Positions 1 through 31,289 of a stretch of 31,289 nucleotides of DNA are shown here, piece by piece (the first letter of the stretch is position 1; each line of letters starts with the position of its first letter). The notes below the pieces were generated by a model. It saw nothing but the letters and a program-made list of their open reading frames with translations, made no database searches and was not told the origin of the DNA. The position numbers were made by a program, and so were the translations under genes. The stretch is taken from IMG/VR virus record IMGVR_UViG_2734482594_000020; one strand, 5' to 3'. The DNA is from a virus (taxonomy: Duplodnaviria; Heunggongvirae; Uroviricota; Caudoviricetes).

Positions 1-573
1 ATGTTTTGCGAAGAAAAAGTAGCTCAAATGGCTGCATACCTACTTCTTAAGCGAGGTGGGCGCATGGCATATCTGAAATTGATGAAGTTGCTCTATCTGT
101 CTAACCGCCAGTCGATTTTGAAGCATGGCAGGATGATCGGCGAAGATAGCCTTTACTCTATGAAATTTGGACCAGTCATGTCGAATACGCTGAACTTGAT
201 TCGCGGTAAGGCTGAAGGCATTGGTGACTACTGGTACAACTTGATAGAGACGAACGGGCATAATGTATCGTTGCGTTCAGATCCGAGGGAAATGGATGCA
301 GACGAGGTCTTTGATGAATTGAGTCGTGCAGATATCCGGATTTTAGATGAAATCTATTCTCGGTATGGGCATATGAACCGATTTGATCTCGCAAATATGA
401 CGCATTTAGAAAGCGTTTGTCCAGAGTGGCACGATCCTGGCAATTCTCGTAAGCCTATAGACCTGAAAGAAATGCTGATCAGTGAGGGTAAAAGCGAGGA
501 TGAGGCTAATCGCATAATTGGCAAAATGGAAGAATCTCAGAAACTTAAGGAATTTTCTTTGCAATTATCATGA
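1..573 (+). CDS. Panacea-domain (DUF4065, GepA/SocA-like) protein, putative antitoxin-type component; N-terminus may be cut by the window edge
   Basis: 190-aa ORF with the 'KLMKLLYL' and 'FGPV' motifs I associate with COG3600/DUF4065 proteins; stop overlaps the start of the next ORF (ATGA at 570-573); region looks AT-richer than the phage backbone by eye. Confidence 0.55.
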   Translation: MFCEEKVAQMAAYLLLKRGGRMAYLKLMKLLYLSNRQSILKHGRMIGEDSLYSMKFGPVMSNTLNLIRGKAEGIGDYWYNLIETNGHNVSLRSDPREMDADEVFDELSRADIRILDEIYSRYGHMNRFDLANMTHLESVCPEWHDPGNSRKPIDLKEMLISEGKSEDEANRIIGKMEESQKLKEFSLQLS

Positions 574-989
574 CGGATTATCAGCCATACAGGAAAGGAA
601 CTGTGCTTGCCCCAACTGGGCCATGCAATCATCTTCATGTGATTTGTAATGATCCTGTTTATTACCCCGTTAACGATTGTTATTGTGTTTTAGTTGTTAA
701 TATTTCTAGTATCAAGGATGGTGTCCCCCACGATCCGTCTTGCGTCTTGAATTCTGGTGATCATCGCTTTATCAAGCATCCAAGTTATGTTGTTTACGCT
801 GAAGCTATAATTTGGCGAGTGGATAACATGGTTAGAAAGCAGCGATCGGGTGAGATTTCTGTTCATGATGATATGCCAGAAGCTACATTCAATAGAATTC
901 TGGACGGTTTTGATATCTCTGATGAAGTTACGCCAAAGAACCTTAAATTTAAAAATAAATATTGCGTATCATCTATTGATGATGAGTAA
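570..989 (+). CDS. hypothetical 139-aa protein, candidate toxin/effector partner of the Panacea-domain gene
   Basis: ORF translationally coupled (ATGA overlap) to the upstream gene; AT-rich; no family recognised by eye. Confidence 0.45.
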   Translation: MTDYQPYRKGTVLAPTGPCNHLHVICNDPVYYPVNDCYCVLVVNISSIKDGVPHDPSCVLNSGDHRFIKHPSYVVYAEAIIWRVDNMVRKQRSGEISVHDDMPEATFNRILDGFDISDEVTPKNLKFKNKYCVSSIDDE

Positions 990-1028
990 ACAACAGGAAT
1001 TGTTTCGGTATAACTTCAGGAGTTTTCT

Positions 1029-1202
1029 ATGGAAGATCAAAAAGCAACCAAGCCACAGGTTAAGTTCGACACAATGAAAGCATTCGCAGGTATGGGTGCT
1101 GCTGTTGAAGTTCTGATGAAGGCTGCTCCTAATGCGTTCACTCACGCTACTGTCTCTGGTAAAGAGCAGCAGGGTAAGCTTCGTCGTCGCAAAGCAGCAT
1201 GA
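1029..1202 (+). CDS. small hypothetical protein (57 aa)
   Basis: ATG at 1029 preceded by AGGAG (1017-1021) with a 7-nt spacer; ends TGA 1200-1202 just before a strong terminator; below the ORF-track size cut-off. Confidence 0.35.
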   Translation: MEDQKATKPQVKFDTMKAFAGMGAAVEVLMKAAPNAFTHATVSGKEQQGKLRRRKAA

Positions 1203-1221
1203 TCATAGCTGGTGCTTTTTG

Positions 1222-1250
1222 AAAACCCGCCTTTAGGCGGGTTTTTTATT
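1222..1250. terminator. bidirectional rho-independent terminator between convergent operons
   Basis: Perfect hairpin AAAACCCGCC-ttta-GGCGGGTTTT followed by a T-run on + and, via the A-run, on the minus strand; lies between the + cassette and the minus-strand early operon. Confidence 0.7.
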
Positions 1251-1531
1251 TAGTGATGTTCTTTGCCCTTCTGTTTGCTTGTTCTGACCTGTTCCCACTC
1301 GATACGTCCTTCTTCTCGTCTTTTGTCTATGTATTCCGCAAGATCCTGAATATTGATGCAACGTTTTGCTTTTTGTGATGTGCCGATGCGATATGTTGGA
1401 ACGGGCAACTTACAAGCGTTTGCTTTTGCTTCTGCCGTGGCTGGACTCATGCCAAAGTACTTTTGGCTAACTGCTGAGAGTTCAATGTTAGGGGTATTGA
1501 ATTCAGCCATCAGTAAAAACAAGGTGTTCAT
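1250..1531 (-). CDS. PrtN-family / excisionase-like small DNA-binding protein
   Basis: Start 'MNTLFLL...' matches my recollection of PrtN-family proteins; ATG at 1531 preceded by GGAGAAA on the minus strand; last gene of the early-left operon. Confidence 0.5.
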   Translation of the reverse strand: MNTLFLLMAEFNTPNIELSAVSQKYFGMSPATAEAKANACKLPVPTYRIGTSQKAKRCINIQDLAEYIDKRREEGRIEWEQVRTSKQKGKEHH

Positions 1532-1567
1532 AATTTTCTCCATCAAAACCGGCTGCACCCGGGAAAA

Positions 1568-2140
1568 TCATAATTCTGTGCTGGTGGCAGGAATTAATTT
1601 CTGCCAGATAGCGGAAACATATTTTGCCTGATGACGGGCATCAGCCAGGGCGTTGTGCCGTTCGCCATCGAAAGGCATGTCCATTTTGGGGTCGAATCCG
1701 ATGGAACGCCCAAGCGTAACGATCGTGCGTACATCGTGGTCATTCCAGTATGCCCACGGGCAGATTTGTCCTGCTCGCTCATAAGCTCCACGTAAAATTA
1801 CGTTGTCGAAGGTGGCTCCGTTACCCCAGACTTTTAAATATTTCGTATTGTCTGCGTGCCGGTTAATGAAATGATTTAGTTCTGAGAGAGCATCGCTGAT
1901 CGACAAAGTATCATCAATACAGATTGCAGCTCGTGCTTCAGGGCTTTGTTTCAACCACCACAGGATGGTATCGCCGTCAGGTGTAGCTCCTTGCTTCATA
2001 GCACTGTCTAGGCTGACAACCGCATAGAATTCTTGTCCGATGTCTCCGGTTTCTGGAGTGAAGAACACCGCGCCAATGGAAACGATCGGTGCATCCTTAT
2101 TTTTCCCCATCGTCTCAAGGTCGATCATTAAGTTGTTCAT
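1568..2140 (-). CDS. DnaQ-like (DEDDh) 3'-5' exonuclease
   Basis: 'MIDLETMG' (Exo I motif DxE), 'WGNGATFD' and 'HNALADA' (Exo III H-x4-D) motifs; strong RBS AGGAGGTG before the ATG at 2140. Confidence 0.7.
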   Translation of the reverse strand: MNNLMIDLETMGKNKDAPIVSIGAVFFTPETGDIGQEFYAVVSLDSAMKQGATPDGDTILWWLKQSPEARAAICIDDTLSISDALSELNHFINRHADNTKYLKVWGNGATFDNVILRGAYERAGQICPWAYWNDHDVRTIVTLGRSIGFDPKMDMPFDGERHNALADARHQAKYVSAIWQKLIPATSTEL

Positions 2141-2688
2141 CACTTCACCTCCTGCGGCGGTTCCGGTAGCGGCATCCAGTGAGTTGCTTGCTCAATACCA
2201 TTACCCGGCTTAATCGTTGCTTCTCCTCGCCGGAATGTGCTTCCTGTATAGCGTGCGGAGCATATTAGCGGTTCAACCAGATAGCTATCGAAATTCACCG
2301 AAATAAGCACGTTCTGGTTCTTTTCAGGCATCCGCTCACTACAGCTTATCCAACCATCCGGAGTTACCGGAGAGTTGCCATTTATATCGAAGTTTGGCTC
2401 TGCGTCCTGAACTAGGAGGATGTAACCATTCTTGGCAGTATCAAGTTCTAACGCCTCGGTGACGGTACCGAAATAGCGATTACCTAAATCCGCATCACAA
2501 GTGCTTACATCAATGGAAACCTCCATGCCTTCGATTAATTCTGGCAAGTTGTAAGTTTGGCTTACATGTTCTGCTCCCAGTGATGCCAGTGCAATCCGTG
2601 CCACTTCCATTTGTTCGCCACGGGTAAGCCCGTTATCAAGCGGATTTTTAATGAATAATTCGATACGTTCTTTGGTAATAGTGGTCAT
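2140..2688 (-). CDS. DUF551-domain phage protein
   Basis: C-terminal 'ATHWMPLPEPP' signature typical of DUF551; position in the early-left operon. Confidence 0.6.
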   Translation of the reverse strand: MTTITKERIELFIKNPLDNGLTRGEQMEVARIALASLGAEHVSQTYNLPELIEGMEVSIDVSTCDADLGNRYFGTVTEALELDTAKNGYILLVQDAEPNFDINGNSPVTPDGWISCSERMPEKNQNVLISVNFDSYLVEPLICSARYTGSTFRRGEATIKPGNGIEQATHWMPLPEPPQEVK

Positions 2689-2690
2689 AG

Positions 2691-2882
2691 CTATTTCACC
2701 TTAATCTCAACATTTCGCAGCTTTAGCTCTACTGGCAGGTCTGACTTTCCTGTTAATGCTAATGCGAGATTTTCTGGGGTAATGAGAGCGGTTATTGTTT
2801 TCCCCATCGCCAGACGAATAATCATTCGTATCTCGCTATCGTCACATGCTCCCGGTCGAACAATTGATATTTGTCCGTTCAT
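2691..2882 (-). CDS. small hypothetical protein (63 aa)
   Basis: ATG at 2882 preceded by AAGGAGA on the minus strand; fills the gap between flanking genes; the track ORF 2691..2963 is trimmed to this start. Confidence 0.4.
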   Translation of the reverse strand: MNGQISIVRPGACDDSEIRMIIRLAMGKTITALITPENLALALTGKSDLPVELKLRNVEIKVK

Positions 2883-2883
2883 C

Positions 2884-3387
2884 TCACTCTCCTTTGATAC
2901 GAATGCCCGCGGCGTGTGGCACATTAACTTCCACGATGCGCACTGTTGGTTTGTACATCTCAATCGCTGTCAGCCAGTCAGCTCCTGTCATGCGCTTTTC
3001 CGCATCGCCATTAGTCCACTGAACCGGTACACCAATAGCCTTCATCGCGATTTCTATTTCCCCGGCAATGGCGCTTTTCCCGCAACCAGTAAAACCAGAG
3101 ACAACGACAAGAACTTCACCTTTGGCTGGTTTTATTTCCCGTGCTTCCAGTTCTGCAATGCGTTTGCTTTGGGCTTCTCGTTCATCCAACAGCGCCTGCA
3201 CTACTTCAGGGTTGAAAGCAGCAGCAAGACGGCTGGCGGTATAGTTAATACCCTCGTTGCGAGCCTCAGCACGTACTTCATCGAATTTACGCACCAGATA
3301 CTCAGCATTTGTTTCATTCACTTTCAGATCTCGTGGTACACATTTCCCGCGAAGAAACCCTTCCATTTCGAAAACATTCATGCGCAT
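2884..3387 (-). CDS. hypothetical early protein with a Walker-A-like motif (VVVSGFTGCGKS)
   Basis: 167-aa ORF; start overlaps the stop of the upstream gene; GxxGxGKS after a hydrophobic strand but only about 60 residues follow. Confidence 0.5.
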   Translation of the reverse strand: MRMNVFEMEGFLRGKCVPRDLKVNETNAEYLVRKFDEVRAEARNEGINYTASRLAAAFNPEVVQALLDEREAQSKRIAELEAREIKPAKGEVLVVVSGFTGCGKSAIAGEIEIAMKAIGVPVQWTNGDAEKRMTGADWLTAIEMYKPTVRIVEVNVPHAAGIRIKGE

Positions 3388-3914
3388 TTGCGTAACTCCG
3401 ATAAATCGTTAAAACGTTCCATAAACATCCCGTAGGCATGACCCGGTGCCAGTGGAATCACGTTGAACATCTCTGTTGCCGGGATGCCTTCCAGTACAGG
3501 CCAGAAAGAGCCATCATCAAGCCCGAGATCGCGGCGTTCGGTTGCCAGCATGATGAGATCGGCATATTTCACGGGTGTACTCATAACTGGGGGTAACCCG
3601 TATTTCTCACGGATTACGGCGTCTATTTTTTCTTCCATCCGTTTATAGTCAGGAAGAAGGCGTTTCAGTGGTGCGGGAATGTCCTGGCAATACGCTTCTG
3701 TTGCATCATGCATTAACGCTTCAAAAGCAAATTCCTGCGGCACCAGCTGGCTGCAAAGAACCGCATGTTGGGCGACGCTGTAGAAGTGCGAAAGATGACC
3801 GGCAAAGCGACAGATATTTGAAAGGGAAACCGCGATATCGTTAATATCGATGTCGTCTTTATTTATCTTGTCATAATAAAAATGCTTCCCGGAAAAAGTT
3901 TTAATAAATGACAT
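3378..3914 (-). CDS. HD-domain phosphohydrolase (YfdR-like)
   Basis: 'FAGHLSHFYSVAQHA' and 'LMHDATEAY' His/Asp motifs of the HD superfamily; ATG at 3914 with GGAG 9 nt upstream. Confidence 0.65.
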   Translation of the reverse strand: MSFIKTFSGKHFYYDKINKDDIDINDIAVSLSNICRFAGHLSHFYSVAQHAVLCSQLVPQEFAFEALMHDATEAYCQDIPAPLKRLLPDYKRMEEKIDAVIREKYGLPPVMSTPVKYADLIMLATERRDLGLDDGSFWPVLEGIPATEMFNVIPLAPGHAYGMFMERFNDLSELRKCA

Positions 3915-4041
3915 TTTGTTCTCCACGTATATGCACTGCACCGCGCTGAATTCTGGTAAAAGGAAGCCCTCACCATCCGGTGATTATTGAGTTAATTACG
4001 TTTCCATAAATGCCCCCGCAGGGGCATTTGCAGTAATGAAA

Positions 4042-4866
4042 TCAGGCGGTGAAAGTACCAATAAAGGTTTCTACTTTGCTGTCTTTGAATTTCTCAACAA
4101 GCAGATCACGAAATTCGTTAGCCATTTCTTCCTGCACCGCTTCCAGCTGAATAATGCGCAGAACCAGTACAGGACGATCGCCAGTGATAATGCTGAGGCG
4201 TAATTTAAACGGACGTTCTTTCAGACCTTCAAACGGAACGCATTTAAATTCAAATGCCACTGGCATAATGTCTTTGGTCTTCGCTTCGACAGACTCCATC
4301 AGGGAGCGTTTGCCGCTGAAGTCATTATCTTCAAAATCAGCGGTCTGGTTTGCTTCAATCGTGATTTTACGGACTGCCGCAGCCGCTTTTGTTGCTTGAA
4401 TGGCGTCACCATTAGCATCAAAGCCCACAAGGTAGTCGGCCCAGTCTTCGATCCATTCTGCCAGTGACTTCTGGGAGTTACGCTCGCCGTTAACAGACAA
4501 CAGAGCAGAGAACGGTGCTGTCTTTTTCAGTTTGAGAGTGGCAGTGTTATCTGCGTGACCTGGCTCATCAATAGTACCCAGGTTAAGCACACTGACGGCA
4601 CGCATATTATCGGCATCGATAAAGCAGCGGGTGCCTTCATCTGCAAGATCTTTAGAATAACGGGTAAAATCATCGATGCTGGCAGTGGAAAGTGCACCAC
4701 GGAAACGGAAGCGATTTAAATTAAATTTTTCCAGATCATGAATGCGGAAATTCTCAGGCAATGCCACAGCATCGGCACCAATCTTACTGATAATTTCATT
4801 AACACCCTGAGCAGAAATAAGGGCATGGATTTGATTAATTGCGGTTGCGTCTAAGTTCTGAGACAT
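4042..4866 (-). CDS. DUF2303-family protein (YfdQ-like)
   Basis: 274-aa ORF; length and sequence resemble the CPS-53 prophage protein YfdQ as I recall it. Confidence 0.6.
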
Positions 4867-4931
4867 AATAAGTCCTCACTATATAAAGATATTCAGTGAT
4901 GAGATAAATAATCAGTTTATTACGAACGATA

Positions 4932-5294
4932 TTAACGACCTGCTGCGCGGAGTTTTCCGTCAGGTTCACCGGCAAGAGTCAGTAATTGTCCCTGGTCTTC
5001 CTGCAGAATAGTCAGGCGACCACCGCGATTGACATACATCGGCGTTTCGGTGGTGTCTTCTTCGGAAATTTTCCCGCGGTTAGTCGGGCGAACATATGAG
5101 AGTTTGTGTTTGATTTTCACACGGTTCTCATCAAATGGTTCGATTTCCAGGTTGAGCGAGACCTTACCTTTGGTTTTCGTGTTCATCACACCGGAAGCGA
5201 CTTCACTGAGAACAGCGCCGATTTTGGTTTCAAATACGCCGCCGTCCAGCTCCCCGATAAATGCCTGCACATCAGTACTGCGTTCGCTAGCCAT
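4932..5294 (-). CDS. hypothetical early protein (YfdP-like, 120 aa)
   Basis: Internal ATG at 5294 preceded by GAGGAG (8-nt spacer) on the minus strand; the longer track ORF (to 5525) runs through leader hairpins and has no RBS. Confidence 0.5.
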   Translation of the reverse strand: MASERSTDVQAFIGELDGGVFETKIGAVLSEVASGVMNTKTKGKVSLNLEIEPFDENRVKIKHKLSYVRPTNRGKISEEDTTETPMYVNRGGRLTILQEDQGQLLTLAGEPDGKLRAAGR

Positions 5295-5431
5295 TTTGCT
5301 GCTCCTCATCATATCGACCCTGCAAGGCCGATTAGTTTCTCCACAAAACAGAGAAGAACACCTGCGGTGGCAGCCGCCCGGATGGATTGGGTTATGAGCC
5401 CGTCGTCCGGTGATGCTCTTCTCTGTTTTGT

Positions 5432-5475
5432 AAAAAGAGCGGTACCAGCCGGAAGCAAGTGTACAAACTGGTACC
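5432..5475 (-). terminator. terminator-like hairpin plus U-run inside the early-left leader
   Basis: On the minus strand GGUACCAG-(19 nt)-CUGGUACC is followed by GCUCUUUUUA; sits upstream of the first early-left gene. Confidence 0.35.
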
Positions 5476-5902
5476 GCCAAAGCAGTGGCTGTTGTGGTGG
5501 GGTTGTCACTCAGGTGTATGGTCAACCTGACAATCCGGTGTCCTCAACGGGGAAAGAGTAACCCCGCCATACTTACCGCCGCGCCATTTCGCGGATTACC
5601 ACAACGCTGAGAGCACTTAGCCAGTTACGGCACCACACTTTGTCGCGGTTCCATAAATGCCCTCATCGTTGCACCCTGGTCTCTTCCCAGGCGTCAAACC
5701 GAATCGCCACGCTGGTTAGGCGTCTTATCAGCATCCTCATTGACTTGCACATTCCGGCTACCTGGTTTGTTTGCCCGAGCAAGGAGTGGATTGTCCCCTT
5801 TAACGTCCCCAGACCGCTAACGACGCATGTGCCATACGCCGTGTTACAACCAAATTTTGTCAGGACCTTGTTTGTTGGTCTGGAAAGAAAGATAAAATGA
5901 AA

Positions 5903-5940
5903 TTGCGTAACGTGCAAGTATTTTATTGCGAGATATGCAA
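5903..5940 (-). promoter_or_regulatory. oL-like operator pair with candidate pL
   Basis: Two 15-bp near-palindromes TTGCGtaacgTGCAA (5903-5917) and TTGCGagataTGCAA (5926-5940), 23 bp centre to centre; minus-strand -35 TTGCAC and -10 TATCTT candidates overlap them. Confidence 0.45.
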
Positions 5941-5949
5941 TAGCGTGAG

Positions 5950-5975
5950 TAATGAAAAGCCACCTTCTGGTGGCT
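5950..5975 (-). terminator. rho-independent terminator downstream of the repressor gene
   Basis: Hairpin AGCCACC-ttct-GGTGGCT followed on the minus strand by UUUUCAUU, about 20 nt after the repressor stop. Confidence 0.55.
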
Positions 5976-5996
5976 AATTGATGTTGAGGTAGGGGG

Positions 5997-6689
5997 TTAA
6001 TTGTGTCGCTTAAGGGTTTGTGACTGACTGATTAAGACCTTTCCAAAGACCATAAACCGGTGTTCGTTTTCGCTGGTAATTCCCCATTCGCGGTAAATCT
6101 GATTATCAGAAATTACCAGCAGTTTATCAGGTATCATTTGCAGTCGTTTGACGTAAATTTTATCATCAAAACCAAATACATATATACCATCCCCATCAAA
6201 CTGATTGATACTGATATCAACGAAGATGAGATCTCCTGGCTCAATGGTTGGACACATACTGTCCCCACGAACGTTGATAACTTTAATGTGATTTGCTGGT
6301 CGTCCACCAAACATCGATACAGCATTATCAGTTCTGTATTCAATGGCATGAATCACATCAATGACATCACCGCCCTGGATAAGGCCATTTCCCGCACTGG
6401 CACTGACATCCAGCATTTCAATACGGAATACATCCTTCACCTGCGCAACATCCTCACTAATACTGTTTTTACATACAGTATTACTTTTGAGGTCTGAGGT
6501 AAAGAGATCAGCAATATCAACACCTAAGCTCCTGGCAATATTACTCAGGGCTTGTTCAGTGAATTGTTTCTGCTTACCTGTTTCGAGGCGCGAGATATTC
6601 GCCGCATCCACTCCTATTGCTTCAGCGAGATCGGCGATTTTCATGTTCTTCGCCTGGCGAAGTTGTCTGACTCGATTTCCTATGTTCAT
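5997..6689 (-). CDS. CI-like repressor (HTH_XRE N-terminus, LexA-like S24 peptidase C-terminus)
   Basis: N-terminal HTH ('IADLAEAIGVDAANISRLETGK'); C-terminal 'GDSM' serine and 'VKRL' lysine of the self-cleaving S24 fold; divergent from a Cro-like gene. Confidence 0.9.
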   Translation of the reverse strand: MNIGNRVRQLRQAKNMKIADLAEAIGVDAANISRLETGKQKQFTEQALSNIARSLGVDIADLFTSDLKSNTVCKNSISEDVAQVKDVFRIEMLDVSASAGNGLIQGGDVIDVIHAIEYRTDNAVSMFGGRPANHIKVINVRGDSMCPTIEPGDLIFVDISINQFDGDGIYVFGFDDKIYVKRLQMIPDKLLVISDNQIYREWGITSENEHRFMVFGKVLISQSQTLKRHN

Positions 6690-6709
6690 GCGTTTATTAC
6701 ATTTCTTTA

Positions 6710-6786
6710 TTGCGCGTTAAGCAAATCAACTTGCGCAAAATATTTGCGTGAAATAATATGCTCATCACGCAATATGTGGAGGTTAT
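6710..6786. promoter_or_regulatory. oR-like operator cluster with divergent pRM/pR
   Basis: TTGCGcgttaAGCAA (6710-6724), the 8-bp palindrome TTGCGCAA (6731-6738) and aTGCTcatcaCGCAA (6758-6772) share the half-site used at oL; the Cro RBS GGAGG follows. Confidence 0.5.
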
Positions 6787-7047
6787 ATGCAATCACCATT
6801 ACGGAATGTGCGTAAGGCGCACGGATTTACTTTGCAGCATGTTGCTGCGGGCGTTCAGGTCAATCCAGCGACGCTGAGTCGTATTGAAAGACTGGAACAA
6901 ATTCCATCTGTCGATCTTGCAGAACGTCTGGCCAATTTTTTTAAGGGTGAAATCAGCGAAATGCAGATTCTTTATCCGGCACGTTTTCAATCTAGCCAAA
7001 ACCAGAATGGGTTTAAACCACAGGAACAGGAGGTAAGCCGTGGGTAA
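6787..7047 (+). CDS. Cro-like HTH (XRE) regulator
   Basis: HTH 'LQHVAAGVQVNPATLSRIERLEQ'; RBS GGAGG 4 nt upstream; divergent from the repressor. Confidence 0.75.
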   Translation: MQSPLRNVRKAHGFTLQHVAAGVQVNPATLSRIERLEQIPSVDLAERLANFFKGEISEMQILYPARFQSSQNQNGFKPQEQEVSRG

Positions 7048-7591
7048 GCATCATTGGAAAGTGGAAAAACAACCTGAGTGGTACGTGAAAGCTGTCAGAA
7101 AAACTATCGCGGCATTGCCAGGGGGTTACGCTGAAGCTGCTGACTGGCTGGATGTAACAGAGAACGCTTTATTCAACCGCCTTCGTGCAGATGGCGATCA
7201 GATTTTCCCGTTGGGATGGGCAATGGTTTTACAGCGTGCTGCTGGCAATCACCACATTGCGGATGCTGTCGCACAGTCTGCTGGTGGGGTGTTTGTATCA
7301 CTTCCTGAAATTGAGGAAGTAGAGAACGCCGATATCAACCAGCGCCTGCTGGAGGTCATTGAACAGATCGGCAGTTATTCCAGACAGATTCGTTCAGCAA
7401 TTGAAGACGGTGTAGTGGAACCGCATGAGAAGACAGCAATTAATGATGAATTGTATCTGTCAATTTCGAAGCTCCAGGAGCATGCGGCACTGGTCTACAA
7501 AATTTTCTGCGCTCCAGAAAAGAGTGACGCCCGCGAGTGTGCAGCTCCGGGCGTCGTGGCGTTTTGTGTCTGTGGAGAAACTAACGCATGA
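7040..7591 (+). CDS. CII-like / YdaT-like lysogeny regulator
   Basis: GTG start with AGGAGG 6 nt upstream; the position immediately after cro is typical of the CII(CP76)/YdaT family; assignment by synteny and general resemblance only. Confidence 0.45.
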   Translation: MGKHHWKVEKQPEWYVKAVRKTIAALPGGYAEAADWLDVTENALFNRLRADGDQIFPLGWAMVLQRAAGNHHIADAVAQSAGGVFVSLPEIEEVENADINQRLLEVIEQIGSYSRQIRSAIEDGVVEPHEKTAINDELYLSISKLQEHAALVYKIFCAPEKSDARECAAPGVVAFCVCGETNA

Positions 7592-8736
7592 ACAGTTTAA
7601 CGGCAAATAACCGTTTGTCGCAACAGCTGGTGGTCAGTGTCGCTGCACACCTGTTGTTACGGCATGAATGCAGATTACCAAATCACCTGGCTGTAAGTAA
7701 CCACAGAGAACTTTACCTGACTGTGGGGGGCGAGTTGTGCAGGAACTTAACCGCTGGTTTCGTGACGGAAGAGGACTTTATGTTCATGTTATTCGTTGGG
7801 AGCCAGAAACACAGCGCGTTATCTATCTTCGCAAAGACTACCCGCATGAGTGCTTTAGTCCTTTGTGGAAATTCAGGCGTGATTTTGTTGAGTGTGAAGG
7901 ACCACCAGCACATTGATTCTGCCATTCCGGGCCGTTACACTGTTCAGGCACCTTATAAAGCGGGTGCCGGGATTGGCGTCCTGGAATTGCATACGGCGAC
8001 AATTGGCGCGTTAGCGTCTTTTTTGTTGCTACAACTCAGCTATACCCAAATTATGGTGGGCTGGGTGGGGGCACCGAAAGGTGCGCCGGTTTCCGTATGC
8101 GCCGGTTACGCCAACCCTGCTCAGTTCACCACCAGCGAAATTGGCGTTTCCGGTGGTGGAAGTTATCCATTGCATACGGAGGCTGCCATCATGGCTACGA
8201 TCCCTGCCTTAGTTCAACCTGAACTTTGCATTATTGCAGACAAAGTTGTTACTTCTTCTCTGGCTGTTGCTAGTTATTTCGGCAAACAACACAAAAACGT
8301 CATTCAAAAAATTGCGTCTCTTGAATGCTCTGCCGAATTTACTGAGCTGAATTTCCAGCTCAGTGAGTACATCGACGCATCAGGCCGCAAACTACCTTGC
8401 TATCAAATAACCCGCGACGGCTTTGCGTTTCTTGCTATGGGTTTCACGGGTAAACGTGCTGCCCAGTTCAAAGAGGCATACATCAATGCCTTTAACCAGA
8501 TGGAGAAACAGCTTTCAAAGCCCGCTGTACCGAGCGACGTTGCACATAACGCCAGCGTTCTCTGTTCCTACATTTCATCAATTCATCAGGTCTGGCTGCA
8601 GCAGCTTTATCCTATGTTGGCAAAAGCCGAATCTCCGCTGGCTGTTAGCTTATATGACTATATTAATGATGCTTCGGCGCTGGCCTGCCTCATAAATTTG
8701 TCGCTGAACCCTTCAGAGGTAAGGGGGCGCAAATGA
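7588..8736 (+). CDS. Rha/ORF6N-family phage regulatory protein (domain in residues ~202-300); start uncertain, alternative internal start at 8191
   Basis: 382-codon open frame with ATGA coupling to the upstream gene and GGAG before the ATG at 7588; the Rha-like motif 'SSLAVASYFGKQHKNVIQKI' lies after the internal ATG at 8191, which has its own GGAGG RBS. Confidence 0.5.
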   Translation: MNSLTANNRLSQQLVVSVAAHLLLRHECRLPNHLAVSNHRELYLTVGGELCRNLTAGFVTEEDFMFMLFVGSQKHSALSIFAKTTRMSALVLCGNSGVILLSVKDHQHIDSAIPGRYTVQAPYKAGAGIGVLELHTATIGALASFLLLQLSYTQIMVGWVGAPKGAPVSVCAGYANPAQFTTSEIGVSGGGSYPLHTEAAIMATIPALVQPELCIIADKVVTSSLAVASYFGKQHKNVIQKIASLECSAEFTELNFQLSEYIDASGRKLPCYQITRDGFAFLAMGFTGKRAAQFKEAYINAFNQMEKQLSKPAVPSDVAHNASVLCSYISSIHQVWLQQLYPMLAKAESPLAVSLYDYINDASALACLINLSLNPSEVRGRK

Positions 8737-8957
8737 TCCGGAATATTTTCAAACGTTTTACCAATCAGACTTTCCGTTGTCCTCGTCCGGGTCAGTGGTA
8801 CACCACGCCTGCAGGGCATGTTCTACGTGTTAGCCTGGTTGACCGTGAATGTCAGAAGGTGATTTGTGAACCGCTGGGCCGTAATTACCGCGTCAGTATG
8901 CCGCTTATAGCCTTTCGCTCCGGAAAAAACATGAAGCATCTCGGAGGTGCAGCATGA
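8733..8957 (+). CDS. small hypothetical protein (74 aa)
   Basis: ATGA overlaps at both ends couple it to the flanking genes. Confidence 0.45.
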   Translation: MIRNIFKRFTNQTFRCPRPGQWYTTPAGHVLRVSLVDRECQKVICEPLGRNYRVSMPLIAFRSGKNMKHLGGAA

Positions 8958-9772
8958 GTATGGAGCTGATGGTTAAAGCGATGAAAATTCGAGTGGGTAA
9001 TCCATTGCGAAAACTGGTTCTGATCAAGCTGGCTGATAATGCCAGCGATCAGGGTGAGTGCTGGCCCAGCTACCAGCATATTGCTGACCAGTGCGAGATT
9101 AGCAAACGTTCTGTGATGAATCATATTGCGGCCCTCTGTGAGTCCGGGCTGGTAAAAAAAGTCACCCGGAAAGGTGAAAAAGGTAACTCAAGTAATATCT
9201 ATCTTCTTCATCTTGATGGTGCAGGAGATTCACTAGGGGGTAGTGCAAATAATTCACTATCTGGTGCAGCAAATTCACCAGGTAGTGCAGGAGTTGCACC
9301 AGGGGGTAGTGCAGGAGATTCACCCAGAACCAGTCACTCTTTTGAACCAGTCAAAGAACCAGTCAATGAACCAATAGCTGTTGGTGCATCTGCTGATGAG
9401 TCTGTGCGAGTTCGTTCAAACCGACCGGAATACTCTCCGGAGTTTGAGCAGGCATGGCTGGCATACCCCAAACGTGCTGGTGGCAATTCAAAATCAGCAG
9501 CCTTCAAAGCCTGGAAAGCCCGTTTGAATGAGGGGGTAAACCCCGAAACCATGCTGGAAGGTGTGAAACGCTACTCGTGCTGGGTATCTGCGATGGGTAA
9601 CAGCGGCACACAATTTGTGAAACAGGCTGTCACGTTCTTTGGTCCGGATCGTCATTTCGAAGAATCCTGGGAAGTTCCTGCGGTATCTGCAGCCAGACGC
9701 GAGGACCCGTACTTCAAAGCCAGTTACGACAACGTGGACTACAGCCAGATCCCGGCAGGATTCAGGGGGTGA
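8954..9772 (+). CDS. replication initiator / replisome-organizer-like protein (N-terminal winged helix, low-complexity linker carrying iterons)
   Basis: N-terminal HTH resembling phage replication initiators; RBS GGAGG; five iteron-like repeats inside the linker-coding region, arranged as in lambda O/ori. Confidence 0.55.
   Translation: MSMELMVKAMKIRVGNPLRKLVLIKLADNASDQGECWPSYQHIADQCEISKRSVMNHIAALCESGLVKKVTRKGEKGNSSNIYLLHLDGAGDSLGGSANNSLSGAANSPGSAGVAPGGSAGDSPRTSHSFEPVKEPVNEPIAVGASADESVRVRSNRPEYSPEFEQAWLAYPKRAGGNSKSAAFKAWKARLNEGVNPETMLEGVKRYSCWVSAMGNSGTQFVKQAVTFFGPDRHFEESWEVPAVSAARREDPYFKASYDNVDYSQIPAGFRG
9219..9376 (+). repeat. iteron-like direct repeats (candidate origin of replication)
   Basis: Five copies of GTGCA-N5-TtCAC at 9219, 9243, 9264, 9285 and 9309 (21-24 bp spacing), then four copies of GAACCAgTCA at 9327, 9344, 9356 and 9368. 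Confidence 0.5.
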
Positions 9773-9774
9773 TT

Positions 9775-10263
9775 ATGAGTCTTTTGAATGAAGTTCAGAA
9801 ATTCATTGAAGCCCATCCGGGGTGTACTTCCGGAGACATTGCGGATGCTTTTGCAGGTTACTCACGGCAGCGCGTTCTGCAGTCAGCAAGCAAGTTACGT
9901 CAGAGTGGGCGTGTGGATCACCGTTGTGAAGGAGATACACGCAGACATTTCCCGCGCCTGACTGAGAGAGCGCAGGAACCGGAACCACAACCAGTTCGAG
10001 AAACCAGACCTGTGCGCAATTTCTATGTCGGCACTAACGACCCGCGGGAGATTTTGTGCCGGACCCGCCAGGCTGAAGAACTGGAGTCCAGGGGCTTATT
10101 TCGTCGTGCTGCAACCGTGTGGATGGCGGCATTCCGTGAAAGCCACTCCCAGCCAGAACGAAACAATTTTCTGGCGCGTCGTGAACGGTGTTTACGGAAA
10201 AGCAGTAAGCGGGCTGCATCGGGTGAAGAGTGGTATCTGTCAGGGAATTACGTGGGGGCTTAA
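9775..10263 (+). CDS. PerC-family transcriptional regulator-like protein
   Basis: C-terminal 'ELESRGLFRRAATVWMAAF...ARRERC' resembles the PerC/Pch signature as I recall it; ATG at 9775 with AGGGGG upstream (the track's GTG at 9769 is an alternative). Confidence 0.4.
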   Translation: MSLLNEVQKFIEAHPGCTSGDIADAFAGYSRQRVLQSASKLRQSGRVDHRCEGDTRRHFPRLTERAQEPEPQPVRETRPVRNFYVGTNDPREILCRTRQAEELESRGLFRRAATVWMAAFRESHSQPERNNFLARRERCLRKSSKRAASGEEWYLSGNYVGA

Positions 10264-10916
10264 TGAGTAATAAATATTGCCAGGCGCTGGCGGAACTGCG
10301 GAACAAACCAGCCCATGAACTGAAGGAAGTGGGCGATCAGTGGCGCACGCCGGACAACATTTTCTGGGGAATTAACACCCTGTTTGGCCCGTTTGTTCTG
10401 GATCTGTTCACTGACGGTGATAACGCCAAATGTGCTGCGTATTACACGGCGGAAGACAACGCGCTGGCGCATGACTGGTCAGAACGCCTTGCGGAGCTTA
10501 AAGGTGCTGCCTTTGGTAATCCCCCATACAGCCGCGCCAGTCAGCATGAGGGGCAATACATCACCGGCATGCGTTACATCATGAAGCATGCCAGTGCCAT
10601 GCGTGATAAAGGCGGGCGCTATGTTTTCCTGATCAAAGCTGCCACCAGCGAAGTGTGGTGGCCGGAAGATGCAGATCATATTGCTTTTATTCGCGGGCGT
10701 ATTGGTTTTGAACTGCCTGCCTGGTTTATCCCGAAGGATGAGAAGCAGGTGCCGACAGGCGCTTTCTTCGCTGGTGCTATTGCTGTTTTCGACAAGACCT
10801 GGAAGGGACCGGCAATCAGCTACATCGGGCGCGATGAACTTGAGGCATGTGGTGAGGCCTTTCTGGCGCAGGTTCGCCAGCAGGCAGAAAAACTGGTCAG
10901 GGAGATGGCGGCATGA
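10263..10916 (+). CDS. phage Dam-like DNA N6-adenine methyltransferase (NPPY motif)
   Basis: Catalytic 'GNPPYS' motif; TAATG overlap with the upstream stop; no adjacent restriction endonuclease. Confidence 0.7.
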   Translation: MSNKYCQALAELRNKPAHELKEVGDQWRTPDNIFWGINTLFGPFVLDLFTDGDNAKCAAYYTAEDNALAHDWSERLAELKGAAFGNPPYSRASQHEGQYITGMRYIMKHASAMRDKGGRYVFLIKAATSEVWWPEDADHIAFIRGRIGFELPAWFIPKDEKQVPTGAFFAGAIAVFDKTWKGPAISYIGRDELEACGEAFLAQVRQQAEKLVREMAA

Positions 10917-11239
10917 CGACGTTAACTCAATGCCAGCAGCAGGTGCTGGATATGCTGATTTCTTACCAGCAAGAGCGTGGCTTTCCGCCAACCAATCAGG
11001 AGGTGGCAACCATGCTGGGATACCGTTCGGTGAATGCAGCGGTGGAGCATCTTCGCGCACTGGAGAAAAAAGGCGTCATCACGATAAAGCGTGGCGTGGC
11101 CCGGGGGATCACGCTTCATACCGCAGTGAAGGACGACGACAGCGAAGCGGTCGGGATTATCCGCGCACTGCTTGCCGGTGAGGAAAACGCCAGGCTGCGT
11201 GCAACCCACTGGTTACATGAGAGGGACCTGAAAGTATGA
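10913..11239 (+). CDS. LexA N-terminal DNA-binding-domain protein lacking the S24 protease domain
   Basis: Aligns by eye along residues 5-65 with the E. coli LexA winged-helix domain ('RSVNAAVEHLRALEKKGVITI' versus 'RSPNAAEEHLKALARKGVIEI'); ends at 108 aa. Confidence 0.7.
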   Translation: MTTLTQCQQQVLDMLISYQQERGFPPTNQEVATMLGYRSVNAAVEHLRALEKKGVITIKRGVARGITLHTAVKDDDSEAVGIIRALLAGEENARLRATHWLHERDLKV

Positions 11240-11625
11240 AGCTGATCCTGCCTTTTCCGCCCAGTGTGAACACGTACTGGCGACACCCCAACAAAGGGGC
11301 ATTTGCTGGTAAGAGCCTGATAAGCGAGGCGGGGCGAAAATTTCAGAGCGCGGCGTGCGCAGCAATAGTTGAGCAGTTACGTCGTCTGCCGAAACCAACG
11401 TCGGCACCTGCTTCAGTGGAGATCGTGTTGTTTCCGCCGGATAACCGGATCCGCGATCTGGACAACTATAACAAGGCGCTGTTTGACGCCCTGACCCATG
11501 CGGGTGTGTGGGAAGACGACAGACAGGTGAAAAGAATGTTGGTGGAGTGGGGACCGGTTATCCCGAAAGGGAAGGTCGAGATCACTATCAGTAAGTATGA
11601 GAAACCGGCGGGTGCAGCCGCCTGA
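11236..11625 (+). CDS. rusA: RusA-family Holliday junction resolvase
   Basis: 'RDLDNYNKALFDALTHAGVWEDD' catalytic-Asp region typical of RusA; about 129 aa. Confidence 0.85.
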   Translation: MKLILPFPPSVNTYWRHPNKGAFAGKSLISEAGRKFQSAACAAIVEQLRRLPKPTSAPASVEIVLFPPDNRIRDLDNYNKALFDALTHAGVWEDDRQVKRMLVEWGPVIPKGKVEITISKYEKPAGAAA

Positions 11626-11644
11626 TTAAGAGGAGAAACGAAGT

Positions 11645-12454
11645 ATGAATAATCTGATGGTCATTGATGGTATTGAAGTTCGTCGTGATGCTTATGGGCG
11701 TTACAGCCTGAACGATCTGCATCGCGCAGCAGTAGCATCTGGTGCAAATGCCAGAACCAAGGAGCCAGGAAAGTTTCTTTCCAGCCAACAAACTGTTGAG
11801 CTTGTTCATGAATTGACCAACACCCAGAATTTGGGTGTTGACCCGGTGAGTGTGATTCATGGGGGAAATGAACGGGGAACGTATGTCTGCAAGGAACTGG
11901 TGTATGCCTATGCAATGTGGATCAGCCCGTCATTCCATCTGAAAGTGATCCGTACTTTCGATATGGTAACCAGCGCACCGGAAAAATTATCCGGGCAGGC
12001 TGCTGACAAGATGCAGGCTGGCGTGATCCTGCTGGACTTTATGCGCCGGGAGTTAAACCTGTCTAACTCTTCAGTGCTTGGTGCCTGTCAGAAACTCCAG
12101 GAGGCTGTTGGCTTACCGAATCTGGCACCGCGCTATGCCATTGATGCTCCTGCTGATGCACACGATGGCTCAAGTCGCCCGACACTGTCACTGAGCGCAC
12201 TGCTGAAACAGTATGGTATACGCCTGACGGCTAATCAGGCATATCACCAGATGGTGAAACTGGGGATCGTCGAGCAGCGCGAACGATACAGCCGTACCGC
12301 GATTAACAACATCAAAAAATTCTGGTCGCTGACAGCGAAAGGTTGCATGTTCGGCAAGAACATCACCAGTCCCGCAAATCCGCGCGAGACGCAGCCGCAT
12401 TTCTTCGAATCCCGATTCCCTGAGCTGTTAAAGCTGCTCGATACCGTTCATTGA
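11645..12454 (+). CDS. KilA-N domain protein
   Basis: N-terminal KilA-N-like region ('GGNERGTYVCKELVYAYAMWISPSFHLKV'); RBS AGGAG before the ATG. Confidence 0.6.
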   Translation: MNNLMVIDGIEVRRDAYGRYSLNDLHRAAVASGANARTKEPGKFLSSQQTVELVHELTNTQNLGVDPVSVIHGGNERGTYVCKELVYAYAMWISPSFHLKVIRTFDMVTSAPEKLSGQAADKMQAGVILLDFMRRELNLSNSSVLGACQKLQEAVGLPNLAPRYAIDAPADAHDGSSRPTLSLSALLKQYGIRLTANQAYHQMVKLGIVEQRERYSRTAINNIKKFWSLTAKGCMFGKNITSPANPRETQPHFFESRFPELLKLLDTVH

Positions 12455-12461
12455 GGTGACC

Positions 12462-13451
12462 GTGAGAGCACTACTGACCCCTGAAATTGCCCCGCGTATG
12501 GGGATCGTATTGTTCAGGCCTGGTTCAGAGCTGATGCCCCTGTTTATGCAGGGGCGTGTCCTGCTGGAGCCTGAGCCGGAGCGTTATTCATCTTTCGCCA
12601 GTGGTGCCGTTCCGGCGGCATCACAACCGCTGGCGGATGATCCTGCCGTTCGGGCCGTGTTCCGCAATGAGGCAGTGATCCGTCGTGCTGGTGGCGTGGA
12701 ATGTCTTGAAAGCTGGTTACTTCGTGAAAAAGGCTGCCAGTGGCCTCATTCCGACTGGCACAGCGAGAACATGACCACAATGCGACACGCTCCGGGTGCA
12801 ATCCGTCTGTGCTGGCACTGCGATAACCAGCTGCGCGATCAGTTCACGGAACGGCTGGAATCAATGGCAACGGATAACTGTGCCCGCTGGGTGTTGTCTG
12901 TTGTGCGTCGGGATCTCGGTTTTGATGACAGTCACGTTGTGACAATGCCGGAACTGTGCTGGTGGCTGATTCGTAATGATCTGGCGGATGCCTTACCGGA
13001 AAGTGCAGCCCGTAAGGCACTGAGATTACCGAAGCCTGTTGTGCCGTCTGTTACCCGGGAAAGTGACCTTGTGCCTTCGGTTCCTGCCACCAGCATCATC
13101 CAGGATAAGGCGAAAAAGGTGCTGGCGCTGAAAGTGGATCCGGAGTCGCCGGAGTCTTTTATGTTACGCCCAAAACGTCGCCGCTGGGTTAATGAAAAGT
13201 ACACGCGCTGGGTTAAGACACAGCCGTGTGCATGTTGTGGAAAGCCCGCTGATGATCCCCACCATCTGATAGGTCACGGTCAGGGTGGAATGGGAACAAA
13301 AGCGCATGACCTTTTTGTGTTGCCTTTGTGCAGAAAGCATCACGACGAGCTGCATGCGGATACCGTGGCATTTGAAGAGAAGTATGGCTCCCAGTTGAAG
13401 CTGATATTTCGTTTTATCGATCGCGCGCTGGCAATTGGCGTGCTGGCCTGA
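12462..13451 (+). CDS. DUF968-family protein with C-terminal HNH/zinc-finger-like motif
   Basis: C-terminal 'CACCGK...HH...[12 protein letters not shown]'; GTG at 12462 has better SD spacing than the track's GTG at 12456. Confidence 0.5.
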
Positions 13452-13468
13452 TTGTGTGGAGAAAGTTG

Positions 13469-13834
13469 ATGCGTGATATTCAAATGGTTCTTGAACGTTG
13501 GGGGGCATGGGTGGCAAATAATCACGAGGATGTCACTTGGTCGTTTATTGCTGCAGGATTTAAAGGACTAATCCCTTCAAAAGTAAAATCCCGCCCGCAA
13601 TGTTGTGACGATGACGCGATGATCATTTGTGGATGCATGGCTCGCCTGAAAAAGAACAACAGCGATTTGCACGATTTATTAGTGGATTATTATGTAGGTG
13701 GTATGACGTTTATGGCGCTTGCCCGTAAACATGGGCGTTCTGATTGCTGGGTTGGGCGTTTATTGCAAAAGGCTGAAGGTGTAGTTGATGGCATGTTAAT
13801 GATGTTAGAAATTGAGCTAGAGATGGATCGTTAG
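13469..13834 (+). CDS. Q: late-gene antiterminator Q (phage 21/82-type)
   Basis: '[18 protein letters not shown]...[12 protein letters not shown]' matches my memory of the Q21-type family; GGAG 7 nt before the ATG at 13469; sits immediately before the lysis region. Confidence 0.65.
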
Positions 13835-13876
13835 AAGACCTCTTATTGAGAGGGTAATTGAATCAGTTTAATGTGT

Positions 13877-13908
13877 GGGGAGTCGATTTATTCTCCCCAT
13901 TTTATTTA
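13877..13908 (+). terminator. rho-independent terminator just downstream of Q (tR'-like candidate)
   Basis: GGGGAG-(10 nt)-CTCCCC followed by ATTTTATTT. Confidence 0.6.
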
Positions 13909-13918
13909 ATTAATTTAC

Positions 13919-14365
13919 TTAAGGTTTTAATTCATCAAGACGTTGTTGGATAGTGTTTTTGCTTGCGTTGTCTGTTATAGCCATTTGTTGTACTTGCCCC
14001 ATTGCCATTTGAGTTTCCATCCACATATCGGCCCACACTTTTGTATCGTTATTAACTTGAGCGATAGTAAATCTGACTTTTGATACCGGGGTTGTTGAAT
14101 AGGCATTGCCGATTAACATTTGTCCAAAAACAGCAGACCCGCCTTCCAGTTCTTTACCACATATAACACTGCTGTTATCCGCGTTGTAAATTATCAACCC
14201 TCTACTATTGCAGTAATTCACAAGGGCATCTTTGACTTTATCTTTTGTCGTATTTTGATAAACCCCCTCAGGTTTTCCTGATTGAGTTTTCTTTATCAAT
14301 GGTACGGAAGAAGTACAACCTGAAATGATAGTTGCGCTAAGTAATAGTACAGTCATTTTATTCAT
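13919..14365 (-). CDS. lipoprotein (antisense moron between Q and the late genes)
   Basis: Signal peptide with lipobox 'IISGC'; AT-rich; own promoter candidate on the minus strand (-35 TTGATT, -10 AATAAT around 14400-14430). Confidence 0.6.
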   Translation of the reverse strand: MNKMTVLLLSATIISGCTSSVPLIKKTQSGKPEGVYQNTTKDKVKDALVNYCNSRGLIIYNADNSSVICGKELEGGSAVFGQMLIGNAYSTTPVSKVRFTIAQVNNDTKVWADMWMETQMAMGQVQQMAITDNASKNTIQQRLDELKP

Positions 14366-14488
14366 GTTTCTTATCCATTGTTAAGGGCATACCTACACAA
14401 TTATTTTTATTGGAGATGAATAATCAACCGTTTACAATCGTAAAAAATCAAATATGCTGTTAAGAGTGGTTACTTCGCCACACAACTT

Positions 14489-14514
14489 AAACCCGCCACT
14501 GAGCGGGTTTTTTG
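14489..14514 (+). terminator. rho-independent terminator
   Basis: AAACCCGC-cactga-GCGGGTTT followed by TTTTGT. Confidence 0.6.
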
Positions 14515-14635
14515 TACCTGTAAACTTGGTGCAGTACAGTAAACACGCTGGTGGTCGTGAATACTGACTTTTTATCTTGCTGGCTTTTTAGACAAGAGTT
14601 ATTGGTATGTCATGTTAACCAGAAGGGAAAAAGAC

Positions 14636-14839
14636 ATGCTAAAACAGCAAGATATGACAGAAACCGCCGCCGCAGTCCTTCATTTCTTACCTGCTGACAA
14701 GTGGGTAACGCCACGCATGATGACGAGAACTACCGGAGTAAGCGAAGCCCAGTGCCAGTTAATACTGACTCAGTTAGTTCTGGCGGGTCTGGCGAAGGAT
14801 AACGGCGGGTACGGGAATAAATTCAGACGCTGCCAGTAA
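14636..14839 (+). CDS. small putative winged-helix DNA-binding protein
   Basis: ATG at 14636 with AGAAGGG 8 nt upstream; helix-turn-helix-like composition is weak evidence only. Confidence 0.4.
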   Translation: MLKQQDMTETAAAVLHFLPADKWVTPRMMTRTTGVSEAQCQLILTQLVLAGLAKDNGGYGNKFRRCQ

Positions 14840-14989
14840 TGGCGGTTTCCTGCTGTGAAAATGGGCGGCTGGTGGGTGTTGGTAGCACCTGCCAGCCATT
14901 CGCTCATGCTTACTGGTCACAAGCGAACCACGGCCCACTGCTTTAGCGCAAAAGCAGAGTGAGCCTACCAGAGTTACGCTTACTGATCC

Positions 14990-16042
14990 ATGAAAAATAC
15001 TGTAAAAATAAACAGTGTTGATTTAATCAACGCTGATTGCCTGCATTTTATTCAGTCCCTGCCTGATAACTCCATTGATCTGATTGTTACCGATCCGCCG
15101 TACTTCAAAGTGAAGCCCAACGGCTGGGACAATCAGTGGAAAGGGGACGAAGATTACCTGAAGTGGCTGGACCACTGTCTGGCCCAGTTCTGGCGGGTAC
15201 TGAAACCAGCCGGAAGCCTTTACCTGTTCTGTGGGCATCGCCTGGCATCTGATATTGAGATCATGATGCGTGAACGTTTCAACGTGCTTAACCATATCAT
15301 CTGGGCGAAGCCGTCCGGACGTTGGAATGGGTGTAATAAAGAAAGTCTGCGTGCATATTTTCCTGCCACAGAGCGCGTTCTGTTTGCTGAACATTACCAG
15401 GGGCCATATCGCGGCAAAAGTGACGGCTATGCGGCAAAAGAAAGGGAACTCAAACAGCACATAATGGCACCGCTGATTTCGTATTTCAGGGATGCTCGTG
15501 CCGAACTGGGTATAACGGCAAAACAAATTGCCGAAGCCACAGGTAAGAAAAATATGGTTTCCCACTGGTTTGGTGCCAGTCAGTGGCAGTTGCCGAATGA
15601 GGCTGACTATCGGAAGTTACAGGCACTGTTTTCCCGTATAGCGGCAGAGAAGTTTCAGGAACAACAACTGGAACAACCACACCACCAGCTGGTGGCATCT
15701 TATGATTCACTGAATCGCAAATATTCTGAATTGCTGGATGAGTTTAAATCTCTCCGGCGCTATTTCTCCGTATCAGTCTCCGTGCCTTATACCGATGTCT
15801 GGATGCATAAACCCGTTCAGTTCTACCCGGGGAAACATCCGTGTGAGAAACCGGCGGATATGCTCAGGCAAATAATCAATGCCAGTAGTCGACCTGGTGA
15901 TCTGGTTGCTGATTTTTTTATGGGATCCGGTTCCACAATAAAAGCAGCAATGGCGCTGGGGCGTCGGGCCTTAGGTGTTGAGCTTGAGTCAGAGCGGTTT
16001 AATCAGACAGTGAAAGAGATAAACGAGCTGGTGGGGAAATAA
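14990..16042 (+). CDS. orphan DNA methyltransferase (N6-adenine/N4-cytosine class, DPPY motif)
   Basis: 'LIVTDPPYF' catalytic motif near the N-terminus and C-terminal 'FFMGSGST' AdoMet-binding motif; no restriction partner nearby. Confidence 0.7.
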
Positions 16043-16048
16043 TCTGGT

Positions 16049-16074
16049 GGCCACGTCAGGTGGCCTTTTTATTT
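16049..16074 (+). terminator. rho-independent terminator between the methyltransferase and the holin
   Basis: GGCCAC-gtcag-GTGGCC followed by TTTTTATTT. Confidence 0.5.
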
Positions 16075-16109
16075 CCATTACACAGCACCCGCATCTGCGA
16101 GGTGGGGTT

Positions 16110-16325
16110 ATGAAATCCATGGATAAGTTAACAACGGGTGTCGCCTATGGCACCTCAGCAGGTAGTGCCGGGTACTGGTTTTTACAGTTGCTCGATAAAG
16201 TCACGCCCTCACAGTGGGCGGCAATAGGTGTGCTGGGTAGTCTGGTATTTGGCCTGCTGACGTACCTGACAAACCTTTATTTCAAGATTAAAGAAGATAA
16301 GCGCAAGGCTGCGAGAGGTGAATAA
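16110..16325 (+). CDS. class II holin / pinholin (phage 21 S-like) with dual-start motif
   Basis: Near-identity by memory to S21 ('MKSMDK...[13 protein letters not shown]...[11 protein letters not shown]...NLYFKI'); two in-frame Met (16110 and 16119) separated by a Lys codon. Confidence 0.8.
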
Positions 16326-16411
16326 TGCCTCCATCATTACGAAAAGCAGTTGCTGCTGCTATTGGTGGCGGAGCAATTGCTATAGCATCAGTGTTAATCA
16401 CTGGTCCGAGT
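16325..16411 (+). CDS. SAR endolysin (phage 21 R-like), N-terminal 29 codons only; gene runs into the N gap
   Basis: '[29 protein letters not shown]' matches the signal-anchor-release domain of R21 as I recall it; TAATG overlap with the holin stop. Confidence 0.7.
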
Positions 16412-16749
16412 NNNNNNNNNNNNNNNNNNNNNNNNNNNNNNNNNNNNNNNNNNNNNNNNNNNNNNNNNNNNNNNNNNNNNNNNNNNNNNNNNNNNNNNNN
16501 NNNNNNNNNNNNNNNNNNNNNNNNNNNNNNNNNNNNNNNNNNNNNNNNNNNNNNNNNNNNNNNNNNNNNNNNNNNNNNNNNNNNNNNNNNNNNNNNNNNN
16601 NNNNNNNNNNNNNNNNNNNNNNNNNNNNNNNNNNNNNNNNNNNNNNNNNNNNNNNNNNNNNNNNNNNNNNNNNNNNNNNNNNNNNNNNNNNNNNNNNNNN
16701 NNNNNNNNNNNNNNNNNNNNNNNNNNNNNNNNNNNNNNNNNNNNNNNNN
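16412..16749. other. 338-nt run of N (assembly gap or masked sequence)
   Basis: Direct observation; removes the endolysin body and the Rz start. Confidence 1.
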
Positions 16750-17184
16750 GTTATCTGCATCATCGTCTGCCTGTCGTGGGCGGTCAATCATTACCGTGAT
16801 AACGCCATCGCCTACAAAGAACAGCGAGATAAAAAAGTCAGTGAGCTGAAGCAGGCGACCGCCACCATTACTGACATGCAGCAGCGCCAGCGTTCTGCTG
16901 ATGCACTCGATGCTAAATACACGAAGGAGTTAGCTGATGCGAAAGCTAAAAATGATGCTCTTCGGCGCAAGCTTGATAATGGTGGTCGGGTGCTCGTCAA
17001 AGGAAAATGCTCTGTGCCATCCTCAGCCGAAACCTCCAGCGCCTCCGGCATGGGCAATGATGCCACCGTCGAACTCTCTCCAGTTGCTGGACGAAACGTT
17101 CTCGGTATCCGGGACGGAATCATCAGAGACCAGACAGCACTGAGAACGCTTCAGGAATATATCAGGACGCAATGCCTTCGATGA
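16750..17184 (+). CDS. Rz: Rz i-spanin, C-terminal portion after the gap
   Basis: '[20 protein letters not shown]...[12 protein letters not shown]' closely resembles lambda Rz. Confidence 0.75.
16937..17143 (+). CDS. Rz1: Rz1 o-spanin lipoprotein, embedded in the +1 frame of Rz
   Basis: '[19 protein letters not shown]' signal/lipobox and Pro-rich 'PKPPAPPAW', as in lambda Rz1. Confidence 0.7.
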
Positions 17185-17324
17185 TAGCGATAATTTTACT
17201 CATCATCCTTCACATCTGGCTCTGTAGACAGGGTGGTGATCACTTCTGGAGTGAATCCAGATTAAACATCTCATTGCTGATGCTTGAAGTTGAGCATCTG
17301 GCGCGCGGTAAGGGGCTGCGTTGA
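17181..17324 (+). CDS. small hypothetical membrane protein (47 aa)
   Basis: ATGA overlap with the Rz stop; hydrophobic N-terminus; followed by a terminator-like hairpin; weak. Confidence 0.3.
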
Positions 17325-17357
17325 AATAAGAGCCAGTCATTACAAATACCAGGATTT

Positions 17358-17383
17358 AGCCTCGTATTCGCGGGGCTTTTTAT
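17358..17383 (+). terminator. terminator-like hairpin at the end of the lysis cassette
   Basis: AGCCUCG-uauucg-CGGGGCU (one G-U pair) followed by TTTTTATT. Confidence 0.45.
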
Positions 17384-17899
17384 TGCCATTACAAAAGCCA
17401 CTCCCTACAGAGTGGCTTTGATAATGGCTTATACCCTACACGGGATAACTTAACTGATATCCCTTTTAACGGATAAAGGTATTCAAGCCTGACACATCAT
17501 GCGCTGTATCGTCGCCGTATTCCCGTATTAACAGAGACCGTAGCCCGACGGGGAACTCCTTCTGCGAGAGTGTGCGGGAATAATCAAAAACGATGCACAC
17601 CGGGTTTTTACCGCGTTTATGGTTCGCGGGTTTGTCCCTCATGCTCGCCAGTCCTGTGCGGGGGTGGAAGAAACAGGATACTCACACAGATTCTTGTGGG
17701 CACGATGCTATTCCTTTCTGGATTATCCCGATGCCATTCATGCAAGGCGCTGTATCAGACGTTCGTCATGGCTGTCAGGCTGACGGGTCCTCCCGGTGGG
17801 GTGGCCTGCCACGGGGCGGGAGCGTCGCGGAAAAAGGCTAGTTTTTGCATTTCCATGGCGGCGGCAGCATGTTAGGTAATTTATTGATAATTAAAAGTT

Positions 17900-17997
17900 A
17901 TTTCTCTTTTCACCTGTACAATATTTTTTTCTCCCTGTCATTAGACCAGTTTTCAATTAATTGAAATATATAAATAAACCTGATTTTCACCTGCCAG
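17900..17997. promoter_or_regulatory. candidate cos / terminase-recognition region
   Basis: AT-rich segment just upstream of the small terminase gene with direct repeat TTTTCACCTG (17907-17916 and 17984-17993) flanking a perfect 16-bp palindrome TTTCAATTAATTGAAA (17951-17966). Confidence 0.35.
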
Positions 17998-18009
17998 ATG
18001 GAGTTGCTT

Positions 18010-18546
18010 ATGTCAAATGTGAGCGGGATCGGTGATGCTTATTACTGGAGTGTTTTTAAAATCGCCGAGGCCTTTGGGCTTCACCGGGACACAGTAAAAA
18101 AACGGCTCCTCGCGGCCAACACTCCTGTGGCAGCGACTGTCAGGGGGAACCCCGTTTACGCCCTGCAGCATGTCGGGCCTGCCCTGTTTAGTGTGAAGCA
18201 TGAGGCAGCAGACTCTGTTCATGATCCATCCCGTATGGAGCCGAAAGAGAGAAAGGATTGGTACCAGTCTGAAAATGAAAGGATCAAGCTGGAAAAGGAG
18301 CAGCGAAAACTCATCCCCGTTGATGAAGTAGTCATCGTCTATTCGTCCATGAGAAAGGCTGTCGTCCAGGTTCTGGAGACAATTCCGGATGTTCTTGAAC
18401 GCGATTGCGCCCTGACTCCTCAGGCCGTCGGCGTTGTACAGCAGGCCATTGATGACCTGCGATACACTCTTCAGGAAAAATCCTACGAGGCTTGTGCTGC
18501 TGAATTAATTCCTGATGAGGAAGGAGAGAGTCTCCAGGAGGAATAA
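18010..18546 (+). CDS. terminase small subunit (Nu1-like)
   Basis: Position just before the large terminase; N-terminal HTH-like region; GGAG 6 nt before the ATG at 18010. Confidence 0.6.
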   Translation: MSNVSGIGDAYYWSVFKIAEAFGLHRDTVKKRLLAANTPVAATVRGNPVYALQHVGPALFSVKHEAADSVHDPSRMEPKERKDWYQSENERIKLEKEQRKLIPVDEVVIVYSSMRKAVVQVLETIPDVLERDCALTPQAVGVVQQAIDDLRYTLQEKSYEACAAELIPDEEGESLQEE

Positions 18547-20645
18547 TGGGTTTTTCATCAGCCCGAAATTTGGGAAGGGACATATCGGCAGGATTTTCCC
18601 CACCACGTCGCATGCCGATTTCGGAGGCTGTTAAAAAATTCATGCGTGTTCCCAAGGGGGCTGGTAACTCGGTGCCATGGGATCCTGAACTGACACCCTA
18701 CATCATTGAGCCCATGAACTGCCTGGCATCGCGTGAATACGATGCGGTGATTTTTGTTGGTCCTGCGCGAACAGGGAAGACCATTGGTCTGATCGATGGA
18801 TGGATTGTCTATACCATCGTTTGCGATCCTTCGGACATGCTCGTTGTGCAGATGACCGAAGATAAGGCCCGCGAGCATTCTAAAAAGCGCCTCGACAGAA
18901 CGTTCAGAAGCAGTGCGGCGGTAAAGAAAAGAATGAGTCCACGTCGTAACGACAATAATGTTCATGATAAGACGTTCAGGGATGGCTCGTTCCTTAAAAT
19001 TGGTTGGCCCTCGGTCAACATTATGTCGTCGTCGGATTACCGGTTTGTCGCCTTAACCGATTACGACCGTTTTCCGGAGAATATCGACAGCGAGGGTGAT
19101 GGTTTCTCCCTGGCCTCAAAACGTACCACCACATTTATGTCCGCCGGGATGACTCTGGTGGAGAGCTCGCCGGGACGTGACATCTGCGACAGCAAATGGC
19201 GACGTAAGTCGCCTCATGAAGCGCCACCGACGACTGGTATTCTTTCCCTTTACAATCGTGGTGACCGCCGCCGCTGGTACTGGCCATGTCCGCACTGCGG
19301 TGAATATTTTCAGCCAGCCATGGATGCCATGACCGGCTACCGTAATGAACCGGATCCATTTAAAGCCAGTGAGGCGGCGTATCTACTTTGCCCGCACTGC
19401 AGCGGCATTATCACTGCGGAGAAAAAGCGTGAGCTCAATAGTGCAGGAGTCTGGTTGCGTGAAGGTCAGGTCATTGATCGTAACGGCAACGTTTCCGGTG
19501 AACCGCGCCGCTCCCGTATCGCCAGTTTCTGGATGGAAGGGCCAGCTGCTGCGTATCAGACCTGGGCGCAACTGGTTTACAAATTACTGACTGCAGAACA
19601 GGAGTATGAAGCGACAGGAAGCGAAGAAACACTCAGGGCGGTTATCAACACCGACTGGGGATTGCCTTATCTTCCTCGTGCCAGCATGGAGCAACGAAAA
19701 AGTGAACTGCTTGAGCAGCGGGCAGAGCCAGTTCCTTCCCGCAGTGTGCCGGATGGCGTTAATTTCCTTGTGGCGACAGTGGATGTGCAGGCGGGACGTC
19801 ATCGCCGTTTTGTGGTTCAGGTAACAGGCTATGGCAGTCGTGGCGAACGCTGGATTATTGATCGTTACAACATCACGCAGTCATTGCGCAGTGACTGCGA
19901 CGGGGAGAGCCAGCGAATTGATCCGGCCAGCTATCCGGAAGACTGGGATGTCCTGCTGACAGATGTTTTTCATAAAAGCTGGCCGCTGGCCTCCGATCCT
20001 TCTCAACAAATGCGACTTATGGCAATGGCGGTGGACTCCGGCGGTGAAGACGGGGTCACTGATAATGCCTATAAATTCTGGCGTCGTTGCCGTCGTGATG
20101 GCCTTGGTAAACGTATTTACCTGTTTAAGGGCGACAGCATCCGGCGCGCAAAACTGATCAGCCGTACATTCCCTGATAACACCGGACGAACGGGCCGACG
20201 GGCGCAGGCCGCAGGTGATGTGCCGCTCTGGCTTCTTCAGACGGATGCCCTGAAAGACCGGGTGAATAACGCGTTATGGCGTAACTCGCCAGGTCCTGGC
20301 TATGTGCATTTCCCTGACTGGCTGGGGAGCTGGTTTTACGACGAACTGACGTATGAAGAGCGGAGCAGTGACGGGAAATGGAGTAAGCCGGGTCGCGGTG
20401 CCAACGAAGCTTTTGACCTGATGGTGTATGCCGAGGCTCTGGTCATTCTGCATGGATACGAAAAGATCCGCTGGCCGGATGCACCGGAGTGGGCGAGCCG
20501 GGAAACCTGGCTGGAGTGTGTCCCGGACAGTACCGAACCGTCACCCTCACCGGAACCGGTATCCACGCCTGTTAAAAAACAAAAACGGAAGAAAACAGTA
20601 ACTGACGATGTTAACCCCTGGCTGACTTCCGGAGGATGGTTATGA
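18546..20645 (+). CDS. terminase large subunit (lambda gpA family)
   Basis: Walker A 'GPARTGKT'; 699 aa; TAATG coupling to the small subunit. Confidence 0.85.
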   Translation: MGFSSARNLGRDISAGFSPPRRMPISEAVKKFMRVPKGAGNSVPWDPELTPYIIEPMNCLASREYDAVIFVGPARTGKTIGLIDGWIVYTIVCDPSDMLVVQMTEDKAREHSKKRLDRTFRSSAAVKKRMSPRRNDNNVHDKTFRDGSFLKIGWPSVNIMSSSDYRFVALTDYDRFPENIDSEGDGFSLASKRTTTFMSAGMTLVESSPGRDICDSKWRRKSPHEAPPTTGILSLYNRGDRRRWYWPCPHCGEYFQPAMDAMTGYRNEPDPFKASEAAYLLCPHCSGIITAEKKRELNSAGVWLREGQVIDRNGNVSGEPRRSRIASFWMEGPAAAYQTWAQLVYKLLTAEQEYEATGSEETLRAVINTDWGLPYLPRASMEQRKSELLEQRAEPVPSRSVPDGVNFLVATVDVQAGRHRRFVVQVTGYGSRGERWIIDRYNITQSLRSDCDGESQRIDPASYPEDWDVLLTDVFHKSWPLASDPSQQMRLMAMAVDSGGEDGVTDNAYKFWRRCRRDGLGKRIYLFKGDSIRRAKLISRTFPDNTGRTGRRAQAAGDVPLWLLQTDALKDRVNNALWRNSPGPGYVHFPDWLGSWFYDELTYEERSSDGKWSKPGRGANEAFDLMVYAEALVILHGYEKIRWPDAPEWASRETWLECVPDSTEPSPSPEPVSTPVKKQKRKKTVTDDVNPWLTSGGWL

Positions 20646-20854
20646 ATCAGAATGATATTGAAGCCATGATTCAGCGTTATACGGAAGCTGAAATGGCGGT
20701 GCTGGACGGAAAATCCGTCACTTTTAATGGTCAGCAGATGACCATGGAAAACTTATCTGAGATCCGGCAGGGGCGGCAGGAGTGGGAGCGCCGCCTTGCG
20801 GCTCTGATTACACGACGACGTGGGCATCCCGGGTACCGGCTGGCGAGGTTCTGA
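20642..20854 (+). CDS. gpW-like head-tail joining protein
   Basis: About 70 aa with C-terminal 'RRRG', between terminase and portal as in lambda; GGAGG before the ATG at 20642. Confidence 0.6.
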   Translation: MNQNDIEAMIQRYTEAEMAVLDGKSVTFNGQQMTMENLSEIRQGRQEWERRLAALITRRRGHPGYRLARF

Positions 20855-22329
20855 TGGCAATTCTTGATGATGTGATTGGCGTTTTTTCACCAGGATGGAA
20901 AGCGGCAAGGCTGCGTTCCCGTGCGGTGATCCAGGCTTATGAGGCCGTAAAAACGACGCGGACACACAAAGCCCGACGGGAGAACCGAACTGCCGACCAG
21001 TTAAGCCAGTACGGGGCCGTGTCGTTACGTGAGCAGGCCCGTTACCTTGATAACAACCACGATCTGGTCATTGGTGTATTTGACAAGCTGGAAGAACGGG
21101 TGGTGGGGAAAAACGGGATTATTGTCGAGCCACATCCGGTATTACGCAATGGGGCCATTGCCCGTGATCTGGCAGCGGAGATACGTACCCGATGGAGTGA
21201 ATGGTCTGTCAGTCCGGAGGTCACCGGGCAGTTTACCCGTCCGATGCTGGAACGTCTGATGCTGCGTACCTGGCTGCGCGATGGTGAGGTGTTTGCCCAG
21301 ATGGTTTCCGGGCGCATAAACAGCCTGACGCCTTCTGCCGGTGTTCATTTCTGGCTGGAGGCGCTCGAGCCGGACTTTATTCCCATGACCAGTGATGAGA
21401 GTAACAGGCTGAATCAGGGCGTGTTTGTTGATGACTGGGGGCGTCCCGAAAAATATCTGGTGTATAAAAGTCGTCCTGTATCCGGACGGCAGATGGAAAC
21501 CAAAGAAGTGGATGCAGAGCGAATGCTGCATCTTAAATTTGTTCGCCGTCTGCACCAGATGCGCGGGACGTCTTTATTGTCCGGTGTGCTGATCCGCCTC
21601 AGCGCCCTGAAAGAGTATGAAGATTCTGAGCTGACTGCAGCAAGGGTCGCCGCTGCTCTGGGGATGTACATCCGCAAAGGCGACGGACAGAGCTATGAAA
21701 CGGATGGTAATTACAGCAAGGAGAATGAACGCGAGCTTACCATTCAGCCAGGCATTATTTACGACGATCTGAAACCCGGCGAAGAAATCGGAATGGTGAA
21801 GTCGGATCGCCCAAATCCTAACCTTGAAACTTTTCGTAATGCTCAGTTGCGTGCCGTGGCGGCGGGCAGTCGTCTGAGTTTTTCCAGTACAGCGCGCAAC
21901 TATAACGGCACTTACAGCGCCCAGCGTCAGGAGCTGGTTGAATCCACTGATGGCTACCTGATCCTGCAGGACTGGTTTATTGGTGCCGTCACCCGCCCGA
22001 TGTATCGTGCCTGGCTGAAACAGGCTGTGGCATCCGGTGTTATCAGGCTACCCCGCGATCTTGACCGTTCTTCACTGTATACCGCGGTGTATTCCGGACC
22101 GGTGATGCCGTGGATTGATCCTGTTAAGGAGGCTGAGGCCTGGAAAATCCAGATTCGTGGTGGAGCGGCGACAGAATCAGACTGGGTACGTGCAGGTGGT
22201 CGTAATCCGGATGATGTCAAACGTCGGCGCAAGGCCGAAATTGATGAAAACCGCAAGCTGGACCTGGTATTTGATACCGATCCGGCCAGTGATAAAGGAG
22301 GCAGCAGTGCCGCAACGAAACGACAGTAG
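20854..22329 (+). CDS. portal protein (lambda gpB family)
   Basis: 491 aa, between W and the capsid protease; ATGA coupling. Confidence 0.75.
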   Translation: MAILDDVIGVFSPGWKAARLRSRAVIQAYEAVKTTRTHKARRENRTADQLSQYGAVSLREQARYLDNNHDLVIGVFDKLEERVVGKNGIIVEPHPVLRNGAIARDLAAEIRTRWSEWSVSPEVTGQFTRPMLERLMLRTWLRDGEVFAQMVSGRINSLTPSAGVHFWLEALEPDFIPMTSDESNRLNQGVFVDDWGRPEKYLVYKSRPVSGRQMETKEVDAERMLHLKFVRRLHQMRGTSLLSGVLIRLSALKEYEDSELTAARVAAALGMYIRKGDGQSYETDGNYSKENERELTIQPGIIYDDLKPGEEIGMVKSDRPNPNLETFRNAQLRAVAAGSRLSFSSTARNYNGTYSAQRQELVESTDGYLILQDWFIGAVTRPMYRAWLKQAVASGVIRLPRDLDRSSLYTAVYSGPVMPWIDPVKEAEAWKIQIRGGAATESDWVRAGGRNPDDVKRRRKAEIDENRKLDLVFDTDPASDKGGSSAATKRQ

Positions 22330-24334
22330 CCGCAGTACACCGACGACCAGTCCGAAGAATAATTCCTGGTTCAGGATGCAGGCTGGTCACCAGAGTGACG
22401 CGGATATTTATATTTATGACGAGATTGGTTTCTGGGGTGTTACAGCGAAGCAGTTTATCAGTGATCTGAATGCACTGGGCGATATCACCCACATTAATCT
22501 CCATATCAATTCACCGGGTGGCGATGTCTTTGAAGGCATCGCCATTTTTAATGCGCTGAAAACACATGGTGCGTCCATTACCGTTTATGTCGACGGTGTG
22601 GCGGCATCAATGGCGTCGGTCATTGCGATGGTGGGAAACCCGGTCATTATGCCGGAAAACACCTTCATGATGATTCATAAACCATTTGGCTTTACGGGCG
22701 GTGATGCGGAGGACATGCGCACCTATGCCGACCTGCTCGATAAAGTTGAGGCGGTTCTGTTACCCGCTTATGCACAGAAAACCGGGAAAACCACCGATGA
22801 AATTGCTGCCATGCTGGCGGATGAGACCTGGATGTCCGGTGCCGAATGTCTGGCACAGGGATTTGCTGATCAGGTGACGCCAGCCGTTAAGGCAATGGCA
22901 TGTATTCAGTCAAAACGTACAGAGGAATTTAAAAAGATGCCGGAATACATTCGAAACATGATTACTCCGCCACGCAACAGTGCTCCACGCGTACAGGATA
23001 ATGAACCTGCAGCTTCCCGGACGCCAGTGCAGGCAGCAGCACCCGTGGTGGATGAAAACAGTATCCGTGCGCAGGTACTGGCAGAGCAAAAAGCGCGTGT
23101 AAACGGTATTAATGATCTGTTTGCCATGTTTGGCGGGCGTTATCAGACGCTGCAGGCTCAGTGTCTTGCCGATCCTGAATGTTCGCTGGAGCAGGCCCGC
23201 GAAAAGCTGTTGAACGAGATGGGGCGCGAGTCCACGCCATCCAATAAAAATACCCCGGCTCATATTTATGCCGGTAACGGTAATTTTGTGGGGGACGGGA
23301 TCCGCCAGGCGCTGATGGCGCGTGCCGGATTTGAAAAAACCGAACGTGATAATGTCTACAACGGGATGACCCTGCGTGAATATGCCCGTATGTCACTGAC
23401 TGAACGGGGTATTGGGGTTTCCAGTTATAACCCGATGCAGATGGTCGGTGCGGCGTTCACACACAGTACGTCTGACTTCGGTAATATTCTGCTGGATGTT
23501 GCGAACAAAGCCATTCTGCAGGGCTGGGAAGATGCCCCTGAAACCTATGAACAGTGGACGCGGAAAGGTCAGTTGTCTGATTTTAAAATTGCCCATCGTG
23601 TGGGTATGGGGGGCTTCAGTGCTCTGCGTCAGGTGCGTGAAGGGGCGGAATATAAATACGTTACCACCGGAGATAAACAGGCCACTATTGCACTGGCGAC
23701 CTATGGCGAGCTGTTCAGTATCACCCGTCAGGCCATTATCAATGATGATCTGAATATGCTGACCGATGTCCCGATGAAACTGGGCCGTGCGGCGAAATCC
23801 ACTATTGCCGATCTGGTTTATGCCATTCTGACGTCTAACCCGAAAATCTCCACAGATAATGTAAGTCTGTTCGATAAAGCGAAACATGCAAACGTACTGG
23901 AGAGCGCTGCAATGGACGTGGCATCGCTGGATAAAGCCCGCCAGTTGATGCGCGTTCAGAAAGAGGGTGAGCGTCATCTGAATATTCGTCCTGCGTTCGT
24001 ACTGGTACCGACGGCGATGGAGTCTGTTGCTAACCAGGTCATTCGCTCCTCAAGTGTCAAGGGGGCTGACATTAACGCCGGTATTATTAACCCGGTGAAA
24101 GATTTTGCGACCGTTATTGCAGAGCCTCGTCTTGATGATAACAGCCAGACCACCTTCTACCTGGCTGCGTCCAAAGGCTCCGATACGATTGAAGTGGCTT
24201 ATCTCAACGGTGTGGATACGCCATATATTGATCAGATGGAGGGCTTCAGTGTGGATGGCGTGACAACGAAAGTGCGTATTGACGCCGGTGTCGCGCCAGT
24301 TGATCACCGCGGTCTGGTGAAATGTACGGCGTAA
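22307..24334 (+). CDS. tripartite capsid gene: ClpP-like prohead protease, scaffold and major capsid protein in one ORF (Gifsy-2 type)
   Basis: N-terminal ClpP/S14-like region ('INSPGGDVFEGIAIFNA...MIHKP'), a charged middle segment and a large C-terminal capsid-like domain; GTG at 22307 with AAGGAGG 5 nt upstream. Confidence 0.75.
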   Translation: MPQRNDSSRSTPTTSPKNNSWFRMQAGHQSDADIYIYDEIGFWGVTAKQFISDLNALGDITHINLHINSPGGDVFEGIAIFNALKTHGASITVYVDGVAASMASVIAMVGNPVIMPENTFMMIHKPFGFTGGDAEDMRTYADLLDKVEAVLLPAYAQKTGKTTDEIAAMLADETWMSGAECLAQGFADQVTPAVKAMACIQSKRTEEFKKMPEYIRNMITPPRNSAPRVQDNEPAASRTPVQAAAPVVDENSIRAQVLAEQKARVNGINDLFAMFGGRYQTLQAQCLADPECSLEQAREKLLNEMGRESTPSNKNTPAHIYAGNGNFVGDGIRQALMARAGFEKTERDNVYNGMTLREYARMSLTERGIGVSSYNPMQMVGAAFTHSTSDFGNILLDVANKAILQGWEDAPETYEQWTRKGQLSDFKIAHRVGMGGFSALRQVREGAEYKYVTTGDKQATIALATYGELFSITRQAIINDDLNMLTDVPMKLGRAAKSTIADLVYAILTSNPKISTDNVSLFDKAKHANVLESAAMDVASLDKARQLMRVQKEGERHLNIRPAFVLVPTAMESVANQVIRSSSVKGADINAGIINPVKDFATVIAEPRLDDNSQTTFYLAASKGSDTIEVAYLNGVDTPYIDQMEGFSVDGVTTKVRIDAGVAPVDHRGLVKCTA

Positions 24335-24356
24335 ACGTCGCAGACAACAACTCTGA

Positions 24357-24377
24357 TGGCCCGTAAGGGCTTTTTTT
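24357..24377 (+). terminator. rho-independent terminator after the capsid gene
   Basis: GCCC-gtaa-GGGC followed by TTTTTTT; a second hairpin without a U-run follows at 24389-24407. Confidence 0.6.
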
Positions 24378-24420
24378 GTACCTGAAATCAGCCCCTGAAC
24401 GGGGCTGTGCGGAGACAGTT

Positions 24421-24744
24421 ATGGCAAAGAATTTTGTAGAAGAAGGAAAAACGGTGGCGATTGTTGCCAGTGCAGCCATCAGCAGCGGAGATCTGGTGCA
24501 GGTGGGTGATGTTTTTGCGGTAGCGCTGACCGATATTCCACAGGGTGAAACAGGCGACGGCCTGACCGAAGGTGTGTTTATGCTGCCTAAGCTGAAAACG
24601 GATGACATGAAAACGGGTAAGAAGGTTTATCTGAAGTCCGGAAAAGTTCAGTTGACTAACAGCGGCTCTGATCCGCTGGTCGGGGTTGTCTGGGCAGATG
24701 CCGGAACCAGTGCAGAAGAAGTGCCGGTAAAACTCAATGTCTGA
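24421..24744 (+). CDS. DUF2190-like small head protein (possible decoration/cement protein)
   Basis: 107 aa immediately after the capsid gene; RBS GGAGA; family assignment from memory. Confidence 0.45.
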   Translation: MAKNFVEEGKTVAIVASAAISSGDLVQVGDVFAVALTDIPQGETGDGLTEGVFMLPKLKTDDMKTGKKVYLKSGKVQLTNSGSDPLVGVVWADAGTSAEEVPVKLNV

Positions 24745-25012
24745 TCCCTTTTCCCGGCTGGCAGCGCGTATGGATGCGACCACGGTCAGAAAGATGGGAA
24801 AGACAGCCTCGATTAATGATGTCGATATGACTGTGATCCCGGGAGAAACACTGGCAGAGCTGAATGCTCTGTCCGGACCTGCGGTCTCTCTGGTGGTGTT
24901 TTCTTCGGGATACCGCCCACGGCGCGGGGATCGCGTTGTTTATGACGGACAACAATGGACGGTCACACGGCATGAACGCTTTAACGGTAAGCCAATGATC
25001 TTTATTGAGTAA
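24737..25012 (+). CDS. head-tail joining protein (lambda gpFII-like)
   Basis: 'RRGDRVVYDGQQWTVTRH' parallels lambda FII 'RRGDTLTIGEENFWVDRV'; position before Z. Confidence 0.55.
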   Translation: MSDPFSRLAARMDATTVRKMGKTASINDVDMTVIPGETLAELNALSGPAVSLVVFSSGYRPRRGDRVVYDGQQWTVTRHERFNGKPMIFIE

Positions 25013-25023
25013 AGAGGTGTGGG

Positions 25024-25614
25024 ATGAAGGGGCTTGAGAATGCTATCCGCAATCTGAACAGCCTTGATACCCGTATGGTGCCACAGGCCAGCGCATGGGC
25101 GATAAACCGTGTGGCACAGAAAGCGGTCTCGGTTGCCACCCGGCAGGTTGCCGGGAATACCGTTGCGGGAGATAACCAGGTGAAAGGGATCCCCCTGAAA
25201 CTGGTACGTCAGCGTGTCCGGGTGTTTAAAGCCAGTCCGTCAGGAAAAATGACGGCCAGGATCCGCGTTAACCGGGGCAATCTGCCCGCCATCAAACTGA
25301 ACACAACACGGCGGCGTGCTGGTGAAGGATTGAGAGTGGGAAAATACTTTTTCCGGGGGGCATTTATTCAGCAACTGGCGAATGGCCGCTGGCATGTTCT
25401 GAGGCGTCTTCCTGAAGCGCGTTTTGCAACAGGGCATGACCATCAGGGCAGGCCAAGAAAAAATCGTCTTCCTGTGGAGGTAGTGAAAGTCCCGCTGTCC
25501 GGACCGCTGACACAGGCATTTGAAGATGCCCGCGACCACATCATTGCTGCGGAAATGCCGAAACAGCTGGGGTATGCACTGAAACAACAACTGAGATTAT
25601 GGCTGACCCGATGA
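25024..25614 (+). CDS. Z: minor tail protein Z
   Basis: Alignable by eye to lambda gpZ ('GAFIQQL.NGRWHV', 'LGYAL...QLR'). Confidence 0.75.
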   Translation: MKGLENAIRNLNSLDTRMVPQASAWAINRVAQKAVSVATRQVAGNTVAGDNQVKGIPLKLVRQRVRVFKASPSGKMTARIRVNRGNLPAIKLNTTRRRAGEGLRVGKYFFRGAFIQQLANGRWHVLRRLPEARFATGHDHQGRPRKNRLPVEVVKVPLSGPLTQAFEDARDHIIAAEMPKQLGYALKQQLRLWLTR

Positions 25615-26012
25615 ACCGACATACACAAATCCGCCAGGCCGTACTGGCACGCCTTCGGGAACAGTGTGGAGACAGCGCCACGTTTTTTGACGGGCTTCCG
25701 GCATTTATTGATGCGCAGGAACTGCCTGCCGTGGCGGTGTGGCTGAGTGATGCTCAGTACACCGGAAAAATGACGGATGAAGATGACTGGCAGGCTGTTC
25801 TGCATATTGCCGTCTTCATCCGGGCACAGGCACCGGATTCAGAGCTGGATATGTGGATGGAGAGCACCATTTTCCCGGCCCTGAATGATGTACCGGCACT
25901 TTCCGGACTCATCGACACCCTGATCCCACTCGGTTTTAACTATCAACGTGATAATGAGATGGCCACCTGGGCGATGGCGGAAATCACGTACCAGATCACG
26001 TACACGAATTAA
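25599..26012 (+). CDS. U: tail terminator protein U
   Basis: Strong similarity to lambda gpU ('ATFFDG.PA..D....PAVAV', 'DSELD.WMES'). Confidence 0.85.
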   Translation: MADPMNRHTQIRQAVLARLREQCGDSATFFDGLPAFIDAQELPAVAVWLSDAQYTGKMTDEDDWQAVLHIAVFIRAQAPDSELDMWMESTIFPALNDVPALSGLIDTLIPLGFNYQRDNEMATWAMAEITYQITYTN

Positions 26013-26022
26013 GGAGGTGGCA

Positions 26023-26766
26023 ATGACCACACCAAATCCACTGGCAAAAACGAAAGGTGCGGGAACGACGTTCTGGATGTACACCGGCAAGGGCGATGCG
26101 TTTGCGAACCCTTTGTCGGACACTGACTGGCTGCGTCTTGCGATGGTGAAGGATCTGCAACCTGGCGAAATGACCGCTGATGCAGAAGATGACACTTATC
26201 TCGATGATGAAGATGCAGACTGGAAAACGACAACCCAGGGGCAGAAATCCGTTGGTGATACTTCGGCGACGCTGGCCTGGCGTCCGGGTGACAGCGGGCA
26301 GAAAAAACTGGTTCAGTTGTTCGACTCCGGTGAAGTCTGCGCGTTTCGTATCAAATATCCCAACGGTACTGTTGATGTTTTCCGTGGCTGGCTGAGTTCA
26401 CTGGGTAAAACCATTGCCTCAAAAGACGTGATGACCCGCACCGTGAAAATCAGCGGTGTGGGGCGTCCGTATCTGGCAGAGGAAGGCACTGAAACCGTGG
26501 GCGTTACCGGGCTGACGGTGGCACCGGCATCTGCCAGTGTCAATGTGGGAGCAACCACCACGCTGACCTTTACAGTAAAACCTGACGGAGCCAGTGACAA
26601 AGCGATCAGTGTGCATTCGACAGATCCACAGACTGCCACGGTGACCCTGAACGGGCTTGTGGCCACGGTGAAAGGCGTGAAGCAGGGCAGTGTCAGCATT
26701 GTGGGCATGACTTCTGACGGCGATTTTGTGGCAGTGGCTACGGTGGCTGTCAGCGCCGCAGGTTAA
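26023..26766 (+). CDS. V: major tail protein V with C-terminal Ig-like domain
   Basis: Strong similarity to lambda gpV ('KGAGTT.W.Y.G.GD..ANPLSD.DW', 'PNGTVDVFRGW'); RBS AAGGAGGTG. Confidence 0.9.
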   Translation: MTTPNPLAKTKGAGTTFWMYTGKGDAFANPLSDTDWLRLAMVKDLQPGEMTADAEDDTYLDDEDADWKTTTQGQKSVGDTSATLAWRPGDSGQKKLVQLFDSGEVCAFRIKYPNGTVDVFRGWLSSLGKTIASKDVMTRTVKISGVGRPYLAEEGTETVGVTGLTVAPASASVNVGATTTLTFTVKPDGASDKAISVHSTDPQTATVTLNGLVATVKGVKQGSVSIVGMTSDGDFVAVATVAVSAAG

Positions 26767-26786
26767 CAGGACGATACTCATCATTT

Positions 26787-26810
26787 GCCCCGGTTATCCG
26801 GGGCTTTTTT
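26787..26810 (+). terminator. rho-independent terminator after the major tail gene
   Basis: GCCCCGG-ttat-CCGGGGC followed by TTTTTT. Confidence 0.65.
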
Positions 26811-26826
26811 GCAGGTGGAGAACATG

Positions 26827-27213
26827 ATGTTTCTGAAACAGGGCACGTTTAATTATGAAAAACAGTCCGTGGTGCTCAGTGAGCTGTCCGGGCTGCAGAG
26901 AATTGAATATCTGGCGTTTGTTCAGCAGCGAACGGCAAAGTTTGATGCCGGGGAGGGAGAACTGCCGGAGGCTGAACGACAGATTGCTTTTCTGCGGATG
27001 GGGATGGATATCAATGCCTGGCTGGTTTCCCGCTCACTGTGGAATGCGGATCAGTCTAAGGATGTAGAGACGCTTTGCGCATCCGTTATTACAACATGGT
27101 CGTATGATGCCCTGGGTGCGGGGGCGGAGATGGTTCTGTCGCTGAGCGGTATGGGGGCCATTGATAATGCCGGGGATGATGAGCATGAGGCGCTGACGCC
27201 GGAAAAGTCCTGA
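26827..27213 (+). CDS. G: tail assembly chaperone G
   Basis: 'MFLKQG...VVLSELSGLQRIEYLA' parallels lambda gpG. Confidence 0.85.
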   Translation: MFLKQGTFNYEKQSVVLSELSGLQRIEYLAFVQQRTAKFDAGEGELPEAERQIAFLRMGMDINAWLVSRSLWNADQSKDVETLCASVITTWSYDALGAGAEMVLSLSGMGAIDNAGDDEHEALTPEKS

Positions 27214-27551
27214 CGCGGGAAATGCAGTTTGTCATGCGGCTTGCCCGGGAGTTCCGGCGGGCAGACTGGCGGCGGATGCTGTCGGAAATGTCGGCCACTG
27301 AGCTTGGTGAGTGGGGCGATTATTTCCGGATGCAGAGCTTCAGTGATGTGTGGATGGATGCGCAGTTTGCCTCGCTGAAGGCATTGATCGTGAGAATGGT
27401 GTCCGGCAGCAGTGATGCTGCGGTGGCTGATTTCAGCCTTTTACCGGAAGAGAACGGGATACCGGAGCGAACGGACGAAGAACTGATGCATCTTGGAGAA
27501 GGTATTTCCGGAGGTGTGCGTTATGGACCAGATAGCCAACCTGGTCATTGA
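27189..27551 (+). CDS. T: T-frame segment of the G-T tail assembly chaperone, reached by a -1 frameshift near 27201-27207
   Basis: -1 frame open from 27189 to 27551 overlapping the end of G; heptamer GGAAAAG at the position of lambda's GGGAAAG slip site. Confidence 0.6.
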   Translation, partial: GADAGKVLTREMQFVMRLAREFRRADWRRMLSEMSATELGEWGDYFRMQSFSDVWMDAQFASLKALIVRMVSGSSDAAVADFSLLPEENGIPERTDEELMHLGEGISGGVRYGPDSQPGH

Positions 27552-30500
27552 TTTGGGGATTGATGCGGCAGAGTTTAAAAATGAAATTCCCCGTATCAAA
27601 AACCTTCTGAATGGTGCCGCCAGCGATGCAGAACGGTCTTCTGCCCGTATGCAGCGTTTTATGGAGCGTCAGACTCAGGCCGCCCGGCAGACAACGCAGG
27701 CGGCTTCTTCGGCTGCAACAGCCGCCTCCGTCCATGCGCAGACGGTGGAGAAGAACGCACAGGCTCATGAACGCATGGCCCGCGAGGTGGAGAAAACCCG
27801 CCAGCGCATGGAGGCGCTGAGCCAGAAAATGCGCGATGAACAGGCGCAGGCCATGGCTCTGGCGGAGGCTCAGGATAAAGCGGCTGCTGCGTTTTATCGT
27901 CAGATTGACAGTGTGAAACAGGCCAGTGCGGGGCTGCAGGAATTACAGCGTATTCAGCAGCAGATCCGACAGGCCAGAAACAGTGGCGGGATTGGTCAGC
28001 AGGATTATCTGGCGCTGATTTCTGAGGTTACGGCGAAAACCCGTGTTCTTACACAGGCTGAGGAAGAGGCTACCCGACAGAAAGTGGCGTTTATCCGTCA
28101 GCTTAAAGAGCAGGCAACCCGCCAGAATCTTTCTTCTTCTGAGTTGCTTCGTGCTAAGGCTGCCCAGCTGGGGGTAAGCAGTGCTGCAGAAGTGTATATC
28201 CGCAAAATGGAGCAGGCAGGAAAAGCCACGCATTCGCTGGGTCTGAAAAGTGCAGCGGCCCGCCAGGAGATCGGCGTTCTGATAGGTGAACTGGCTCGCG
28301 GCAATTTAGGTGCGCTGAGGGGATCCGGGATAACTCTGGCTAACCGTGCCGGATGGATAGACACACTGATGTCACCGAAAGGCATGATGCTGGGCGGGGT
28401 TATTGGCGGTATTGCCGCGGCCGTCTATGGTCTGGGTAAAGCCTGGTATGACGGTCAGAAGGAGGGGGAAGAATTTAACCGCCAGTTGTCGCTGACGGGG
28501 CATTATGCCGGAGTCACTGCCGGGCAGCTGTGGACGCTTAGTCGTGCTATTTCCGGGAATGGTATCACGCAACATGCTGCAGCCGGTGCGCTGGCTCAGG
28601 TGGTGGGGAGTGGTGCATTTCGTGGAAACGATATCGGTATGGTGGCGAGAGCTGCCGCACAGATGGAGCGATCGGTTGGCCAGTCGGTCAGCGATACCAT
28701 AAATCAGTTTAAGCGGCTGAAGGATGATCCTGTAAATGCCGCGAAGGCTCTGGACAATGAGCTGCATTTTCTTACTGCCACTCAGCTTGAGCAGATACGT
28801 GTCCTTGGGGATCAGGGACGGTCCAGTGATGCTGCACGGATAGCCATGTCTGCACTGGCAGAGGAAACCGGTCGGCGTACTGCGGATATTGATAATAACC
28901 TCAATGCGCTTGGCAGTACGCTGAAGTATCTGTCTGATTTGTGGAGTCGTTTCTGGGATGCGGCCATGAATATTGGTCGTGAAGACTCGCTGGATGAACA
29001 GATTGCCGCTTTACAGGAGAAAGTGTCGCGGGCGAAAAGACTCCCCTGGACGGCATCATCTTCTCAGGTTGAATACGATCAGCAGCGTCTTAACGATCTT
29101 CAGGAGAAAAAACGCCAGAAGGATTTGCAGGATGCAAAAGAGCAGGCAGAGCGGAATTATCAGGAGCAACAGAAACGACGTAATGCTGAAAATGCTGCAC
29201 TGAACCGGATGAATGAAACGGAAGCAGCACGACATCAGCGTGAAATTGCGCGTATTAATGCCATGCAGTACGCCGACCAGGCTGTCAGGGATGCGGCGAT
29301 ACAACGTGAAAATGAACGTTACGAGAAAGCCCTGGCATCCGGTAAGAAAAAAACACGCGAAACCCGTAATGATGAGGCCACCCGGTTATTGCTGCAGTAC
29401 AGTCAGCAACAGGCACAGGTGGAAGGGCAGATTGCTGCTGCAAGACAGTCAGCAGGCATTGCCACTGAAAAGATGACAGAAGCGCATAAACAGCTTCTGG
29501 CTCTGCAGCAGCGCATCAGCGACCTGGACGGGAAAAAACTGACGGCAGATGAAAAGAGTGTGCTGGCCCGTAAAGATGAACTGATTCAGGCACTGACGCT
29601 GCTGGATGTAAAACAGCAGGAGCTTCAGAAACAGACGGCACTCAACGAGCTGAAGAAAAAAACAATTCAGCTGACCAGTCAACTGGCTGAAGAAGAGCGC
29701 GCTCAGCGTCAGCAACATGACCTGGATATCGCCACGGTGGGTATGGGTGATCAGCAGAGGCAGCGATATCAGGTACAACTGAGTCTTCGCCAGAAATACC
29801 AGCAACAGCTGGAGCAGTTGAGGCGGGATAGTGAGCAGAAAGGGACATATAACACGGATGACTACAGAAAGGCCGAGCAGGCGCTGACGGAGAGCCTGAA
29901 CCGACAACTGAATGAGAATCGCCGTTATTGGCAACAGCTTGAAATTGCTCAGGGTGACTGGAAAAACGGAGTCCTGCGTGCACTCCAGAATGTCACTGAG
30001 AAAGCAGATAACACAGCCGGGACAGTGGAACAGTTGTTCACGTCTGCGTTCAGTAGCATGAGTGACTGGCTGGCGACATTCTGTACTACAGGCAAACTCA
30101 ATTTCAAATCCTTCACCTCTTCTGTGCTGTCAGATATGTCCAGAATCATGGCTCAGATAGCTTTAATGAAAGCGGTAAAAGGCATTGCTTCCGCGCTGCC
30201 TTTTGATTTTGTAGCCAATGCTGATGGCGGTGTTTATCAGTCGGCTGATTTGAGCCGCTACAGTGGCACGGTGGTTAACCGTCCGACGTTTTTTGCTTTT
30301 GCAAAAGGCGCGGGTGTGATGGGGGAAGCTGGACCTGAAGCCATTCTGCCACTGCGTCGTGGTGCTGACGGTAAGCTGGGGGTTGTAGCGGATATTGGTG
30401 GTTCAGGTATGGCGATGTTTGCCCCGCAGTACAACATCGAGATCAATAACGATGGCACGAACGGGCAGATAGGTCCGGCTGCCCTGAAGGTGGTTTATGA

Positions 30501-30579
30501 CCTTGGGAAAAAAGCGGCAGCGGACTTTATGCAACAGCAGGCCCGTGATGGTGGTCGGTTAAGTGGAGCATATCGGTAA
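27523..30579 (+). CDS. H: tail tape measure protein (lambda gpH-like)
   Basis: About 1018 aa, Ala/Gln-rich coiled-coil composition; follows G/T; GGAGG 8 nt before the ATG at 27523. Confidence 0.9.
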   Translation: MDQIANLVIDLGIDAAEFKNEIPRIKNLLNGAASDAERSSARMQRFMERQTQAARQTTQAASSAATAASVHAQTVEKNAQAHERMAREVEKTRQRMEALSQKMRDEQAQAMALAEAQDKAAAAFYRQIDSVKQASAGLQELQRIQQQIRQARNSGGIGQQDYLALISEVTAKTRVLTQAEEEATRQKVAFIRQLKEQATRQNLSSSELLRAKAAQLGVSSAAEVYIRKMEQAGKATHSLGLKSAAARQEIGVLIGELARGNLGALRGSGITLANRAGWIDTLMSPKGMMLGGVIGGIAAAVYGLGKAWYDGQKEGEEFNRQLSLTGHYAGVTAGQLWTLSRAISGNGITQHAAAGALAQVVGSGAFRGNDIGMVARAAAQMERSVGQSVSDTINQFKRLKDDPVNAAKALDNELHFLTATQLEQIRVLGDQGRSSDAARIAMSALAEETGRRTADIDNNLNALGSTLKYLSDLWSRFWDAAMNIGREDSLDEQIAALQEKVSRAKRLPWTASSSQVEYDQQRLNDLQEKKRQKDLQDAKEQAERNYQEQQKRRNAENAALNRMNETEAARHQREIARINAMQYADQAVRDAAIQRENERYEKALASGKKKTRETRNDEATRLLLQYSQQQAQVEGQIAAARQSAGIATEKMTEAHKQLLALQQRISDLDGKKLTADEKSVLARKDELIQALTLLDVKQQELQKQTALNELKKKTIQLTSQLAEEERAQRQQHDLDIATVGMGDQQRQRYQVQLSLRQKYQQQLEQLRRDSEQKGTYNTDDYRKAEQALTESLNRQLNENRRYWQQLEIAQGDWKNGVLRALQNVTEKADNTAGTVEQLFTSAFSSMSDWLATFCTTGKLNFKSFTSSVLSDMSRIMAQIALMKAVKGIASALPFDFVANADGGVYQSADLSRYSGTVVNRPTFFAFAKGAGVMGEAGPEAILPLRRGADGKLGVVADIGGSGMAMFAPQYNIEINNDGTNGQIGPAALKVVYDLGKKAAADFMQQQARDGGRLSGAYR

Positions 30580-30908
30580 TGGAGACGTTTCACTGGAAAG
30601 TGCGCCCGGATATGAATGTGGTATCAGAGCCGAAAGTGGTGACAGTGAAGCTGGGCGATGGTTATGAACAGCGTCGTGCGGCGGGACTGAATAACCAGTT
30701 GTCGACTTACAGCGTGACGATACGTGTTCGTAAATGTGAACACCCATCTTTAAAAGCCTTTCTGGAACGGCACGGTGGCGTCCGCGCATTTCAGTGGACG
30801 CCACCTTATGACTGGAAACCGATTAGGGTGGTTTGTCGTAAATGGTCGGCAAGCGTGGGGGCGCTGTGGGTAACCATAACGGCAGATTTTGAACAGGTCG
30901 TGGCATAG
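30579..30908 (+). CDS. M: minor tail protein M
   Basis: Strong similarity to lambda gpM ('F.WKV.P.M.V.S.P.V..V..GDGY.QR', 'FQWTPPYDW'); TAATG coupling. Confidence 0.9.
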   Translation: METFHWKVRPDMNVVSEPKVVTVKLGDGYEQRRAAGLNNQLSTYSVTIRVRKCEHPSLKAFLERHGGVRAFQWTPPYDWKPIRVVCRKWSASVGALWVTITADFEQVVA

Positions 30909-30917
30909 GAGGCTCTG

Positions 30918-31289
30918 GTGCAGGATATTCCACAGGAAACACATCATGAGACGACACTCCTCACTCAGTCAGCCCAGGTGGTGCTCTGGGAAATCGATCT
31001 GACAGAGGTCGGTGGTGAACGTTATTTTTTCTGTAATGAGCAGAACGAAAAAGGTGAGCCGGTTACCTGGCAGGGGCGGCAGTATCAGGCATACCCCATT
31101 CAGGGGACGGGATTTGAACTGAACGGCAAGGGCAGTGCTGCCCGTCCGACACTGACGGTTTCTAACCTGCACGGCATGGTCACGGGGATGGCGGAAGACC
31201 TGCAGAGTCTGGTCGGCGGAACGGTGGTCAGGCGTAAGGTTTACGCCCGTTTTCTGGATGCGGTGAACTTCGTCAACGGAAACAGCGAC
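30918..31289 (+). CDS. L: minor tail protein L, 5' portion (continues past the window end)
   Basis: GTG at 30918 with AGGAGG 5 nt upstream; 'VVLWEIDLTEVGGERYFFCNEQNEKGEPVTWQGRQYQ' is nearly identical to lambda gpL; no stop before the window edge. Confidence 0.9.
   Translation, partial: MQDIPQETHHETTLLTQSAQVVLWEIDLTEVGGERYFFCNEQNEKGEPVTWQGRQYQAYPIQGTGFELNGKGSAARPTLTVSNLHGMVTGMAEDLQSLVGGTVVRRKVYARFLDAVNFVNGNSD

Follow-up and report, generated by a model that had tools for sequence, protein, structure and literature searches.

Panacea-containing toxin-antitoxin (PanAT) systems were described in a survey of DUF4065 gene neighbourhoods by Kurata et al. (2022; PNAS 119:e2102212119, PMC8832971), in which the domain was named Panacea and its partners were sorted into 88 toxin clusters. 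The toxins of one of these clusters, T6, were predicted in that study to be MazF/PemK/EndoA-like, and in the T6 rows available from its Dataset S1 the antitoxin gene comes first and overlaps between the two genes are mostly -4 or -1. Those rows include Proteus vulgaris, Pluralibacter gergoviae, Pantoea septica LMG 5345 and Yersiniaceae bacterium 2016Iso4, as well as Photorhabdus, Halomonas, Pseudomonas and others, and the representative of the cluster is the PanA/PanT pair of Pseudomonas moraviensis (WP_083354365.1 and WP_083201923.1). The P. moraviensis PanT is toxic in E. coli and is neutralised by its cognate PanA, with which it co-purifies, and it specifically blocks protein synthesis, as does the MazF control (PMC8832971). 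In later work, stand-alone Panacea antitoxins were found to neutralise directly, whereas PanAs with extra domains act via those domains (Ernits et al. 2023, PMC10440598).

The left end of the window analysed here (the whole stretch of 31,289 nucleotides from IMG/VR record IMGVR_UViG_2734482594_000020) carries a pair of genes arranged as in cluster T6: the first encodes a stand-alone Panacea antitoxin that lacks an N-terminal domain and the second its partner, the overlap falling within the -4 or -1 seen for the cluster. The reading favoured here, with good confidence, is that positions 1-989 form a type II PanAT toxin-antitoxin module with a toxin of the MazF/Kid type. The preliminary description of this DNA had offered a toxin-antitoxin system among its suggestions, and of the readings considered this one is the best, on the strength of the Panacea domain, the coupling of the two genes, their strict co-conservation and the T6 membership of the second. 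The three plus-strand ORFs that it listed are present where it placed them (Table 1).

Table 1. Features at the left end of the window
Feature	Position	Strand	Description
panA (ORF1)	1..573	+	190-aa putative antitoxin; stand-alone Panacea (DUF4065) domain, no N-terminal domain, variable C-terminal tail of ~35 residues
panT (ORF2)	570..989	+	139-aa putative toxin; predicted MazF/Kid/CcdB-like fold, PanT cluster T6
Intergenic spacer	990..1028	+	right cargo boundary at ~1016; ribosome-binding site of ORF3, AGGAG, at 1018-1022
ORF3	1029..1202	+	57-aa phage-backbone gene; phrog_2741 (E 8e-36)
Terminator hairpin	1221..1246	.	shared by the plus-strand cassette and the opposing xis/early-left transcript; lies past the ORF3 stop (1202) and short of the end of the xis-like gene
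xis-like gene	1250-1558	minus	PrtN family, PF11112 / phrog_1300; convergent with the cassette

The suggestion that ORF1 encodes a Panacea protein was borne out by HMM search, which returned PF13274 (Pfam SocA_Panacea) over residues 27-137 (70.9 bits, cut-off 25.7, E 2.2e-19), together with phrog_1281, and the RefSeq entry of ORF1, WP_000458584.1, is named 'Panacea domain-containing protein'. The conserved core residues of PanA reach to about residue 153, and the variable tail spans approximately 156-190. Given that the ATG of ORF1 is the first codon of the window, it had been asked whether this gene is the 3' end of a larger unrelated one. This was ruled out for three reasons: first, at the identical locus of an E. 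coli chromosome (L001) a GAGG Shine-Dalgarno sequence lies 9 nt upstream of the ATG; second, an in-frame stop lies 78 nt upstream of it; and third, in an alignment with 41 homologues the N-termini coincide, that of ORF1 being MFCEEKVAQM. ORF1 is hence complete, and its first residues, MFCEEKVAQ, also resemble the start of the P. moraviensis PanA, MIFSEQKVAQ (PMC8832971). Three of the elements by which Kurata et al. recognised a PanAT pair are found here: the Panacea domain scores above the gathering threshold, the two genes are adjacent on the same strand, with a 4-nt overlap where up to 100 nt of separation was allowed, and a PanA lies directly upstream of the toxin in every testable locus from the different species described below.

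SocA is the founding Panacea protein, and the antitoxin of the Caulobacter type VI system SocAB shares with ORF1 the Pfam domain that bears its name; some database records indeed label ORF1 a 'SocA family protein'. A SocAB-like system, with the Panacea protein delivering the toxin to ClpXP as a proteolytic adaptor, is conceivable on these grounds. However, this is very improbable for three reasons: first, the SocA equivalog model NF047745 scores ORF1 at 14.4 bits, far under its cut-off of 190, and the identity of ORF1 as a SocAB equivalog was rejected on this score; second, SocB was placed in cluster T10 and not in T6, to which ORF2 belongs (PMC8832971); and third, stable PanA:PanT complexes were obtained in the same study, the T6 representative among them, as is characteristic of type II systems. 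In the type II module preferred here, binding of the toxin by the antitoxin would be expected, in contrast to the ClpXP-adaptor degradation of SocAB.

The stop codon of ORF1 and the start codon of ORF2 share an ATGA at 570-573, as had been described, and this overlap of 4 nt indicates that the two ORFs are translationally coupled. The RefSeq (PGAP) record of ORF2, WP_014640052.1, starts at a GTG at 603 and is 128 aa long. The ATG at 570 is the better-supported start, because residues 1-11 (MTxYxPYRKGT, with an invariant G10) are conserved in the family and form part of strand 1 of the structural model, and the RefSeq start would thus be 11 codons late. Antitoxin-first order with translational coupling is also the arrangement of MazEF and Kid-Kis (PemIK), although the antitoxin is here a Panacea protein and not one of the AbrB/MazE or Kis type. 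It is proposed that one mRNA would serve both proteins, with PanA made first and the translation of PanT coupled to it by way of the ATGA.

ORF2 had been called unrecognisable, and this holds for searches against models but not for its family. Against Pfam, NCBIfam, PADLOC and the sequences of the PDB it gave only sub-threshold noise (ICMT, DapC, IgG, MS2 coat), and the single match among these protein family searches was phrog_19071, of unknown function. A profile of ORF2 searched against 1.84 billion representatives at 50% identity nevertheless recovered 2,688 proteins at E <= 1e-3, 911 of them at E <= 1e-10, and all named members that were encountered are annotated 'hypothetical protein'. 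Two of the 41 genome loci described below are rows of T6. The Pantoea septica LMG 5345 locus (L009) agrees with its row in genome, in antitoxin-toxin order and in the overlap of -4, and the locus of Chimaeribacter coloradensis (Yersiniaceae) 2016-Iso4 (L008) agrees in the same three respects with an overlap of -1, as far as the available part of Dataset S1 gives them. ORF2 is 56% identical to the Pantoea toxin (P0035) by both tblastn (E 2e-48) and BLASTP, and 55% (tblastn, E 5e-49) or 57% (BLASTP) identical to the Chimaeribacter toxin (P0266). On this matching of rows by genome, gene order and overlap in the part of the dataset available, ORF2 belongs to PanT cluster T6, the toxins of which likewise have ~130-140 aa, lack a CDD or Pfam match and are predicted to be MazF/PemK-like. 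One difference is that the E. coli copy is phage-borne, while the P. moraviensis pair is given as 'NotPhage' in the rows available. The E. coli prophage copy is itself absent from the part of the dataset that was available. Pseudomonas members of the ORF2 family were found in clusters from P. aeruginosa and Pseudomonas sp. KK4; the P. moraviensis protein was not among the family cluster members looked up, and the tie of ORF2 to the toxin tested by Kurata et al. runs through the published cluster membership.

Since ORF2 falls in a published family, a new toxin fold should no longer be claimed for it, nor a novel toxin family, given that T6 was already predicted to be MazF-like and has been validated through its Pseudomonas member.

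The co-conservation of the two genes was assessed in 43 loci from species-representative genomes that contain a relative of ORF2 (30-87% identical), of which 41 were testable, the two left out being a 277-bp contig and a truncated copy. In 41/41 an ORF of 182-229 aa lies on the same strand directly upstream of the toxin, its end falling anywhere between a few bases inside the toxin gene and ~30 nt short of the toxin start, and in all of them this ORF is a homologue of PanA (phmmer E 5e-114 to 5e-24) and matches PF13274. The hosts are Gamma- and Alphaproteobacteria and include Enterobacterales, methanotrophs, Beggiatoa-like bacteria, Rhodobacterales and Sphingomonadales. Pairing this complete across hosts this diverse indicates that panAT is inherited and transferred as a unit.

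It is possible that the genes are merely conserved neighbours and do not work as a toxin-antitoxin pair in E. coli, with the second gene encoding a non-toxic partner or both being decaying prophage cargo. This would be in keeping with the finding that 8 of the 25 PanTs tested by Kurata et al. were non-toxic in E. coli and that some PanAs did not neutralise (PMC8832971), and with the rarity of the pair, which occurs in 208 of 5,426 complete E. coli genomes. There is nonetheless little likelihood of it: 206 of the 208 carriers have kept the two ORFs intact, the pairing is strict even where the toxins are as little as 30% and no more than 87% identical to ORF2, residues are conserved in PanA and PanT alike, and a member of the T6 cluster has been validated (PMC8832971). 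In the working module that is favoured here, PanA would neutralise PanT by direct protein-protein binding, by analogy with the stand-alone Panacea antitoxins, and free PanT would most likely arrest growth by a block of translation. Toxicity, neutralisation, complex formation and translation arrest are taken from the homologue in the literature, and it is by this analogy that the E. coli copy is expected to be active.

The AF2 model of ORF2 has a pLDDT of 89.6, and when it was searched with Foldseek the top 43 matches were all MazF or Kid. ORF2 models as a protein of the MazF/Kid/CcdB fold, a predicted SH3-like barrel followed by a C-terminal helix, so that the fold had been wrongly supposed to be undescribed; compared with MazF and Kid the model has ~30 extra C-terminal residues, which make two more helices. 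The likeness to MazEF and Kid-Kis thus extends to the predicted barrel of the toxin, while the sequence profile PF02452 (PemK_toxin) is not matched by ORF2 or by any of 34 family members. A profile built from these 34 diverse members found nothing in the PDB, MazF included, or in Pfam, and hhalign of the family profile against MazF/Kid/EndoA gave a probability of 0.3%, confined to the C-terminal helix, with a small reference alignment of three sequences. By eye, the RKGTVL of ORF2 may echo the KRGDVY of the MazEF/Kid-Kis type, each a basic-Gly-x-hydrophobic start of strand 1, and VVN-I-S-S may likewise echo VVP-I/V-T-S. The proposed homology to MazF rests on the predicted fold and on the HHpred result published by Kurata et al., and not on a sequence test.

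Across family members down to ~26% identity, H21, C58, H65, S72, Y76, G113 and S117 are invariant, and D55, G63 and F67 are nearly so. The active residues of canonical MazF are an Arg/Thr pair. The invariant His/His/Cys/Asp/Ser/Tyr set of the ORF2 family is unlike this pair and so leaves room for a different chemistry. PanT is probably an endoribonuclease, its RNase chemistry and its catalytic residues being those that the fold and the conservation would suggest. A PanAT module in which the same fold serves a toxin that is not an RNase has also to be weighed, either a gyrase poison like CcdB or a toxin with another target (tRNA, rRNA or protein); this is considered improbable.

The cassette had been described as comprising three genes, and it comprises two. 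Phage mEp460 carries ORF3 and the xis/exonuclease block without panAT, its similarity to the window starting at 1016, and a tblastn search for ORF3 found it in none of the 43 panAT loci from other genomes. A third component in the shape of ORF3 was rejected on these two observations, which mark ORF3 as phage backbone outside the toxin-antitoxin module, although it is probably co-transcribed with it. The terminator proposed downstream as bidirectional is canonical in one direction. On the plus strand the terminator scan returned an intrinsic terminator with an 11-bp stem and a U6AUUU tail, folding at -21.7 kcal/mol (z -3.5, with 0 of 200 shuffles equally stable); on the minus strand the stem also forms, at -18.1 kcal/mol (z -4.9), but its U tract is weak, being merely UUUUC.

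Positions 1-1600 of the window match Escherichia phage SKA5 at 100% identity and phage Lys8385Vzw at 99.1%, and the same sequence occurs unchanged in prophages of many E. coli chromosomes, the full 1.6 kb being contained in 193 complete genomes. Bases 1-1000 account for the 208 carrier genomes given above; all copies are chromosomal, and 206 are full length. In NZ_AP022098 the end of the prophage adjoins a truncated 5' fragment of dusA (tRNA-dihydrouridine synthase), downstream of zur and a DUF2713 gene, and ORF1 starts 253 nt past the dusA fragment on the same strand. The integrase gene is outside the window and is found, in the records of SKA5 and Lys8385Vzw, on the far side of attP, ~450 bp upstream of ORF1. 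The cassette is placed between attP (in dusA) and the excisionase-like gene that closes the early-left operon. Its base composition is as had been described, positions 1-1250 having a G+C content of 42.1% compared with 50.3% in the rest of the window, and the 38.6% of ORF2 is among the lowest 4% of 420-bp windows. A dip to 25% G+C at 16.5-17 kb was rejected as a second AT-rich island, as it is a run of N.

Sibling phages carry other cargo at this site, in the same position and orientation as panAT and directly upstream of the common xis/exonuclease block. In phiSTEC1575-Stx2k and 1720a-02 it is a Panacea protein that shares 20% identity with ORF1, along with a partner of 182 aa that has no similarity to ORF2; in PhiR40_1 it is a YafO-toxin pair; and in mEp460 it is an orphan gene of 177 aa. 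Like panAT, the content is two-gene and toxin-antitoxin-like, but the genes are unrelated, and that of mEp460 is an orphan. These comparisons identify attP(dusA)-xis as a hotspot for cargo of a predominantly toxin-antitoxin-like kind, in agreement with the integrase-proximal hotspot that had been suspected, and panAT would be one such swappable cargo ('moron'), located in a lambdoid E. coli prophage between its attP (in dusA) and its xis.

The cassette is outside the early-left operon and points inward from attL. It would be transcribed convergently to that operon, with transcription ending at the terminator hairpin listed in Table 1. A single promoter-like site lies upstream of ORF1, and with 3 sites found where 4.7 would be expected the scan does not exceed chance. 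Expression in the lysogen would be anticipated, possibly by read-through from the promoter of host dusA, given that the truncated 5' end of dusA points into the cassette and no plus-strand terminator was predicted between the dusA fragment and ORF1.

The biological role of the pair may be, for example, prophage addiction or abortive infection with Panacea as the sensor of the trigger. In the second case panAT would be primarily an anti-phage abortive infection system encoded by the prophage, in which Panacea, on sensing an infecting phage, sets free or activates the MazF-fold toxin. A part in anti-phage defence is plausible, and several observations point towards it: the cassette sits in a hotspot next to attP and the integrase, where sibling phages carry other toxin-antitoxin pairs, and panAT is also present in temperate phages from several genera. 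It adjoins the integrase in Yersinia YeP1-3, lies among the tail genes of Klebsiella ST13-OXA48phi12.5 (toxin 43% identical), and occurs in a Vibrio temperate phage and in Pseudomonas phage Sirocco, whose annotation omits the toxin ORF. Ernits et al. (2023; PMC10440598) moreover proposed Panacea as a sensor and showed an overlap between toxin-antitoxin networks and defence systems. On the other hand, no model of PADLOC-DB 2.0 matches PanA, PanT or ORF3 at E <= 1, no published phage-defence test of the T6 PanAT family, such as a plaque assay, was found in the literature, and a plain addiction or stabilisation module fits the same facts. Defence as the primary role is for these reasons a tentative reading, doubtful at present, and one that would be layered on the toxin-antitoxin mechanism and would not replace it.

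A more speculative extension, considered unlikely, is that T6 PanT is a distinct offshoot of the MazF fold, set apart by the His/His/Cys/Asp set and possibly by another RNA target, and that it serves as an abortive infection effector of prophages, released when Panacea senses a phage.

In summary, the PanAT kind of system, the T6 cluster and the prediction of a MazF-like toxin were already known, and what appears to be new is the phage-borne E. coli copy. The main value of the analysis is as a correction: a gene that is unrecognisable by its sequence sits in a published and partly validated toxin family. T6 PanT is without a Pfam, NCBIfam or PADLOC model, and thousands of genes could be better annotated if the family were given a profile and a name. 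The attP(dusA)-xis site, for its part, offers a clean natural example of the swapping of toxin-antitoxin cargo, two unrelated PanAT lineages included, and is a convenient place for asking whether Panacea modules shield lysogens from other phages.

The start codon of panT (ORF2) is called differently among database records. The RefSeq/PGAP entry WP_014640052.1 begins the protein at the GTG at position 603 of the window, giving 128 aa (6603-6989 in L001, the E. coli chromosome locus identical to the left end of the window), and the phage records begin it at the ATG at 570, giving 139 aa (570-989). As residues 1-11 are conserved family-wide, and in view of the structure model, the predicted start at ATG 570 is supported over GTG 603. 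A single 90%-identity cluster of 541 sequences contains both ORF1, the 190-aa Panacea antitoxin panA, and ORF2 in its 139-aa and 128-aa forms. This co-clustering looks like a clustering artefact rather than a sign of fusion. A 232-aa 'DUF4065' protein entry, P0102, is an upstream-start call within variant sequence.

A toxin homologue of 132 aa, 48% identical to panT, is encoded by Pseudomonas phage Sirocco (OR683410.1, 1486-1884 of locus L052), where it overlaps by 1 nt the stop of a 185-aa ORF upstream. The Sirocco record carries no annotation for this homologue, and a 44-aa ORF is annotated there on the opposite strand.

Features of the window, of the adjoining chromosome and of sibling lambdoid phages
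Feature	Location	Strand	Remarks
Truncated dusA 5' fragment	L001 5643-6000		aimed into the cassette; just upstream of window position 1
Rv2179c-like 3'-5' exoribonuclease-fold protein	window 1568-2143	minus	early-left operon; PF16473, E 1e-75
Second early-left operon ORF	window 3378-3941	minus	
148-aa ORF	window 13919-14365	minus	lipoprotein-type signal (…LLSATIISGC…)
350-aa ORF	window 14990-16042		DPPY motif; adjoins 148-aa ORF
Run of 338 N (masked sequence)	window 16412-16749		within lysis region
Second, unrelated Panacea protein (157 aa) and 182-aa partner	L049 308-1352 (phiSTEC1575-Stx2k); L051 906-1454 (1720a-02)		
YafO-toxin pair	L050 222-1212 (PhiR40_1)		179-aa gene upstream
177-aa orphan gene	L047 2784-3317 (mEp460)		

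Within the early-left operon, the PF16473 protein is named either exonuclease or 'exodeoxyribonuclease VIII' in different phage records, and the second ORF is presumably the gene annotated as a YfdR-like HD 5'-deoxynucleotidase in L001 and in a further matching record, L002; both are ordinary in this phage group. Elsewhere in the window, the 148-aa ORF lies in a patch of ~37% G+C, is reversed in orientation relative to its neighbours and looks like another moron, and the motif of the adjoining 350-aa ORF suggests a DNA methyltransferase. The dip to 25% G+C at 16.5-17 kb is produced by the masked run and is not a real AT-rich island.

Among the sibling lambdoid phages, the site between attP (dusA) and xis is a cargo hotspot (Table). 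The 182-aa partner of the 157-aa Panacea protein has only weak, membrane-protein-like matches, and the 179-aa gene upstream of the YafO toxin has no Pfam match. An integrase family targeting dusA has already been described. Given that the truncated dusA points into the cassette and that no + strand terminator is predicted between this fragment and ORF1 in L001, panAT could, in lysogens, be driven by read-through from the host dusA promoter.

Follow-up and report, generated by a model that had tools for sequence, protein, structure and literature searches.

Most work on the DicF small RNA has hitherto concerned the defective Qin prophage of Escherichia coli K-12. The K-12 precursor is cut by RNase III to a 190-nt DicF and by RNase E to a 53-nt DicF (bioRxiv 10.1101/2023.04.14.536235). 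A second set of described systems concerns how RNA polymerase passes terminators in phage early transcripts. Phage lambda uses an Arg-rich N protein together with boxA and boxB, and the put RNAs of phage HK022 suppress termination in cis via the beta' zinc-binding domain. The put RNAs are ~70 nt long with two stems, and their tethering to polymerase is unnecessary (PMC9378689). Put-type antitermination has already been guessed by specialists for N-less phages with a yfdP-yfdQ-yfdR operon (PMC12315714).

We analyzed a 31,289-nucleotide stretch of a Caudoviricetes virus (IMG/VR record IMGVR_UViG_2734482594_000020; hereafter the window), in which a 590-base gap from the prophage repressor to the first early-left gene proved to be an untranslated leader with five conserved RNA modules. 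On the minus strand, counted from pL, these are M1, SH, M2, M3, and M4. Our preferred reading, to which we would give a probability of about 60%, is that the gap supplies the 5' untranslated portion of the early-left transcript made from pL in an SfV/mEp460-type lambdoid prophage and that it forms a polycistronic non-coding-RNA cassette and not one leader. The features of the region are as follows:

5997-6689, minus strand: cI repressor gene, with HTH and Peptidase_S24 domains
5950-5975, minus strand: cI intrinsic terminator, from a terminator scan, immediately 3' of the cI stop; hairpin AGCCACCAGAAGGUGGCU, then UUUU
5903-5940: oL, paired 15-bp operators, TTGCGTAACGTGCAA at 5903-5917 and TTGCGAGATATGCAA at 5926-5940
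5889-5917, minus strand: putative pL promoter; -35 TTGCAC (5917-5912), 17-nt spacer, -10 TATCTT (5894-5889)
5664-5848, minus strand: M1, a ~185-nt pseudoknotted RNA (covariation; covariance-model match of 157.5 bits)
5601-5672, minus strand: SH, a long irregular spacer hairpin, GCAACGAUGAGGGCAUU...AAGUGCUCUCAGCGUUGU, -38.7 kcal/mol
5492-5605, minus strand: M2, a multi-stem domain closed by GUUGUGGU/ACCACAAC, corresponding to the 5' part of "long DicF"
5432-5491, minus strand: M3, a predicted DicF-like small-RNA 3' domain and intrinsic terminator; stem 5478-5439, U-run 5436-5432
5338-5436, minus strand: M4, a long conserved stem-loop that starts at the M3 U-run; conserved apex CGACGGGCUCAUAACCCAAUCC
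4932-5294, minus strand: first early-left gene, yfdP-like (ORF list, annotation of relatives)
4042-4866: yfdQ (Pfam DUF2303), next after the yfdP-like gene

Exact matches to TTGCG-N5-WGCAA occur at only three places in the 31 kb, namely 5903-5917, 5926-5940, and 6710-6724, the last in the cI-cro gap. The operators called at 5903-5940 in the initial annotation account for two of the three, and the call was correct. The -35 hexamer of the putative pL sits within an operator, and transcription probably starts near 5882, as judged from the sequence. This promoter is absent from the promoter-scan list because its match is weak (7/12); phage LLS has TTGACC-17-TAGATT at the equivalent place.

Folded on the minus strand, the leader (5890-5280) reaches -236.9 kcal/mol against -204.5 ± 6.4 for shuffles (z -5.1), in agreement with the initial annotation, which had proposed a structured leader on the early-left strand. 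That annotation treated the leader as a single element. It was right that the region is structured and non-coding, but we find five modules, each conserved and exchangeable separately, with exchange seen at GUUGUGG and CCACAAC joints. The earlier view that the leader holds no convincing ORF is supported by the lack of Pfam matches for ORFs in the gap and of a conserved reading frame in its best-conserved part among 41 relatives, and several of the "hypothetical proteins" that phage records place here are likely to be spurious. A scan for Arg-rich motifs in the window and up to 4 kb downstream of 118 related copies returned spurious ORFs only, upholding the reported absence of an N-like gene.

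The Rfam search that had been suggested as a check was run with Rfam 15, at the gathering threshold on the whole window and at E<=10 on the gap, and on ten related loci. The window gave only isrK and C4, both outside the gap; the E<=10 scan of 5200-6050 gave a single chance partial match; and M1 to M4 matched no family, even at E<=10. Seven related loci yielded only tRNA, isrK, and C4. Neither ARAGORN nor the Rfam model RF00005 called a tRNA in the window, and no tmRNA was found there. The modules are conserved, lie on the transcribed strand, and have RNA structures backed by covariation; the proposed check of paired-base conservation found compensatory changes in both M1 and M4.

The most interesting part of the region is M1, which the initial annotation overlooked. 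It begins ~35 nt past the putative pL start and consists of five nested helices and one pseudoknot, formed by a loop AACC with GGUU. The conserved blocks are ACGGCGUAUGGCACAUGCG, AGCGGUCYGG, GGUAGCCGGAAUGUGCAAG (5762-5744), GGCGAUWCGGUKUGAC, and a hairpin with the loop GAAGAGA; M1 contains a run of 19 invariant bases that are unpaired. Across 42 distinct sequences, 97.8% of cells were paired, compared to 29-41% with the partners slid, and 13 of the 33 pairs were altered on both sides; none of 500 shuffles reached the observed values. A Kosakonia copy carries an apparently independent AACC/GGUU change in the pseudoknot. We base the structure on covariation; the folding energy of M1 alone is unremarkable (z -0.37), and single-sequence folding is uninformative. 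Viral and genome loci were fetched by a pattern (TAGCCGGAATGTGC or GCCGGAATGTGC, plus GGCG.T.CGGT.TGA), and block invariance in this set is partly built in because the pattern required two M1 blocks; a blastn-derived set showed equal block invariance. A literature search found no paper containing the invariant strings of M1, and keyword searches for a described motif resembling it returned nothing relevant.

In each of 46 loci the M1 model finds a single copy, scoring 115-182 bits, and a 262-nt M1+SH query matches 1833 of 5426 complete E. coli genomes (about one third); no annotation for M1+SH was present among the 60 E. coli matches listed. M1 was confined to Enterobacterales within the searches made. 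It follows pL in at least four immunity types, with mEp460, mEp390, and cdtI as examples of this placement; in P1 it is flanked by trnI and ban, and it lies upstream of tRNA-Arg in phiV10, SPN1S, and Tyrion. The copies found at the start of a pL operon (54 of 131) are 120-270 nt after a repressor gene, and these repressors are of four types, two with Peptidase_S24 and two with the HTH domain only. An intrinsic terminator follows M1 within 700 nt in 107 of 125 copies; the other 18, of P1 type and D6 type, have none in that range. There are 20 P1-like copies in which M1 is mid-operon, immediately after a tRNA, and epsilon15-like phages have the order promoter, M1, SH, tRNA-Arg, DicF-like terminator. 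A pseudoknotted RNA that is conserved in phages otherwise unrelated can be expected to have a defined partner in the host, and we consider it quite probable that M1 is an undescribed functional RNA family with such a partner, whatever the partner may be. Our best guess is that M1 acts as a stable RNA in its own right, binding a host component through its strictly conserved unpaired blocks, and is swapped among phages as a module.

SH, M2, and M3, which follow M1, are by sequence comparison the homologue of the K-12 Qin dicF precursor. M2 is identical at 104 of 115 nt (90.4%) to the Qin segment directly upstream of dicF. The K-12 dicF precursor is preceded by the same stem as SH with a different sequence, and the calculated 5' end of the 190-nt DicF falls in the 3' strand of the K-12 SH equivalent. 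In the window, SH folds with a z of -4.83, which none of 200 shuffles equals; its stem sequences differ in K-12, SfV, and ST64B. These comparisons suggest that SH is probably an RNase III processing stem. M2 was not called a tRNA by ARAGORN or the Rfam tRNA model, and its slot is held by tRNA-Arg(UCU) in epsilon15-like phages.

M3 has perfect 10-nt arms (5439-5448 and 5468-5477) that extend to a 13-bp stem on the minus strand followed by CUUUUU at 5436-5432, confirming a terminator-like hairpin between pL and the first gene; it was not listed by a simple terminator scan because its loop is 15 nt. The M3 core, UUUGGCGGUAYCAGUUU, shares 19 of 20 positions with K-12 DicF, and the neighbours of the two are also the same. 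A GGCGG...CCGC stem with a U-run is common to both, and the whole terminator scaffold, UUUGGCGGUAYCAGUUU...CCGCC plus U-run, is present in M3. The DicF model (RF00039) had no match in 5200-6050, even at E<=10; K-12 DicF reaches 76.7 bits with this model, whose threshold is 48 bits, and M3 of phiNP only 20.5 bits (E 0.95). The DicF 5' seed UUUCUGGUGACG is absent from M3 in the alignment, with AGCCACUGC in its place, and the M3 loop differs from that of DicF. With no Rfam match, no seed, and a different loop, the targets of M3 probably differ from those of DicF, and we call M3 "DicF-like" for its scaffold, its neighbours, and the homology upstream of it. Since SH, M2, and M3 are homologous to a precursor that is processed, the locus is likely to yield a processed small RNA of DicF type whose seed is different. 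The initial annotation offered "an RNase III site or an sRNA" as one reading of the long stem at 5343-5431. This was right in kind for the DicF-like half, with its 90% identical M2; however, the likely RNase III stem is SH, and the 5343-5431 stem lies downstream of the M3 terminator.

That downstream stem is M4. The inverted repeat reported there exists and is longer than the claimed 15 bp, with 25-nt arms (5343-5367 and 5407-5431) that are 84% complementary and include the perfect 15-mer. On the minus strand M4 folds to -50.2 kcal/mol (z -7.35), with none of 200 shuffles equal to it, and an alignment of 12 diverse copies shows 7 pairs altered on both sides. Several of its U-G pairs would be C-A on the opposite strand, indicating that the RNA is on the minus strand.

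We propose that, once the repressor is lost, RNA polymerase would start near 5882 and make M1, SH, M2, and M3, and that many transcripts probably end at the M3 terminator. By homology with the K-12 dicBF transcript, RNase III would cut in the SH stem, giving an M1-containing 5' RNA and a ~175-nt "long DicF-like" RNA composed of M2 and M3. RNase E may then trim the latter to a short small RNA bearing the terminator. This RNA would keep the DicF scaffold and, with its other 5' segment and loop, presumably act on other targets. Transcripts that read through would carry M4 and the yfdP-yfdQ-yfdR genes. Stopping mostly at M3 would leave the early-left genes poorly expressed, so a read-through mechanism may exist that is beyond this account.

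One such mechanism would be supplied by M1 itself, if it were a cis-acting antiterminator in the nascent RNA, an analogue of put without homology, that folds soon after pL, binds RNA polymerase during transcription, and carries it through M3 and later terminators, so replacing N. We regard this as unlikely, even though it survives better than the other alternatives. An N-like gene is missing here and downstream of the 118 related copies, 54 of 131 M1 copies head a pL operon, across the four repressor types, and in 107 of 125 copies the terminator comes after M1 and ahead of protein genes. The long invariant unpaired blocks, kept in unrelated phages of one host order, would fit contact with a conserved host complex such as RNA polymerase. 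Later cleavage of the RNA would be harmless, given that put does not need its tether (PMC9378689), and the put-type guess of specialists concerns the same early-left operon (PMC12315714). SfV, ST64B, and phiNP hold another conserved ~65-nt element in the M1 slot. Like M1, HK022 putL lies shortly downstream of pL in a lambdoid phage without N, with terminators before the early genes.

The likeness is nevertheless one of position. M1 has 185 nt and six helices compared to the ~70 nt and two stems of putL and putR, neither of which, taken from the HK022 genome, resembles anything in the gap, and the M1 covariance model has no match in the HK022 genome; the put parallel drawn in the initial annotation thus fails as homology. 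Phage LLS lacks M1, yet has the same SH-M2-M3-M4-yfdP layout with an extra terminator, and K-12 Qin reads from dicF to dicB without M1. The 18 of 125 copies of P1 and D6 type without a terminator in the 700 nt after M1, and the 20 P1-like copies in which M1 follows a tRNA in mid-operon, also speak against antitermination. As to the lambda system, the M1 hairpin CCUGG-GAAGAGA-CCAGG is only loosely boxB-like, no boxA is seen upstream by eye, and the window is without an N-like ORF. Were the idea true, M1 would be a movable module of N-less lambdoid phages, P1-like phage-plasmids, and epsilon15-like phages that accounts for their passage of the DicF-type terminator blocking the early-left genes. 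With RNA polymerase as its partner, M1 would answer how N-less lambdoid phages with yfdP-yfdQ-yfdR pass early terminators (PMC12315714). We remain doubtful that M1 is a new phage RNA class of this kind, acting co-transcriptionally on the host transcription machinery in a put-like manner with an unrelated, larger fold.

We also considered that M1 could be linked to tRNAs, as a large, structured leader or companion RNA governing how the adjoining tRNA or tRNA-like unit is matured, stabilised, or used, which we judge to be improbable. A tRNA-Arg(UCU) comes after M1 in 32 of 131 copies and a tRNA-Ile2(CAU) before it in 20, but 79 of the 131 copies have no tRNA in range. What follows SH is in some cases a genuine tRNA and in others a domain derived from a tRNA: the variant L125 has kept a D-arm together with a GCCGGUUCGAAUCCGGC T-arm, hairpins resembling a T-arm occur in the loops of some SH copies, and the SH stem terminates at tRNA position +1. 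However, M2 of the window is not recognised as a tRNA, and no complementarity between M1 and tRNA that holds across variants was found. GOLLD and ROOL, to which M1 would be comparable by context, are large structured prophage RNAs adjoining tRNA genes, and neither Rfam model matches the gap.

A riboswitch-like leader, sensing a ligand or factor and setting the frequency of termination at M3, is very improbable. The pseudoknotted fold, the invariant unpaired nucleotides, and a terminator downstream would suit it, but SH and M2 (~190 nt) stand between M1 and the terminator, no alternative pairing of M1 with the terminator was found, some copies are without any terminator, and the downstream genes (tRNA, ban, yfdP, and others) are unrelated from context to context. 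The weakest explanation, that the gap is decayed coding sequence or that opposite-strand hypothetical ORFs of relatives are real genes, draws on plus-strand annotations (mEp460_036 and mEp460_037), "hypothetical protein" features that overlap the matching regions of cdtI, Ayreon, and 2H10, and the commonness of plus-strand open frames over M1, and is countered by the absence of Pfam matches, by invariant blocks that these frames place in 16 codon-phase combinations among the 41 relatives, by M1 copy lengths that differ by non-multiples of three, and by the RNA signatures of a 19-nt invariant run and compensatory stem changes, so we would dismiss it.

A number of individual motifs were tried and rejected. 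The AgvB, AsxR, and Pas small RNAs, considered for the CACAAC before M3, are PR'-region RNAs already in Rfam. A pairing of M1 CCGGAA..GCAAGU with the M3 loop ACUUGCUUCCGG has a duplex energy no better than shuffles (46 of 300 were as good) and is missing from epsilon15-like copies. RfaH ops (GGTAGC), boxA (UGCUCUUU, in some SH stems), a hammerhead core (GAUGAG), a T-box (UGGUACCGC), and an HDV fold were compared by eye, and these fail at conserved positions or vary by lineage.

Several known systems bear on our preferred reading, a polycistronic cassette of non-coding RNAs. The C4 RNA of P1/P7, CI of P4, and IsrK of Gifsy are small RNAs excised from an untranslated early phage transcript, like the proposed cassette. 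C4 and CI mature by RNase P, whereas the precedent for the cassette is RNase III and RNase E. Copies of isrK (RF01394) and C4 (RF01695) lie at 7948-8136 on the pR side, suggesting that the window uses processed RNAs on both arms; neither the sequences nor the Rfam models of these two match M1 to M4. GOLLD and ROOL are like M1 by context only, as conserved, intricate phage RNAs (52 of 131 M1 copies abut a tRNA gene), and M1 is far smaller, with no match to their models. The STnc100/PasD prophage small RNAs are a described family (bioRxiv 10.64898/2026.05.13.724894), and STnc100 (RF02076) reaches a sub-threshold 34-35 bits (cut-off 47) in the alternative M2 of SfV/ST64B and in the K-12 dicF-dicB spacer, which suggests that relatives carry an RNA akin to that family at this position; the window has no match, its M2 being of Qin type. 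M1 stands apart as a well-supported structured RNA that is carried by classic phages, P1 included, and is missing from Rfam and from the literature searched.

The dicBF operon of K-12 resembles the window in being an early-left-type operon under a cI/DicA-type repressor and in the order of long stem, multi-stem domain, and terminator-bearing small RNA. The two differ in that K-12 has the small ORFs ydfABC before the cassette and no M1, whereas the cassette of the window lies directly at pL with M1 first. The DicF locus would then exemplify a modular type of RNA cassette with exchangeable parts: first a stem for processing, next a domain that is a tRNA or derives from one, then a small RNA that bears a terminator and whose seed can be swapped, and finally a conserved stem downstream. 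Such a cassette predicts new DicF seed variants with new targets, and, as it heads the early-left operon in many intact temperate phages, these phages may offer the natural setting for DicF biology.

The window, a lambdoid prophage of SfV/mEp460/cdtI type, has early-left genes that run leftward from 5294. The gap between the first of these genes and the cI repressor gene (5295-5996) is most likely an RNA cassette, transcribed on the minus strand from an inferred promoter, pL, with modules that we call, in order from pL, M1, SH, M2, M3 and M4. The main features are as follows.
5997-6689, minus strand: cI repressor gene (HTH and Peptidase_S24 domains)
6787-7047: cro
7040-7591: CII gene (CP76)
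5848-5664, minus strand: M1
5436-5338, minus strand: M4, starting at the U-run of the M3 terminator and lying downstream of that terminator
4932-5294: yfdP-like gene, early-left
4042-4866: yfdQ (DUF2303), early-left
The early-left ORF next after yfdQ (3378-3941) was judged by eye to be yfdR-like. The operators proposed in the initial annotation were borne out, given that the exact motif TTGCG-N5-WGCAA occurs in the 31 kb only at 5903-5917, 5926-5940 and 6710-6724. Its description of the gap as a structured leader with neither a convincing ORF nor a gene like N, the lambda-type antiterminator protein, also held. The whole leader folds 5 SD better than dinucleotide shuffles, the gap ORFs had no Pfam match, and no Arg-rich N-like ORF was found in the window.

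M1 appears to represent a so far undescribed RNA family, common in E. coli and also found in P1. There were no Rfam matches to it at any threshold tried, and its invariant strings were not found in the searchable literature. A covariance model based on 22 representatives found exactly one copy per locus in 46 loci at 115-182 bits (157.5 for the window) and had no match in HK022, SfV, SfII or K-12 Qin. Blast-derived copies align as long invariant blocks with variable hairpins between them; the invariance of two pattern blocks is partly built into the fetched M1 set, and the same invariance is seen in the blast-derived set. The structure consists of five nested helices and a pseudoknot in which a hairpin loop, CACC, pairs with a downstream GGUG. 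Across 42 distinct sequences, standard pairs fill 97.8% of cells and both sides have changed at 13 of 33 pairs. The observed covariation values were attained by 0 of 500 shuffles, and pairing fell to 29-41% when partners were slid. Seven sequences have AACC/GGUU in the pseudoknot, one of them a Kosakonia copy whose closest relative still has CACC/GGUG. G-U pairs in several helices are compatible with the minus strand only. The folding energy of M1 alone is ordinary (z -0.37).

By blastn, ~5600-5860 matches unannotated DNA of quite dissimilar phages. The M1 region separates the tRNA-Ile gene trnI from ban in P1 and P7; is flanked by the terminase and portal genes, on the opposite strand and beside tRNA-Arg, in the epsilon15-like phages phiV10, TL-2011b, SPN1S and Tyrion; occurs in D6, SJ46 and Klebsiella phages; and follows the repressor directly, as in the window, in the lambdoid mEp390. 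In all cases its orientation is that of the adjacent tRNA genes or operon, which in the window is the pL-transcribed minus strand. In D6, an unannotated tRNA (locus positions 1617-1689, minus; 58.5 bits, Rfam) lies immediately upstream of M1, in agreement with the trnI-M1 arrangement of P1. With a pattern from two M1 blocks, 120 viral contigs were retrieved along with 15 species-representative genomes, every one of the latter from Enterobacterales (Escherichia, Citrobacter, Klebsiella, Kosakonia, Kluyvera, Pseudescherichia, Pseudocitrobacter and Candidatus Erwinia dacicola). A 262-nt query (M1 plus SH) matched 1833 of 5426 complete E. coli genomes, and among 60 matches listed the only annotation under it was a neighbouring tRNA-Arg. 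M1 lies 120-270 nt after the repressor gene, at the start of the pL operon, in 54 of 131 copies, preceded by repressors of four types (two with Peptidase_S24, two with an HTH domain only). Because its unpaired blocks are conserved across phages with no other genes in common, this sequence conservation points to a host partner for M1.

We considered that M1 could be an antiterminator of the type of put, the HK022 antiterminator RNAs putL and putR, and regard this as unlikely, though it is the best of the alternatives. The missing N, the promoter-proximal slot and the terminator ahead speak for it, as does the ability of put to act without a tether (PMC9378689); an intrinsic terminator lies within 700 nt downstream in 107 of 125 copies, with none in P1-type and D6-type copies. 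Put-type antitermination for this same phage group is also a speculation of the authors of the LLS paper (PMC12315714). However, M1 has no relation to put, the same terminator and genes occur in LLS without M1, and K-12 reads dicF into dicB without it too. Other elements occupy M1-less leaders. SfV (~3490-3560), ST64B (~1800-1865) and phiNP (~1910-1975; locus positions, all minus) carry directly after pL a conserved ~65-nt element with CGAACAGGCAGGACGCCCACGAAGUAGCCGCC, then a covarying hairpin (CCUGG/CCAGG, CCGGU/ACCGG, CCCGG/CCGGG), then GGAUGAUUCG. It has no Rfam match and, with the strings CGAAC..GGC and GGAUGA in common with putL and putR, may be a put relative. The LLS leader has neither M1 nor this element and carries an extra strong terminator-like hairpin, CUGGCUGCUCAC...GUGACAGCCAGCUUUUU (locus ~1830-1870, minus), between pL and its SH-M2-M3-M4 array.

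A tRNA-linked role for M1 is more doubtful still; tRNA-Arg(UCU) lies downstream in 32 of 131 copies and tRNA-Ile2(CAU) upstream in 20 (P1-like). A riboswitch-like role is very improbable, and least probable is that the gap is coding sequence, given that M1 copies differ in length by non-multiples of three and the phases in which opposite-strand open frames across M1 read the invariant blocks fall into 16 different combinations, so that M1 is not protein-coding. Hypothetical proteins mEp460_036 and mEp460_037 (mEp460 locus 2618-2761 and 2803-3171, plus; cited relatives UTI89_C5094 and PcdtI_gp40) lie opposite the RNA modules, and the matches of cdtI, Ayreon and 2H10 likewise have unnamed "hypothetical protein" features annotated under them; the window counterpart is 5640-5900 (plus). 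Such proteins are probably artefacts of stop-poor sequence, the frame analysis covering M1 only.

The gap as a whole is a mosaic of RNA modules, given that blastn against phage genomes finds different relatives for different parts; 5295-5500 co-travels with yfdP, and 5500-5605 has other relatives. Near-identical phages diverge exactly at the joints GUUGUGG and CCACAAC. The slot after SH is interchangeable, holding a real tRNA-Arg(UCU) in epsilon15-like phages, a tRNA-derived domain with D-arm and T-arm kept in one variant, and another domain in SfV, ST64B and mEp460. STnc100 (RF02076) may join the same exchangeable set, on sub-threshold matches (34-35 bits) in the alternative M2 module of ST64B (locus 1391-1509, minus) and the K-12 dicF-dicB spacer (locus 2933-3142, plus). 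In the M1 variant copy L125, a tRNA-like unit 3' of M1 (the GUUGUGGUUAGCUCAG...GCCGGUUCGAAUCCGGCACCACAAC stretch) has a normal D-arm, T-arm and acceptor stem, ~66 nt in place of the anticodon arm and no ARAGORN call. T-arm-like hairpins also occur within the SH loops of SPN1S and phiNP (loops UUCGAUU and UUCAAUU).

M4, noted in the initial annotation as a 15-bp inverted repeat, proved to have 25-nt arms (5343-5367/5407-5431) and a minus-strand RNA fold of z -7.35. Both of its sides have changed at 7 pairs among 12 diverse copies (Escherichia, Salmonella, Klebsiella, Citrobacter, Kosakonia and Pseudescherichia). Several U-G pairs are compatible with the minus strand only, and the apex CGACGGGCUCAUAACCCAAUCC is strongly conserved. 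M4 accompanies M3 even where the next gene is not yfdP; since it lies beyond the terminator, whether transcription stops at M3 cannot depend on it.

On the plus strand, the interval from the CII-like gene to an ORF judged by eye to be Rha/antirepressor-like contains two RNAs identified by Rfam, isrK RNA (7948-8024, 61 bits) and C4 antisense RNA (8049-8136, 81 bits). A mechanically called 382-aa ORF (7588-8736) overlaps both throughout, and thus its N-terminal two thirds are probably non-protein. With these RNAs at 7948-8136, both early arms of the phage would carry processed regulatory RNAs.

SH, M2 and M3 together form a "long DicF"-type precursor, DicF being a small RNA of the Qin prophage of E. 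coli K-12, on the basis of M2 identity, the M3 core and a stem at the same place. M2 (5605-5492) is 90.4% identical (104/115) to the stretch of K-12 that adjoins dicF on its upstream side, and the P1 leader after the Pban promoter, the "dicF-like region" of the P1 authors, matches 5499-5594. M3, the terminator-like hairpin of the initial annotation, indeed has perfect arms (5439-5448/5468-5477) followed by CUUUUU on the minus strand; it matches the DicF core UUUGGCGGUAYCAGUUU at 19/20 positions and shares its GGCGG...CCGC stem and U-run. In K-12, both DicF species derive from the transcript of a DicA-repressed promoter, the 5' end of the 190-nt species being made by RNase III and that of the 53-nt species by RNase E (Ragunathan et al., bioRxiv 10.1101/2023.04.14.536235). 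The point 190 nt before the 3' end of DicF falls within a long predicted stem, on its 3' strand (2739-2758 paired with 2673-2693, K-12 locus positions), and SH (5672-5601; z -4.83) is the same kind of stem in the same place. SH-like stems also occur in SfV and ST64B, with different paired sequences. Separate from its "dicF-like region," P1 has AUUUUCUGGUGAUGAC (locus ~2930-2985, minus) immediately downstream of M1 and ahead of ban, with close likeness to the DicF 5' seed UUUCUGGUGACG. The M3 loop ACUUGCUUCCGG (minus; 5449-5460) is complementary to the M1 invariant block CCGGAAUGUGCAAGU (5743-5757) save for a 3-nt bulge; the duplex energy was not significant against shuffles and epsilon15-like copies had no match, so this pairing is probably chance.

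In the account that we prefer, transcripts starting at pL would yield the non-coding RNAs first. RNase III cleavage in SH would part M1 from a long DicF-like RNA with its 3' end at the M3 terminator, which RNase E would then trim. Expression of yfdP and the genes beyond would come from read-through transcripts only. What the data show are the structures, their conservation, the strand they lie on and their homology to a precursor with processing established in K-12; the start site, the cleavages and the frequency of termination in this phage, like the role of M1, are inferred.

The evidence for structure is strong and the distribution striking, and known biology explains half of the region. 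M3 differs from DicF in lacking its 5' seed and in having another loop, and the Rfam DicF model fails on it. Among relatives, at least three different 5' segments sit on the same scaffold. From these comparisons, M3 is best read not as DicF proper but as a member of its family that keeps the scaffold and differs in specificity, and the 3' half of the region adds a new variant to the known DicF system.

What the first reader, a model, noticed from the sequence alone, without database searches (positions are those of the whole stretch)
5903..6786. Shared 15-bp operator motif TTGCG-N5-WGCAA on both sides of the repressor gene
Two tandem copies lie left of the repressor (5903-5917, 5926-5940) and at least two right of it (6710-6724, 6758-6772), with an 8-bp palindrome TTGCGCAA between the latter. 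This is the architecture expected for oL and oR and defines the immunity specificity of this phage, which differs from the lambda, 434 and P22 operators as I recall them.
Basis: seen in the sequence. Interest (0 to 1): 0.45.

Follow-up and report, generated by a model that had tools for sequence, protein, structure and literature searches.

The report
Operator sites of a common prophage repressor
The repeated 15-bp palindrome flanking this prophage's repressor gene is very likely the set of binding sites through which the repressor and Cro control the phage's three early promoters. This is an ordinary kind of switch with a sequence specificity barely described so far, and an unexpected host LexA site sits inside the repressor gene.

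Summary
Exact TTGCG-N5-WGCAA occurs three times in 31 kb (0.27 expected), all beside the cI-like gene. The fourth site (6758-6772) matches only on the minus strand, with one mismatch.

Comparative evidence supports the oL/oR reading:
- About 29 homologous loci from about 14 enterobacterial genera (repressor identity 100 to 40%) keep the same sites at fixed positions while the spacers vary.
- An unbiased palindrome enumeration ranks this motif first: 51 sites in 7.7 kb of flanks against 3 in 86.6 kb elsewhere.
- In phage cdtI the block 5861-7011 is replaced by another cI/cro pair carrying a different palindrome.
- 80 viral contigs with 96% or more identical repressors keep the arms while the spacers drift.

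The sites overlap the inferred pL, pRM and pR.

The switch departs from lambda. It has two full OR sites 48 bp apart, an invariant TTGCGCAA (the pR -35) where OR2 would be, and a conserved site inside cro codons 8-12.

A 2025 preprint on phage 1720a-02, which has a nearly identical module, placed Cro on the 6710-6724 site with AlphaFold3. No direct binding data exist.

The verdict is a new member of a known kind.

One extra finding: a near-consensus LexA box (6461-6480) is conserved inside the cI linker.

The parts
5889..5894 (-). Putative pL -10 (TATCTT on the - strand), 17 nt downstream of the -35 supplied by the outer half of the 5903-5917 site.
   Evidence: Read from the sequence. AGATAA-type block at a fixed 8 nt from the promoter-proximal OL site in most of 26 loci. 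Inferred, with no transcript data. The consensus promoter scan does not report it.
5903..5917 (.). OL site 1 (promoter-proximal), TTGCGTAACGTGCAA. Its outer half, TTGCAC on the - strand (5917..5912), is the putative pL -35.
   Evidence: Exact motif. Matrix score 19.0. Conserved position in relatives. Arms nearly invariant and spacer variable among 53 distinct oL sequences.
5926..5940 (.). OL site 2, TTGCGAGATATGCAA, 23 bp centre-to-centre from site 1.
   Evidence: Exact motif. Score 19.2. Tandem spacing of 22-24 bp in 22 of 24 site pairs across loci.
5958..5975 (-). Hairpin terminator that ends the cI transcript and separates cI from oL/pL.
   Evidence: Terminator scan. Annotated as a terminator in SfII at the same place.
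5997..6689 (-). cI-like repressor, 230 aa: N-terminal HTH (recognition helix DAANISRLETG) plus a C-terminal S24 autopeptidase (A99-G100, S144, K181).
   Evidence: Pfam HTH_3/HTH_31 and Peptidase_S24. Invariant residues in the alignments.
6461..6480 (.). LexA (SOS) box inside cI codons 70-77. It reads TACTGTTTTTACATACAGTA on the + strand and TACTGTATGTAAAAACAGTA on the coding strand.
   Evidence: 17 of 20 matches to TACTGTATATATATACAGTA. It is an island of near-total conservation within the most variable part of the gene in 26 loci, with synonymous positions fixed. CTGT/ACAG are invariant in 80 of 80 viral contigs.
6696..6701 (-). Putative pRM -10 (TGTAAT on the - strand), 6 nt from the cI ATG. 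This implies a leaderless cI mRNA starting at 6689.
   Evidence: ATTACA is at maximal information content at a fixed distance from CAT in a gapless alignment of 22 loci. There is no Shine-Dalgarno sequence before the ATG. Inferred.
6710..6724 (.). OR site next to cI ('ORa', in the OR3 position), TTGCGCGTTAAGCAA. Its right half is the putative pRM -35 (TTGCTT on the - strand). The site covers -21 to -35.
   Evidence: Exact motif. Score 16.4. Present at the same offset in 25 of 29 loci. It lies inside the 20-bp stretch on which AlphaFold3 placed Cro of phage 1720a-02.
6731..6738 (.). Invariant octamer TTGCGCAA, two overlapping half-sites. 6731-6736 is the putative pR -35.
   Evidence: Always 21 bp from ORa. 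Maximal information content. 80 of 80 in viral contigs. A constant 17-nt spacer to TAATAT. No conserved second half-site, and every full-site register through it scores below zero.
6754..6759 (+). Putative pR -10 (TAATAT).
   Evidence: Conserved TAAtAT 17 nt after TTGCGC in 22 loci. Inferred.
6758..6772 (.). OR site next to cro ('ORb', in the OR1 position), ATGCTCATCACGCAA. It overlaps the pR -10 and start point, and its left half is weakened (ATGCT).
   Evidence: One mismatch on the - strand. Score 14.8. Relatives have ATGCR-N5-CGCAA, always 48 bp from ORa. In phiNP this is the site on which AlphaFold3 placed the Cro of 1720a-02.
6787..7047 (+). cro, 86 aa, HTH_3. The recognition helix is NPATLSRIERL, and R32 is the residue modelled on the operator guanines in the preprint.
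   Evidence: Pfam. By eye about 97% identical to Cro of 1720a-02 (sequences printed; identity not computed). Preprint section 9.
6808..6822 (.). Candidate extra operator inside cro codons 8-12, GTGCGTAAGGCGCAC. It is weak here and is TTGCG-N5-CGCAA in many relatives. It lies 50 bp from ORb.
   Evidence: Found at CDS offset 21 in 16 of the 19 cro homologues found. Leu8 is always TTG, Arg9 always CGN and Ser11 always TCG. It scores 14.8 in ST64B but only 6.4 here.
5861..7011 (.). The exchangeable immunity cassette: pL/oL, terminator, cI, oR and most of cro.
   Evidence: Homology with phage cdtI is 99% over 5000-5860 and 95% over 7012-7985, with nothing in between. cdtI carries an unrelated cI/cro and GTAC-type palindromes there.

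Best explanation
The 15-bp sites (family consensus WTGCR-N5-YGCAW, best form TTGCG-N5-CGCAA) are the operators of this prophage's immunity switch. Each is bound by a dimer of the CI-like repressor (5997-6689, - strand) and by Cro (6787-7047).

Left of cI, two sites 23 bp apart sit on the early leftward promoter. The outer half of the 5903-5917 site is its -35, so a repressor pair shuts off pL.

Right of cI there are three elements:
- Site 6758-6772 covers the -10 and start of pR and shuts off cro and the lytic genes.
- Site 6710-6724 covers the -35 and spacer of the cI promoter. That promoter appears to make a leaderless cI mRNA. This site is where excess CI, or Cro after induction, turns cI off.
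- Between them, an invariant TTGCGCAA serves as the pR -35 and probably as a half-site.

SOS induction would work through RecA-stimulated self-cleavage of CI at A99-G100.

Shown by sequence analysis: the sites, their significance, their conservation, and their co-inheritance with cI/cro. Inferred: the promoter positions, which protein binds which site and in what order, and cooperativity.
For: - Significance: three exact sites against 0.27 expected, all next to cI.
- Protein domains: HTH plus S24 repressor, HTH Cro, and a CP76-type CII.
- Conservation in phages: the same sites at the same places in SfII, mEp460, an ST64B-like phage, Klebsiella phages and Flotzy.
- Conservation in genomes: the same in 22 genomic loci from about 14 genera, down to 40% repressor identity.
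- Unbiased enumeration: among 256 four-base arms at 13 gap lengths, TTGC-N7-GCAA ranks first, with 51 sites in 7.7 kb of flanks against 3 in 86.6 kb elsewhere.
- Gapless footprint: only the arms, the octamer, the two -10 boxes and the Shine-Dalgarno sequence are conserved.
- Fixed geometry: ORa to octamer 21 bp, ORa to ORb 48 bp, OL pairs 22-24 bp.
- Cassette swap with cdtI.
- Matrix trained on other genera: it picks exactly these four sites in the window, mEp460 and ST64B, and none in the control phage LLS.
- Population data: 80 viral contigs with 96% or more identical repressors have 53 distinct oL sequences, with nearly invariant arms and free spacers.
- CI and Cro align through Pfam HTH_3 coordinates, giving ANISRLE against ATLSRIE.
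- Outside support: bioRxiv 10.1101/2025.01.01.630987 shows that Cro of 1720a-02 represses a phiNP control-region reporter. It also places Cro by AlphaFold3 on 20-39 nt upstream of cI, which is ATTGCGCGTTAAGCAAATCA and contains 6710-6724.
Against: - There is no EMSA, footprint or ChIP for CI or Cro of this family in anything I could read.
- The three promoters have weak -35 hexamers (3 of 6 matches), and the consensus promoter scan does not report them.
- No conserved full middle (OR2) site exists, so lambda-style activation of pRM is not supported.
- Site 6710-6724, which would shut off cI, scores better here than the pR site (16.4 against 14.8). That is awkward for stable lysogeny unless the affinities differ from what the matrix suggests.
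- Fels-1 (52% identical) has a recognition helix almost the same as Cronobacter phage ENT47670, yet Fels-1 has a different palindrome while ENT47670 keeps this motif. The helix alone therefore does not predict specificity.
- The loci compared are related to one another, so counts of loci are not independent events.
Confidence: 0.87

Rival explanations
1. The sites are real protein-binding sites, but for only one of the two regulators, for example Cro alone. CI would recognise something else, or would need the octamer or other registers.
For: The only modelling and genetics available concern Cro. BLASTP finds no alignment between the CI N-terminal domain and Cro.
Against: Both proteins match the same HTH_3 profile in register and share A-x-[IL]-S-R-[LI]-E. 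The oL sites lie where only a lysogenic repressor needs them. No other repeated motif is enriched in the flanks.
Confidence: 0.07
2. The repeats are mainly promoter -35 elements (TTGC..) and A/T-rich spacers that look palindromic by accident. They are not operators.
For: Each inferred promoter uses a TTGC hexamer as its -35. One-mismatch matches are not enriched in the window.
Against: Both arms are conserved at exactly N5 spacing. This includes arms that are not part of any -35, namely the distal OL site and the left half of ORa. The motif disappears when cI/cro is exchanged, although the promoters are still needed.
Confidence: 0.03
3. The motif is bound by another factor: the CII-like protein (7040-7591) or a host regulator.
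For: Lambda CII recognises TTGC repeats (from memory). The CII-like gene lies next door.
Against: cdtI shares the CII-like gene at 95% identity but lacks the motif. The motif follows cI/cro across about 14 host genera. The TTGC-N6-TTGC direct repeat is absent from oL and oR.
Confidence: 0.02

Closest known systems
Phage lambda immunity region (OL-cI-OR-cro with pL, pRM, pR)
   Same: - cI and cro are divergent.
- The repressor has an HTH plus an S24 self-cleaving domain with an Ala-Gly site and a Ser/Lys dyad.
- Imperfect palindromic operators overlap the promoters.
- Tandem OL sites lie about 23 bp apart.
- The cI message is probably leaderless.
- The region is exchangeable as a cassette.
   Different: - The site is a 15-bp TTGCG-N5-CGCAA type, not lambda's 17-bp TATCACCGC type.
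- There are only two full OR sites, 48 bp apart.
- An invariant TTGCGCAA stands in place of OR2.
- The cI-proximal site supplies the pRM -35 itself.
- A further conserved site lies inside cro.
- There are no N, cIII or rex genes.
- A LexA box lies inside cI.
Phage 1720a-02 / phiNP Cro cross-regulation (Hashuel et al., bioRxiv 10.1101/2025.01.01.630987)
   Same: It is the same immunity module. cI is 98.3% identical, and the control region differs from the window by one base, in ORb. Their predicted Cro site contains 6710-6724. Their phiNP site is the ORb equivalent.
   Different: They report one AlphaFold3-predicted 20-bp site per phage, plus in vivo genetics.

My comparison shows that both phages carry both sites. 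It also shows that ORb is weakened in the Stx-type module (ATGCT...) but near-perfect in phiNP (ATGCGTATTGCGCAA). That difference could explain the one-way interference they describe.
434 and P22 repressor/Cro operators
   Same: The N-terminal domain is closest in sequence to the engineered 434-type domain dh434 (E = 3e-5), with native 434 repressor at E = 2.6e-3. Repressors of P22-type phages are about 42% identical overall. CI and Cro share recognition-helix residues, as they do in 434.
   Different: The operator patterns ACAA-N6-TTGT and TNAAG-N4-CTTNA, written from memory, are absent from 5850-6850. The recognition helix here is ANISRLE rather than the Q-Q type.
TP901-1-type switches with an operator inside the cro-analogue gene (recalled from memory, not tested)
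   Same: A third operator lies inside the first lytic gene, at some distance from the promoter-proximal sites.
   Different: The repressor family is unrelated. Whether the 6808-6822 site is bound at all is unknown.
umuDC operator and UmuD (for the LexA box in cI)
   Same: The box in several relatives, TACTGTATATAAAAACAGTA, is the sequence I recall as the umuDC SOS box. The C-terminal 147 residues hit only UmuD/UmuD' among solved structures (E = 1e-4).
   Different: The box sits inside a coding sequence, 212 nt into cI. No promoter has been demonstrated there.

Membership tests
Lambdoid CI/Cro immunity switch | Repressor with an N-terminal HTH and a C-terminal LexA-like S24 autopeptidase (Ala-Gly site, Ser nucleophile, Lys base) | tested here: met
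   Pfam HTH_3/HTH_31 and Peptidase_S24. A99-G100, S144 (GDSM) and K181 are invariant in the alignments.
Lambdoid CI/Cro immunity switch | A small HTH Cro gene transcribed divergently from cI | tested here: met
   6787-7047, 86 aa, HTH_3 E = 6.8e-10. Annotated as Cro in related phages.
Lambdoid CI/Cro immunity switch | Several related imperfect palindromes in the cI-cro intergenic region, overlapping the divergent promoters | tested here: met
   ORa 6710-6724 and ORb 6758-6772 plus the octamer. Conserved geometry and overlap with the conserved -10/-35 blocks.
Lambdoid CI/Cro immunity switch | A second operator cluster at the early leftward promoter, beyond the end of cI | tested here: met
   5903-5917 and 5926-5940, downstream of the cI terminator. 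At least one OL site in 27 of 29 loci and at least two in 22 of 29. A -10-like block at a fixed distance.
Lambdoid CI/Cro immunity switch | Operators are inherited together with cI/cro as one exchangeable immunity cassette | tested here: met
   The cdtI comparison gives boundaries at 5860/5861 and 7011/7012, with a different motif inside.
Lambdoid CI/Cro immunity switch | Three adjacent OR sites, with the middle one positioned to activate pRM | tested here: not met
   The region between the octamer and the pR -10 is unconserved. Every register for a middle site scores below zero.
Lambdoid CI/Cro immunity switch | Direct, sequence-specific binding of CI and Cro to the operators | not testable with these tools
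   Only indirect support: the Cro genetics, a reporter assay and an AlphaFold3 model for phage 1720a-02.
Lambda, 434 or P22 immunity specificity | Operators matching the known consensus of that phage | tested here: not met
   No match to the patterns, written from memory, in 5850-6850. Repressor identity to P22-type and HK022 repressors is only about 42%.
LexA regulon site (SOS box) | A 20-bp TACTG-N10-CAGTA palindrome close to the consensus | tested here: met
   6461-6480, 17 of 20 matches. Relatives have 16-19 of 20.
LexA regulon site (SOS box) | The box overlaps a promoter that LexA represses | tested here: inconclusive
   A candidate TTTACC-17-TACTGT exists on the coding strand, but it is weak and constrained by coding. 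The scan reports no promoter there. There is no conserved antisense -35.

The most novel reading that the evidence does not exclude
The switch takes a second, direct SOS input. A high-affinity LexA box conserved inside the cI linker (6461-6480) would control an internal promoter, and an in-frame start at GTG codon 84 (6440..6438) preceded by GAGGA would follow it. During DNA damage the gene would then also produce a 147-residue, UmuD-like C-terminal isoform that lacks the DNA-binding domain. That isoform could poison CI dimers or cooperativity, or compete for activated RecA.

The operator code TTGCG-N5-CGCAA is shared by cI/cro pairs only 40-70% identical and is present in about a fifth of complete E. 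coli genomes. Co-resident prophages could therefore regulate one another. Weakened self-operators such as this window's ATGCT half-site would decide which prophage dominates.
Probability: 0.25. Interest if true: 0.75.

Novelty: new member of a known kind. Interest (0 to 1): 0.42.

Why it matters
- This immunity module is common. It is in 1040 of 5426 complete E. coli genomes, with up to 3 copies per genome. It is also carried by Stx2a, Stx2d and Stx2k phages, by SfII, ST64B and phiNP, and by many Klebsiella prophages.
- Knowing the operator code allows immunity groups and prophage cross-talk to be predicted from sequence. It also gives a sequence-level rationale for the reported suppression of phiNP by the Cro of a Stx phage.
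- It provides defined targets for mutations that alter Stx-phage induction.
- If functional, the LexA box inside the repressor gene would be an undescribed way of wiring the SOS response into a lysogenic switch.

Tried and rejected
1. I first took a 2025 Genome Research statement ('operator specificity unknown, likely novel') to apply to this family. Phage LLS turned out to have an unrelated 208-aa repressor and its own motif, so the statement does not apply.
2. The consensus promoter scan found none of the three inferred promoters, because their -35 hexamers match at only 3 of 6 positions. The promoters therefore rest on conservation only.
3. I looked for a lambda-like OR2 in the registers 6724-6738, 6731-6745, 6734-6748 and 6744-6758. 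All score below zero and the region is unconserved.
4. BLASTP of the CI N-terminal domain against Cro gave no alignment. I used Pfam profile coordinates to align them instead.
5. Rfam found nothing in the ORF-poor leader left of pL.
6. Text searches for the exact site strings returned nothing. TTGCGCAA with 'repressor' and 'phage' returned no title concerning this repressor or operator family, although I read none of the hits. The GenBank records of mEp460, ST64B and SfII annotate no operators. The ST64B paper could not be opened.
7. An antisense promoter at the LexA box is unlikely, since no conserved -35 is present.
8. The viral-contig scan returned only relatives 96-100% identical. It served for population variation, not for reaching distant relatives.
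Full report
**What is in the sequence**

The region holds a standard lambdoid immunity layout.
- A 230-aa repressor lies on the minus strand (5997-6689). It has an N-terminal helix-turn-helix and a C-terminal S24 self-cleaving domain.
- An 86-aa HTH Cro is transcribed divergently (6787-7047).
- A CP76-type CII-like gene follows (7040-7591).
- A hairpin terminator ends cI at 5958-5975.

The exact pattern occurs only these three times in 31 kb, against 0.27 expected.

The fourth site, 6758-6772, reads ATGCTCATCACGCAA. It fits only on the other strand, with one mismatch. At that stringency the window is not enriched, so this site needs outside support.

**Where the module occurs**

The same immunity module at 96-100% identity is found in phages mEp460, PhiR40_1/47_1/55_1/63_1, phiSTEC1575-Stx2k, 1720a-02, Stx2a_1447 and Stx2a_WGPS2. 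SfII has it at about 90% DNA identity. It is also in 1040 of 5426 complete E. coli genomes.

More distant repressors of the same family:
- ST64B and its relatives, 84%.
- Many Klebsiella phages, 71%.
- phiNP, Flotzy and Eeyore, 68%.
- Cronobacter phage ENT47670, 50%.
- 22 genomic loci from Citrobacter, Kluyvera, Klebsiella, Buttiauxella, Trabulsiella, Pantoea, Mixta, Rosenbergiella, Dryocola, Proteus, Serratia and Phaseolibacter, down to 40%.

**Comparative test of the motif**

In these loci the motif sits at the same places while its 5-bp spacer changes freely.

I enumerated every 4-base-arm palindrome with gaps of 0 to 12 bp over 26 loci. TTGC-N7-GCAA came first, with 51 sites in 7.7 kb of flanks against 3 in 86.6 kb elsewhere. 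TTGCGCAA came second.

A gapless alignment of the cI-cro intergenic region needs no motif definition. It shows conservation only at these elements:
- ATTACA, 6 nt from the cI start.
- The two arms of the 6710 site.
- CTTGCGCAA.
- TAAtAT.
- The two arms of the 6758 site, which read ATGCR-N5-CGCAA in relatives.
- The Shine-Dalgarno sequence of cro.

Distances are fixed. The first site to the octamer is always 21 bp, and the first site to the second is always 48 bp. Tandem left-hand sites are 22-24 bp apart in 22 of 24 pairs.

A weight matrix built from 61 sites of other genera finds exactly the four sites in this window (19.2, 19.0, 16.4 and 14.8; next best 11.5). It finds the equivalent four in mEp460 and ST64B, and none in the control phage LLS. 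No 15-mer in 72.8 kb of control DNA reaches 12.

Eighty IMG/VR contigs have repressors 96-100% identical. Among them are 53 distinct left-hand regions in which the arms are almost invariant and the spacers and flanks vary. The octamer is identical in all 80.

**The motif belongs to cI/cro**

Phage cdtI is 99% identical to the window over 5000-5860 and 95% over 7012-7985. It shares nothing in between. In that gap it carries an unrelated e14-type cI and cro, with GTAC-based palindromes at the corresponding places and no TTGCG motif.

The shared 95% segment includes the CII-like gene, which rules that protein out as the binder. CI and Cro both match Pfam HTH_3 in register. This aligns ANISRLE in CI with ATLSRIE in Cro.

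**How it most likely works (inferred)**

All three promoters use a TTGC hexamer as their -35.
- *pL:* TTGCAC (5917..5912), 17 nt, TATCTT (5894..5889). The promoter-proximal site covers the -35 and spacer, and the second site lies 23 bp upstream, as expected for a cooperative pair.
- *pRM:* TTGCTT (6724..6719), 17 nt, TGTAAT (6701..6696), then 6 nt to the ATG with no ribosome-binding site. This gives a leaderless cI message, and site 6710-6724 covers -21 to -35.
- *pR:* TTGCGC (6731-6736), 17 nt, TAATAT (6754-6759). Site 6758-6772 covers the -10 and the start point.

The consensus scan misses all three promoters because their -35 boxes match at only 3 of 6 positions. They rest on conservation.

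The design differs from lambda. There is no conserved middle site. The octamer is more conserved than a -35 needs to be, which remains unexplained. The site next to cI has the same geometry as the one on pL, so it should repress cI rather than activate it.

**A further candidate site**

In 16 of the 19 loci where a cro homologue was found, codons 8-12 of cro spell another copy of the motif. It reads TTGCG-N5-CGCAA in many relatives and the weaker GTGCGTAAGGCGCAC at 6808-6822 here.
- Leu8 is always TTG. TTG is a minority of all Leu codons in those genes (33 of 180, including these positions).
- Arg9 is always CGN.
- Ser11 is always TCG.
- The bases between these vary.

In ST64B this site scores 14.8.

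**What was already known**

I found no description of these operators in the text library or in the GenBank records.

One preprint is directly relevant: Hashuel et al., bioRxiv 10.1101/2025.01.01.630987. Phage 1720a-02 has a 98.3% identical cI and a control region that differs from the window by one base.
- Deleting its cro restores induction of the co-resident prophage phiNP.
- Cro supplied from a plasmid represses a phiNP control-region reporter.
- AlphaFold3 places the Cro dimer on a 'semi-palindromic' 20-bp stretch 20-39 nt upstream of cI. That stretch is ATTGCGCGTTAAGCAAATCA and contains 6710-6724.
- In phiNP, AlphaFold3 places Cro on the site next to cro. Arg32 contacts guanines of the TTGC half-site.

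My comparison adds that both phages carry both right-hand sites. The Stx-type pR site has a weakened half (ATGCT), whereas the phiNP site is nearly perfect (ATGCGTATTGCGCAA). That could explain why the interference runs one way.

**Limits of 'immunity specificity'**

The same arms serve repressors from 100% down to 40% identity. Fels-1 (52%) has switched to an ACATA/TATGT-type palindrome. ENT47670 (50%) has nearly the same recognition helix as Fels-1 but keeps ATGCG-N5-CGCAT. The arms therefore define a family, and finer specificity must lie elsewhere.

The phage also has a second control layer: isrK and C4 antisense RNAs lie upstream of a Rha-type antirepressor.

**An unexpected feature inside the finding's coordinates**

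While testing for other operator types, I found a near-consensus LexA box at 6461-6480. It reads TACTGTATGTAAAAACAGTA on the coding strand, with 17 of 20 matches.

It lies in cI codons 70-77, in the interdomain linker, which is the most variable part of the protein. Even so, it forms an island of near-complete nucleotide conservation in 26 loci, with 16-19 of 20 matches.
- The residue before the serine is N, H, S, P, D, T or Y, yet its codon always ends in C.
- Ser is always AGT and Thr is always ACT.
- CTGT/ACAG are invariant in all 80 viral contigs.
- Fels-1 has the box as well.

A possible coding-strand promoter is TTTACC-17-TACTGT. Within 16 codons after the box, 26 of 27 loci have an in-frame ATG, GTG or TTG preceded by a GGAG/GAGG-type string. 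Elsewhere in these genes such combinations occur 25 times in 5483 codons.

The implied product here is residues 84-230. It would resemble UmuD, and UmuD is the only solved-structure sequence match.

The promoter and the start codon are weakly supported. The -35 is constrained by coding, and the linker is purine-rich by composition. I therefore treat the nested isoform as a hypothesis and the LexA box itself as a solid observation.

**Verdict**

This is a new member of a well-known kind of system, with one site anticipated by a preprint. The architecture departs from lambda's in several testable ways, and the conserved LexA box inside cI deserves its own follow-up.

Noticed in passing
window 6461-6480: A near-consensus LexA (SOS) box lies inside cI codons 70-77, in the interdomain linker. 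It is conserved at the nucleotide level in 26 family loci and in 80 of 80 viral contigs, although the linker amino acids vary. Synonymous positions are fixed. Fels-1 has it too.
   Followed up: partly
window 6503..5997 (- strand): A possible LexA-controlled nested gene: -35 TTTACC (6503..6498), -10 TACTGT (6480..6475), GAGGA, then in-frame GTG codon 84 (6440..6438). The product would be a 147-aa UmuD-like C-terminal isoform. An SD-like string plus an in-frame start follows the box in 26 of 27 loci.
   Followed up: partly
window 6808-6822: A copy of the operator motif lies inside cro codons 8-12. It is weak here and is TTGCG-N5-CGCAA in many relatives. Codon choice (Leu TTG, Arg CGN, Ser TCG) points to constraint at the DNA level.
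   Followed up: partly
window 6731-6738: TTGCGCAA is invariant across genera and in 80 of 80 close relatives. That is more conserved than the operators themselves and more than a weak -35 should require. There is no conserved partner half-site.
   Followed up: partly
window 7948-8136 and 8251-8508: Rfam isrK (7948-8024) and C4 antisense RNA (8049-8136) lie just upstream of a Rha-domain antirepressor. Both RNAs fall inside the 382-aa ORF 7588-8736, whose 5' part (the Pfam 'Ash' match) may therefore not be coding. This would be a second immunity layer of the P1/P7 immI type.
   Followed up: partly
window 14998-15017: A second strong LexA-box-like sequence, TACTGTAAAAATAAACAGTG, overlaps the first codons of a DNA methylase gene that starts at 14990. 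It is conserved at the same gene in mEp460 and LLS.
   Followed up: no
window 5300-5880: A roughly 570-nt stretch between the inferred pL start and the first convincing leftward gene (yfdP-like) has no credible ORF, no N homologue and no Rfam match. It is 99% conserved in phage cdtI, which has a different immunity cassette.
   Followed up: partly
L039-L118 (IMG/VR), region equivalent to window 5880-5995: The left operator region is hypervariable. There are 53 distinct sequences among 80 loci whose repressors are 96% or more identical, against 23 distinct right-hand regions. The changes concentrate in the spacers and between the sites.
   Followed up: partly
L007 (phage cdtI) 1840-1965 and 2630-2735: The alternative e14-type cI/cro cassette carries its own GTAC-based palindromes (AGATACATTATGTATCT, TGTACCGATAGGGTACA) at the positions equivalent to oL and oR.
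   Followed up: partly
L033 (Fels-1) and L034 (ENT47670): These two repressors have almost identical recognition helices (DVGN[IL]SRLERGMQ) but different flanking palindromes. Fels-1 has an ACATA/TATGT type, while ENT47670 has ATGCG-N5-CGCAT, including two abutting 15-mers in its oL.
   Followed up: partly
L032 (phage LLS) 32180-33090: LLS has an unrelated 208-aa repressor flanked by ACTAAG/CTTAGT-type repeats. The published link of LLS CI to 'mEp460_4F5' therefore does not concern the mEp460 (JQ182728) repressor found here.
   Followed up: yes

Follow-up and report, generated by a model that had tools for sequence, protein, structure and literature searches.

The DNA of a virus assigned to the Caudoviricetes (IMG/VR record IMGVR_UViG_2734482594_000020), which is 31,289 nucleotides long and is referred to here as the window, contains a locus in which one reading frame can be read as two different genes. 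A gene encoding a Rha-family regulator can start at an internal ATG at position 8191, and the same frame is open for a further 200 codons back to an ATG at position 7588, with a 59-codon ORF overlapping the upstream part in another frame. A first, sequence-only reading of the locus left the choice between a Rha protein made unusual by a novel N-terminal domain and an arrangement of nested small genes and regulatory repeats. The question is therefore what the region upstream of 8191 specifies and why its frame is open. The locus belongs to a lambdoid prophage of the e14/mEp460/ST64B type, and the stretch from 7913 to 8190 is, as predicted from its sequence, an RNA immunity cassette of a kind known from phages. 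We consider it likely that this cassette, located in the lambdoid early right operon, controls Rha and that the long frame is kept open for the passage of ribosomes. The features of the locus are compiled in Table 1.

Table 1. Genes, candidate RNAs and predicted regulatory sites at the Rha locus (positions refer to the window)
Feature	Positions	Strand	Characteristics
YmfL / CII(CP76)-like early gene	7040..7591	+	Pfam Phage_CP76, E 6.8e-16; named ymfL in RefSeq relatives
Long open frame, eta-like, 382 codons	7588..8736	+	runs through DUF4222 gene, candidate promoter, RNAs and target sites; ends as Rha
DUF4222 gene, 59 aa, GTG start	7737..7916	+	other frame, inside long frame; GGGGGG (7725-7730) precedes GTG
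Promoter-like site	7913..7941	+	-35 TTGATT (7913-7918), 17-nt spacer, -10 TACACT (7936-7941)
IsrK / P4-seqA-like RNA	7948..8024	+	Rfam RF01394, 61.2 bits (gathering score 50)
Predicted tail site ATTGGCGT	7972-7979 and 8140-8147	+	in IsrK hairpin loop and upstream of Rha
Predicted loop site TTGCATACGG	7987-7996 and 8170-8179	+	in IsrK and upstream of Rha
C4 (P1/P7) / CI (P4)-type antisense RNA	8049..8136	+	Rfam RF01695, 80.7 bits (gathering score 45), full-length match
ATG within C4 (C4 positions 5-7)	8053..8055	+	equivalent to Gifsy-1 orf45 start; in frame with Rha, predicted 228-aa product
Second copies of both predicted target sites	8140..8182	+	just upstream of Rha start
Rha-family regulator, short product, 181 aa	8191..8736	+	Pfam PF09669 Phage_pRha, E 1.7e-32; TIGR02681

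The protein-coding genes of the locus were assigned by family searches and by the substitution pattern in related loci. The match to Phage_pRha (112.3 bits, gathering score 29.9) covers amino acids 222-307 of the 382-aa frame, and the internal ATG at 8191 is preceded by its own GGAGG (8178-8182), as had been noticed from the sequence. The TGA of rha shares nucleotides with the ATG (8733) of the following ORF, which encodes 74 amino acids and is followed by a replication gene. The 59-codon ORF described in the sequence-only reading yielded a significant match to Pfam PF13973 DUF4222 (E 9.5e-14, 51.1 bits, gathering score 27) and to phrog_1343 of the PHROG collection (E 1e-36), and PGAP lists it as a gene in relatives. 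Since, additionally, 24 of the 34 variable sites in this segment are third codon positions of DUF4222, the ORF is, judged by its sequence and pattern of variation, a real gene in its own right, read in another frame. The long frame from ATG 7588 was likewise recovered, and its coupling to the upstream gene consists of an ATGA overlap with the ymfL TGA (7589-7591), with a GGAG (7574-7577) preceding the ATG.

To determine which frame carries the synonymous substitutions, variable sites were sorted according to codon position in the long frame, segment by segment. The numbers at positions 1/2/3 were 17/20/19 in the spacer (7592-7736), 4/24/6 in the DUF4222 segment, 13/15/9 in the isrK segment, 14/14/14 in the C4 segment, 11/14/13 in the target region and 54/53/122 in the Rha segment, the 24 sites of the second segment being the third positions of DUF4222 itself. 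No third-position excess in the long frame was found anywhere upstream of 8191, and Rha is the first stretch of this frame that is under amino-acid selection. Moreover, amino-acid identity to the e14 element of K-12 was 32% in the frame of YmfM versus 64% in the frame of DUF4222. Substitutions are concentrated on the third positions of DUF4222 and of Rha, and the long frame upstream of 8191 shows no constraint at the amino-acid level.

The sequence between the DUF4222 gene and Rha resembles two RNA genes preceded by a promoter. The predicted RNA start is at about 7948, and the promoter-like site, the -35 hexamer of which overlaps the DUF4222 stop codon, matches the consensus at 8 of 12 positions. 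A sigma-70 scan of positions 7400-8800 returned nothing at threshold, including this candidate, which was called from its homologous position and its conservation only: the segment is 87-97% conserved with the flanking RNA being variable, and its geometry is like that of the isrK promoter of Gifsy-1 (TTGACA-18-TATATT, RNA start 7 nt downstream), for which isrK positions are numbered from a transcription start site (PMC4825925). The IsrK-like RNA comprises two 5' hairpins, the first copies of both predicted C4 target sites and a 3' intrinsic terminator that was detected by a terminator scan (stem 8005-8018, T-run 8019-8024). The terminator hairpin was retained in all ten alleles when each was folded separately, with differing stem sequences; because these stems lie in different registers, a single MAFFT alignment cannot reveal their covariation. 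The IsrK-C4 pair is located at a constant distance from the ATG in all 14 related loci tested.

The C4-type RNA folds into a long closing helix, followed by CCA, and two inner hairpins. Members of this family are stable RNAs of about 77 nt that RNase P releases from a longer transcript, and the CCA is the one trace of such processing visible in the sequence. The loop of hairpin 3 (8090-8101) contains CCGTATGC, which is complementary to the loop site, and a single-stranded tail ACGCCAA (8108-8114) is complementary to the tail site. In 11 alleles, 297 of 297 cells of the helices were paired and 13 of the 27 pairs were changed on both sides; none of 500 shuffles was as good and slid controls were paired to 36-48%. 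The downstream copy of the loop site overlaps the Shine-Dalgarno sequence of rha by 2 nt, and the C4 loop varies in concert with the site copies in IsrK and at the Shine-Dalgarno sequence across 10 alleles, with calculated duplex energies of -9 to -17 kcal/mol for cognate combinations versus mostly -1 to -8 kcal/mol for non-cognate ones. A comparison with mEp460 yielded 97-99% identity in the flanks versus 70% in isrK, 62% in C4 and 48% in the target region. Other Rfam families and tRNAs were not detected in the whole window.

The direct repeats listed in the sequence-only reading are all present, and part of them can be assigned to this cassette. The repeat ATTGCATACGG occurs at 7986 and 8169, its sole two copies in the window (0.01 expected), and coincides with the predicted loop sites. 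The heptamer ATTGGCG occurs at 7972, 8002 and 8140; it is not enriched window-wide (7 copies versus 6.2 expected), nonetheless two of its three copies here are predicted functional sites, namely the tail sites. The remaining copy, at 8002, is part of the left terminator arm of IsrK, is found in this allele alone and was rejected as a coincidental match. The repeat TGCGCCGGTT at 8082 and 8098 (0.15 expected) was also rejected as a regulatory element, each copy holding one arm of C4 hairpin 3, the stem of which contains the self-complementary CCGG. The proposal of nested small genes and regulatory repeats was accordingly right in substance, although the RNA genes, the candidate promoter and the terminator had not been recognized.

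Four known systems provide the frame for interpreting the cassette. One of them is satellite phage P4, in which the nested genes eta and kil are associated with the CI RNA, seqA and seqC (Forti et al. 1999, summarised in PMC10111431) and translation of the long frame prevents termination and allows upstream transcripts to bypass RNA immunity (PMC10111431, summarising Forti et al. 1999). In both loci the stop codon of the upstream gene (ORF88 in P4) overlaps the start of the long ORF, which is followed in the same order by an internal promoter, constitutive in P4 and a candidate here, a seqA/IsrK-type element with a terminator, a CI/C4-type RNA, a target site at the Shine-Dalgarno sequence and a short gene that is in frame with the long ORF and begins in the same EAAI-MAT context, the start sequence GAGGCTGCCATCATGGCTAC of rha being found also at P4 kil. 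Both Rfam models match P4, and Phage_ASH covers amino acids 22-146 of P4 Eta. The loci differ in the cargo, a 181-aa Rha-family regulator here and a 65-aa Kil/Icd-like peptide in P4; in the position, which is the lambdoid early operon after a ymfL/CII-like gene here and the satellite after an AlpA/Vis-like gene in P4; in the spacer between IsrK and C4 (24 nt versus 107 nt); and in the additional DUF4222 gene that the long frame holds here in another frame. The NCBIfam profile phage_ICD_like matched P4 Kil, but not Rha, and an Icd-like ORF was not found at the locus.

The immI operon of P1/P7 comprises the c4 antisense RNA, icd and ant (Citron & Schuster 1990, cited in PMC8201110). The RNA family is common to both, as the Rfam C4 model was built on c4 of P1/P7, and the likeness extends to two short complementary segments, to sites on both sides of the RNA gene with the downstream set placed over the ribosome-binding site, to the determination of heteroimmunity specificity by these sites, which is predicted here, and to an antirepressor-type regulator as the controlled function. 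In contrast to immI, no icd gene separates C4 from the regulator, and Rha occupies the icd position. The isrK-orf45-anrP region of Gifsy-1 likewise contains IsrK, a C4-like RNA (orf45'/STnc1160), a Shine-Dalgarno target site and a regulator, with order and spacing as found here; the processed RNA of about 80 nt, the activation of anrP by IsrK and the translation of orf45 were demonstrated experimentally (PMC4825925). The Gifsy-1 cassette, however, stands alone behind the gene for the Q antiterminator and has a C4 of 84 nt, and its orf45 is a separate 45-codon frame with a stop overlapping the anrP ATG, whereas such a leader stop is missing here. Its cargo is an ORF6N protein that is unrelated in sequence to the Rha protein, and the cargo frame contains three stops across the cassette. 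In Hamiltonella phage APSE-7 (LR794151), isrK and C4 already appear in the annotation as ncRNAs, located upstream of a Bro-network gene; this cassette belongs to the stand-alone type as well, with three stops in the frame of the cargo, a Bro-N protein.

By analogy with P1, P4 and Gifsy-1, the internal promoter would produce IsrK in a lysogen, and read-through would yield a precursor that is processed to C4. By pairing with its sites at the ribosome-binding site of Rha, C4 would then block initiation at 8191, which would probably allow Rho-dependent termination, leaving Rha and the downstream genes switched off. IsrK carries both target sites and might titrate C4, and the differences in loop and site sequences between alleles would represent immunity specificity. 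When the C4-like RNA of Gifsy-1 was co-expressed, its behavior was not that of a simple repressor (PMC4825925, discussion). For transcripts from the early promoter, the pattern of open frames and the precedent of P4 eta/kil suggest that ribosomes handed over from ymfL at the ATGA overlap would translate the 382-codon frame and cross the promoter, the terminator, the C4 gene and the target sites. Transcripts translated in this way would be insensitive to the terminator, C4 and Rho, and their product would be an N-terminally extended Rha. The three in-frame ATGs at 7588, 8053 and 8191 are candidate starts.

The start at 8053 deserves separate consideration. It lies 138 nt upstream of the Rha start without a stop codon before 8191, and translation of the internal-promoter transcript from there, with 8191 as a secondary start, is possible but rather doubtful; it would be compatible with the control of Rha by the cassette. 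This start is suggested by the ATGG at C4 positions 5-8, which is invariant in 11 alleles and shares the frame of the gene in every operon-embedded cassette (offset 138 or 141 nt), by phrog_4908, which begins at this position, and by Gifsy-1 orf45, which is translated and needed for anrP translation (PMC4825925). However, a Shine-Dalgarno sequence does not precede 8053, the ATGG also belongs to the conserved closing helix of C4, and ATG 8191 has the strong GGAGG that is overlapped by a target site and is homologous to the start of the 65-aa P4 kil. Judged by C4 of P1, the ATGG is presumably located at the RNase P processing site.

A second alternative assumes that only the short genes are expressed, DUF4222 and Rha from 8191, and that the long frame is untranslated and open as a result of P4-like descent and RNA constraints. 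It is in line with the lack of amino-acid constraint upstream of 8191, with the G+C-rich composition and conserved blocks of the cassette and with the PGAP annotation, which often gives a shorter Rha plus DUF4222; we nevertheless regard it as unlikely in view of the behavior of the long frame. Between 7588 and 8190 this frame contains no stop, versus 12 and 5 stops in the other forward frames and 10, 9 and 8 in the three frames of the reverse strand. As only one of 20,000 composition-preserving shuffles of this region was open, the openness is beyond chance, and when DUF4222 was recoded the long frame remained open in just 4-6% of the trials. In the first ten alleles the cassette was devoid of stops in the frame of the gene, whereas the other two frames contained 0-5 and 2-8; zero stops were likewise counted in each of the 17 operon-embedded instances, in all of which the long ORF spans the RNA genes in frame with the short gene and among which are three tandem modules, each ATGA-coupled to the gene before it, although these counts are not fully independent since the alleles share ancestry and conserved blocks. 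Even where the cassette is most variable and A+T-rich, between the downstream target sites and after the terminator, long-frame stops are absent from every operon-embedded allele. Indels between alleles (+3, -3 and -6 nt) are all multiples of three, and the spacer 7592-7736 exists in three unrelated versions, each open and in phase; that of K-12 e14 is unrelated and 30 nt longer, yet open and in phase. By contrast, the four stand-alone cassettes (Gifsy-1, Stx2 phage 1717, APSE-7 and a Klebsiella phage), in which the RNA folds are the same, contain two to three stops in the cargo frame. Moreover, an overlap of the long-frame start with the upstream stop was present in every context examined, and the ATGA type of overlap was also seen in the tandem modules and in ST64B. 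Homologs with stops or indels in the upstream frame, which the sequence-only reading had named as support for the short Rha gene, are represented by four loci with +/-1 indels in homopolymer runs among six with a broken frame, with the frame being open in 79 of the 85 related loci. Since the long frame stays open and in phase in operon-embedded alleles, as in P4 eta/kil, a short Rha product and a long one are each plausible, and the initial choice between two mutually exclusive architectures was too narrow.

A genuine 382-aa Rha with a functional protein domain in its first 200 residues is highly improbable: many phage annotations give the full-length ORF, the extension is covered by several PHROG families and Pfam PF10554 Phage_ASH matches amino acids 117-212, corresponding to nt 7936-8223 (64.1 bits, gathering score 26), but the long frame upstream of 8191 is without third-position excess, the changes in the DUF4222 segment fall on its second positions, the K-12 YmfM frame is the less conserved one, and the Ash match coincides with the seqA-CI-seqC region in P4 Eta and with the Rfam matches here. 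In the NCBIfam and Pfam searches of the extension nothing except Phage_ASH was found, and this match is, as deduced from the sequence comparison, the translation of the RNA cassette; as a protein domain it was rejected, as codon periodicity is missing over isrK, C4 and the target region and variation there obeys the rules of base-pairing and not those of amino acids. The PHROG families were discarded as being built on over-extended annotations.

As a more far-reaching and tentative interpretation, which we do not favor strongly, the 600-nt stretch might be a sequence-indifferent 'ribosome conduit', the frame of which is selected solely to stay open and in phase. If so, ymfL-coupled ribosomes would carry early transcripts through an out-of-frame embedded gene, a promoter, an intrinsic terminator and the gene and target sites of an antisense RNA, and the principle of P4 eta would extend to lambdoid prophages and be general for operon-embedded C4 cassettes. 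As a corollary, ymfM of K-12 e14, the SfiC division inhibitor, would be a truncated remnant of the conduit frame, and the active product could be the conserved DUF4222 ORF that ymfM contains; the protein assignment of this division inhibitor needs checking. The distinction between operon-embedded cassettes with an always open frame and stand-alone cassettes with a closed one provides a simple testable rule that bears on translation overriding RNA-based termination and repression.

Among 5426 complete E. coli genomes, 1555 gave matches to the locus or to parts of it. The annotation of the locus is inconsistent and varies between a 382-aa 'Rha protein', a Rha of 296-316 aa accompanied by DUF4222, and an 'ash family protein', and the RNA genes were listed in none of the four RefSeq loci inspected. 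Read as an RNA immunity cassette with at least ten specificity alleles, the locus offers a concrete way to work out which prophages are able to silence one another's antirepressors, a cross-talk that is relevant to polylysogens such as Shiga-toxin E. coli strains. Regarding the DUF4222 gene, ribosomes on the long frame would compete with its initiation, and both processes would not be fully efficient on one mRNA. The frame-breaking 1-nt indels in the four related loci could be real and tolerated.

The window is the part of an e14/mEp460/SfV/ST64B-type lambdoid prophage that holds its immunity and early genes, with Escherichia phage PhiR47_1 as the nearest phage record (99.1% identity). The 382-codon open frame under study, designated the long frame, is annotated as a single 'Rha protein' in PhiR47_1 as well as in mEp460, Stx2a_1447 and ST64B (sb41), these last three at 84-87% identity. 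The sequence-only reading had proposed either a Rha protein with a novel N-terminal domain or nested small genes with regulatory repeats. Its open reading frames, starts and repeats were all recovered at their positions, and the puzzle it raised is genuine and aptly described. It resolves into a known RNA-immunity module that carries another cargo in another host element, together with an embedded DUF4222 gene. The early genes of the window are chained by stop/start overlaps from cro through the O-like gene (6787..9772).

Features of the window and of related loci, with variable sites tallied for each codon position (long-frame register)
Feature	Coordinates	Variable sites, positions 1/2/3	Remarks
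cI repressor, LexA-like	5997..6689		minus strand
cro	6787..7047		
YmfL/CII(CP76)-like gene	7040..7591		GTG 7040 ahead of cro stop 7047
Long frame	7588..8736		ATGA 7588 overlap with ymfL
Spacer	7592-7736	17/20/19	
DUF4222 ORF, 59 codons	7737..7916	4/24/6	Pfam E 9.5e-14
Promoter-like site	7913-7941		TTGATT-17-TACACT
isrK RNA	7948-8024	13/15/9	Rfam 61.2 bits, gathering score 50
IsrK intrinsic terminator	stem 8005-8018		followed by six T
C4 antisense RNA	8049-8136	14/14/14	Rfam 80.7 bits, gathering score 45
CCGTATGC	8093-8100		within the C4 hairpin 3 loop
C4 single-stranded tail	8108-8114		ACGCCAA, past hairpin 3
Loop sites, ATTGCATACGG	7986, 8169		11-mer
Tail sites, ATTGGCGT	7972, 8140		
Target region		11/14/13	
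Rha	from ATG 8191	54/53/122	GGAGG at 8178-8182
74-aa ORF	8733..8957		ATGA 8733 overlap with long frame
O-like replication gene	8954..9772		ATGA 8954 overlap with 74-aa ORF
K-12 ymfM locus (L091)	2823..3181		NC_000913.3 1201000-1205500
K-12 DUF4222 ORF (L091)	3002..3181		59 aa, TTG after GGAGA, Pfam E 8.6e-19
Tandem long ORFs (L069)	187..1356, 1353..2204, 2201..3046		each ATGA-coupled to previous
77-aa cargo (L086)	2104..2337		e14-like prophage

Since the third codon positions of the 59-codon ORF fall on position 2 of the long frame, the third-position excess in this ORF and in Rha from 8191 indicates that amino-acid selection acts only on these two segments. By the substitution-by-frame comparison suggested earlier, the ORF described as very protein-like is a real DUF4222 gene; as to the novel N-terminal domain, these counts show no amino-acid selection upstream of 8191. 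The suggested domain search of residues 1-200 did yield a Pfam 'Ash' match (PF10554 Phage_ASH, aa 117-212), but this match (nt 7936-8223) falls on the RNA cassette, and conservation within it obeys RNA pairing rules, not codon rules. On the satellite phage P4 (8168..8767, minus strand), Phage_ASH covers Eta aa 22-146, which equals seqA-CI-seqC. What Phage_ASH describes, and what PGAP calls 'ash family protein', is the translated seqA/IsrK-CI/C4-target cassette. Four RefSeq E. coli loci were inspected, and none carries an ncRNA annotation at the cassette; the APSE-7 record annotates both RNAs and labels the C4 loop a'.

The promoter-like site of the cassette occupies the same place as the Gifsy-1 isrK promoter (TTGACA-18-TATATT, RNA start 7 nt downstream) and shows the highest conservation in the region, yet it is weak by consensus. 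A c4-a1b1 match below the Rfam threshold overlaps the isrK start. The 11-mer repeat is complementary to the C4 hairpin 3 loop and ATTGGCGT to the tail; 'loop site' and 'tail site' are neutral labels that are not equated with the P1 labels a and b. The first copies of both sites lie within IsrK and the second copies directly upstream of the Rha start, where the loop site shares the first two bases of GGAGG, 12 nt upstream of the ATG. These repeats are targets of C4, in line with the regulatory repeats that had been suspected. Repeat TGCGCCGGTT (8082 and 8098) was rejected as regulatory because each copy holds one arm of C4 hairpin 3. The third ATTGGCG copy (8002..8008) falls in the left stem arm of the IsrK terminator, where pairing with the C4 tail is conceivable; as only the window's allele has this copy, it is probably coincidental.

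For comparison, 80 viral loci with Rha 83-100% identical were fetched along with loci from E. coli, P4, Gifsy-1 and further phages. Rfam located isrK and C4 at a constant distance from the gene's ATG in 14 of 14 loci. The cassette is a mosaic hot-spot: relative to mEp460 the flanks are 97-99% identical, isrK 70%, C4 62% and the target region 48%. In a set of 10 alleles, changes in the C4 loop are accompanied by changes in both the IsrK copy and the copy next to the Shine-Dalgarno sequence (CCGTATGC with GCATACGG, CCGATAAC with GTTATCGG, CTTTGGTGA with TCACCAAAG, CATGTGCGA with TCGCACATG), and cognate loop-target duplexes reach -9 to -17 kcal/mol, non-cognate ones mostly -1 to -8. The C4 fold is intact (297 of 297 cells paired), with both sides changed in 13 of 27 pairs and 0 shuffles matching, and an IsrK terminator is present in every allele, with differing stems. 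The layout of the region, the folds of its RNAs, the complementarity that changes in concert and the reality of the DUF4222 gene are demonstrated.

Not one stop interrupts the 201 codons that precede ATG 8191, compared with 5-12 stops in the other five frames, and the stretch stays open in 1 of 20,000 shuffles. Across the cassette, the frame of the cargo (the gene behind it) has no stops in all of the first 10 alleles, the other two frames 0-5 and 2-8. Further copies were found with an own covariance model, and 21 of 22 instances were scored; L094, with no assignable downstream start, was left out. All 17 instances embedded in an operon have a C4 of 88 nt and are open for 88-220 codons upstream, and the starting ATG of each long frame overlaps the stop of the gene before it or directly adjoins that stop. 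Among these instances are three modules in tandem on a single contig, second modules on two more contigs, P4, and a P4-like element whose cargo is Icd-like. As internal control, the four stand-alone cassettes (Gifsy-1, Stx2 phage 1717, APSE-7 and a Klebsiella phage), with an intergenic C4 of 84-87 nt, all have their cargo frame interrupted by 2-3 stops. Alleles differ in length by +3, -3 and -6 nt, and K-12 e14 carries an unrelated 7592-7736 spacer that is 30 nt longer, open and of unchanged phase relative to DUF4222. Random synonymous recoding of DUF4222 left the overlapping frame open in just 4-6%. About 200 open codons are kept in 79 of 85 related loci; among the six exceptions, L066 is cut off by the contig end, L069 belongs to a tandem array and stays open as far back as the gene before it, and four have +/-1 indels in homopolymer runs. 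Such indels (L022, L040, L081, L070), located in the G6 run 7725..7730 (DUF4222 Shine-Dalgarno), the T-run 8019..8024 (IsrK terminator), an A-run and as one C deletion near the terminator, are the sole frame-breaking changes among related loci and could be sequencing errors or slippage. Upstream of 8191 the long frame is open yet free of amino-acid constraint, and we infer that it is translated.

P4 has exactly the arrangement of this locus. On its minus strand, isrK (8692-8615) and C4 (CI RNA, 8507-8420) lie in a long ORF whose MMM start codons overlap the ORF88 stop and which ends as a 65-aa peptide beginning at ...GGAGGCTGCCATCATGGCTAC..., the context of ATG 8191. According to Forti et al. 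1999, as related in PMC10111431, transcripts from a constitutive promoter within eta are terminated via the CI-seqA interaction, Kil is a truncated Eta, full-length Eta is translated only from an upstream promoter, coupled to the upstream alpA homologue, and Eta translation blocks termination. The same article remarks that the Rfam C4 and isrK models pick up relatives of CI and seqA within genes of the 'Bro network'. In Gifsy-1, experiments (PMC4825925) revealed that IsrK in trans raises translation of the downstream regulator >100-fold, that translation occurs of the ORF whose start is the conserved AUG near the 5' terminus of C4, and that the read-through transcript gives rise to a processed RNA of ~80 nt; P4 seqA and CI were named there as structural relatives. 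The founding example of the C4 RNA family is P1/P7 c4-icd-ant (Citron & Schuster 1990, as cited in PMC8201110).

By analogy with P1, P4 and Gifsy-1, the internal promoter would produce IsrK and, by read-through, C4 in the lysogen; C4 would occlude the Rha ribosome-binding site, letting transcription terminate, IsrK could titrate C4, and the loop and site sequences would set immunity specificity. After induction, as the open-frame pattern and P4 eta suggest, early-promoter transcripts would be translated without gaps from ymfL into the long frame, overriding the IsrK terminator, C4 and Rho and yielding an extended Rha. Such gap-free translation is consistent with the overlapping stop/start chain from cro to the O-like gene.

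K-12 e14 ymfM, annotated as a 'cell division inhibitor' of 112 aa and joined to ymfL by an ATGA overlap, is what is left of the beginning of this long frame after truncation, with RNA cassette and cargo deleted. It contains a DUF4222 ORF in another frame, to which the DUF4222 protein of the window is 64% identical, the YmfM frame being 32% identical. No control that tells the two frames apart turned up when the text of the ymfM preprint (10.1101/2020.11.19.390815) was searched, so the filamentation product could be YmfM or the DUF4222 ORF.

Three tandem isrK-C4-Rha modules occur in L069 (1..3267) and L070 (UViG_2778261590_000001 and UViG_2534682157_000011, IMG/VR). The third combines an ST64B-type C4 loop with an mEp460-type target beside the Shine-Dalgarno sequence and is a recombinant whose gene is matched by no C4 in the locus. 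The cargo varies widely (Gifsy-1, L090 1201..1284; L092, L093, L095) and comprises Rha, ORF6N, ORF6N with P22_AR_C, Bro-N, Icd/Kil-like proteins and an unknown 77-aa protein. Several cargo genes begin with the residues MAT(I/V/T)P and have GAGGCTGCCATC in front of them, which places the cassette boundary a few codons into the cargo gene.

Follow-up and report, generated by a model that had tools for sequence, protein, structure and literature searches.

A candidate lambda-type replication origin inside the initiator gene of the SfV/Eru6 phage replication module

Results and discussion

We analysed a 31,289-bp stretch of Caudoviricetes DNA (IMGVR_UViG_2734482594_000020; hereafter the window) and conclude that positions 9219-9377 probably form the central part of a replication origin of the lambda type, which lies within the gene of its own initiator. 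In the mechanism that we propose, dimers formed by the winged-helix N-terminal domain of the initiator would bind five dyad-symmetric iterons (GTGMA-N5-TKCAC), which at a spacing of 21-24 bp would lie on one face of the helix, and the resulting nucleoprotein complex would then act on the adjoining invariant AACCAGTCA block (9324-9377) as an unwinding or helicase-loading element. The evidence comes from the window itself and from a comparative set of about 200 related loci (196 in the array counts) from many gammaproteobacterial genera. With its position defined in this way, the candidate origin can be addressed directly in mini-replicon and marker-frequency experiments and in attempts at inhibition.

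The initiator gene belongs to a widespread prophage module

The protein-coding features on which the argument rests are these:

8954-9772, + strand: replication initiator gene, 272 aa, containing the candidate origin (ORF, Pfam HTH_36, PHROG 270)
8954-9214, + strand: coding segment of the N-terminal winged-helix domain (aa 1-87), presumed to bind the iterons; recognition helix approximately ISKRSVMNH
9431-9682, + strand: segment encoding the helical C-terminal domain (aa 160-243), which presumably recruits a partner or the helicase; AlphaFold2 pLDDT 83-94
9743-9769, + strand: C-terminal tail SQIPAGFRG, matching the host DnaT C-terminus SQIPPGFRG
9769-10263, + strand: PerC-like gene in the slot of the relatives' helicase loader or helicase (Pfam PerC, E=1.8e-08)

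The initiator matches Pfam HTH_36 (PF13730; E=1.6e-11, 44.3 bits against a cut-off of 25) and, over residues 3-271, the PHROG 270 family 'replication initiation protein' (E=1.7e-87); Phage_rep_O (PF04492), the lambda O family, is absent among its Pfam matches at E<=0.01. PHROG labels relatives of the initiator 'O-like'. AlphaFold2 predicts residues 91-157 to be disordered (pLDDT 24-49); they lie between a confidently modelled winged helix (residues 1-87) and a helical C-terminal domain (160-243), for which we found no Pfam, PDB or fold match.

The same gene is present at 88-99% nucleotide identity in SfV (orf39), ST64B (sb42), cdtI, mEp460 and the Eru6 reference Stx2a_WGPS2 (AP012537.1; 98.5% over the full length), and its product and the 'replication protein' of SfV, mEp460, cdtI and Stx2a_WGPS2 share 98-99% identity. 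The Eru6 unit is defined by a Rha-family gene and an HTH_36 gene adjoining cI/cro, with identity to Stx2a_WGPS2 (Fagerlund et al., 2022, PMC8951638). The window carries a Rha gene at 7588-8736 together with that identity, and its gene order (Rha, a small ORF, the HTH_36 protein) is that of the Eru6 Stx phages. Judged by these matches, the replication module is the known SfV/ST64B/mEp460/Stx 'Eru6' module, for which we found no origin description in the literature searched. When the initiator gene and its flanks are taken as a query, part of it is matched in over half of 5,426 complete genomes and nearly the whole of it in 841, which places the module among the commonest replication modules in E. 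coli prophages. Stx2a and Stx2c phages (Eru6) also carry it, and there replication capacity influences toxin output.

Papers and records on Eru6, SfV, ST64B, cdtI and mEp460 classify or annotate the protein only; in them we found neither a description of an origin, iterons or a conserved block nor a rep_origin feature. Iterons go unmentioned in the Eru papers, where 'origin' never denotes a replication origin; the SfIV paper compares modules without describing an origin. Searching the literature with the repeat sequences returned only unrelated primers, and searching for the initiator family returned no report of binding, footprinting, unwinding, autonomous replication or marker frequency. The iterons of the Pf-5 paper were set aside, as they belong to a genomic island and not to the family of the window's initiator.

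Five phased iterons are conserved as DNA

A first-pass annotation of this DNA had described five GTGCA-N5-TtCAC repeats at two-helical-turn spacing within the linker-coding part of the initiator gene, and both the count and the placement hold. The motif GTGCANNNNNTKCAC (GTGCA-N5-TKCAC) occurs in five + strand copies that start at 9219, 9243, 9264, 9285 and 9309 (array 9219-9323), with start-to-start spacings of 24, 21, 21 and 24 bp and all in one frame. It is absent elsewhere in the window (chance expectation 0.22; 0 of 100 shuffles reached the observed count), and the array is the sole substantial local direct-repeat family across the whole window. The iterons occupy codons 89-124, the segment that encodes the inter-domain linker:

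9219-9233, unstranded: iteron 1, GTGCAGGAGATTCAC
9243-9257, unstranded: iteron 2, GTGCAAATAATTCAC
9264-9278, unstranded: iteron 3, GTGCAGCAAATTCAC
9285-9299, unstranded: iteron 4, GTGCAGGAGTTGCAC, with perfect palindromic arms (GTGCA/TGCAC), matching on both strands
9309-9323, unstranded: iteron 5, GTGCAGGAGATTCAC, always 2 bp ahead of the conserved block

The 196 related loci carry arrays of three to seven copies spaced by 20-24 bp (all but one by 21-24 bp), and 76 of them include spacings of 22 or 23 bp, which shift the reading frame. Frame changes likewise occur in 37 of the 64 arrays in a set retrieved by protein motifs and, with two frames per array, in 52 of 92 unique GTGMA-type arrays, so that one motif is read, within single arrays, as peptides such as SAGDSP and VQEIHQ. 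The retention of 21-24 bp phasing even across frame changes shows that selection acts on the iterons as DNA and not as peptide. The linker peptide, which AlphaFold2 predicts to be disordered, has a sequence dictated by the DNA signals and not the reverse. With the same motif read in two or three frames, this is a clear case of DNA signals that dictate the sequence of a protein linker.

A logo of 445 iterons shows 1.9-2.0 bits at eight of the ten arm positions, about 1.0-1.2 bits at the two M/K positions and 0.3-1.0 bits at the five central positions. Other subfamilies have, in the same place, different half-sites that are still palindromic (TGCCA/TGGCA, GGGCA/TGCCC, GTGAC/GTCAC, GGTCA/TGACC and GTGTA/TACAC), and different half-sites accompany different recognition helices (ISKRSVMNH, IGRSTVKLH, CSKSAVRNH, IDRSTVRKH), a co-variation that is partly expected from co-inheritance because both elements lie within 300 bp. 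The resemblance to lambda ori inside O that had been proposed at the outset is supported by every comparison that we made, in that the repeats are dyad-symmetric, phased at two helical turns, conserved as DNA across genera and frames, and vary with the recognition helix. Some close relatives (proteins of 242 and 250 aa) have just one or two iterons, which means either that a small number is enough or that the prophages concerned have a defective origin.

An invariant block of second repeats adjoins the iterons

The iterons are followed by a second type of repeat, of which the first-pass annotation counted four copies (GAACCAgTCA). Three of these are exact copies of GAACCAGTCA, at 9327, 9344 and 9356 (spacings of 17 and 12 bp), while the fourth, at 9368, is only a degenerate 8/10 copy, GAACCAATAG. 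The relevant features are:

9327-9377, unstranded: GAACCAGTCA repeat element, candidate unwinding or helicase-loading element; exact at 9327-9336, 9344-9353 and 9356-9365, degenerate at 9368-9377
9324-9360, unstranded: family-invariant DNA block, CC AGAACCAGTCACTCTTTTGAACCAGTCAAAGAACC, near 2 bits at most positions
9150-9217, unstranded: most A+T-rich stretch by the array (about 65% A+T; GC 0.35 at 9150-9209), a possible alternative unwinding region

The block was found in all 80 sequences retrieved by protein motifs, with third codon positions invariant while first and second positions vary. At identical residues, codon identity is 90.3% in the ~35-bp AACCAGTCA block and 44.5% in the N-terminal domain, whereas amino-acid identity in the two is equal (75% and 76%). 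A rare AGA codon in the block is retained in 136 of 136 cases, and the block survives in two frameshifted pseudogenes (L025 and L035). Between them, the initiator families translate the AACCAGTCA repeats in each of the three frames, the third of these in locus L284; phiV10-type initiators have unrelated iterons, CCCAAAAACGGGA, with the repeats after them encoding NQSYNQS. One Vibrio phage matches the window at the DNA level only over 9266-9361. This pattern shows selection on the AACCAGTCA block at the level of DNA, and a DNA signature of iterons followed by AGAACCAGTCAC...GAACC locates candidate origins in hundreds of gammaproteobacterial phages.

With 57-60% A+T, the block falls far below classical unwinding elements, but family-wide, high-GC relatives included, it is the local A+T maximum, at no more than 0.58-0.60. 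In the window it is exceeded by the left flank (9150-9217), which across the family is not conserved as DNA and has a mild mean enrichment in A+T. An inverted copy of the block, ACTGGTTCTG at 9013-9022, was attributed to chance because the family shows no codon conservation there.

The C-terminal module varies with the helicase-loading partner

The genes that follow the initiator encode PerC-like, Dam-like, LexA-DNA-binding-domain, RusA, KilA-N, DUF968 and Q proteins. The first-pass annotation had noted no P-like, DnaB or DnaC homologue downstream, and this extends to complete viable relatives: genes for a loader, a helicase or a primase are lacking both in the window and in the viable phage mEp460, which is 98% identical and whose 44.5 kb include a single gene annotated for replication. 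The left arm of the window contains no replication gene. The initiator stands as a solo module in viable phages mEp460 and SPN1S.

Where the window has the PerC-like gene, sister loci have a DnaC-like loader, a lambda-P-like loader (PF06992, the true lambda P family) or a DnaB-like helicase. The suggestion that the replication strategy might differ from that of lambda is borne out at the helicase-recruitment step, where sister loci have a loader or helicase gene and the window has a PerC-like gene. Clusters of the C-terminal domain pair with the type of the next gene in 32 of 32, 11 of 13, 11 of 12 and 10 of 10 cases, and iteron classes cut across these clusters. Clustering with the block peptide included gave over-merged clusters and was rejected; when it was redone without the first 16 residues, cluster 0 stayed heterogeneous. 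Together, the C-terminal domain and the tail form a partner-specific module, which in relatives varies along with the DnaC-like, lambda-P-like or DnaB-like gene downstream. The resulting grammar of phage initiators has three parts: a specificity module, an invariant joint and a partner module with short C-terminal tails.

Other roles for the repeats

The block lies exactly at the joint of this mosaic, where one iteron class is combined with several C-terminal domain types and vice versa, and conserved boundary sequences have been proposed to underlie lambdoid mosaicism. It might therefore be mainly a recombination linker for swapping N-domain/iteron modules against C-domain/loader modules, with no function in initiation. 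We consider this improbable, since recombination alone cannot hold some 35 bp near invariant across phages whose hosts (E. coli, Pseudomonas, Vibrio, Aeromonas, Shewanella and Marinomonas) differ strongly in codon usage. Moreover, the block is a tandem 10-mer of variable copy number and 12-bp phasing, like an element recognized by a protein or as ssDNA, and it recurs in the phiV10 family despite different surroundings. Roles in recombination and in initiation are not mutually exclusive.

Slightly less probable still is that the iterons are initiator sites for autoregulation, copy control (handcuffing) or a transcription roadblock, with the true start elsewhere. The sites do lie inside the initiator's own transcription unit, and plasmid iterons also act in copy control. 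Against this, the 31-kb window has no other repeat array and no cluster of DnaA boxes (its sole DnaA box match is at 22768), and an invariant neighbouring block is hard to account for by autoregulation. The layout is also lambda-like, with iterons at the joint between N- and C-terminal domains, a second conserved element and, in relatives, a loader gene next; in lambda, the iterons inside the gene constitute the origin. Between 8.6 and 10 kb we found neither DnaA boxes nor promoter-like sites. GC skew was uninformative as an origin marker; it follows the direction of transcription and has its minimum near cI.

That the repeats are the mere DNA shadow of a repetitive linker peptide (G/S-A-x-x-S-P-G; EPVxEPV) with no role as DNA is barely credible: the window's five iterons do share one frame and encode a Gly/Ser/Ala/Pro-rich segment predicted to be disordered, but this reading is refuted because conservation is frame-independent, phasing being kept where the frame changes (76/196 loci; 52/92 unique arrays), synonymous positions being fixed where amino acids vary, the AACCAGTCA repeats being read in three frames in different genes, and the elements being kept in pseudogenes.

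A DnaT-like tail may recruit the host helicase

By BLASTP, eight of the nine tail residues are identical to the C-terminus of host DnaT, and the IPxGFRG motif is conserved in 107 DnaT orthologues. Similarity to DnaT over the whole protein was rejected, as the match is limited to the last nine residues. In E. coli, dnaT lies directly upstream of dnaC, and in some relatives a gene like a DnaC orthologue follows the GFRG-tailed initiator, mirroring the dnaT-dnaC operon. Identity to E. coli DnaC is 48-51% for loaders beside GFRG-tailed initiators. For loaders beside other tails it is mostly 29-39%, two single loci reaching 44% and 48%, and in the CNW and ENLNF tail groups, some of which have enterobacterial hosts, it is 29-32%. 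The link between tail and DnaC is correlative and comes from few, possibly related, lineages. Other initiator tails include CNW, ENLNF and HWNSPEGWKDFI.

Since IPAGFRG is the conserved C-terminal motif of host DnaT, it suggests, and does not prove, that the initiator recruits host DnaC-DnaB directly through its tail, a proposal to which we give somewhat less than an even chance. A structural study proposed the DnaT N-terminal domain, not the tail, as the recruiter of DnaB/DnaC (PMC13377028), which counts against this reading; a role for the DnaT tail is not described in that paper or in PMC4132743. How DnaB-DnaC reaches a primosome is still called unknown in this recent structural work (PMC13377028, PMC4132743), and the shared DnaT-like tail provides a testable hypothesis for that step. 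In E. coli, PriA and PriB recruit DnaT to forks and not to an origin, which sets DnaT apart from the initiator.

A wider reading, which we regard as doubtful, joins the two elements: AACCAGTCA would be an element of all HTH_36-type phage initiators, and IPxGFRG-COOH would dock DnaC-DnaB for DnaT and initiators alike. AACCAGTCA would then be read sequence-specifically, probably as ssDNA, by a conserved surface of the initiator or by a conserved host factor, in the role of DnaA-trios or plasmid 13-mers. If both parts were true, the phage would replicate with a single protein of its own, imitating the restart primosome, and the dnaT-dnaC operon would look like the domesticated half of such a phage module.

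Comparison with known origins

The candidate origin shares with lambda ori and its O and P proteins the placement of dyad-symmetric iterons in the part of the initiator gene that encodes the linker between N- and C-terminal domains, the position in the early rightward operon after cro and cII, and the lack of DnaA boxes. The proteins are alike in having a winged-helix N-terminal domain, a disordered linker and a C-terminal domain, with the joint between origin specificity and partner specificity at the repeats. In lambda, a very A+T-rich tract of roughly 40 bp lies beside the iterons; the window has the invariant AACCAGTCA block, at 57-60% A+T, in its place. The window's initiator further differs in its iteron sequence, its five copies, an unrelated C-terminal domain and the absence of a P gene. 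The N-terminus of lambda O has been reported to be HTH_36-like by HHpred (PMC5509034).

Likenesses are also found in phages of the phiV10/epsilon15 type, whose 'primosomal protein' has an HTH_36-like N-terminal domain, intragenic iterons followed by the same AACCAGTCA 12-bp repeats, and swappable C-terminal modules. Their iterons (CCCAAAAACGGGA) differ from those of the window, and their C-terminal domain is a true homologue of the DnaT C-terminal domain; in phiV10 itself, the DnaT-like core has another tail and a P-like gene comes next. SPN1S resembles the window in having no loader and ends in the tail IPPGFRG.

Iteron plasmids (RK2 TrfA, F RepE, pPS10 RepA) also combine a winged-helix initiator with direct-repeat iterons and adjoining short tandem repeats, and in these plasmids the tandem repeats (13-mers) melt and Rep binds their single strands. 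We borrowed this model for the AACCAGTCA repeats. The window differs in that its origin lies inside the initiator ORF with no DnaA boxes nearby, its second repeats are not very A+T-rich and its initiator has no sequence relation to those Rep families; it does not show the oriV-type combination of intergenic iterons, DnaA boxes and A+T-rich 13-mers.

The same modular logic is seen in the domesticated lambda-like genes of DopC and DopE. In DopC, whose partner is a P-like protein, an HTH_36 N-terminal domain is fused to a DnaT-C-like C-terminal domain (Brezellec et al., 2017, PMC5509034). The authors of that study found no iterons in dopC (PMC5509034), whereas in the window both the iterons and the block are intact.

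An iteron array and a second repeat set lie within the initiator gene

Five copies of GTGCANNNNNTKCAC (starts 9219, 9243, 9264, 9285 and 9309; start-to-start steps 24, 21, 21 and 24 bp) lie inside the gene for the 272-aa initiator and nowhere else in the window, against a chance expectation of 0.22 copies and a count that no shuffle reached. Exact copies of GAACCAGTCA follow at 9327, 9344 and 9356, and the 31-kb window holds no second comparable local repeat family. The first-pass annotation had described five 15-bp repeats and four shorter ones in the linker-coding part of this gene; the five are there, as are three of the four, the last (9368) being only a degenerate copy. The predicted structure agrees with the placement: in an AlphaFold2 model of the initiator, a confident winged-helix domain (residues 1-87) precedes a disordered segment (residues 91-157, pLDDT 24-49) whose coding stretch takes in both repeat sets, followed by a helical C-domain (residues 160-243) and a disordered tail. 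Short alternative-frame ORFs over the array (9243-9377, plus strand; 9162-9323, minus strand; VVQEIHQGVVQEIHPEPVTLLNQSKNQSMNQ is one) are, in the window, a side effect of the repeats; their frames are coding frames in some relatives.

Genes in the early region of the window, a lambdoid prophage of E. coli
5997-6689, minus strand: cI-like repressor
6787-7047: cro
7040-7591: CII-like (Phage_CP76)
7588-8736, plus strand: Rha-family gene
8733-8957: small ORF
8954-9772: HTH_36 protein, 272 aa (the initiator)
Downstream, in order: PerC-like, Dam-like, LexA-DNA-binding-domain-only, RusA, KilA-N, DUF968 and Q genes

The initiator matches PHROG 270, "replication initiation protein" (E=1.7e-87), and its family is HTH_36/PHROG 270 and not Pfam Phage_rep_O; the N-terminus of lambda O reportedly falls into HTH_36 too, by HHpred (PMC5509034). 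At the nucleotide level the gene is 88-99% identical to annotated replication protein genes of SfV (orf39), ST64B (sb42), cdtI, mEp460 and Ayreon, and to those of many Stx2a and Stx2c phages, including Stx2a_WGPS2, the reference of the "Eru6" replication type. Judged by sequence, the module of the window is this published type. With its flanks as query, the gene has a partial match in 2,816 of 5,426 complete E. coli genomes and a nearly whole one in 841. The cryptic prophage CPS-53 of E. coli K-12 genomes (matches H36, H38 and H39) retains only the last ~75 nt of the gene, plus yfdN and yfdM, so that iterons and block, the conserved ~35 bp after the last iteron, are lost there.

The iterons are conserved as DNA, independently of reading frame

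The comparison drew on two collections of related loci. Protein motifs retrieved 79 initiator loci from contigs representing one genome per species (an 80th matched the C-domain only), and the block sequence retrieved more than 120 viral contigs. Between them, the hosts of the two sets include Escherichia, Salmonella, Klebsiella, Kosakonia, Enterobacter, Erwinia, Xenorhabdus, Pseudomonas, Aeromonas, Shewanella, Marinomonas and Vibrio-related bacteria, among others. Arrays of three to seven copies occupy the same location, with steps of 20-24 bp (all but one 21-24).

The annotation had named beforehand a reading that would undo its claim, namely that the repeats are merely the trace of a repetitive peptide. 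Checked in the relatives, this reading did not hold. Phasing is kept across reading frames: steps of 22 or 23 bp, which change the frame, occur in 76 of 196 loci, arrays change frame in 37 of 64 cases in the unbiased, motif-retrieved set, and 52 of 92 unique GTGMA-type arrays use two frames, one and the same 15-mer encoding SAGDSP/GAGDSL or VQEIHQ/VQQIHQ, depending on the frame. The arms are also nearly invariant around a free centre, since a logo of 445 iterons gives 1.9-2.0 bits at eight of ten arm positions, ~1.0-1.2 at the two degenerate M/K positions and 0.3-1.0 at the five central ones, which is by its sequence pattern the signature of a dimer-binding site. It is not the pattern that a recent duplication leaves. 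In other subfamilies the half-sites differ yet stay palindromic (TGCCA/TGGCA, GGGCA/TGCCC, GTGAC/GTCAC, GGTCA/TGACC, GTGTA/TACAC), and recognition helices differ along with them (ISKRSVMNH, IGRSTVKLH, CSKSAVR(N/D)H, IDRSTVRKH); such co-variation is partly expected from linkage alone, and the symmetric change of both arms goes beyond what linkage explains. Finally, E. coli genes that are otherwise near-identical differ in copy number, proteins of 242, 250, 272, 294 and 302 aa corresponding to 1, 2, 5, 8 and 9 iterons (window 9219-9323 set against proteins P0001, P0003, P0030 and P0042), with five by far the commonest. Together, frame-independent phasing, the logo, symmetric half-site change and copy-number polymorphism exclude a peptide-only explanation.

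Forms with one or two iterons are found repeatedly, on many contigs, and the prophages that carry them may be defective at the origin.

A conserved second element follows the iterons

The block, AGAACCAGTCACTCTTTTGAACCAGTCAnnGAACC, begins 2 bp after the last iteron in every family member and is found in 80 of 80 motif-retrieved sequences, with codon position 3 invariant and positions 1 and 2 variable (T/I, H/N, F/S/L/P). In that unbiased set, amino acid identity is 75% in the block and 76% in the N-domain; codon identity at the same residue is 90.3% versus 44.5%, and nucleotide identity 87% versus 69%. A rare AGA codon is retained in 136 of 136 sequences, Pseudomonas phages included, and iterons and block are both intact in frameshifted initiator pseudogenes of Erwinia rhapontici (L025) and Pseudomonas bharatica (L035). 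A megablast match between a Vibrio phage and the window is restricted to 9266-9361. The A+T content of the block (0.58-0.60) is a local maximum within ~390 bp on each side, in high-GC relatives too. The block is not strongly A+T-rich, and in the window it is exceeded by the left flank (9150-9217). Plasmid Rep proteins recognise 13-mers at their origins in a sequence-specific way; by analogy, our best reading, given an even chance, is that the block is an unwinding or helicase-loading element recognised sequence-specifically.

Most telling, the block repeats recur in other initiators. The phiV10-type initiators, whose N-domain is distantly HTH_36-like, have iterons of quite another sequence (CCCAAAAACGGGA, as many as six or seven copies), followed by CAGAACCAGTCATATAACCAGTCATATAACCAGTCATTTAACCAAG, the same 9-mer repeats in 12-bp phase and another frame (peptide NQSYNQSYNQSF); locus L284 uses the third frame. 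In Stx2_14040 (Eru7; L203 2300-2500), the initiator shares its C-domain with that of the window and has an unrelated N-domain of another superfamily; its linker-coding part carries GGGAAAC iterons and then a different short repeat, ACAGAGAATAC, with DnaC-like and DnaB-like genes next. The second repeat set therefore seems, from these sequences, to track the superfamily of the N-domain.

The phiV10-like loci form a second large initiator family (L206 2760-2960, phage phiV10 itself; L207-L282; many IMG/VR contigs), with CCCAAAAACGGGA iterons and then AACCAGTCA repeats (peptide NQSYNQSF).

Initiator modules and the absent helicase loader

Past the block, initiators diverge into several C-domain types, each paired with a type of next gene: a 265-aa protein of unknown function (32/32), DnaC/IstB-like ATPases (11/13), lambda P family proteins (PF06992; 11/12) or, for two types, DnaB-like helicases (10/10). 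Iteron classes cut across the C-domain types. The lambda O protein, whose N-domain binds the origin and whose C-domain binds P, divides its roles in the same way, and the invariant block is, as read from these loci, the joint between the two modules. No fold assignment was obtained for the initiator C-domain.

At 33 loci, the window among them, the next gene is PerC-like and there is no loader. The annotation had seen no P-like loader or DnaB/DnaC homologue, and this is borne out: helicase, loader and primase genes are absent both from the rest of the window and from the complete genome of mEp460, a plaque-forming phage, so this is an initiator-only module.

The candidate origin inside the initiator gene is a real finding, and its lambda-type reading is well supported by frame-independent conservation, half-site symmetry and modularity. 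Layout and predicted function are those of lambda-type origins, which in kind would not surprise a phage biologist in the early-right operon of a lambdoid phage. Iterons within the gene have been predicted for many lambdoid initiators in reviews of replication modules in phages, where initiator-only modules are described as well, so the general idea is not new. The Eru papers and database records mention no origin, iterons or conserved block, and text searches for the repeat sequences returned nothing relevant. New, as far as checked, are the frame-independent conservation, the AACCAGTCA element common to initiator families and the tail-partner grammar described below. A predicted origin is thereby defined for a replication type of prophages and Stx phages that is very common, and a putative second origin element, itself conserved, comes to light.

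The initiator shares its C-terminal tail with host DnaT

The initiator ends in SQIPAGFRG and E. coli DnaT in SQIPPGFRG (8/9 identical), with no alignment between the two beyond these last nine residues. Among 107 DnaT orthologues (E. coli dnaT, L082 2479-3018; P0214-P0333), IPxGFRG stands at the extreme C-terminus after ~20 variable residues. Three unrelated phage C-domain types bear this tail: that of the window, a second type and, in SPN1S, the true DnaT-CTD type; SPN1S likewise lacks a loader. Loaders after GFRG-tailed initiators share 48-51% identity with E. coli DnaC (across 241 residues at the six loci with a full gene), versus mostly 29-39% over the ATPase part for those beside other tails (CNW, ENLNF, xNF and others), with single loci at 44% and 48% as exceptions; the CNW and ENLNF groups, which partly include enterobacterial hosts, stand at 29-32%. 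In the phiV10 initiator a DnaT-like core is combined with another tail, HWNSPEAWEDFL, which in the family of the window goes with lambda-P-like partners. These patterns raise the possibility, which we hold tentatively and rate somewhat short of even, that DnaC or DnaB-DnaC docks on the IPxGFRG peptide and that the phage borrows the host loader in this way. The tail-partner link is correlative and drawn from few lineages; it would connect phage initiators to the DnaT-DnaC step of the host primosome in a way open to testing. A 2026 cryo-EM study proposed the DnaT N-domain as recruiter and called the mechanism unknown (PMC13377028), and DnaT segment 154-179 is structurally undescribed (PMC4132743).

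In E. coli, dnaC lies directly downstream of dnaT, a pair that resembles the phage pair of GFRG-tailed initiator and DnaC-like loader. The tail HWNSPE(G/A)W(K/E)DF(I/L), on two C-domain types (cluster 3 loci; L206 2506-3333), accompanies lambda-P-like downstream genes.

Other genes of the prophage

The Rha-family ORF (7588-8736, plus strand) is long (382 aa), with its Rha domain confined to residues 218-311; none of its PHROG matches starts before residue 61, so translation may in truth begin further downstream. An ORF of 108 aa (10913-11239, plus strand) is essentially a LexA DNA-binding domain (residues 1-65), in which no S24 peptidase domain was detected. There are two DNA methyltransferase genes, one Dam-like in the early operon (10230-10916, plus strand) and one of the N6_N4_Mtase family near the lysis/late region (14990-16042, plus strand). 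The early-left region contains an Rv2179c-like 3'-5' exoribonuclease ORF (1568-2143, minus strand), and the window edge a SocA/Panacea antitoxin-domain ORF (1-573, plus strand).

Follow-up and report, generated by a model that had tools for sequence, protein, structure and literature searches.

Two methyltransferase genes in a lambdoid prophage

The window (the whole stretch of 31,289 nucleotides that was analysed) is a lambdoid prophage, of a type that is very common in E. coli. Its late module was found in 1276 of 5426 complete E. coli genomes, and phage PhiR40_1 is a relative with 98.5% identity. Two orphan DNA methyltransferase genes of different classes (PF05869 with an NPPY motif and PF01555 with a DPPY motif) are present in different operons, one early and one later, as the initial annotation had stated. 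Its claim that neither has a restriction partner also held: no restriction endonuclease or other partner was found among the neighbours of the methylase genes or in the rest of the window, and no restriction partner in the annotation of PhiR40_1. The co-occurrence of a Dam-family and an M.EcoGII-like gene is ordinary and both genes were already known; they are also found together in PhiR40_1, PhiR55_1, vB_EcoM-720R4 and many Stx2c phages.

The first gene (10263..10916, plus strand) encodes an orphan phage Dam-family N6-adenine methyltransferase of 217 aa with the motif AFGNPPYS, and is a member of the early-right (nin-like) operon, where it and the adjacent genes are translationally coupled. 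The product matched the Pfam family Dam (PF05869) at E 1e-45 and the NCBIfam family phage_N6A_met (TIGR01712) with 255.6 bits, against a cut-off of 97. Phage vB_EcoM-720R4 has an identical protein (100%), named 'DNA N-6-adenine methyltransferase', and orf32 of VT2-Sakai, which belongs to the same Pfam family, is 31% identical. The specificity of the phage Dam family is GATC. Judging from family membership, that of the window enzyme is probably GATC-like; the GATC specificity of the family is given in Table 3 of PMC6602927.

The second gene (14990..16042, plus strand) lies between the gene Q (13454..13834, PF06530) and the holin gene (PF04971). It encodes an orphan beta-class (DPPY ... FxGxG) N6-adenine methyltransferase of the M.EcoGII/M.EcoGI family. 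The protein has 350 aa, matches PF01555 at E 2e-42 and carries TDPPYF close to its N-terminus and FFMGSGST close to its C-terminus. The product is 81% identical over its full length to M.EcoGII (sequence taken from Table S1 of PMC11551740), 89% identical to the active reconstructed ancestor Anc291 and 99.7% identical to the 'putative DNA methylase' of phage cdtI. M.EcoGII and M.EcoGI, which are identical in 333 of 349 residues, are prophage-borne, non-specific and not expressed in the lysogen, and their constitutive expression is harmful (PMC5778455). A 99% homologue was transcriptionally silent in strain EC958 (PMC4659465).

A sequence-specific second methylase, with the two enzymes guarding against distinct restriction systems as the initial annotation had supposed, would fit the divergence from M.EcoGII, which amounts to 19% of residues and includes several in the target-recognition domain. 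It is improbable: M.EcoGI and M.EcoGII (PMC5778455) and the reconstructed ancestors Anc291 and SUPREM (PMC11551740) act largely without sequence specificity, M.EcoGI is also reported to be non-specific in PMC4659465, the identity to Anc291 is close, and the helix-turn-helix segment (20 residues) is conserved. Its 81% identity to M.EcoGII suggests that the enzyme most probably methylates adenine in any context. A non-specific adenine methylase would also cover GATC, so that the two specificities are probably nested, and in that sense redundant, if the Dam-family enzyme is indeed GATC-specific. Dual self-methylation against restriction is still a plausible role, and matches the anti-restriction role proposed for M.EcoGII by Murray et al. 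2018 (PMC5778455).

A candidate late promoter, terminator hairpins and a small winged-helix gene

The order in the window is Q, promoter, terminator, winged-helix ORF, hairpin, leader, methylase, terminator and holin. The N15-like phage phiKO2 is annotated alike, with a late promoter, a terminator, approximately 140 nt, the methylase, a terminator and the lysis genes. A candidate pR'-like late promoter (TTTACA-16-TATGCT, 14431..14458, plus strand) agrees with the consensus at 9 of 12 positions, and the segment 14430..14520 is approximately 77% identical to the promoter/terminator segment downstream of Q in Stx2 phage 86; here and below, the promoter and terminators are assigned from consensus matches and folds, with homology added for the promoter. 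The first, tR'-like terminator hairpin (AACCCGCC-ACUGAG-CGGGUU followed by a U run, 14489..14516, plus strand) is contained in a fold of 14462..14520 with -20.1 kcal/mol and a z-score of -3.9. At this hairpin, around 14490, begins the DNA module common with other phages, marking a mosaic boundary. A second, weak terminator-like hairpin (14826..14849, plus strand, -11.9 kcal/mol), followed by UUUCCUG, has the stop codon of the winged-helix ORF in its loop. Relatives have a stronger hairpin and a U run at this site, and in nearly all loci a GC-rich hairpin with a U-rich tract was present just 5' of the leader. Between the methylase stop codon and the holin gene, a terminator scan showed a further terminator-like hairpin with a T run (16049..16075, plus strand; GGCCACGTCAGGTGGCC then TTTTTATTTC), at the place where a putative terminator is annotated in phiKO2. 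The position of the second methylase gene downstream of Q, the pR'-like promoter and two terminator hairpins makes late, Q-dependent expression likely.

As claimed in the initial annotation, the second methylase gene follows a small winged-helix-like ORF (14636..14839, plus strand). The longest ORF starts at 14612; that start was rejected, as the conserved one is the ATG at 14636, preceded by the Shine-Dalgarno sequence AAGGGA and giving a stand-alone protein of 67 aa. The protein matched phrog_331 (E 2e-25; homologues are named 'TrmB family'), its AlphaFold (AF2) model had a pLDDT of 85.6 and the topology H-H-H-beta-beta, and Foldseek aligned it to Zalpha and IclR/TrmB winged-helix domains with a TM score of approximately 0.8. 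In 8 of 8 genome places the ORF was followed by a 350-aa PF01555 gene. It was present in 37 of 58 leader-bearing loci and missing from the other 21, N15-like phages among them, and therefore cannot be an obligatory partner.

A conserved leader RNA precedes the M.EcoGII-family gene

The gene is directly preceded by a conserved structured leader RNA of approximately 140 nt (14853..14989, plus strand), identified by covariation, model search and fold. It consists of a three-way junction formed by P0 (14862-14866 with 14933-14937), the hairpin P1 (14867-14897) and P3 (14899-14904 with 14922-14927, its loop containing GGUCAC at 14915-14920), followed by the hairpin P4 (14938-14957), the conserved single strand GAGCCUACCA (14961-14970) and the tail CGCUU-AC-UGAUCC (14977-14989). 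In the MAFFT alignment A4 the four helices were 89.7% paired, as opposed to 28-45% when the partners were slid. Both partners had changed in 15 pairs, and there were 35 additional pair types. None of these three values was reached in 500 shuffles. Shuffle statistics can be inflated by related sequences; robust here are the pair-count and pair-type measures alone. In the fitted alignment 91.2% was paired and 19 pairs were changed on both sides. In YDC107_1, for example, P1 differs in sequence with its pairing kept. The many G-U pairs in the covariation place the structure on the sense-strand RNA. The leader core alone folds into the P0/P1/P3/P4 structure (-48 kcal/mol, z-score -3.8).

A model of the leader (R1) had a single match in the window (157 bits, E 1e-40) and matched 57 of 85 diverse loci, once per locus and always directly 5' of the methylase. 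A pattern search in IMG/VR gave 121 matches: 114 stand before a methylase homologue, 5 arose by chance inside unrelated coding sequences, and 2 are truncated where their contigs end. In the long-leader lineages of Enterobacterales, the leader was directly 5' of every M.EcoGII-family gene examined, whether full-length or degraded. The leader core had a mean identity to the window of 0.80; the coding sequence reached 0.72, the 150 nt upstream 0.57 and synonymous third positions 0.40. No conserved reading frame was found within the leader, and none of 4227 Rfam families matched it, even at E 10. The leader is a new feature that is real, conserved, covarying and exclusively linked to the M.EcoGII gene family. 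Relatives in Xenorhabdus and Photorhabdus have a short form with P1 only, in which model R1 had no match, showing that the full structure is not indispensable.

The initial annotation had pointed to an 11-bp direct repeat, GCTTACTGRTC, as a sign of a dedicated control element. Both copies exist (at 14908 and 14978, the second ending at 14988, so that a single base separates it from the ATG at 14990), but 17 of 100 shuffles of the window contained at least two matches, and four further near-repeats of 10-13 nt lie inside the same 700 nt. Copy 1 is not conserved, its position reading GTTTGAGGTC in phiNP and GCGTTGGGGTC in Stx2a_EH1846; copy 2 is conserved as part of the translation start region. 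The repeat is within chance expectation and is no control element. The idea of a dedicated control element was right in spirit, its substance being the folded RNA leader and not DNA repeats.

The translation initiation region (14984..14992, plus strand), recognised by its conservation, has UGAUCC directly before the AUG and overlaps repeat copy 2. CUGAUCY-AUG is kept from Escherichia to Providencia, Ewingella, Hafnia and Yersinia. No GGAGG-type Shine-Dalgarno sequence is present before 14990; GGAUCA, a stretch close to the 16S rRNA 3' end, is complementary to UGAUCC. In a competing, start-covering helix, which was 87.7% paired, both partners had changed in 6 pairs (reached in 1 of 500 shuffles), and a further helix, AUGGGC:GCUCAU, was 98.7% pairable, every substitution keeping a pair and no pair being changed on both sides. 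The two folds are near-isoenergetic in the window (-57.3 versus -58.4 kcal/mol) and the start-covering fold is the overall minimum in most homologues, in a thermodynamic model with errors of several kcal/mol. The mean unpaired probability of the start region was only approximately 0.41. The start-covering helix competes with P3 at the strongest covariation of P3 (pair 56-82 versus the weak pair 82-139), and in the N15-like phages (phiKO2 group) no consistent start-region pairing was found.

Proposed control of the second methylase

We consider it reasonably probable that the prophage has two orphan N6-adenine methylases acting at different times, the second of which is checked by a leader switch. 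The Dam-family enzyme would be made from the early-right operon and act during replication. With its gene behind a late promoter and two terminator hairpins, and another hairpin after it, the M.EcoGII homologue would be produced only upon Q-dependent read-through by RNA polymerase. It could then heavily methylate the progeny DNA before packaging, which may weaken restriction of types I, II and III when the next host is infected. As a non-specific enzyme of this kind is toxic, a second layer of control would act on the mRNA, by means of the leader of approximately 140 nt without a canonical Shine-Dalgarno sequence. In one fold, the P0/P1/P3 junction and P4 would leave the UGAUCC-AUG start region free. 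The other has a slightly greater predicted stability and would hide the start region: here CGCUU-AC-UGAUC would be paired with the loop and 3' strand of P3 (GGUCAC-AAGCG), and AUGGGC would form a helix with GCUCAU. How much methylase is translated would depend on the balance of these folds, and candidates for tipping it are cotranscriptional folding, RNase III, a small ligand or a protein, for example the methylase. We thus propose a translational switch that limits a toxic enzyme; the leader probably holds the M.EcoGII-like enzyme in check.

It is possible, but rather unlikely, that the leader is a processing or stability element and not a switch. The long, nearly perfect hairpin conserved at its 5' end could, as a helix of approximately 19 bp made of P1 and AUGGGC:GCUCAU, be an RNase III site, and phage leaders such as the lambda N leader are RNase III targets. 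Alternatively, a protective 5' structure could free or stabilise the methylase message within the long late transcript, or the leader could give rise to a small RNA acting in trans. A terminator hairpin invariably stands before the leader, and in related phages the sRNA StxS arises by processing of short pR' transcripts (PMC7547250). A processing or stability role leaves unexplained the conserved junction, P3, P4 and single-stranded GAGCCUA, as well as the conserved complementarity to the start region. A function at the DNA level would agree with the conserved TGTGRAAAT directly after the terminator and with the mosaic boundary: the site could be an internal promoter (TGTGAAAAT looks like an extended -10), be bound by a protein, or mark where phage modules were joined by recombination. 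Such a function is nevertheless highly improbable: the covarying G-U pairs would be C-A mismatches on the other strand, 140 nt are conserved with helices that differ in sequence yet remain paired, as P1 of YDC107_1, and homologous genes were reported silent in lysogens (PMC5778455, PMC4659465). Least probable of all is a model along the lines of the initial annotation, in which the winged-helix protein binds the repeat copies as DNA operators and controls methylase transcription in the manner of a C-protein. The repeat is present and the ORF, a winged-helix protein, is tightly linked to the methylase in lambdoid prophages, but this model is contradicted by the chance-level repeat, its unconserved first copy, a second copy kept with the start region, the 21 leader-bearing loci without the ORF, and compensatory changes and G-U pairs that indicate RNA structure rather than DNA sites.

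Comparison with known systems

The window Dam-family enzyme resembles HP1 Dam, T1 Dam and VT2-Sakai orf32 (= M.EcoVT2Dam) in its NPPY catalytic motif, small size, early (nin) location in a lambdoid phage and PF05869/TIGR01712 scores far above the cut-offs, but is only 31% identical to the VT2-Sakai enzyme and 40 residues longer. The second enzyme and M.EcoGII/M.EcoGI of E. coli O104:H4 C227-11 have the same beta-class order, DPPY first and FxGxG last; it has in common with M.EcoGII a length of 349-350 aa, 81% identity including the four-helix recognition domain, and a prophage location. Murray et al. 2018 (PMC5778455) call the family to which both enzymes belong very large among E. coli prophages. 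On expression, their paper reports only silence in the lysogen; the pR'/tR' position, the winged-helix ORF and a leader RNA are not described in it. As in C-protein-controlled restriction-modification systems, a small protein with a DNA-binding fold is encoded just upstream of the methylase; unlike in those systems, endonuclease, Xre-type HTH and conserved C-box repeats are absent and the ORF is optional.

In com-mom of phage Mu, a toxic late DNA-modification gene has a small ORF upstream and an mRNA structure that occludes its start site; the system requires Com, a zinc-finger protein whose reading frame overlaps mom. The window shares the late toxic modification gene, the preceding small ORF, the mRNA structure and the stacked layers of control, without sequence relationship. 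Its small ORF, however, is located 150 nt upstream, many lineages do without it, and the winged helix that it encodes has only two cysteines. The leader differs from known riboswitches in matching no Rfam family. Like RBS-hiding translational riboswitches and autoregulatory leaders, for example SAM-II/SAM-V, r-protein operators and T4 gene 32, it has a conserved aptamer-like core of several helices and, behind it, a start region able to pair with part of this core, as well as two mutually exclusive folds of similar predicted energy.

Gene order of the prophage

Judged from its sequence, the region belongs to a lambdoid prophage; 13400..16400 is 98.5% identical to Escherichia phage PhiR40_1, and modules of the prophage recur in phages cdtI, mEp460 and SfV and in many Stx-converting phages. 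On the plus strand, a replication gene is followed by genes for a YfdN-like activator, methylase 1 (10263..10916), a LexA-like protein, RusA, a KilA-N protein, a DUF968/HNH protein and Q (13454..13834, PF06530). After Q come a reverse-strand lipoprotein gene, a promoter-like site with a terminator and a small ORF and then, again on the plus strand, methylase 2 (14990..16042), a P21-type holin and the remaining lysis genes. A run of 338 N (16412..16749, masked or unresolved) lies within the lysis region, and ORFs called across it are therefore artefacts. No tRNA genes, as present in Stx phages, were found between Q and methylase 2.

The lipoprotein-like gene (13919..14365, minus strand, 148 aa, phrog_3152, no Pfam match) lies between Q and the late promoter and is preceded by a promoter-like site (14384..14355, minus strand, 10/12 consensus matches). 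In other E. coli prophages this slot holds quite different reverse-strand cargo, for instance a 483-aa AAA ATPase (AAA_15/AAA_21/AAA_23, with a faint DUF2813 match) or a two-gene set, which suggests a hot spot for cargo (moron) genes. At the start of the window, a SocA/Panacea-domain antitoxin-like gene (1..573, extending past the window start) precedes a 139-aa ORF without Pfam match. The two genes (1..989), annotated as YafM/YafO in PhiR40_1, may form a toxin-antitoxin pair in the prophage arm.

Two orphan methyltransferases

The initial annotation had called a Dam-like NPPY methyltransferase and a larger DPPY enzyme, neither with a restriction partner, and all of this was borne out. Methylase 1 matched Pfam Dam (PF05869, E 1e-45, 156 bits, cut-off 28.1) and the NCBIfam equivalog TIGR01712 (phage N-6-adenine methyltransferase, 255.6 bits, cut-off 97.05). 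Its catalytic motif AAFGNPPYS (residues 82-90) aligns with IWNNPPYS of orf32 of phage VT2-Sakai, a PF05869 member with 31% identity. From family membership, its probable specificity is GATC.

Methylase 2 matched PF01555 over residues 29-341 (E 2e-42). The order of its motifs, TDPPYF (residues 34-39) and then FFMGSGST (residues 309-316, the FxGxG motif), is that of the beta class, to which its PDB relatives RsrI, MboIIA and CcrM belong. It is identical to M.EcoGII in 282 of 349 residues (81%, full length including the recognition domain) and to Anc291 in 311 of 348 (89%), where a few mismatches are possible reading errors, as both reference sequences came from a machine-read PDF (for M.EcoGII, the supplement of PMC11551740). 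M.EcoGII is a 349-aa beta-class, non-specific adenine methylase borne on a prophage of E. coli O104:H4; it is not expressed in normal growth and its constitutive expression is harmful (PMC5778455). Anc291, a reconstructed ancestor, acts on DNA as well as RNA and shows, as M.EcoGII does, little sequence specificity (PMC11551740). Methylase 2 thus appears M.EcoGII-like, and methylation of adenine in any context, the trait of that family on DNA, ssDNA and RNA, is predicted.

A search of the neighbouring genes and the rest of the window revealed no endonuclease, and PADLOC reported just the two methylases. Methylase 1 is flanked by the genes for the YfdN-like activator and the LexA-like protein, methylase 2 by the small ORF and the holin gene. 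A type II restriction-modification system, which has a cognate endonuclease next to the methylase, was therefore rejected for either gene. Both modules are found together in PhiR40_1, PhiR55_1, vB_EcoM-720R4 and many Stx2c phages, so the pairing of two orphan methylases is known and common. Of 5426 complete E. coli genomes, 1276 carry the segment comprising methylase 2 and its leader, at most 8 times each. The two genes are real, but their joint occurrence is ordinary, already explained and adds little by itself. Should every adenine be a target of methylase 2, the probable GATC activity of methylase 1 would be nested in that of methylase 2, and the difference between the two would be one of timing, early operon versus late operon.

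Late-operon placement of methylase 2

Downstream of Q and the reverse-strand gene, a promoter-like site (14431..14458, plus strand) precedes a first terminator hairpin with a U run (14489..14516, plus strand, fold -20.1 kcal/mol, z -3.9). The DNA common to other methylase-bearing phages starts exactly at this terminator. A second, weaker hairpin (14826..14849, plus strand), predicted by folding, carries the small-ORF stop codon in its loop; relatives have a clearer hairpin with a U tract at this position. A terminator-like hairpin with a T run (16049..16075, plus strand) lies directly between the methylase 2 stop and the holin start. Similarly, the record of phiKO2, an N15-like relative, is annotated with a late promoter, a terminator, 140 nt, the methylase, a terminator and the lysis genes. 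On the late transcript the cassette thus appears to have terminators on either side, much like a moron that lacks an evident promoter, and methylase 2 would be expressed only under Q antitermination. Its placement behind two terminator hairpins is consistent with silence in the lysogen, as reported for homologues (PMC5778455, PMC4659465), among them the EC958 homologue, 99% identical to M.EcoGI and transcriptionally silent (PMC4659465).

The segment with the promoter-like site and terminator (14430..14520) is ~77% identical to the post-Q segment of the 933W-like Stx2 phage 86. In Stx phages the matching locus yields the Hfq-binding sRNA StxS, and 14430..14520 would yield a short, CA-rich terminated transcript (ACACAAC ahead of the hairpin). 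It did not match the Rfam models AgvB and AsxR. A weak Rfam match to STnc130, a Salmonella sRNA candidate (14481..14617, minus strand, E 0.079), spans the terminator and the small-ORF start, outside the leader. At 30 bits against a gathering score of 55 it is below threshold, and probably reflects prophage sequence in common, not a confirmed RNA.

The small ORF (14636..14839) is a genuine gene, a member of PHROG family 331. From its conserved start, ATG 14636 with AAGGGA before it, it encodes 67 aa. Its earlier description as wHTH-like proved apt: the AlphaFold model (22 homologues, pLDDT 85.6) consists of three helices and one beta hairpin and, in a Foldseek comparison, superposes on Zalpha and IclR/TrmB winged-helix domains (TM ~0.8); NCBI gives some homologues the name 'TrmB family'. 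It is present at only 37 of 58 leaders. A kinship to m6A-reading winged helices was considered and rejected, as PMC11037411 does not support it and M.EcoGII is just a reagent there.

A conserved structured RNA precedes methylase 2

In an alignment of the 5' region of five phages, the 130-140 nt before the ATG were far better conserved than the small ORF, and conserved islands remained even where methylase identity to the window falls to 57-62%, in the N15-like phages. We collected 80 loci from Enterobacterales (one genome per species, 62-94% protein identity), 80 from IMG/VR and 120 by DNA pattern, and 54 leaders were aligned with MAFFT for structural analysis. Mean identity to the window was 0.80 for the leader, 0.72 for the coding sequence, 0.40 for synonymous third positions and 0.57 for the 150 nt upstream.

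The leader (14853..14989) contains on the plus strand four helices: P0 (UGGGC 14862-14866 with GCCCA 14933-14937), P1 (a 12-bp hairpin, 14867-14897), P3 (UUCGCU 14899-14904 with AGCGAA 14922-14927, plus two apical pairs) and P4 (a hairpin, 14938-14957). These are followed by a conserved single strand, GAGCCUAYCA, a variable stretch and CUGAUCY-AUG. RNAalifold on the same alignment found P0 and P1, missed P3 and placed P4 in the wrong register, so the structure was set by hand and tested by counts and controls. A mutual-information ranking of all column pairs was discarded, as phylogenetic signal was dominant; only P1, P3 and P4 contributed pairs that were both high-ranking and Watson-Crick consistent.

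Pairing was possible in 89.7% of alignment cells, compared to 28-45% with the partners slid by 1-3 columns. Changes on both sides were seen in 15 of 30 pairs, with 35 further pair types, and none of 500 shuffles reached any of these values. One P3 pair occurs as C-G, A-U and U-A, and in one locus (L104) UGGGC to UGAGC is matched by GCCCA to GCUCA. The P1 sequences of the relative YDC107_1, Ewingella and Providencia are entirely different, with full pairing. Since G-U pairs are frequent, the structure is placed on the sense RNA. The 100-nt core by itself folds exactly into P0/P1/P3/P4 (-48 kcal/mol, z -3.8).

A covariance model gave a single match in the window (157 bits, E 1e-40) and a single match in each of 57 out of 85 diverse loci, in every case immediately 5' of the methylase gene. 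Similarly, 114 of 121 IMG/VR pattern matches lay upstream of a methylase homologue, several of these genes being truncated or degraded; the others were chance matches in unrelated coding DNA, or cut by contig ends. In Xenorhabdus/Photorhabdus loci (L136-L166) a short leader, with P1 only, lies ~80 nt before the methylase ATG: GUGAAAUG, a P1-like hairpin, ~45 nt and then ...CGAUNUAUGG. It was not matched by the covariance model and may be a minimal version of the element.

No conserved reading frame was found in the leader. A leader peptide was considered, because the conserved AUG 14862 opens a 7-codon frame with tandem Trp, AUG GGC GGC UGG UGG GUG UUG or MGGWWVL-stop (14862..14885), and 22 of 53 relatives share the heptapeptide frame. 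Other relatives have it interrupted or out of phase, the Trp codons are missing from N15-like leaders and the AUG has no SD before it, which ruled the peptide out; UGG-UGG is probably a side effect of stem P1. An Rfam 15 scan of 3 kb, which took in SAM/SAH riboswitches, small ribozymes, AgvB and AsxR, gave no match in 14853..14995 at E up to 1, and a scan of 166 nt gave only two chance-level matches (E 7-8; microRNA, snoRNA). In the literature we found no described leader, sRNA or riboswitch for this locus. Compensatory changes, a fixed position 5' of one gene family and the non-coding character fit a putative cis-regulatory structured mRNA leader, and by these comparative data the element is a conserved, uncatalogued structured RNA specific to M.EcoGII-family genes.

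Alternative pairing of the start region

Methylase 2 lacks a GGAGG-type Shine-Dalgarno sequence. Directly before its AUG is the conserved UGAUCC, complementary to GGAUCA near the 16S rRNA 3' end; as the register matches that of the full anti-SD duplex, UGAUCC is probably a weak ribosome-binding site. Folding predicts that most of the start region is paired. GGUCAC-AAGCG (P3 loop and 3' strand, 14915-14925) can pair with CGCUU-AC-UGAUC (14977-14988), and this start-covering helix and P3 are mutually exclusive. Over the aligned leaders the pairing of this helix reaches 87.7%, and six of its pairs have changed on both sides (1 of 500 shuffles); its flanking pairs vary between lineages. The same alternative fold contains AUGGGC:GCUCAU, which excludes P0 and is 98.7% pairable, with one-sided changes only. 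In ViennaRNA predictions the two folds are 1.1 kcal/mol apart in the window; for most homologues the lowest energy belongs to the start-covering fold, with a mean margin of 3.5 kcal/mol. A simple pseudoknot between loop and start, GGUCA:UGAUC, could pair in most of the sequences, and in YDC107_1 the pair differs but is complementary (AGCUAU/AUAGCU). However, single changes at U146 or G147 are uncompensated and phiKO2-like leaders lack a consistent partner; the pairing was kept solely within the alternative fold.

The 11-bp direct repeat GCTTACTGrTC, initially read as a dedicated control element of this gene, is indeed present at 14908 and 14978, but it is not significant: at least two matches occurred in 17 of 100 shuffles, four further near-repeats of 10-13 nt lie within the same 700 nt, and the first copy is lost in the relative phiNP, in Stx2a_EH1846 and in more distant relatives. 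The repeat is due to chance. The GCTTA common to both copies is peculiar to the window lineage. The second copy is conserved, because UGAUCC before the AUG probably serves as ribosome-binding site. In the model of alternative pairing the repeat may be seen as a by-product, the second copy forming the 3' strand of the start-covering helix and GGUC at the 3' end of the first lying in its 5' strand; the copies look alike because GATC-like sequences are self-complementary. A C-protein/C-box module was rejected, since the small ORF has a winged-helix and not an Xre-type fold and the repeat is unconserved and within chance. A conserved element does precede methylase 2, but as a structured leader RNA and not as DNA repeats.

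Based on the alternative pairing of the start region and the near-equal folds, we propose a two-state translational control by the leader, which would keep the output of the toxic enzyme low. In the N15-like group no clear start-covering helix was seen, and a serious alternative is that the leader is an RNase III or stability element rather than a switch. Within the proposed two-state control, the leader might even be a true sensor, whose P0/P1/P3 junction would bind a methylation-linked small molecule (SAM or SAH) or the methylase and so free or hide UGAUCC-AUG. The methylase is a candidate ligand, as RNA binding and RNA methylation are known for such enzymes, yet we regard a sensor as rather unlikely. 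If true, it would represent a new class of riboswitch or autoregulatory operator, and a built-in dose limiter for a non-specific DNA/RNA adenine methylase across Enterobacterales phages.

Shiga toxin phages and comparison with the M.EcoGII family

In some Stx2a/Stx2c phages the winged-helix ORF, leader and methylase lie directly upstream of the three tRNA genes and stx2AB on the late transcript (loci L004, Stx2a_EH1846, 2152..5182, and L288, 2462..2906), and the leader is therefore in the 5' region of some Shiga-toxin transcripts. The 933W-like Stx2a phages have only the last 35 methylase codons before the tRNAs and no leader, a remnant that is a deletion scar.

The leader RNA is the part of these findings to retain. 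M.EcoGII is in wide use as a tool enzyme, and the literature describes its natural regulation just as 'not expressed' or 'tightly controlled'. An apparently two-state, conserved RNA makes this regulation a testable question, namely how a phage makes just enough of an every-adenine methylase and restricts its production to the end of the lytic cycle. In its motif order, full-length similarity, prophage location and lack of a cognate endonuclease, methylase 2 agrees with the M.EcoGII/M.EcoGI family, of which M.EcoGII and its relatives in E. coli prophages have been termed 'a very large family' (PMC5778455).

Follow-up and report, generated by a model that had tools for sequence, protein, structure and literature searches.

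The window, the whole 31,289-nucleotide stretch of viral DNA (IMGVR_UViG_2734482594_000020) that was analysed, was identified as a lambdoid prophage which is almost collinear with, and nearly identical to, the temperate phage PhiR40_1 of the ECOR collection. On the + strand, the genes around the lipoprotein gene described here follow the order KilA-N, DUF968, Q, an ORF of PHROG 331, methyltransferase, holin, endolysin and Rz (Table 1). The gene directly upstream of the lipoprotein cassette had been taken for Q in an earlier note made on this DNA, and homology searches agreed. Its product matched PF06530 in Pfam with an E value of 1.3e-50, the family to which Q21 belongs (PMC9388147), and the Q21 structures 6P18 and 6JNX with an E value of 2.8e-8 (phmmer), while PGAP labels the gene "antiterminator Q family protein". 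The mechanical ORF call placed the start of Q at a GTG (13454); the ATG lies at 13469.

The DNA between the stop codon of Q and the -35 hexamer of the late promoter has a GC content of 0.366, compared with 0.555 in the DUF968 gene, 0.49 in the downstream late genes and 0.505 in the whole window. As the earlier note had described, it carries an AT-rich antisense gene (13919-14365, - strand) for a lipoprotein of 148 amino acids with the lipobox ISGC. Of 2000 mononucleotide shuffles of block 13835-14430, one contained an open frame of 148 codons or more. The span given for the element in that note, 13835-14600, covers the cassette and continues for about 170 nt beyond it, taking in the late promoter and terminator.

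Table 1. Features of the region between the DUF968 gene and the lysis genes of the window, and positions of homologues of the lipoprotein gene in other genomes
Feature	Coordinates	Strand	Remarks
DUF968 gene	12456-13451	+	GC 0.555; upstream of Q
Q antiterminator gene	13469-13834	+	121 aa from ATG 13469; Q21 family, QuuD-like
AT-rich cargo slot	13835-14430		GC 0.366; Q stop codon to -35 of pR'
Hairpin	13875-13908	+	GTGGGGAG-N10-CTCCCCAT followed by TTTATTT; intrinsic terminator for Q/early transcription (terminator scan)
Lipoprotein gene	13919-14365	-	148 aa, ATG start, TAA stop; WP_001038608.1-like; PHROG 3152
Signal peptide and lipobox	14315-14365	-	MNKMTVLLLSATIISG/C; predicted acylated residue Cys17
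Candidate sigma70 promoter	14400-14427	-	TTGATT-16-AATAAT; consensus scan, 9/12 matches
Late promoter pR' (candidate)	14431-14458	+	TTTACA-16-TATGCT; scan match and conservation
Conserved initial transcribed leader	14459-14488	+	GTTAAGAGTGGTTACTTCGCCACACAACTT; near-invariant in four phages with differing upstream cargo
tR'	14489-14516	+	AAACCCGC-CACTGA-GCGGGTTT followed by TTTGT; intrinsic terminator, putative Q antitermination target
First late-operon ORF	14612-14839	+	75 aa (PGAP: 67 aa); PHROG 331, no assigned function
N6/N4 DNA methyltransferase gene	14990-16042	+	after the PHROG 331 ORF
S21-type holin gene	16047-16325	+	after the methyltransferase gene
Endolysin gene		+	partly masked by N (positions 16412 to 16749); between holin and Rz
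Salmonella homologue			between gpK and gpI
Jejubacter homologue			moron-rich gap between K and I/J
Citrobacter and contig L010/L011 homologues			directly after tape-measure gene, before gpM
Enterobacter homologue			P1-like element near darA/ddrB
Phytobacter homologue			nin region, between RecA-like gene and lexA-like/rusA/DUF968 genes
Morganella homologue			between K and I
Homologues of two Haemophilus species and contig L021			directly after tape-measure gene
Proteus homologue			inside tail module
Photorhabdus homologue			between likely tape-measure gene and gpM/L/K/I
Halomonas homologue			near terminase
Symbiopectobacterium homologue			remnant adjoining icd

The predicted N-terminus of the lipoprotein is MNKMTVLLLSATIISGC. 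A lipobox pattern of [LVI][ASTVI][GAS]C, preceded by a positive n-region and a hydrophobic h-region, was used to recognize lipoprotein signals, and the protein has all three elements in the n-region MNK, the h-region MTVLLLSATI and the lipobox I-S-G-C ending at Cys17. The Pfam lipid-attachment profile LPAM_1 matched nine of 21 family members, with a best E value of 3e-5. Under the +2 rule (Lol avoidance), lipoproteins which do not have Asp at position +2 are sorted to the outer membrane. Since residue +2 is Thr in the window protein, and not Asp, the mature lipoprotein is predicted to be anchored in the outer membrane, facing the periplasm; most homologues have Ala at this position.

A sigma70-like promoter of its own had also been attributed to the gene. 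Based on the consensus, a candidate with nine of 12 matches was located, with its -35 hexamer at 14427-14422 and its -10 hexamer at 14405-14400, 34 nt upstream of the ATG; the claim thus stands at the level of a consensus match. This candidate is back to back with pR', only 3 bp separating the two -35 hexamers. A higher-scoring match on the minus strand, TTAACA-18-TAAAAT (14384-14355), was rejected as it overlaps the start codon of the lipoprotein gene. An alignment of the DNA preceding the gene in eight contexts gave no conserved promoter; a leader of about 20 nt was common to the three closest copies. In Citrobacter the sequence TTGATT-17-TATTAT lies just upstream of the homologue.

Both + strand terminators which had been proposed to flank the gene were recovered as hairpins (13875-13900 and 14489-14510), with T-tails on the + strand only, and the one at 14489 proved to be tR'. 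The hairpin at 13875-13900 has a dG of -13 kcal/mol (z -3.65) on the + strand, where TTTATTT follows it, compared with -11.2 kcal/mol on the minus strand, where it is followed by ACACAUU without a T-tract. It merely ends the Q transcript.

For the late control region, the DNA upstream of the first late ORF was aligned for the window, vB_EcoS-569R4, cdtI and the part of 434B that derives from DLP12. One block, CTGTTAAGAGTGGTTACTTCGCCACACAACTTAAACCCGCC...GAGCGGGTTTTTT, is nearly invariant; in the window it begins with the -10 hexamer and takes in the terminator at 14489-14516, and the homology of the window to the other phages resumes only from about 14428-14457. The window and DLP12/434B, both with a QuuD-type Q, have the sequence TTTAC(A/G)-16-TATGCT in common, and in 569R4 and cdtI the -10 column still reads TAnnnT. 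The tR' hairpin (dG -12 kcal/mol, z -3.9) precedes a T-run; its stem is conserved among the phages while its loop is variable, and in the record of phage Ayreon a "terminator" is annotated under the stretch matching it. The late leader alone was present in more than 3600 E. coli genomes. By analogy with Q21, a sigma-dependent pause and Q-loading region would be expected within the leader at 14459-14488. A literature search for a mapped pR' of DLP12 gave nothing useful.

Judged by this conservation, pR' and tR', with a leader of about 50 nt, are placed downstream of the lipoprotein cassette, and 14431-14516 is the predicted site of Q action. The location of the Q-utilisation site, which had been described as unclear in the earlier note, is settled by this conserved unit. 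As the unit lies to the right of the cassette, the lipoprotein gene is predicted to fall in the interval from Q to pR' and not to be part of the late transcript. The suggestion that the gene separates Q from the late operon is therefore correct in so far as it stands between Q and pR'; it does not interrupt the late operon. The arrangement resembles the late cassette of the Q21 family in its PF06530 Q protein, its sigma70 promoter with a strong terminator about 50 nt further on, and its S21-type lysis genes. Whereas Q and pR' are adjacent in that cassette, antisense cargo of about 600 bp keeps them apart in the window; cargo also separates them in DLP12 (quuD-nmpC-essD) and other prophages.

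Different cargo was identified in this position in related elements. In DLP12 it is the antisense porin gene nmpC. Two antisense genes for proteins of about 180 and 310 amino acids, with unassigned functions, occupy the slot in cdtI, 569R4 and strain 25-07233, and a related prophage carries an ATPase-nuclease of the HEC-04/OLD-like type there (PADLOC E value 4e-47). Complete E. coli genomes were searched with a spliced query in which the 3' end of the window Q allele was joined directly to the late leader. Each of the 183 full-length matches came in two pieces spanning 1061 bp with the cassette present, and no empty Q-pR' junction was found for this Q allele (0/183). Because the window Q allele was joined to the cassette in all 183, we infer an "insertion" of the cassette only from its composition and from the alternative cargo in the slot.

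The lipoprotein gene is conserved well beyond E. coli. A search of a large protein collection gave 31 close relatives. Full-length homologues with 49-72% identity were found in Salmonella, Jejubacter, Citrobacter, Xenorhabdus, Enterobacter, Phytobacter and Morganella, so that the frame, whose lack of conservation in related prophages the earlier note had named as one refuting outcome, is kept at these identities. In the homologue alignment it is maintained from start to stop, Cys17 and Cys69 are invariant among 21 homologues, and the motifs SGKPEG, GNxYSTTP and KVWADxWxETQM are conserved. Pairwise dN/dS was 0.07 for Salmonella against Jejubacter, and 0.13 and 0.10 for the window gene against Citrobacter and Phytobacter, respectively; synonymous sites were saturated in the other pairs compared, and the E. 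coli alleles differ by 0-3 nucleotides. Since homologues keep the frame at dN/dS values of 0.07-0.13, the ORF is a real gene under strong purifying selection.

As a unit, the cassette was present in 185 of 5426 complete E. coli genomes (about 3%), chromosomal every time. Carriers include the UPEC strain UTI89 (UTI89_RS24780), some O157:H7 strains, and poultry isolates including strains named APEC; everywhere in E. coli the protein is annotated as "hypothetical protein". The cassette is also present in two viable temperate phages. PhiR40.1 and PhiR55.1 are mentioned in the literature only as members of a temperate-phage panel. The ORF was intact in all five E. coli and phage copies examined. 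A variant of 126 amino acids (104 E. coli contigs) is annotated without a signal peptide, and may represent decay in some lineages. Literature searches with the accessions, the PHROG identifier and the conserved leader sequence gave no paper mentioning them.

At the level of protein families, phrog_3152, with unassigned function, matched the lipoprotein over its full length (E value 1e-104) and was the sole family match, in keeping with the earlier statement that it belongs to no recognised family. No Pfam family was found at E<=0.01, and at E<=10 there were only spurious matches and LPAM_1; PADLOC gave no family at E<=1, and sequence searches of NCBIfam and PDB gave none. The UniRef name of the Xenorhabdus homologue, "Type IV secretion system putative lipoprotein virB7", was rejected as an automatic label from a lipoprotein profile which nothing else supports. 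A profile search of 1.84 billion representatives identified 823 members at E<=1e-3, 408 of them at E<=1e-10. Some members are extended C-terminally by PDZ, BamD/CpoB-like TPR, SHOCT or Cys-rich regions, and some have an ordinary signal peptide in place of the lipoprotein type. All named relatives are "hypothetical". Three distant members were checked for context, and one of these lies among housekeeping genes. The domain family is large, undescribed and periplasmic, and has no entry in Pfam or NCBIfam.

The AF2 model of the lipoprotein was a confident one, with a pLDDT of 85. Its matches at the level of fold were to BamC, KA1, Flpp3, DUF4468 and SRPBCC proteins, all generic and with identities of 15% or less, and Foldseek searches of BFVD (predicted viral structures) and PDB gave no match below an E value of 1e-3. 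To the helix-grip lipoproteins BamC, Flpp3 (DUF3568) and DUF4468 the likeness is one of fold only, since identity is 10% or less and no profile-level homology was found. Based on the model, the family domain probably has a BamC/KA1-like fold. Its two invariant cysteines, Cys52 and Cys69, were present in all of 51 divergent members and are likely to form a disulfide in the periplasm.

The close homologues, 31-72% identical to the window protein, are found at varied sites in prophage or prophage-adjacent DNA (Table 1). About two thirds of the contexts outside E. coli are lambda-type tail modules; the icd gene, which adjoins the Symbiopectobacterium remnant, is a classic lambdoid attachment site. 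In the tail-module contexts of Salmonella, Jejubacter, Citrobacter and contig L010, the gene has a GC content of 0.39-0.42 against 0.49-0.60 in its flanks. In five contexts besides the window the range is 0.39-0.44 against the same flanking values, and altogether the gene differs from its flanks in GC in six of seven contexts, the exception being the P1-like Enterobacter element. A strong intrinsic terminator, such as GACCCGCTTCGGCGGGTT-TTTTT, lies directly 3' of the gene in four tail-module contexts.

Lambda-type morons were reportedly defined for HK97 and HK022 by Juhala et al. in 2000, and the tail-module copies of the lipoprotein gene have the canonical moron anatomy described for these phages. 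The reading of the window gene as a moron, proposed in the earlier note, agrees with its conserved frame, the purifying selection on it, its occurrence at several unrelated phage positions and its deviant GC content. Like the morons of HK97/HK022, of which HK97 gene 15 is the prototype, the element would be extra DNA between conserved genes; it has deviant GC and a candidate promoter, and the likeness extends to the terminator of the tail-module copies, to the recurrent position next to the tape-measure gene, and to an origin in a chromosomal bacterial family (YebO in the case of gp15). On the strand of the window gene itself, no T-tract follows the downstream hairpin. The window gene also differs from HK97 gene 15 in being antisense and located between Q and pR', where no empty site was found. 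Its product, a lipoprotein of 148 amino acids of the outer-membrane type, has no sequence relationship to gp15, a small inner-membrane protein.

The most likely role of the lipoprotein is envelope-level superinfection exclusion, an assignment made by analogy and with rather less than an even chance of being right. It is favoured because of the positions in tail modules, the defence and envelope cargo found in the slot, and the exclusion lipoproteins already known. Cor and Llp exclude phages at FhuA, and HK97 gp15 acts at the inner membrane. Experiments on temperate coliphages showed that lipoproteins encoded in the tail cluster exclude phages by receptor type, those of mEpimmI excluding OmpA- or LamB-dependent phages (PMC11893012). 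The Llp of T5 is a phage lipoprotein with an exclusion role, encoded near the receptor-binding gene (PMC9586334). HK97 gp15 is a moron product of chromosomal-family origin, encoded next to the tape-measure gene, which mediates superinfection exclusion by blocking DNA entry (PMC3594210). The present family, too, has distant relatives on bacterial chromosomes.

The mechanism would be as follows. Transcription of the lipoprotein gene would start at a weak sigma70 promoter of its own and diverge from that of pR', while late transcription would never cross the cassette and Q would act at the pR'-leader-tR' unit. After Sec/Lsp processing and lipidation at Cys17, the protein would be sorted to the inner leaflet of the outer membrane, its mature part of about 131 residues probably forming a disulfide-stabilised alpha/beta periplasmic domain of the helix-grip/BamC-like type. 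Acting in the lysogen from the periplasmic side of the outer membrane, it would stop lambda-type siphoviruses early in infection, by interfering either with receptor function or with the passage of the tail tip, the tape-measure protein and DNA through the envelope. This explanation as a whole, a self-contained moron for an outer-membrane lipoprotein which is expressed in the lysogen and excludes superinfecting phages, is put forward tentatively, its probability being judged not far short of even.

Among the known systems, Cor (phi80/N15/HK022), Llp (T5) and Lpp021/Lpp010 (mEpimmI) resemble the window protein as phage-encoded lipobox lipoproteins expected to act at the envelope, and their genes, like those of the present family, are often beside tail or receptor-binding genes (PMC9586334; PMC11893012). 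The window lipoprotein differs from them in being about twice the size of Llp, and no link between it and a particular receptor-binding domain was found. No similarity in sequence or fold to Cor, Lpp021/Lpp010, Bor/Iss, TraT or T5 Llp was found; the comparison with Bor and Cor drawn in the earlier note can be kept as a functional analogy only, as no homology to either was detected.

Across genera, no co-variation of the lipoprotein with the receptor-binding domain of J or with the tape-measure protein was observed. The lipoproteins of E. coli and of Salmonella/Jejubacter are 70-72% identical, and their phages have J proteins with unrelated C-termini. A single J C-terminal class (63-83% identity) is common to the three E. 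coli carriers that were examined, which differ in their tape-measure and head modules; this class occurs in 3483 of 5426 genomes, and its co-occurrence with the lipoprotein is thus uninformative. Prophages that differ in these two modules were found to carry near-identical lipoprotein alleles, with one or two amino acid differences. The tape-measure proteins of the carrier phages all belong to the broad lambda-H family. A strict model in which the protein blocks the phage's own receptor is weakened by this lack of co-variation with J; the protein may instead have a target shared by lambda-type tails, or a role unrelated to phages. It is possible, but doubtful, that the protein is the first member of a new and widespread class of exclusion lipoproteins, unrelated to Cor and Llp and recruited from the family of 823 representatives, which would act on the periplasmic passage of the tape-measure protein or tail tip. 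The lack of co-variation with J would follow from such action on a common tail step and not on one receptor. The carriers of this proposed class are lambda-type siphoviruses of Enterobacterales, Pasteurellaceae and Halomonas, and the gene is usually near the tape-measure or tail-tip genes.

Roles other than exclusion were also weighed. A general periplasmic binding or scaffold domain, modulating a host envelope machine (OMP or lipoprotein biogenesis, or a PDZ-protease pathway), is suggested by the fold and by the domain fusions of the family; phage exclusion would then be at most a side effect. This is unlikely, as the matches of fold are generic (Foldseek E >1e-3, identity <=15%), the clade of proteins sharing at least 49% identity with the window protein occurs in prophage contexts only, and no conserved partner gene was seen. 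A lipoprotein of the Bor/Iss/TraT type, contributing to host fitness or virulence via the outer membrane through serum/complement resistance, adhesion or stress tolerance, is distinctly improbable. Bor and Iss are, like the window protein, antisense prophage lipoprotein morons encoded near the lysis genes, and the window gene has this same bor/iss neighbourhood, with iss following Rz in strain 25-07233. The carriers UPEC UTI89, poultry/APEC-named isolates and O157:H7 and the presence of an envelope protein, the NmpC porin, among the alternative cargo of the slot agree with such a role. However, bor and iss follow Rz, whereas the window gene stands between Q and pR', and neither Bor (Lambda_Bor of Pfam), TraT nor any annotated PHROG showed similarity to its product. 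A role specific to virulence in mammals is further opposed by the occurrence of homologues, mostly in tail modules, in prophages from Haemophilus, Halomonas, environmental metagenomes, and symbionts and pathogens of insects.

The lysis genes adjoin the lipoprotein gene in E. coli and Phytobacter, and in the tail operons elsewhere the gene is in the sense orientation and would be co-transcribed late. Both observations would fit a role in the lytic cycle, such as lysis timing, modulation of the spanin, or assistance to the tail or injection. Such a role is nevertheless very improbable: the window gene is antisense to the late transcript and outside it, the holin/endolysin/Rz set of the window phage is complete without the lipoprotein, a lipidated, Lol-sorted protein is unlikely to be part of the virion, and the position of the gene is too variable for a core function. 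That the gene is a decaying passenger without current function would suit the mosaic prophage context and the 126-residue variant, but the low dN/dS across genera, the invariant cysteines and motifs, and the intact frame in all copies examined make this extremely improbable.

The element appears as an ordinary prophage lipoprotein moron, drawn from an uncharacterised family, which leaves current concepts unchanged. The lipoprotein draws attention to a sizeable family of periplasmic domains for which Pfam and NCBIfam have no description. The gap between Q and pR' in prophages of the Q21 family is an exchangeable slot for antisense cargo, and a practical place in which to seek new defence or accessory genes. 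Were the lipoprotein an exclusion factor, it would be a structurally new anti-phage protein acting at the level of the envelope, of relevance to host range and to phage therapy.

The gap between the Q21-family antiterminator gene Q and the candidate late promoter pR' is an exchangeable site that holds antisense cargo. Besides the lipoprotein, the cargo found there in related prophages was the NmpC porin, a HEC-04/OLD-like ATPase-nuclease (PADLOC E-value of 4e-47) and a set of two unknown genes, whose products of about 180 and 310 aa had no match in Pfam or PADLOC.

The domain of the lipoprotein belongs to a large family (823 representatives at 50% clustering) for which there is no Pfam entry. 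Some of its remote homologs (P0051-P0187) carry C-terminal fusions to PDZ, BamD/CpoB-like TPR or SHOCT domains, or to a Cys-rich C-terminal module, "KGPGFETY...CEFGNC". In a common E. coli variant of 126 aa (P0033, 104 contigs) the annotation begins at residue 23 (MIKKTQ...) and leaves out the signal peptide; this reflects either a wrongly called start or disruption of the 5' end in some lineage.

Features of the window and cargo loci of the gap between Q and pR' in related prophages
Feature	Record	Coordinates	Strand	Remark
Two left-end ORFs	window	1-989	+	
rha/ant-like ORF	window	7588-8736		
isrK	window	7948-8024	+	Rfam match at gathering score, 61 bits
C4 antisense RNA	window	8049-8136	+	Rfam match at gathering score, 81 bits
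37-codon ORF	window	14454-14567	+	
N6/N4 DNA methyltransferase	window	14990-16042	+	350 aa; late operon, between pR' and holin
338-N run	window	16412-16749		
Cargo locus	L036	1343-2794		
Cargo locus	L037	1458-2919		
Cargo	L012, L013			upstream genes
NmpC porin	L014			DLP12 nmpC

Based upon collinearity with the temperate phage PhiR40_1, the two left-end ORFs correspond to a toxin-antitoxin pair annotated as YafM/YafO. The isrK and C4 matches, which lie inside or adjoining the rha/ant-like ORF, are a predicted P1/P7-type antirepressor-control RNA pair. Besides the late methyltransferase a second, early one is located upstream in the nin region, as it is in PhiR40_1. The 37-codon ORF overlaps both the tR' terminator hairpin and the conserved leader of pR'. 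It is annotated in PhiR40_1 as a hypothetical protein (XSB42398.1), and is probably not a gene. The run of Ns covers most of the endolysin gene, which was placed between an S21-type holin and Rz.

The unit of Q, lipoprotein gene and pR' was also identified at the head of a different prophage, that of E. coli O157:H7 NE 1092-2 (L035/L039), in which the head is HK97-like. In the late region of that prophage are genes for tRNA-Ile/Arg/Arg and a SASA esterase, one of the TerB family, and the T3SS effector genes nleG7 and espS. Since the same unit heads this different prophage, the observation shows that Q, the lipoprotein gene and pR' are exchanged as a module.

Follow-up and report, generated by a model that had tools for sequence, protein, structure and literature searches.

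The tripartite capsid gene architecture has reportedly been described experimentally for Gifsy-2, by Effantin et al. in 2010 (Virology 402:355). The Gifsy-2 gene is presented as one in which prohead protease and coat gene are fused, with that work cited (PMC12315714), and this phage is counted among those whose 3-fold axes carry a trimeric cement protein (PMC8538268). The 'protease and major capsid protein' gp5 of Pseudomonas phage MD8 has been published as one gene for protease, scaffold and capsid protein, and in the same paper HK97 represents the fusion of the scaffold to the capsid protein, and λ that of the protease to the scaffold (PMC8508860). The gene analysed here lies in a viral DNA stretch of 31,289 nucleotides (IMGVR_UViG_2734482594_000020; hereafter the window). 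It would share the logic of HK97 gp4/gp5 and λ C/Nu3/E, in which a protease inside the procapsid removes the internal scaffold of an HK97-fold shell. Unlike in those two phages, all three parts are fused in this gene; an HK97-style separate protease gene is absent, and the protease is ClpP/S14-like, whereas that of λ is of the S49 type. BLASTP against λ C, D and E found no similarity of the window proteins.

We read this gene, with a probability of about 0.9, as the single head-shell gene of a lambdoid phage of the mEp460/cdtI/Gifsy-2 type. The gene, its parts and its flanks are:

20854 to 22329, plus strand: λ-family portal gene (Pfam Phage_portal_2, E 5e-82; PGAP CDS L001:4740-6215)
22295 to 22301, plus strand: Shine-Dalgarno (SD) sequence AAGGAGG, within the 3' end of the portal gene (sequence read, SD scan)
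22307 to 24334, plus strand: fusion gene for ClpP-like prohead protease, scaffold-like segment and major capsid protein (NF045540, phrog_133)
22307 to 22366, plus strand: variable N-terminal leader, aa 1-20, predicted to be disordered (pLDDT <50), preceding Trp21
22367 to 22897, plus strand: ClpP-fold serine protease domain, aa 21-197, with catalytic Ser101 and His124
22898 to 23053, plus strand: linker 1, aa 198-249, Pro/Ala-rich, predicted to be disordered, holding Met211
23054 to 23227, plus strand: conserved three-helix segment, aa 250-307, holding the invariant Arg264
23228 to 23284, plus strand: linker 2, aa 308-326, predicted to be disordered (pLDDT <50 at aa 309-325)
23285 to 24331, plus strand: HK97-fold major capsid protein domain, aa 327-675 (Phage_capsid_4; predicted fold)
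24358 to 24378, plus strand: putative terminator-like hairpin GGCCCGTAAGGGC, then a T7 run (consensus scan, sequence read)
24421 to 24744, plus strand: head decoration (cement) protein gene (Pfam Phage_cement_2, E 4e-20; phrog_122 'head decoration'; PGAP start)

As an earlier note on this DNA had stated, a single ORF of 676 codons (675 aa plus stop) occupies 22307-24334: the translation is uninterrupted, the boundaries are identical to those of the PGAP CDS in NZ_CM125652, and the frame is already open from 22115. The right start is the GTG at 22307, which lies 5 nt 3' of the perfect AAGGAGG; this combination recurs in an Stx2d phage. The start overlaps the final 23 nt of the portal gene, and the position of the SD sequence inside the 3' end of that gene suggests that the fusion gene is translationally coupled to it. 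Public annotations of relatives vary in name and start; for phi458 the CDS is taken to begin at the counterpart of ATG 22376. We reject that start: it has no SD site, and the protein would lose Trp21, a residue without variation among the 56 sequences of alignment A2. The ORF sits after the portal gene, which ends at 22329, and before the decoration gene, which starts at 24421, and no gene for a scaffold, protease or capsid protein alone lies between the two; the terminator-like hairpin follows its stop codon by 24 nt. The decoration protein, which is the partner of the capsid protein, has 60% identity with Gifsy-2 STM1034. A tRNA scan of the whole window found none.

An ORF of the NF045540 type is expected to be uninterrupted, of ~650-700 aa, and placed between the portal and head-decoration genes. 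The fusion gene has this size and position, and its product scores 984.6 bits against NF045540 (cutoff 475) over aa 32-674, which correspond to profile positions 2-651 of 652; it combines a ClpP (S14) fold with Ser and His and an HK97-fold capsid domain. The match to the PHROG family phrog_133 reaches 1199 bits and spans profile positions 3-667 of 668. Pfam recovered both domains that the earlier note had named, CLP_protease with E 4e-36 (aa 31-191) and Phage_capsid_4 with E 2e-54 (aa 378-672), values that rule out chance. PGAP names the product of the same CDS 'ClpP-like prohead protease/major capsid protein fusion protein'. The likeness to Gifsy-2 also held: STM1034.3n (NC_010393) has 70% amino acid identity over 669 residues and, within a single ORF, the same succession of ClpP-like protease, middle segment and capsid protein. 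Its neighbours are alike too, with a λ-family terminase, a small adaptor, the portal gene (64% identity with that of the window), the fusion gene, a DUF2190-type decoration gene and Z-U-V-G-T-H-M tail genes. The annotated Gifsy-2 protein has 696 aa and a different N-terminal leader, and its linkers also differ. In a different host, Pseudomonas, MD8 gp5 is a full-length homologue (57% identity, 97% of the query) with linkers that are more divergent. A sister family, NF045541 ('prohead protease/major capsid protein fusion protein', exemplified by a Ralstonia phage YO122_2 ORF), shares aa ~223-675 and has a different N-terminal domain, without a ClpP Pfam match; our protein scores 399.7 bits there, under the cutoff of 525. 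The gene is already catalogued and ordinary, and its architecture is not new.

The closest relatives are the phages mEp460, cdtI, phi458, Ayreon, Tritos and PhiR55_1, where the gene is 98.4-99.4% identical in DNA and the entire late region 95.5-98.8% identical, with only point differences. Most of the early region matches too in mEp460 and PhiR55_1, and by its sequence the window is effectively a member of the mEp460/cdtI/phi458 phage group. Since phi458, mEp460, Ayreon and Tritos are plaque-forming or isolated phages, 99% DNA identity to them indicates that the gene is functional in viable phages. The tail genes had been described as near-identical to those of λ, and this claim did not survive comparison. 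Their products are members of λ tail families (Pfam Minor_tail_Z, Phage_tail_U, Phage_TTP_12, TMP_2 and Tape_meas_lam_C) in the λ order Z-U-V-G-T-H-M, but with only 25-56% amino acid identity to λ; they are closer to Gifsy-2, at 39-68%. In DNA, the likeness to λ consists of patches at 65-73% and one 41-base match at 85%. Moreover, the whole late region is collinear with that of Gifsy-2. The closer tail proteins and the same gene order make this combination of head and tail ordinary for the mEp460/cdtI/phi458 lineage, and the module mosaicism that the note had seen here falls away: no new head/tail mosaic junction is documented by the window.

Within the protease domain, the oxyanion glycines G71/G72, Ser101 (codon 22607-22609) and His124 (codon 22676-22678) are invariant in 45 diverse homologues (34-69% identity). 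The position of ClpP Asp171 is occupied by Glu173 (22823-22825), which is replaced by Val or Thr in a few of the 45 members, so the third member of the triad is uncertain. As Ser101 and His124 are invariant, self-processing during head maturation, which had been predicted from the outset, is a sound inference, and it is reasonable to propose that the protease domain performs it. The leader that precedes the domain is gapped in the alignment (gap fraction 0.67 for aa 1-15).

The middle of the protein had been called a charged central segment, a description that holds weakly: charged residues make up a fraction of 0.24 of aa 192-377 (net charge +3), where the protease has 0.18 and the capsid part 0.22. 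A better description is a conserved three-helix block between two linkers of low confidence and poor conservation. Within the protein, conservation is lowest in linker 1 (entropy 2.7-3.15 bits), which has pLDDT <50 at aa 198-201 and 219-247 and, in the alignment, a semi-conserved F-x-x-x-P motif. The block has predicted helices at aa 250-273, 280-288 and 294-307 (block-mean pLDDT 77-87). It is co-inherited with the capsid domain and not with the protease, as seen in NF045541 and in representatives of 443-468 aa, both of which share only aa ~223-675 with our protein. We infer that it may be a scaffold or delta-like domain. Linker 2 is rich in indels in alignment A1, and would be the most likely region of maturation cleavage. 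In the AlphaFold model (mean pLDDT 76.7), confident domains are separated by low-confidence linkers, and the capsid domain has a predicted E-loop at aa ~419-473 and a long spine helix at aa 487-510. When the capsid part was compared with the PDB by phmmer, only weak matches of the Mu GpT type came up (E 2e-4).

These features fit into a model of assembly in which we infer the cleavage site, the assembling form and the fate of the protease. Translation would begin at GTG 22307 in coupling with the 3' end of the portal gene. The full-length protein would co-assemble on the portal to form a T=7 procapsid; its protease and helical parts would point to the interior, and the helical part would act as the delta domain does in HK97 or Nu3 in λ. 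Packed closely together, the protease domains would then remove everything N-terminal to the capsid domain, with the cut most likely within or near aa 308-326. The fragments would exit, the shell would expand as DNA is packaged, and trimers of the decoration protein (24421-24744) would cement it. By a rough estimate, 415 copies of an internal part of ~36 kDa take about half of the interior of a T=7 procapsid. With an interior as tight as this, processing could take place before assembly or in its course, or a shorter co-product could be made.

Could the single ORF be artefactual, with separate protease and capsid genes joined by a frameshift or sequencing error, or in a pseudogene? Such errors do occur at this locus, as databases hold more than 10 singleton ORFs of 1158-1159 aa that unite portal, protease and capsid. 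The junction differs in each singleton, which identifies independent 1-nt deletions and rejects programmed recoding between the portal and fusion genes. The 675-aa architecture, on the other hand, is the norm: cluster P0016 alone has 8230 member sequences, more than 100 clusters at 50% identity share the same full-length architecture at 35-60% identity to our protein, and about 40% of the complete E. coli genomes (2135 of 5426) carry similar DNA. With curated full-length NCBIfam and PHROG models and 99.4% identity without gaps to the gene of the isolated phage phi458, this comparative conservation leads us to reject an artefact, which we regard as next to impossible. It is only slightly more credible, and still very improbable, that the ClpP-like domain has no catalytic activity and serves as a structural or scaffold module, with a host protease or none used for maturation. 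The variable third triad position would suit this idea, but the invariance of the glycines, Ser101 and His124 extends down to 34% identity, the domain scores 216 bits (cutoff 120) against NF045542, 'head maturation protease, ClpP-related', and its standalone homologues are annotated as capsid maturation proteases in many phages.

A less remote proposal, though an unlikely one, is that the gene yields two products in the manner of λ C/Nu3, with an internal start at Met211 (ATG 22937) giving a 465-aa scaffold-capsid protein free of protease, so that only a minority of the shell subunits would carry the protease. This ATG lies just past the protease domain with AGGA 10 nt upstream. Four lineages share the arrangement: the window, the Stx2d phage, Gifsy-2 and MD8 all have a K-R-x-(E/Q)-E-F-x-x-M-P context, and in each AGGA or AGGAG is located 9-10 nt upstream. 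The representatives of 443-468 aa consist of just the central and capsid parts, and the crowding estimate makes a protease-free form attractive. Met211, however, is not conserved, being mostly Ala, Ile, Pro or Val in the 45 diverse members, although the adjacent Pro212 is; the upstream AGGA follows automatically from conserved Glu-Glu or Gln-Glu codons, and a spacing of 9-10 nt is long. With a Met that is not conserved, an internal start across the whole family is not supported, and a start at Met211 keeps a low probability only for the enterobacterial/Pseudomonas subgroup. Our literature search found no report of a nested or protease-free form for enterobacterial members, and nothing in the way of processing data. 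Taken more broadly, a protease-free scaffold-capsid form that could arise either from initiation at Met211 or from early self-cleavage in linker 1 is a little easier to accept, but still improbable.

Our preferred reading remains a single fusion gene whose full-length product would build the head shell. If a protease-free form did exist, it would set the dose of protease per procapsid, in a nested arrangement like that of λ C/Nu3. Few prophage head genes of E. coli are as common as this one, and the finding has little importance beyond correct annotation: the proper name of the gene is protease/capsid fusion, where public records use "protease", "Nu3" or "major head protein".

A ClpP-like prohead protease, a scaffold-like middle segment and the major capsid protein are encoded by one ORF of this phage, the fusion gene, and our searches confirm its membership in a curated family that is very common and already well known. 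The earlier note had recognized this three-part ORF, and the reading holds: the translation is free of stops over 675 residues, NCBIfam NF045540 covers nearly the entire protein (984.6 bits, cutoff 475), PHROG phrog_133 matches it at full length (1199 bits), and the protein also reaches 216 bits (cutoff 120) with NF045542, "head maturation protease, ClpP-related". The domain search proposed there found both a protease and a capsid family, with Mu-like_gpT as a secondary Pfam match.

Genes and ribosome-binding site (window coordinates)
20854-22329: portal gene, overlapping the fusion gene start by 23 nt
22295-22301: Shine-Dalgarno sequence AAGGAGG, 5-nt spacer to GTG 22307
22307-24334, + strand: fusion gene, 675 residues, then stop
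24421-24744: decoration protein gene, Phage_cement_2 and phrog_122 matches, 60% identical to the Gifsy-2 protein

Parts of the fusion protein (residues)
22-191: ClpP-like domain, confident in the AlphaFold2 model
31-191: CLP_protease, Pfam, E 4e-36
198-201 and 219-247: low-confidence stretches, AlphaFold2 model
250-307: three helices, AlphaFold2 model, block-mean pLDDT 77-87
309-325: low-confidence stretch, AlphaFold2 model
from 327: C-terminal domain, confident in the AlphaFold2 model
378-672: Phage_capsid_4, Pfam, E 2e-54

Upstream of its start the reading frame runs into the portal gene's 3' end and so is open already from 22115; between GTG 22307 and ATG 22376 there is no further start codon. 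The phi458 record (OP434518) starts its CDS at the equivalent of ATG 22376 and omits Trp21; since this residue is invariant across our 56-sequence alignment, that start cuts off a conserved position. PGAP picks the same GTG in E. coli ZH177, where the CDS is identical. The 23-nt overlap suggests translational coupling of the portal and fusion genes. Public databases also hold more than ten ORFs of 1158-1159 aa joining portal, protease and capsid (protein entries P0006-P0017, P0043 and P0070), all singletons, each explained by a 1-nt deletion at its own site inside 22115-22329, where both frames are open. Because the junction differs in every singleton, the deletions are independent; programmed frameshifting or recoding from the portal into the fusion gene is ruled out, and these ORFs are sequencing errors or decaying prophages.

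The fusion gene itself is 98.4-99.4% identical in DNA to those of phi458, cdtI, mEp460, PhiR40_1/R55_1, Ayreon, Tritos and HannyBb, and ~78% identical to that of several Stx-converting phages. Across most of its length, the complete window shares 96-98% identity with mEp460, cdtI and PhiR55_1. Of 5426 complete E. coli genomes, 2135 hold similar DNA, which carries the fusion-protein annotation there. Searching 1.84 billion cluster representatives returned 7014 matches at E ≤ 1e-30; among the best 150 of these, more than 100 are proteins of 640-740 aa matching residues ~20-672 at 35-60% identity. That the single ORF is an artefactual fusion, or hides a frameshift or sequencing error that splits it, as the earlier note had allowed, is excluded by these conservation data. 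In phage records (e.g. OP434518 phi458, PV340560, LR595868, AP000400) the same gene is called 'putative protease', 'head-tail preconnector protein Nu3', 'Major head protein' or 'head maturation protease'. In VT1-Sakai, IS629 interrupts the homologue.

A dead protease is very unlikely, as the Ser and His are invariant: G71, G72, S101, M122 and H124 are unchanged in an alignment of 45 members of 34-69% identity. PDB ClpP chains align at residues 54-196 with the Ser and His motifs in register. Judged from these alignments, the Ser-His pair is certain and the third catalytic partner is not; Glu173 aligns with ClpP Asp171, and the position is Glu in most of the 45 members and Val or Thr in a few. 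A nested start at Met211 would yield a second, shorter product, and an AGGA lies 10 nt upstream of it, in a context shared by an Stx2d phage, Gifsy-2 and MD8. Yet Met211 is not conserved in most family members and conserved Glu-Glu codons explain the AGGA, which makes such a start highly improbable.

The AlphaFold2 model had 56 homologues as input and reaches a mean pLDDT of 76.7. The capsid-fold matches span 223-236 aligned residues. The middle segment had been described as charged, which is only mildly true (charged fraction 0.24 vs 0.18 and 0.22 in the flanking domains); it stands out more clearly by its two variable linkers and by a conserved block of helices with invariant Arg264.

Likeness to the fused gene of Gifsy-2 is borne out, as STM1034.3n is 70% identical over 669 residues. 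All late genes, starting with the one for the small terminase subunit and ending with tail gene M, find their best match in Gifsy-2 (39-73% identity), in the same order. In contrast, the large terminase subunit and portal are 22-24% identical to those of lambda, and no match to lambda C, Nu3, D or E was detectable. The tail genes, thought to be near-identical to lambda, are not: identity between the proteins is 25-56%, and at the DNA level there are just patches of 65-73% and a single 41-base match at 85%. Since Gifsy-2 shares the head and tail gene order, the window represents the normal state of its lineage with no new mosaic joint, and the proposed documentation of module mosaicism is unsupported. 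The tail chaperone family is expected to make a G-T frameshift product; the G ORF ends at 27213 (…CCG GAA AAG TCC TGA), T starts at 27222, and the junction (27195-27225, +) shows no canonical slippery heptamer of the lambda type (G GGA AAG). Fused prohead protease and coat genes are described for Gifsy-2, whose relatives with such heads carry lambda-like tails (PMC12315714), and in MD8 the homologous gp5 is one gene for protease, scaffold and capsid protein (PMC8508860).

Elsewhere in the window, the following features were seen.

1-573, +: ORF with SocA/Panacea antitoxin domain, Pfam, E 2e-19
570-989, +: 139-aa ORF overlapping its end, no Pfam match
7588-8736: ORF with Pfam Phage_ASH (aa 117-212) and Phage_pRha matches
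7948-8024, +: isrK, Rfam gathering-level match, inside ORF 7588-8736
8049-8136, +: C4 antisense RNA, Rfam gathering-level match, inside the same ORF

The two ORFs at 1-989, on the window edge, may form a toxin-antitoxin system of the Panacea type. The region 7948-8136 resembles an antirepressor region under antisense-RNA control, in the style of P1 or Gifsy-1; as the 'Ash' match and the RNA genes overlap, one or the other annotation may be spurious.

For head maturation, we propose that full-length fusion subunits would assemble on the portal, that crowded protease domains would then remove the N-terminal ~310-375 residues, and that the downstream decoration protein would stabilize the expanded shell. 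The cleavage site would lie after the protease fold has ended (~aa 200) and before the predicted E-loop starts (~aa 419), with the disordered linker 309-325 as the best candidate. The primary Gifsy-2 paper, Effantin et al. (2010), reportedly describes T=7 capsids, modelled using the HK97 capsid protein and gpD of lambda. PMC8538268 counts Gifsy-2 among phages whose cement protein sits as trimers on the 3-fold axes. Downstream of the fusion gene lie a terminator-like hairpin (24358-24378, +; GGCCCGTAAGGGC, then a T7 run) and a second hairpin (24390-24408, +; 7-bp stem CAGCCCC/GGGGCTG) directly before the decoration gene SD site; this putative pair might tune the capsid-to-decoration expression ratio.

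The sister family NF045541, for which Ralstonia phage YO122_2 provides an example (L007:1829-3922, 697-aa ORF, 744 bits), shares only residues ~223-675 with our protein; its N-terminal domain is different, and those ~220 residues have no Pfam match. Cluster representatives of 443 and 468 aa (P0166, P0231), candidate genes, hold the central and capsid parts only. Since all these forms keep both parts, the helical segment travels together with the capsid domain in the manner of the HK97 delta domain, an analogy that supports a probable scaffold role. The sister family and the short forms suggest that one scaffold-capsid unit has been fused repeatedly to different proteases.
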